Numbered from the stretch's first letter, positions 1-11,779 are shown. The stretch is 11,779 nucleotides of DNA from Candidatus Nanohalobium sp. (GCA_042216335.1 JBDGTY010000054.1:1-11779), one strand, 5' to 3'. Translations and numbers: made by a program. The notes: generated by a model not told the origin, from the sequence alone.

Positions 1-101
1 TCAGCTACACAAAAGGCCAGGAAGAACTGAAGAAGATGATCAAGGAGAAGGAAGAGGTTGAGGACAGGAAAGATTTGCTGGAAAAGAATTACTGGAATTA
101 A
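1..101 (+). CDS. 3' end of an unidentified protein (partial, ...SYTKGQEELKKMIKEKEEVEDRKDLLEKNYWN*)
   Basis: Open frame from position 3 to TAA at 99-101. It is E/K-rich with host-like codons, and its stop overlaps the convergent gene's stop (TTAA 98-101). Confidence 0.65.
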   Translation, partial: SYTKGQEELKKMIKEKEEVEDRKDLLEKNYWN

Positions 102-862
102 GACGAGTTAGAGTTAATTTGACTTTCTATCTTAGAACTGTGTTGATCAAAAACAGTGAAGAAGTCCTTGTAGGGATCCCCAGTTACTTCTGCATCTAAC
201 CCTAAGTAGTCCAGTACATATTCCTCAGCCCTCTGGGCTTGAACAGGATATCTGTCAATTACACCCTCCTCGTCTGGCGTGCCTCTGATATAAACATCCA
301 ATACATCTGAAAAATCTCTCCAAGAAAAATATTCCTCTACCTTCCAAGGCTTCCCAACACCATCAGTTATATCAATTGCTTTAGCAACAGGCATTTTGCT
401 TTCATGAGAGCCTTCCCAAAAATATCCTATATTATCTGGTTTGAAATCACTGTAAGTAATGTTATCGTCTCTGAGAGAAATGAATAAATCCAAATCTTCC
501 TGGATCACATCTGATATATGATATGTTTCCATAGCCTCATTATGACTTAAATCCCATGCAGACATCCTGACCCAAGCATGATTAAATTGGTCCTCAGTCT
601 CTAGTTTTTCCAGTTCCGCCCAAGGAAATCGCTCTAAATTATCAACTCGCTTTAAATGATTTTCTGGATCTTCAACAGGTTCATTTGGATTTTGAGCTGT
701 ATTCTTACCATAATTTACAGGCTTTACTACATAGCCTCGTGGACTGAAATGAACAGAAGTATTTGCTCCCTCTCCAAGCTTTGCTTTATCACTTCCTAAG
801 GCAGATTCATCTTCCTTTAATTGATGTTGATTAGCTTTCTCAAGTATAGACTTAATCACCAT
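98..862 (-). CDS. Divergent protein-kinase-like (PKL fold) protein, about 254 aa, low GC
   Basis: Kinase-type motifs occur in the expected order: Gly loop LGEGANTSV, YVVK lysine, catalytic-loop-like YSDFKPDN (431-454) and DFG-position AIDITD. ATG at 862 is preferred over TTG at 880 because TATA-like TTTTAAAT lies at 886-893. Confidence 0.65.
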   Translation of the reverse strand: MVIKSILEKANQHQLKEDESALGSDKAKLGEGANTSVHFSPRGYVVKPVNYGKNTAQNPNEPVEDPENHLKRVDNLERFPWAELEKLETEDQFNHAWVRMSAWDLSHNEAMETYHISDVIQEDLDLFISLRDDNITYSDFKPDNIGYFWEGSHESKMPVAKAIDITDGVGKPWKVEEYFSWRDFSDVLDVYIRGTPDEEGVIDRYPVQAQRAEEYVLDYLGLDAEVTGDPYKDFFTVFDQHSSKIESQINSNSS

Positions 863-885
863 ATGTTTCTTCAAAAGCAAAAATC

Positions 886-893
886 ATTTAAAA
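886..893 (-). promoter_or_regulatory. Putative TATA box of the kinase-like gene
   Basis: TTTTAAAT lies 24-31 nt upstream of the ATG at 862, the spacing typical of leaderless archaeal transcripts. Confidence 0.55.
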
Positions 894-919
894 CGTTATT
901 GTGTCGTGGTAACAAGCAA

Positions 920-1927
920 TTAATCGTGCTCTATCTCTACTTCATCCAGTACATCAAGCGCGTCCGGCGAGACGAATGCCAGGTCCTGCCAGTCCTTAGT
1001 CATCCGCGGACACGCACAGTTCACATAGATGTCGATACCGTATCCCTTGTAGTCGGGTTCGAAGATACGATCTTCTACGAACACGTAGACGTCCTTGCCG
1101 TGTTTCTCCAGCTTCTCCTTAGCTATCTCCACTGCTTTCATGTAGTTCTGGCCCTTCTTTGAAGAGGTGACGATACCCCACTTCCTCTTGTCCTTATGCT
1201 TGATGACGCGGGCGTGTTCAGCCCTGGTTTCATCGTCGAGACTGTTCGGCGGCTCTACCCAGATATGCTCTTCGTAGGGGTCGACTACGTAGACCTTCTC
1301 GCCCGTCTCAGAGACCTGTGAAGGGTGGAAGTGCCCGCTTCCGAGGAAGACGAACGCGTCAACCTTCTCCGCGATGTTGTGGGCGGCTCCAGCGTCGCAT
1401 CCCAGAACCTGTCCTGGTTCGGTCGTCCTCAATCCCGTCTTACCTTCCACTACCTCGTATCCTTTGTCTTCCAGGAACTCCCTGGCTTTTTCCGCCCTAT
1501 CCATGTACTGTGTTACTCCGACCAGTCCAACAGTCTCCTCCTCGATCTCCTCATAATGCTCCTTTAGAACACCCATGAGATCTCTGTCCTCTCTGTATGG
1601 CAGATAGAACACGTTGAAGTCATCCATGTCCTGGCCTTCCGGATGGAGGAATCGTGTGTGGCCGACATGGATCAATGCGTCAGCACCCATCCTCTCGGCT
1701 TTCTCATCGGCTATACCGCACGCTCCGAAGGTCGAAGCTCCTATCATCACGGGCTCTATATCGTTTTCTCTTAGTTCGTCGGCCATGTCGATAAGCTCGT
1801 CCTTGATTCCGTCGGGCCCCTGTAGAGCGACCTTGTCGTAGCCCTCTTCCTTTACTTCTTCAAGGACTTCTTCCAGTGTCTCGTAGTTCCATTTTCCTCT
1901 TTCCGGGTGAGGTTTTCCTCTCTGCAT
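920..1927 (-). CDS. dph2: 2-(3-amino-3-carboxypropyl)histidine synthase (diphthamide biosynthesis enzyme Dph2)
   Basis: VALQGPDG, FGAC, LIHVGH, GQVLGC, FLGSGHFH, KKGQ and ACPR motifs are present, including all three [4Fe-4S] cysteines. ATG at 1927 was chosen because TAAAAAAT lies at 1949-1956. An alternative TTG start is at 1948. Confidence 0.93.
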   Translation of the reverse strand: MQRGKPHPERGKWNYETLEEVLEEVKEEGYDKVALQGPDGIKDELIDMADELRENDIEPVMIGASTFGACGIADEKAERMGADALIHVGHTRFLHPEGQDMDDFNVFYLPYREDRDLMGVLKEHYEEIEEETVGLVGVTQYMDRAEKAREFLEDKGYEVVEGKTGLRTTEPGQVLGCDAGAAHNIAEKVDAFVFLGSGHFHPSQVSETGEKVYVVDPYEEHIWVEPPNSLDDETRAEHARVIKHKDKRKWGIVTSSKKGQNYMKAVEIAKEKLEKHGKDVYVFVEDRIFEPDYKGYGIDIYVNCACPRMTKDWQDLAFVSPDALDVLDEVEIEHD

Positions 1928-1953
1928 AGAAACAGAGTTCTCGGGCAAATTTT

Positions 1954-3414
1954 TTAGTTCCGAAGATTCTCCATGATGAACCGTTTCTCCTTCCTCAGGA
2001 TCCGCTGCGAAACCTGCTCAACAGACCCATCAGGAACCGCGACGACCTCCACACCGTTCTCGACGACCGCCCTGAGAACCTCCTCGGATACGCTCCTGAT
2101 CGCAAGCACCCTGACATTCTCCACGACCTCAAGACACCTCAGAAGCGCCGCGTCCTCGATATCACGGCCATCCACCAGGTCAGGGTCTTCAACCAGTATC
2201 TCCTCGCAGCTATCGGCGAACTCCTGCTCCGAATCCTGGTAGCTGAACGGGTTTTCGGAAAGCCCGGGGAACTGATCGATCGACCTGACCTCCGTAGCCG
2301 CCACACCCGAGAACGAAACCTCCTTTGAAGCATCTGAAACCTCGGAAACGTTTCCTTCATCCTCTCTTCTGCCCCGCTGCCTTCTCTTTTGCTGTCGGGA
2401 GCTACTGCCGGCTCTGATCCTGTCCTCGTTTTCCAGGGACACTACAGCAGGAAGACCGCTGGCCCTCATCTGCTGTGAATCCGTCGTAGTATACCCCCCT
2501 TTCTTCGCCACCAGCGGCCGGTCGGCTCTCCGGGTTTCATCGGAAAGGATGTAGTCTTCTCCTTCTCTACCCTCTATCTCACCCTCGGAAACCTTCAATG
2601 CTTTCAGGTCGGACTCCACGTTGATAGGTTCTGTTTTGAACGCATCCACTATGTAAAAGCTGCCTCTCTTGTACACGAACTTTATACTAAGTCCTTCACG
2701 CGACGCCTTCTTCGCCAGGTCCTCTATCTCCGAGTTCTGAAACGTTGGAGAGCTGTTCGATATCGTTCTGGTTCTTCTCTGGCCGTTCATCGGGTTCCTG
2801 GTTACCTTCACCTGTTTGTCCGGCACACGCGTGTCTTGAACGGAAGCGTCGTTGAGAAGGTAGAACTCCGGAACAGTTATGCCTTCCTCAAGCGAGTGGC
2901 CCAGTCCTTCGACTATCTCTACGAGCGAATGCCTTCTCGTGTAGTTTTTGATGACCGCTCCGGTGTACTCCGGCTCTATCATCTTCTGGAAAATTATCGC
3001 AGGCGTGTCAGAGTTCTCCCGGTAGTAAGAGCTCAGAACCTTTCTTAAAGCTTCTTCAAGCCCTGAAGCACCCACGTTTAGTTTGTACTCCGCCAGGTTT
3101 TCGCTAGAGCTTATCCTGACTGATACCCTCTGGCTTTCCCTCTGGTTGCCGACCAGGTTTCTTGCCTGGCCCGACGCGTTCCTGACCTCGGATGCCATAC
3201 CGATGTCCTGGTACGCGGACTTCACCTTCTCAACCAGGTCTTCCGGGATCTTCTGGTTGGCGATCCTCTGAGGATCACGCGACTCCAAGAAATCCTCTAC
3301 CTCTGACTTAGTCAGTACGAAGAAGTTCGGTACCTCGAAGTTCTCCAGAGATTCCAGGTTTGCGGCCTTCTCACCGGCCTCTTCCCTCTGAACGTTTCCT
3401 TTCCACTGAACCAT
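1954..3414 (-). CDS. PEP synthase/pyruvate,water dikinase-like protein (PPDK_N domain), shortened and probably catalytically inactive, 486 aa
   Basis: GEKAANL..VPNFFVLT, VSVRISS, IIFQKMI and EGLGHSLEEG resemble the PpsA N-terminal domain. GGYTTTDSQQMRASGLPAVV aligns to GGRTSHAAIVARELGIPAVV with no His. The C-terminus resembles the last helices of PpsA. Confidence 0.8.
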   Translation of the reverse strand: MVQWKGNVQREEAGEKAANLESLENFEVPNFFVLTKSEVEDFLESRDPQRIANQKIPEDLVEKVKSAYQDIGMASEVRNASGQARNLVGNQRESQRVSVRISSSENLAEYKLNVGASGLEEALRKVLSSYYRENSDTPAIIFQKMIEPEYTGAVIKNYTRRHSLVEIVEGLGHSLEEGITVPEFYLLNDASVQDTRVPDKQVKVTRNPMNGQRRTRTISNSSPTFQNSEIEDLAKKASREGLSIKFVYKRGSFYIVDAFKTEPINVESDLKALKVSEGEIEGREGEDYILSDETRRADRPLVAKKGGYTTTDSQQMRASGLPAVVSLENEDRIRAGSSSRQQKRRQRGRREDEGNVSEVSDASKEVSFSGVAATEVRSIDQFPGLSENPFSYQDSEQEFADSCEEILVEDPDLVDGRDIEDAALLRCLEVVENVRVLAIRSVSEEVLRAVVENGVEVVAVPDGSVEQVSQRILRKEKRFIMENLRN

Positions 3415-3435
3415 TGAAGAATAATGCGGCGGGGA

Positions 3436-3446
3436 TAAATTAAAAT
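3436..3446 (-). promoter_or_regulatory. Putative TATA box of the PEP-synthase-like gene
   Basis: An AT-only run (minus strand ATTTTAATTTA) lies 22-32 nt upstream of the ATG at 3414. Confidence 0.5.
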
Positions 3447-3989
3447 CTACTCCTCTTCCTGAACCAGTTTAACTCTACATGGAACAGGCATCTTGTGGTT
3501 GGCGCGTTCAAGAGCCTTTCTGGCTACCTGAACATCGCCTTCGTCGACTTTTACCTCGTAGATCTTCTGTCCCTCGTCAACGATAGCTGCTCGACCGATC
3601 GGACGTCCGAATGGCTTACGCATACCTTCGTAGTAACGGTCTGCCTGTGCCACACCAGCCAGTGGGTGGTATCTGAGGACGTGGTGTGGGTAAGGAAGGA
3701 TCTCGAAGTAGTACTCTTCCTCTGGATCAAGCTCCTTGGACATGTAGGAGTTGATCGCTACACGACCGGCTTCTAGTGCTTCTGAACGGATGGAAACGTC
3801 TTCTTCCGCGACCATTTTCACCTTCTTGTCGAACTCTTCATTCAGGCCTTTCTCCTTCGCTCCCTGCTGGTACTGAGTGATTCGTGGAGCCGGAGCTCCC
3901 TTTATGAAGTTGTCGCTCTTCTTCTGGCTCTGCCGAGTGTACGGCTGGTTCGGCTGCTCCCTGTAGATACTTGCCGGTCTATCTCCCAT
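3447..3989 (-). CDS. rpl10e: 50S ribosomal protein L10e (uL16)
   Basis: RPA.IYR...PYTR, IRSEALEAGR, PYPHHVLR, ADR...GMRKPFGRPIGRAA and ALERANHKMP are all L10e signatures. An SD-like GAGGT is at 4000-4004 and TATA-like TATTTAAAAT is at about 4028-4037. Confidence 0.97.
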   Translation of the reverse strand: MGDRPASIYREQPNQPYTRQSQKKSDNFIKGAPAPRITQYQQGAKEKGLNEEFDKKVKMVAEEDVSIRSEALEAGRVAINSYMSKELDPEEEYYFEILPYPHHVLRYHPLAGVAQADRYYEGMRKPFGRPIGRAAIVDEGQKIYEVKVDEGDVQVARKALERANHKMPVPCRVKLVQEEE

Positions 3990-4046
3990 TAGATTTCAAA
4001 CCTCGTGTAGTTGAAAAGCCAAGTTAAATTTTAAATATGGGCTCGT

Positions 4047-4517
4047 CTATGGTTGGCGGAGCAGGCTCATCGCTTCATCAAATTTTCCGGCGTACTCCGG
4101 ATCTTTTTCATACATTGATTCCATCAACCTGTTCGCCTCCTCCATGTTTCCCTCTGCAACGTCCTGAATATACCTCTGAGAAATGTCGATCAGGTCTTCC
4201 TGCCTCTCCAATATCGACTCTTCTAAACTTACGTAGCTCTTGGCCAGGAGATCACCTATAACCTCATTGATATCCATTACCTGCTCCCCTGCTTCAAATA
4301 CAGGCTCTAGATCTCCTGTTTTCGAAGCCTCGAGCAAAGCTCTGTTGTAGTTACCCATCTCATCCACAAGCCTATTGTAATCTTCATCTGACATACCAAA
4401 AGTTGAACTATCCGTGTATTCCCTAAGCGCCCTTCTTATAGCCTCACTCTTCTCTTCCCCCTCACGCACGACATCTTCCACGAGCCCCGATTCATCTCGA
4501 AAAGTATGCTTCACCAT
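4047..4517 (-). CDS. Hypothetical protein with putative N-terminal ribbon-helix-helix (CopG-like) domain, 156 aa
   Basis: MVKHTFR (beta strand) followed by KSEAIRRALREY matches the RHH helix-B pattern, and the C-terminus is acidic and helical. ATG at 4517 is preferred because TTTTTATA lies at 4541-4548. Confidence 0.6.
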   Translation of the reverse strand: MVKHTFRDESGLVEDVVREGEEKSEAIRRALREYTDSSTFGMSDEDYNRLVDEMGNYNRALLEASKTGDLEPVFEAGEQVMDINEVIGDLLAKSYVSLEESILERQEDLIDISQRYIQDVAEGNMEEANRLMESMYEKDPEYAGKFDEAMSLLRQP

Positions 4518-4540
4518 GTTACTACATTTAAGCAACAAAC

Positions 4541-4578
4541 TATAAAAATGGCGTTGTGAGAGGAAAACATCTATTTAT
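4541..4578. promoter_or_regulatory. Back-to-back divergent archaeal promoters
   Basis: Minus strand TTTTTATA (4541-4548) is 24-31 nt before ATG 4517. Plus strand purine-rich GAGGAAAA followed by CTATTTAT (4571-4578) is 22-29 nt before GTG 4600. Confidence 0.55.
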
Positions 4579-4599
4579 GGCCAGACTAAACACTAGTCC

Positions 4600-5850
4600 G
4601 TGACAGTCCACGTCTTCCAGATCGGTTGCCAGGATATCGGCAGGCTCGGATTCGAAAAGTTCCTAGAATTCGAGGACTACTTCCCAGTAGATGTCGTGTT
4701 CGAAGGAGTGCACTGCAAGGACTTCGAAGCCGAGGAAAGAGCGGAGAAGTTCGCGGAGACGCTGGAAAAGGATATCGAGTTCTACGACGGCATCGATGAG
4801 CTGTACCAGGCCGCCCAGGAGGTAGAAGGAGAAGTATTGATCTACGACGCCGGGCCACCGCAGCTTCACAGCAGGAACATCGCTGAGTCACTGAGCCACG
4901 ACTTCCACCACCTGACTGAGAAACCGCCTTCAGTCACCCGCGACGAACATATCAGCGAGAGGAAGCTGGCCTCCCGGTCGAAAGTGAACTACAAGGTCGA
5001 CTTCATCGAGAGGGAGAACCCAGTAGTCCAGAAAATGGAAGAACTTGTCAAAGACGAGAAGGTTGAAAGGATAGAGGTCTTCCGCGAGTCCTCCTTCGGA
5101 ATCCAAAAGGTTCTCCAGCCCGTGGACTTCGCCCACGTCAAGGGAGGAGCAGTACTGGACAAGATGTCGAACGACATCTACGTGCTGGATATACTCGGAG
5201 ATGAGTTCGAGTTCGAGGAAACTGATATAGACTTTCTGATGCCGGAGAACCTAGGCGGCGAGAAGGTCCTGAGGACGGACGGCAGCGGAAGCCGCGAGAT
5301 AGATGAGAACATAGCAATCGGAAAGTGTAAAGGAGTATTCTCCTCCGGAGATACACGAGTTGAGCTGAACGCTTCCTGGCTGGGCCTGAGCGACGAAGCC
5401 CGTGTCCAGAACCAGGAAGTCCGCGAGAAATTCGACGCAGAGGTGCTGAAGTCGGAGCACCGCGAAATCGACGGCAAAGGCTTCCAGGACGAGGAATGCA
5501 GGTTCCTCGTGGTTGAGGGAGAGAGAAGAGTTCTCGGCGACCTGATGAACCAGAGGATCTACGACCTGGAGAACAAGGAAGAGTTAGAGGTTCCCGAGTT
5601 CCCACGCGACCAGCTCTACAGAGTGTTGGAAAAAGCAGTACTGGACGCCGCAGGCATTGAGAACTATGAGGTAGATGAGGAAGAGGTCGACAGCTTCATG
5701 AACGGACTGTTCGACATACAGGATAGATGCAGCGAGGAGTTCGACAGCGTCTTCGATGCCGTGGATGAGGCCTCGGAGCGGATCCGCTCGCTGATGAGTT
5801 CCGATAAAAAGATTTCAGAACAACCTGATGTCAAGGGAGTCGCCAGATGA
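4600..5850 (+). CDS. Gfo/Idh/MocA-family oxidoreductase-like protein (divergent), 416 aa
   Basis: Rossmann-like start VFQIGCQDIG, family motif HHLTEKP, ERENPVV and GGAVLDKMSND are present. It uses a GTG start and overlaps the next gene by ATGA. Confidence 0.75.
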   Translation: MTVHVFQIGCQDIGRLGFEKFLEFEDYFPVDVVFEGVHCKDFEAEERAEKFAETLEKDIEFYDGIDELYQAAQEVEGEVLIYDAGPPQLHSRNIAESLSHDFHHLTEKPPSVTRDEHISERKLASRSKVNYKVDFIERENPVVQKMEELVKDEKVERIEVFRESSFGIQKVLQPVDFAHVKGGAVLDKMSNDIYVLDILGDEFEFEETDIDFLMPENLGGEKVLRTDGSGSREIDENIAIGKCKGVFSSGDTRVELNASWLGLSDEARVQNQEVREKFDAEVLKSEHREIDGKGFQDEECRFLVVEGERRVLGDLMNQRIYDLENKEELEVPEFPRDQLYRVLEKAVLDAAGIENYEVDEEEVDSFMNGLFDIQDRCSEEFDSVFDAVDEASERIRSLMSSDKKISEQPDVKGVAR

Positions 5851-6947
5851 AAGCCGTGATACCCGCCGCAAAGAAGAAAGAGGACATGTTCCCGTTTTCA
5901 GAAACCATGCCTACCGCACTGATGCCAGTAGCCGGAAAACCCGTAATAAAACATAATATCGATGCATTGCGGGAGAACGGCGTCGACGAGATCTACATAG
6001 TCACGAACTACAAGGAGGAGATGTTCGAGGACGAGTTCGGAGAAAGAACGGACGTGAACATCGTACACCAGGAGGAACTGGAGGGAACGGCCTCGGCAGT
6101 CGGGACCTGCGACTTCATCGAAGACGACTTCATAGTGGTGAACGGAGACGTCATAATCTCGAAGAAAGACATCTCCCGTTTGATCGAAAAGTTCGAGCAG
6201 GAGGATTCGACCAGCATACTCGCAACTTATGAAAACAGGCCGGAGAAGTTCGGAGTCCTCAGCATAGAGAACGACGAGGTCAAGAAAATAGAGGAGAAAC
6301 CGGAAGACCCGGAAAACCCATTGATCAACACAGGCATCTACTGCTTCAAACCAGAGATATTCACCACGATCAGCTCACTGGACGAGGAGGAAGACAGCCT
6401 GACAGACGCAGTCCAGAAAACCGTCGATGACAGTTCTGCGTACTTCGTCATCGCCGAAGACTACTGGATCGACATCGGATCAGGTGAGAAACTGTGGGAA
6501 GCAGACAGGATAAAGAGAGAAGCCACAGTAACCGAGACAGAGATAGATGACAGTGCGGAGGTCAGCGACGACGCAGTACTCGAAGGAAACATAGTCGTCG
6601 GAGAAGATGCTGTTGTCGAGGCCGGCGCAGTCCTGAAAGGCCAGTGCATAATCGGAGAGAACGTTCGAGTAGAGCCGGGAACAGTAATCAAAGACTCCAC
6701 AGTCATAGAGGATTCCCAGCTCGACCAGTGCAGCGTCGAGAGCTGCCTCTTATTCAGGGAAAACATCCTGGACTCATTCGTCGCAGCCGAGAACTGCGTA
6801 CTGGGAGAAGAATGCAATGTGAAGCCCGGGACAGTCATCCGCGAATCACTTATCGGCGCCAGAAGCTTCGTAGAGGCCAACAACACGATCCTAGGCACCA
6901 AGTTCGTCCCGGACGCCCGGACCGACATCGGCGAGATCAGCAAGTAG
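5847..6947 (+). CDS. Sugar-phosphate nucleotidyltransferase/LbH (GlmU/GCD1-like) protein A with a degenerate N-terminal signature, 366 aa
   Basis: MKAVIPAA, PVAGKP, Q...GTASAV, VVNGD, FGVL, EEKP, INTGIY and YWIDIG are followed by hexapeptide repeats. The GxGTR motif is replaced by KKKED. Confidence 0.85.
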   Translation: MKAVIPAAKKKEDMFPFSETMPTALMPVAGKPVIKHNIDALRENGVDEIYIVTNYKEEMFEDEFGERTDVNIVHQEELEGTASAVGTCDFIEDDFIVVNGDVIISKKDISRLIEKFEQEDSTSILATYENRPEKFGVLSIENDEVKKIEEKPEDPENPLINTGIYCFKPEIFTTISSLDEEEDSLTDAVQKTVDDSSAYFVIAEDYWIDIGSGEKLWEADRIKREATVTETEIDDSAEVSDDAVLEGNIVVGEDAVVEAGAVLKGQCIIGENVRVEPGTVIKDSTVIEDSQLDQCSVESCLLFRENILDSFVAAENCVLGEECNVKPGTVIRESLIGARSFVEANNTILGTKFVPDARTDIGEISK

Positions 6948-6949
6948 AA

Positions 6950-6956
6950 TTTTTAA
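6950..6956 (+). promoter_or_regulatory. Putative TATA box of the EamA gene
   Basis: TTTTTAA lies 23-29 nt upstream of ATG 6979. Confidence 0.5.
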
Positions 6957-6978
6957 CCGTTTGTGCGTGAGCAGAGTT

Positions 6979-7836
6979 ATGGATATCGGTGTCATCTTGG
7001 CGCTTTTCTCTGCCTTTGTTTCTGCTTCCAGAGAGTCTTTCAGGAAGCATGTCTCACGTGACTTTTCCTCTGTCGAGATTGGTTTTATGGGGCAGGTTTA
7101 CGGAGTTATCCTGCTTTTTCCTTTTGCTGCATGGTTTTACCTGAAGAGCGGCTTAACCTTGACTCCTGGCGTTCTTCTTGCTGTAGTTGTCTCGGGAGGT
7201 CTTGTCGTGGCCACGACCTATATCTACGTGGAGGCGATGCGTATTTCCGATATCTCGATGACTGAGCCTCTGCGCCAGACCACCCCTATTTTCGTGGCGA
7301 TCCTTGAGCCACTGGTTCTGGGCATAAGCTTCAGCAAGATGGTTCTGGGAGGTGCGTTGCTGGGCACAGTTGGATCGTATATCATGGTTTCTGACAAGGG
7401 CCTGAAGCAGCCTATCGAGAACGTCAGCAACCGTGGCGCACTGATGGCGCTGTCTGTGGCATTCCTGTTCGGTATCTGGGCTCTGGCTTCACGTTTCGGG
7501 GCCACGAACGCGCATCCCCTGCTTTTCTCCTACATGACGTATATCGCAGCCCTGACAGGATTCTGGATATGGAAGAGGAAGCGTTCGATAAGCATAGACA
7601 GGAAAAGCTACCTGAGGAAGGATGTGTTCGCGATGGGAGCTATTACAGCCCTGAGCGCGGTTGCCGGGATCTACGCTTACTCGATGCTTTCGGCCTCTGA
7701 AACCACGATAATCAAGCAGACTTCAGGAGTCTTCGGAGTGCTGATAGGAGGACGGTTCTTCAGGGAGGAGGACATACTCAGGAAACTTATAGGAGCCGTG
7801 ATCATAGTGTCAGCAGTGGCGCTGGTAGCCCTGTAG
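6979..7836 (+). CDS. EamA/DMT-family transporter, about 285 aa
   Basis: About ten hydrophobic segments fall in two repeats, with DMT motifs PLRQTTPIFVAIL and QTSGVFGVLIGGRFFREE..RKLIGA. ATG 6979 is preferred over TTG 6961. Confidence 0.9.
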   Translation: MDIGVILALFSAFVSASRESFRKHVSRDFSSVEIGFMGQVYGVILLFPFAAWFYLKSGLTLTPGVLLAVVVSGGLVVATTYIYVEAMRISDISMTEPLRQTTPIFVAILEPLVLGISFSKMVLGGALLGTVGSYIMVSDKGLKQPIENVSNRGALMALSVAFLFGIWALASRFGATNAHPLLFSYMTYIAALTGFWIWKRKRSISIDRKSYLRKDVFAMGAITALSAVAGIYAYSMLSASETTIIKQTSGVFGVLIGGRFFREEDILRKLIGAVIIVSAVALVAL

Positions 7837-7841
7837 AATGG

Positions 7842-7850
7842 AATATTAAA
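7842..7850 (+). promoter_or_regulatory. Putative TATA box of GlmU-like gene B
   Basis: AATATTAAA lies 23-31 nt upstream of GTG 7873. Confidence 0.5.
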
Positions 7851-7872
7851 GTTGCAGAACAAAGCTTGGAAC

Positions 7873-9138
7873 GTGAAAGCAGTAATACTGGCCGCCGGCG
7901 AGTCAAGCAGGTTCAAACCATTAAGCGATAAGAGACACAAGGCACTGACCCATATCCTAGGAAAGCCGATTATAGAGCATACTATCGAAGAGTTACGAGA
8001 GGCTAGCGTCGAAGAAGTCATAGTCGTACAGGGCCCGGAGAAAAATATAGAAGAAGAACTTGGAGGCGCTGCCGATAGATATGTTGTACAGGAGGAGCCG
8101 AACGGCATGGGCCACGCATTGAATCAGGCACGGGAGTTCCTGGATGACAAGTTTCTGGTTTTAACGCCTTACCGTTCCCGTGCGTCGGAACTCTTCGAAC
8201 CAATGATGCAGAAAGCAGAGAGGGAAGACGCAAAAATTGTATTCGTTTCTTCAGAAACTAAGGAGCCGGAGAAGTACGGCATACTGGACGTAGAGGATGG
8301 AAAAGCTACAGATATAGTGGAGAAGCCGGAGCCAGGAGAGGCCCCCAGCGACAGAAAAGTCGTCGGAATGTACCTTCTCAGTCCGGAATTCTTCGATCAC
8401 CTTGATTCGGTAGAGGAGTGGGAGTACCAGTACGAAGACGCACTCTCAAGCATGATGGAAGAAAATCCAGCAGAAGTAGTCAAGATAGAGGAGGAGCCCG
8501 GCTCGATAAAGTATCCCTGGGACCTCTTCGATGTAATAAACGAGCTGATGGCAGAAAAAGAGAGAAGTATCAGCGGTTCAGCCGAGATAGCCGAGTCAGC
8601 ACAGGTCAAAGGAAAAGTCATAATCGAGGAAGGAGCCACAGTATACGAGAACGCTGTCGTGAAGGGACCAGCCTACATCGGAAGAAATGCCGTGGTCGGA
8701 AACAACGCAATCCTCCGAAACGGGTCAGTACTAGAGGAGAGCACTGTGGCCGGCGCAAACAGCGAGATAAAGAACTCGATACTTCAGCCCGGAGCATCAA
8801 CACATTCAGGCTTCGTAGGAGACTCAATCATCGGAAGAAACACAAAGATAGGTGCCGGCACTATTGTAGCAAACCGTGGCTTCCGGGAGGAGGGAGACAG
8901 ACCAGAGATAGAAGTCGATCTGATGGGAAAGGACAGGAAGGAAGGATCAGGAAGAAATTCACTCGGATGTTTCATCGGGGAAAACGTCGACATCGGAGTT
9001 AACTGCTCAATAATGCCGGGAATAGAGATTGGAAGCAACTCCAAAGTCGGGCCGGGAACAGTCGTAAAGGAAAACGTGAAACCCAGGGAAACAGTGTATG
9101 TAGACCAGGAACAGGTGAGGAAAGATCAAAACCAATAG
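7873..9138 (+). CDS. glmU: Archaeal GlmU-like bifunctional sugar-1-phosphate nucleotidyltransferase/acetyltransferase B, about 421 aa
   Basis: KAVILAAGESSRFKPL...K, YGIL..IVEKP and YPWDL are present, followed by a long LbH with HSGFVGDSIIG, IGAGTIVAN and GRNSLGCFIGENVDIGVNCSIMPG typical of archaeal GlmU. GTG at 7873 gives MKAVILAAG. Confidence 0.85.
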   Translation: MKAVILAAGESSRFKPLSDKRHKALTHILGKPIIEHTIEELREASVEEVIVVQGPEKNIEEELGGAADRYVVQEEPNGMGHALNQAREFLDDKFLVLTPYRSRASELFEPMMQKAEREDAKIVFVSSETKEPEKYGILDVEDGKATDIVEKPEPGEAPSDRKVVGMYLLSPEFFDHLDSVEEWEYQYEDALSSMMEENPAEVVKIEEEPGSIKYPWDLFDVINELMAEKERSISGSAEIAESAQVKGKVIIEEGATVYENAVVKGPAYIGRNAVVGNNAILRNGSVLEESTVAGANSEIKNSILQPGASTHSGFVGDSIIGRNTKIGAGTIVANRGFREEGDRPEIEVDLMGKDRKEGSGRNSLGCFIGENVDIGVNCSIMPGIEIGSNSKVGPGTVVKENVKPRETVYVDQEQVRKDQNQ

Positions 9139-9201
9139 AGTCGTTTCGCAGCGCAAAGCGGCAGATGATAATCAAACTTTCAGAAGCTCGGTGAGGAAAA
9201 A

Positions 9202-9693
9202 TTGAGGATCGGCATAGACTTCGACCGCGTCATCTTCGACACCGACAGCTTCAACGAATATCTGAAGGAAGAAGTGGAGGGACTTGAACATGTAGAAACC
9301 TCCCCATACAATGAGCACGGAGTCTACAGCCCGGAGATACACGCAGAGATTTGCGGCATAGACGTGGAAAGAATTTACGATGCTATGGAAGAGCTGGGAG
9401 GTTTCGTATACGATGACATTTCAGATATCAGTTCTACCGACCATGAACTAGTCCTGATTACCCGTGGACAGAAATATTATCAGAAAAAGAAGATCGAAGG
9501 TGCTGGAGTAGAGGATAAATTCGACAAGACAATAGTGGTGGAGAAAGGTTCGAAAGACGTGGCAGACATCGACTTCCTAATCGACGACCAGAAAAGAGAG
9601 ATAGAGAAGGCAGGAGTCCCGGGCTTCGAATTCGACAGAGAGAAGCATTCGCTGAGCGATGCACTGGAGGAGGCTGAAAAGCATGAAACCTGA
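9202..9693 (+). CDS. HAD-superfamily hydrolase (small phosphatase/nucleotidase-like), 163 aa
   Basis: Motif I IGIDFDRVIFDT, motif II LITRG, a Lys in GSK and motif IV FLIDD are present. A strong SD GGTGAGG at 9190-9196 precedes the TTG start. Confidence 0.8.
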   Translation: MRIGIDFDRVIFDTDSFNEYLKEEVEGLEHVETSPYNEHGVYSPEIHAEICGIDVERIYDAMEELGGFVYDDISDISSTDHELVLITRGQKYYQKKKIEGAGVEDKFDKTIVVEKGSKDVADIDFLIDDQKREIEKAGVPGFEFDREKHSLSDALEEAEKHET

Positions 9694-10984
9694 GAAAGTG
9701 TTCAAAAGGTATGATGTACGCGGCAGATATCCTGAAGAACTGGATGAGGAATTCGTGGAGAGGATGGGAAAATCCCTGGAAAAATGGGTCCTGGAAAACA
9801 GTGGAGAGAAAGTCGTAGTGTGCAGGGACAACAAGGAAAGCTCTGAAAGCCTCAAGAAGAGTCTGGTAGAAGGCATCACATCTATAGGCGTTGATGTGGT
9901 CGATGCTGGTGTCGGCCCTACTGATTACACGTCATTCCACGGAAGCAGGGAAGACGCTGTCAGCGTCCAGGTCACTTCTTCTCACATGCCTCTGGAGTTC
10001 AACGGCCTGAAGTTCATGTACCCAAGGGGAAACGGCTTCCTCAACGACGATCTAAATATGCTGGAAGAGTTCTTCCACAAAGAGGATTTTCCAGATGGAA
10101 ACGGCGATATAAGGAAGCTGGAAGAACCCGGAGAGGATTATATCGAAGATGTAGTGGAGTACGTCAGGCAGAAAGGCGGAGAGTTCGACAGGAGAGTCGT
10201 GGTCGACAGCATGGGAGGAGCCACGCGAAACTTCCTGCCCGAAGTCCTGGAGAGACTTGGTTTCGACGTGATCGATCTGGCAGAGGGCAGAGAAGGAATC
10301 TACAGGAATCCTCCGGATCCCAGGCCCGAAATACTGGGAGAGCTAGCCGAAAAAGTTGAAGAGGAAGATGCGTACATGGGCCTGGCGACCGACCTCGACG
10401 GAGACCGGGTCCAGGTATACTTTGACGGCGACTGGATTTCGGGCGACGACCTGTTCTGTATCTTCGCCCAGCTTTTTTCCGGCGAGGTGGTGGCGTCGGT
10501 CGATACCTCGAAGAACCTAGAGGAGTTCGCCGATAAGGTACATTACACCCGTGTAGGCGACCCTTTCGTCGTTGACAGGATGCTGAAGGAGGGTGCGGTG
10601 CTCTCGGGCGAGCCCAACGGCCATTACTGCTTCCCGGAGCTCATCAACTACAACTCTGGCACTCTGGCAGGCGCTCTCGCAGCCTCCATCGACTTCGATG
10701 GGAAGCTGGAGAAAGTTCCGGAAAGTTTCCTGGAGAAGGAGAACGTTGAATACGACGACAGGAATAAAAGGAACAGAGAGATGAAGAAGTTCAGGACGAA
10801 GGCTGTTTCTGAACTTGATATCGACTCCACAGCGGACGGCGTCAAGTTCACCTGTGGCGACGCTTCCGTACTTGTCAGGCCTTCAGGAAGCTCCCCGAAG
10901 ATCCGCGTGAAGTCCCAGGCCCCGAACAAGGAAGGGGCGGAGAATGGACTGGCGAAGGCACTGGATATTATAGGAAAGGAATAA
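9683..10984 (+). CDS. Alpha-D-phosphohexomutase (phosphomannomutase/phosphoglucomutase or phosphoglucosamine mutase), about 433 aa
   Basis: FKRYDVRG, catalytic VTSSHMP, metal loop DLDGDR, sugar loop GEPNGH and phosphate loop RPSGSSP are present. ATG 9683 has GGAGG upstream and overlaps the HAD gene by 11 nt. Confidence 0.93.
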   Translation: MKPEKVFKRYDVRGRYPEELDEEFVERMGKSLEKWVLENSGEKVVVCRDNKESSESLKKSLVEGITSIGVDVVDAGVGPTDYTSFHGSREDAVSVQVTSSHMPLEFNGLKFMYPRGNGFLNDDLNMLEEFFHKEDFPDGNGDIRKLEEPGEDYIEDVVEYVRQKGGEFDRRVVVDSMGGATRNFLPEVLERLGFDVIDLAEGREGIYRNPPDPRPEILGELAEKVEEEDAYMGLATDLDGDRVQVYFDGDWISGDDLFCIFAQLFSGEVVASVDTSKNLEEFADKVHYTRVGDPFVVDRMLKEGAVLSGEPNGHYCFPELINYNSGTLAGALAASIDFDGKLEKVPESFLEKENVEYDDRNKRNREMKKFRTKAVSELDIDSTADGVKFTCGDASVLVRPSGSSPKIRVKSQAPNKEGAENGLAKALDIIGKE

Positions 10985-11008
10985 AACTGCTGGAGAGAAA
11001 CTTTCTGT

Positions 11009-11224
11009 ATGAACGAAGTACTATACGAATTTGACCAAGGACCTTACGATGTTCTAAACTTCACTGTCGAGGACCAGGACGGCAAAGCCGTTATCGAAAT
11101 AAACGATGGGGATCTAGGCAGGCTGCCTGTTGAGAACCTTGAAACAGTTGAGGAACTGAGAAACGCGCTGGATATAGTTGAGAAGGTTCTTGAGGAGAAA
11201 AAGCGGCGCCAGGAAGAGTTCTAG
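11009..11224 (+). CDS. Small acidic hypothetical protein, 71 aa
   Basis: ATG-initiated, D/E-rich like the rest of the proteome, and fills the gap after the mutase. It has a C-terminal amphipathic helix and is followed by T tracts. Confidence 0.75.
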   Translation: MNEVLYEFDQGPYDVLNFTVEDQDGKAVIEINDGDLGRLPVENLETVEELRNALDIVEKVLEEKKRRQEEF

Positions 11225-11227
11225 ATC

Positions 11228-11271
11228 TTTTCCTATACTTTTTGTTGGAAAATTTGGAAAAAGAAGAAAGA
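11228..11271. terminator. Putative bidirectional oligo(T) terminator region
   Basis: Plus-strand T tracts (11228-11231, 11239-11243) follow the 71-aa gene. A minus-strand pyrimidine tract (complement of GGAAAAAGAAGAAAGA, 11256-11271) follows the histone gene. Confidence 0.5.
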
Positions 11272-11302
11272 TTTAGGGGGAGGGAAAATTGTGAAGAGAC
11301 TC

Positions 11303-11349
11303 GGAAATCGGAAGATTTCCTGCGGTTCAGAAAACCCTTCCGGGTTTTC
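11303..11349. repeat. Pair of perfect short hairpins
   Basis: GGAAATC-GGAA-GATTTCC (11303-11320) and GAAAACCC-TTCC-GGGTTTTC (11330-11349), separated by 9 nt. Confidence 0.85.
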
Positions 11350-11354
11350 GTCAC

Positions 11355-11522
11355 TTATACGTCTCTTGCTTTGACGGTCTTTCGTCCGTTCTCCTGAGCT
11401 CTTTCTACTGCTCTCTCGACTAGGTCTTTGACTTCGTCGTCGAGTGCGTCGTAGAAGTCGCTTCCTACGTTGACGCCGTCAGCGGCGTCACGGACTCCAG
11501 ACTTCTTAAGTACGTCTACCAT
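11355..11522 (-). CDS. Short histone-fold protein (DUF1931-like, truncated alpha3), 55 aa; not in the ORF track
   Basis: Hand translation gives MVDVLKKSGVRDAADGVNVGSDFYDALDDEVKDLVERAVERAQENGRKTVKARDV, which carries the histone-fold L2 motif RKTV..RD. SD GGTGA is at 11529-11533 and TATAAAAAA at 11555-11563. Confidence 0.92.
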   Translation of the reverse strand: MVDVLKKSGVRDAADGVNVGSDFYDALDDEVKDLVERAVERAQENGRKTVKARDV

Positions 11523-11554
11523 GTTAATTCACCAATGACGTATTGTCAGTCCTC

Positions 11555-11563
11555 TTTTTTATA
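11555..11563 (-). promoter_or_regulatory. Putative TATA box of the histone-fold gene
   Basis: TATAAAAAA lies 33-41 nt upstream of ATG 11522, leaving room for a short leader containing GGTGA. Confidence 0.6.
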
Positions 11564-11725
11564 GGTAGGGGCGGTTTGGCCGTTTTAGGTCGAGGTTATG
11601 CACCTGAACACCGAATCCCCTCAACTTCAGTTCTTCTTCGTTTAAAAATCCAGCGACTGAGGTATTCGATTTTAACCGAACAGAAAAGCATAAATTAAAA
11701 ATAACTGACCGCTGCCAGTGTTGTT

Positions 11726-11779
11726 ATGGAACTCGATTTCAAAACCGTCAAGGCGCTTTCCTCTCCGACACGGATCAAG
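11726..11779 (+). CDS. 5' end of an ArsR-like winged-helix transcriptional regulator (partial, MELDFKTVKALSSPTRIK...)
   Basis: KALSSPTRIK matches the ArsR first-helix pattern (kaLsdptRlkI). AT-rich ATAAATTAAAA at 11690-11700 is at promoter distance. The frame runs off the window. Confidence 0.75.
   Translation, partial: MELDFKTVKALSSPTRIK

Follow-up and report, generated by a model that had tools for sequence, protein, structure and literature searches.

The window, the whole 11,779-nucleotide stretch of Candidatus Nanohalobium sp. DNA analysed here, carries one conserved UDP-GlcNAc cluster, encoded on the plus strand in the order GFO-like oxidoreductase, protein A, EamA transporter, GlmU (protein B), HAD-like protein and GlmM. 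Archaea require UDP-GlcNAc for glycosylation, and bacteria for their cell walls. The first gene (4600..5850) encodes a GFO/IDH/MocA-like oxidoreductase of 416 residues with a weak Pfam GFO_IDH_MocA match, and its stop codon overlaps the ATG start of A, a GlmU-derived paralog of 366 residues (5847..6947), in the tetranucleotide ATGA (5847-5850). An EamA/DMT-family transporter (6961..7836; Pfam EamA, 6e-24) is inserted between A and B, while the genes for A and GlmU are directly adjacent in most relatives. B (7873..9138, 421 residues) starts with GTG, and its homologs share the start at MKAVILAAG. It is followed by a small HAD-like protein of 163 residues (9202..9693), with DFDRV near its N-terminus and a weak TIGR02253 match, and by a phosphoglucosamine mutase of the archaeal GlmM type (9659..10984), which contains all four PGM_PMM domains and scores 272 bits against TIGR03990, below the cut-off of 439. 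The HAD-like gene lies between GlmU and GlmM in 11 of the 12 loci examined in the same nanohaloarchaeal family (f1), with none detected in L115, and likewise in genus g28; in P0259 and P0303 the HAD-like and B-type proteins are fused into one chain. GlmS was found in the window's own genome.

Pfam assigns NTP_transferase and hexapeptide domains to both A and B, and each has its best solved relative in ST0452 from Sulfolobus tokodaii (PDB 2ggo/5z09), with E = 3e-38 for A and, in a full-length alignment, 4e-57 for B. The reading frames and motifs described in the original prediction were recovered as such, namely an altered nucleotide loop with retained NGD and WID in A, and LTPY, SIKYPW, HSGF and IVAN in B. 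For the comparison, the canonical loop was taken as AAGxGxRLxPxTxxxPK, catalytic roles were those of the ST0452 residues, including D99 and D208 as metal-binding aspartates, and conservation was counted in 120 homologs of each protein. Since the replacements themselves are conserved in these homologs, the replaced residues of A and B do not reflect chance or decay.

The altered loop of A (AAKKKEDMFPFSETMPT, residues 7-23, 5865..5915) reads AAKKKEDM...MPT, versus AAGSGERL...RPK in ST0452, so that lysine replaces G9 and G11, aspartate replaces R13 and threonine replaces K23. Within the A family, K10 is found in 112 of 113 sequences and T23 in 112 of 115; position 13 is occupied by S (61), D (19), N (13), G (12) or A (5) and never by arginine, and K21 is unconserved, being a methionine in the window copy. 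Both metal-aspartate motifs are retained (NGD, 6141..6149; WID, 6465..6473), with N99, D101, E150, K151, P152, W207 and D209 each present in 120/120 sequences. The acetyltransferase histidine is not conserved (position 310 is P59/S42/A16/H1/E1 in the 120 sequences) and a loop of about 30 residues from the acetyltransferase site is deleted. The protein ends in a near-invariant tail, KFVPDARTDxxEISK (6900..6944), in which A357, R358, T359 and D360 are found in 120/120 sequences and F353, V354, P355, E363 and K366 in 119/120. Strict invariance of the metal aspartates, K10 and the tail Arg/Lys would suit an active enzyme as well as a sensor.

The AF2 model of A (pLDDT 80.8, low at the C-terminal tail) has ST0452 as its best fold match (TM 0.74). 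Its score against TIGR03992 (Arch_glmU), 223.9 bits, falls below the cut-off of 292.1. Judged by the residues that define this family, A keeps the two metal aspartates (D101, D209) and has lost the Gly/Arg/Lys of the loop (K9, K11, D13, T23) together with the acetyltransferase site. It retains the sugar-nucleotide pocket, with its invariant base, sugar and metal residues, on a beta-helix scaffold. Replaced catalytic loop residues beside a retained ligand pocket are the pattern of a non-catalytic paralog, and A is probably a catalytically disabled, ligand-binding protein, as the original prediction of an impaired and possibly regulatory paralog had proposed.

In the GFO-like protein encoded next to A, the EKP region matches PDB 3moi; the protein has an atlas feature score of 0.96 to GFO_IDH_MocA clusters and weak matches to UDP-GlcNAc 3-dehydrogenase and inositol dehydrogenase models. 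Its gene is present in 48 of the 49 other f1 genomes and in 0 of the 20 f2-f5 genomes, and wherever A is present (47 genomes) it immediately precedes A. In one genome (G061) the two proteins diverged jointly, to 27% and 33% identity. Translational coupling and co-inheritance with an oxidoreductase whose family includes NDP-sugar dehydrogenases would also suit an active A with a rebuilt site, K10 and/or R358, K352 and K366 of the tail replacing the loop Arg and Lys. Such an enzyme, paired with the oxidoreductase in a two-step pathway, would form or cleave another nucleotide sugar, or carry out hydrolysis or phosphorolysis. The invariance of D101, D209, EKP, the base and sugar pocket and the DARTD..EISK tail, as well as the conservation of K10, is consistent with this activity, but the loop arginine position is variable (S/D/N/G/A), K21 is not conserved, and the G061 copy has lost EKP yet kept the tail, a combination more in line with binding or scaffolding than with catalysis. 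Among the longer proteins searched, none was a fused or characterised relative, and we consider an active A unlikely. A still less probable arrangement is that the tail of A inserts into a nucleotidyltransferase pocket and supplies the missing Arg/Lys, the pocket belonging either to A itself or to an adjacent subunit of a mixed beta-helix trimer formed with GlmU. Two chains would then contribute to one active or regulatory site, a real inter-subunit completion within this enzyme fold that differs from an exchange of Asp for Arg between A and B.

B presents another combination of residues. Its nucleotide loop (AAGESSRFKPLSDKRHK, residues 7-23, 7891..7941) keeps G9, R13 and K23 in the form AAG-E-SSR...HK, the second loop glycine being replaced by serine. 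The first metal-aspartate motif, YGD in ST0452, is replaced by TPYR (8164..8175; LTPY at 8161-8172), and DIGKPW by SIKYPW (8503..8520), so that S211 stands in for the second aspartate and K213 follows two residues later. The acetyltransferase core from H311 (HSGF, 8803-8814) to N334 (IVAN) is intact (8803..8874). These features are fixed in the B family, with S11, S12 and R13 in 118/118 sequences and H22, K23, P99, Y100, S211, K213, P215, W216, H311 and N334 in 120/120; R13, K23, Q73, G78, E150, K151, H311 and N334 are invariant. In a wider set comprising the best 150 representatives at 50% identity, 144 had residues at both aspartate positions. Of these 144, 112 show the complete signature, with Lys at 213 and without Asp at 98-101 or at 211, and only 7 have both aspartates. 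Lys213 was present in 130/144 and Asp211 in 8/144, and 129 of the 130 sequences with Lys213 are without the second aspartate. Position 100 varies (Y40/H28/N20/D19/E9 and others), while R13 (137/137), K23 (138/139) and H311 (139/144) are held. B, whose AF2 model has a pLDDT of 81.7, scores 307.8 bits against TIGR03992, above the cut-off of 292.1; it has the loop residues of that family, Y100 and S211 in place of its metal aspartates, and its acetyltransferase residues with the substrate loop present. A literature search found no paper on the B-type subtype.

The distribution of the two proteins bears on whether their losses are linked. Orthologs of A (at least 48% identity) occur in 47 of 50 f1 genomes and in 0 of the 20 f2-f5 genomes, restricting A to one nanohaloarchaeal family among those compared. 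B-type proteins are present in 21 f1 genomes and, without A, in 11 of 18 f4/f5 genomes (motifs confirmed in 10/10 examined), and they extend over Nanohaloarchaeota, other DPANN archaea and Patescibacteria, in which, together with DPANN archaea, this subtype is dominant. In 20 other f1 genomes, A stands beside a canonical-type GlmU (GxGTRM, PKPL, NGDD; motifs confirmed in 8/8 examined), which occupies the same slot downstream of A as the B-type gene does elsewhere. No genome was found to have both GlmU types intact at E<=1e-40. The second-aspartate position is variable even in canonical-looking members, since the GlmU beside A carries WLPCSYPW without this residue; the canonical GlmU of genus g28 likewise lacks it yet scores 448 bits against TIGR03992. 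In the tree, A forms its own clade (support 100) inside the archaeal GlmU radiation; B falls in a B-type clade of 28 rows (support 99) that does not include A. A and B are thus not sister paralogs, and their residue losses arose independently.

The original prediction had read these losses as complementary. In such a heteromer, A would supply the metal aspartates and B the loop Arg/Lys, or the two would be parts of a split enzyme, each inactive by itself. Within the window the residue pattern is indeed reciprocal, the two genes share one cluster, and both proteins retain the beta-helix, an oligomerisation domain in relatives, through which AGPase subunits pair (PMC13041757). Complementarity is nevertheless not supported, given that B-type proteins lack an accompanying A in families f4 and f5, in other DPANN archaea and in Patescibacteria, that A stands with a canonical-type GlmU in 20 f1 genomes and that the two fall into separate clades; the substitutions are conserved, as predicted, but not linked. 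Moreover, the active site of the nucleotidyltransferase fold sits within one domain. We regard this heteromer as highly improbable.

The genomes in which B-type proteins occur alone suggest what B does. None of four Patescibacteria genomes has a canonical GlmU above its cut-off; in three (G070, G073, G074) the only other NTP_transferase is GalU-like, and the fourth (G072) also has two canonical GGKGTRL-type NTP-transferases. All four have murA-like matches, which exceed the family cut-off in three of them, and in two genomes murA and the B-type gene are no more than about 1 kb apart. P0245 joins a B-type protein to a PGM/PMM mutase, and GlmM neighbours the B-type gene in 11 of 80 loci. Because B-type proteins occur in nanohaloarchaeal families without A and are the sole GlmU-like gene in the four genomes with murA, B is probably a working GlmU.

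An intact NTP-transferase was also found elsewhere in the genome, where the original prediction had advised looking for one. This protein, encoded on contig C13, has GGHATRL, RAKPL, GGD and FDVG, and its best score is to Arch_glmU (107.3 bits), followed by GlgC models (101.5 and 99), all far below the cut-offs. A possible role is in glycogen synthesis, a process that La Cono et al. have reported in Nanohalobium (PMC7443923). The C13 transferase, or the GalU-like enzyme found in all four Patescibacteria genomes, could supply uridylyl transfer instead of B.

It is accordingly possible, though on balance doubtful, that B is an acetyltransferase only, with an N-terminal domain that binds UTP or UDP-GlcNAc in a regulatory or structural role. 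Both aspartate positions of B are lost, and its transferase site could be dead given the precedent of AGPase, in which changing either aspartate to Ala or Asn abolishes or severely impairs activity (PMC13041757). Against this, R13 and K23, which contact the leaving pyrophosphate, are conserved across a very deep subfamily and would be unneeded in a binding module, B-type and canonical-type GlmU swap in the same operon slot, related enzymes offer documented cases of a lysine replacing the metal (PMC8386105), and C13 scores low to the Arch_glmU and GlgC models. The claim that B is an incomplete enzyme is therefore not supported: B passes TIGR03992, belongs to a deep conserved subfamily and has in Lys213 a possible alternative to the metal ligands. 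The original interpretation stands only in its part on the impairment of A; the observations largely match the outcomes that it had itself named as refuting.

Taken together, we lean towards an active GlmU with a lysine for the metal in B, accompanied by a disabled, ligand-binding paralog in A. B, probably the organism's GlmU, belongs to a large and so far uncharacterised subtype within the archaeal GlmU/ST0452 family, in which both protein metal ligands are gone and an invariant lysine lies on the same loop. It would acetylate GlcN-1-P and transfer the uridylyl group, Lys213 perhaps substituting for the metal held by the protein, much like the lysine of eukaryotic UAP1, while the phosphate-bound Mg stays. 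A is a family-specific offshoot of canonical GlmU, separate from B, that with its Arg/Lys, histidine and substrate loop lost would no longer catalyse either GlmU reaction. It may act as a sensor or regulatory subunit that binds a nucleotide sugar, likely in partnership with the GFO-like protein and/or the neighbouring GlmU.

Should the B-type enzyme be active, a large part of DPANN and Patescibacteria would produce UDP-GlcNAc through a GlmU in which a lysine was gained and both protein metal ligands were lost, a convergent repeat of the UAP1 solution within the GlmU family, and its metal dependence and inhibitor sensitivity could differ. Should it be inactive, a key step is wrongly annotated in the pathway maps drawn from the genomes of these lineages.

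Among known systems, ST0452 (PDB 2ggo, 5z09/5z0a; TIGR03992) is the best sequence and fold match and shares with A and B an N-terminal nucleotidyltransferase domain followed by a left-handed beta-helix. B aligns with it from end to end, acetyltransferase His and Asn included, but lacks D99 and D208 and has Lys213, whereas A lacks the G-loop Arg/Lys, the histidine and the acetyltransferase loop, and its score does not reach the family cut-off.

For B, a possible working analogy is provided by UAP1/AGX1, in which a conserved lysine occupies the site of the protein-bound metal and one metal suffices. In PMC8386105, UAP1, one UGP and one bacterial GDP-mannose pyrophosphorylase are described with a conserved lysine at the second-metal site of GlmU, the other Mg being held by phosphates and water; Lys407 of human AGX1 has been equated with Asn239 of Mtb GlmU (PMC9105790). 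UAP1 belongs to a different family (PF01704), however, and the lysine of B is tentatively placed at the metal site by sequence register. A PF01704 search gave 0 matches in the window's genome and likewise 0 in 14 control genomes, a result that does not establish absence.

A does not descend from GMPPA, GlgD or the AGPase large subunit, as it belongs to a separate archaeal GlmU clade with about 20% identity to GMPP chains. In the plant AGPase large subunit, to which bacterial GlgD is comparable, the altered positions are the same two as in A. R102K and K112T serve as loss-of-function changes in plant AGPase (PMC13041757). AGPase differs from A in being a heterotetramer of distant sequence with no acetyltransferase history, and some of its large subunits are catalytic. 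GMPPA, a paralog with a transferase domain and beta-helix that binds the product and regulates GMPPB (PMC11228364), offers an analogy for A, whose model matches GMPPA/GMPPB chains at TM 0.61-0.72. Although not orthologous to GMPPA, A is a candidate prokaryotic pseudoenzyme of the same kind, tied to an oxidoreductase.

A cluster of six forward-strand genes occupies positions 4600-10984 of the window, which is contig C50 of a 1.02-Mb genome, 96% complete, whose close homologs carry the names Nanohaloarchaea or Nanohalobium. The products are a GFO/IDH/MocA-like oxidoreductase (GFO-like, 4600-5850), the GlmU-like paralog A (5847-6947), an EamA transporter (6961-7836), the GlmU-like paralog B (7873-9138), a small HAD-like protein with a DFDRV motif (9202-9693), and an archaeal-type phosphoglucosamine mutase, GlmM (9659-10984). 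In both A and B, hexapeptide repeats follow an NTP_transferase domain. GlmS is encoded outside the window in the same genome.

Analysis of the motifs revealed ST0452, the archaeal GlmU relative from Sulfolobus tokodaii, as the best match of both paralogs. In A, the Gly-loop Arg and the downstream Lys are replaced (AAKKKEDM...MPT), while NGD, EKP, and WID are retained. B retains G9, R13, K23, and the acetyltransferase His and Asn; compared with ST0452, it displays TPY instead of GD and SIKYPW instead of DIGKPW. These differences, on which the original prediction was built, are real: the replacement residues are themselves near-invariant among 120 homologs in each of the two families, and the substitutions thus represent selected states rather than decay. 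The prediction was also right that the beta-helix of A has no acetyltransferase motif, as the conserved His is missing together with an approximately 30-residue loop contributing to the acetyltransferase site, which argues against A as an acetyltransferase. B scores above the cut-off of the Arch_glmU model (TIGR03992) and A below it. AlphaFold2 (AF2) models of both proteins were of fair confidence (pLDDT 80.8 for A and 81.7 for B), and the best fold match of the A model was ST0452.

In a quick maximum-likelihood tree (67 rows), B fell in a 28-row clade (support 99) uniting nanohaloarchaeal with Patescibacteria/DPANN sequences, hereafter the B-type, which lacks the ST0452-type metal Asp pair and carries a Lys at position 213. 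The A clade (support 100), borne on a long stem, lies outside it and groups only loosely (support 86) with the canonical-type neighbours. The tree argues against a recent duplication giving A and B. With this placement and only 31% identity between them, A and B are distant paralogs and not a recent work-sharing pair.

To determine the distribution of the two forms, 70 genomes of the phylum were searched, 50 from family f1, including the window's own genome, and 20 from families f2-f5. Of the 50 f1 genomes, 47 had an ortholog of A (at least 48% identity); there was also a partial copy in G037 and a divergent one in G061 (33%), and A was found in none of the 20 others. The GFO-like gene is distributed likewise (48 of the 49 other f1 genomes, 0/20 elsewhere), and comparison of coordinates located it directly upstream of A in every A-bearing genome. 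Among f1 genomes, 21 had a B-type ortholog, 58-70% identical to B (the window's own genome, 100%); among the 18 f4/f5 genomes, 11 did (44-52%), and all ten f4/f5 proteins fetched showed B-type motifs. For 20 other f1 genomes and the four of genus g28, identity of the top match to B was only 34-43%; the fetched proteins of this second type (f1, 8/8; g28, 4/4) were canonical, with GxGTRM, PKPL, NGDD, and W-x-PCSYPW, and the g28 protein scored 448 bits on TIGR03992. In 16 of the 21 B-type genomes, the GlmU gene lies 3′ of A on the same strand; in the other five, the two genes are on different contigs. In second-type genomes, it lies 3′ of A in 20/20, usually within 70 nt.

The B-type thus occurs without A in f4/f5, and A occurs with a canonical-type GlmU in f1, which does not support a complementary or split A+B enzyme. 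Nor do the reciprocal losses consistently co-occur: the B-type extends through DPANN, Patescibacteria, and f4/f5, whereas A is restricted to f1. The two variants are not linked.

None of the genomes searched (E<=1e-40) held both GlmU types intact, and both types were found within single genera (g3 and g7). At the GlmU slot of G023-G027 (g3) and G032/G033 (g7), seen at locus L113 and others, either type is present and never both. This swap suggests that two non-sister forms of GlmU were replaced in place or differentially lost. Several loci depart from the common arrangement. In G061 (L019, C3:861400-864600), the GFO-like/A pair is strongly diverged (27% and 33% identity, respectively). G037:C27:2619-5477 holds the partial A beside a GlmU-like frame with an in-frame stop, the B-type gene being on another contig. 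Some genomes of genus g18 (G056:C24, G058:C1:21465-22397, G059:C46) show only a GlmU-like frame of 312-315 aa, beside or apart from A, which does not match B at E<=1e-40 and may be a truncated form.

Regarding gene order, GFO-like, A, GlmU of either type, and GlmM followed one another in all 12 f1 loci fetched, the HAD-like gene being detected between GlmU and GlmM in 11 of them. The core GlmU, HAD-like, GlmM is also found in g28, and GlmM follows GlmU in f5. The HAD-like protein is possibly a phosphatase or pyrophosphatase; in two representative proteins, P0259 and P0303, B-type GlmU carries a fused HAD domain from the family that the HAD-like protein weakly matches (TIGR02253). The transporter separating A from B, of the EamA/DMT family, weakly matches the triose-phosphate/nucleotide-sugar transporter family. 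Gaps of about 0.9 kb between A and GlmU, like that of the window, occur in G033, G040, and G069, the two genes being adjacent in most genomes. At the GFO-like N-terminus (4621-4641, forward strand), the Rossmann motif reads IGCQDIG or IGCRD(I/F)G in the window's genus, with the second Gly replaced, versus IGLGSFG in other genera; NAD(P) binding may be altered in the window's genus. On the reverse strand, 1954-3414 encodes a 486-aa protein with a long, acidic, Arg-rich middle part, which matches only the N-terminal ATP-binding domain of pyruvate phosphate dikinase (36.5 bits).

Searching 1.84 billion representatives with B returned 598 proteins at E<=1e-30, of which the best 150 were aligned; 144 of these have residues at both Asp positions. 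In 112 of these 144, Asp is absent both from 98-101 and from 211 and Lys occupies 213, while seven have both Asp and no Lys; Asp211 is absent from 129 of the 130 sequences with Lys213. R13 (137/137), K23 (138/139), and H311 (139/144) are conserved. Together with a genome-locus search using a 12-row alignment as query, this located B-type members or loci in Patescibacteria (labelled, for example, Colwellbacteria, Nealsonbacteria, Paceibacterota, and "Saccharibacteria") and in DPANN archaea (Aenigmatarchaeota, Woesearchaeota, Pacearchaeota, Iainarchaeum, and Nanohalarchaeota, among others), some members being fused to a PGM/PMM mutase or a HAD hydrolase. A limited literature collection contained no publication on such a GlmU subtype in Patescibacteria, CPR, or DPANN; in the available text of two Nanohaloarchaeota papers, the B ortholog is entered as a normal bifunctional enzyme, with no mention of the motifs (PMC7443923, PMC9765267).

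Five small genomes with a B-type gene were examined, four of them from Patescibacteria. None of the five holds a canonical GlmU above its cut-off. All four Patescibacteria have a murA-like match, over the family cut-off in three, and in two of them the B-type gene and murA are no more than about 1 kb apart. As these Patescibacteria need UDP-GlcNAc, either the B-type performs both steps or GalU performs the second. GalU may do so: a GalU-like protein (VAGLGTRFLP) is the sole other NTP_transferase in G070, G073, and G074, and G072 holds two canonical GGKGTRL-type NTP-transferases besides its GalU-like and B-type proteins. On the other side, the conserved loop Arg and Lys bind the leaving pyrophosphate, and their invariance in the B-type argues for a catalytically active enzyme. 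Judged from sequence, the B-type is probably the working GlmU.

Asp114 and Asn239 are the ligands of the second metal in Mtb GlmU. A conserved Lys occupies the second-metal site of GlmU in UAP1, in one UDP-glucose pyrophosphorylase, and in a bacterial GDP-mannose pyrophosphorylase, their other Mg being held by phosphates and water (PMC8386105); PMC9105790 equates Lys407 of human AGX1 with Asn239 of Mtb GlmU. A metal without protein ligand has a precedent here (PMC8386105), which we offer as a possible mechanism for B. Asp-to-Ala/Asn changes that abolish or severely impair AGPase activity (PMC13041757) count against a working transferase site in B. The B-type active site is a probable lysine-for-metal one. 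A UDPGP family search gave no match in the window's genome and likewise none in control genomes, so that it does not speak for absence of the family.

The window's genome encodes two further transferases. An intact NTP-transferase, sought outside the cluster, is indeed present as a 322-aa enzyme on contig C13 (GGHATRL, RAKPL, GGD, FDVG). The other, on C22 (L004:1486-2232, reverse strand; G000), is a 248-aa protein with an N-terminal ribbon-helix-helix (CopG) domain and a nucleotidyltransferase domain that has no Gly loop and in which NGH replaces NGD. Many genomes of the phylum contain matching frames of comparable size, and the protein could be a nucleotide-sugar-sensing DNA-binding regulator.

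The key residues are gone from both ancestral active sites of A. Almost without exception, A retains the Gln and Gly of base recognition, the EKP that binds the sugar along with residues near it, both metal Asp, and the beta-helix scaffold. Its most conserved stretch is the C-terminal tail KFVPDARTDxxEISK, where the protein ends; the divergent G061 copy has lost EKP too and keeps the tail. A may be an active enzyme with relocated basic residues. These combined losses, the retained pocket and tail, and the precedents of AGPase and GMPPA favour instead a ligand-binding, non-catalytic A, whose partner would be the GFO-like protein and/or GlmU. Complex prediction for the GFO-like protein with A gave a score of 0.00, which speaks neither for nor against association, and among longer proteins no A-type or GFO-A fusion was found, only the known transferase-phosphomannomutase fusions (24-30% identity).

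The B-type thus appears to be a widespread form of GlmU in which a lysine probably takes the place of the metal in the active site. A, specific to one family and associated with an oxidoreductase, would be a GlmU paralog disabled at both sites. GMPPA is a non-catalytic paralog, which binds product and regulates GMPPB (PMC11228364). The two loop changes of A, replacement of Arg and Lys to Thr, correspond to the loss-of-function changes employed for the AGPase large subunit (PMC13041757).
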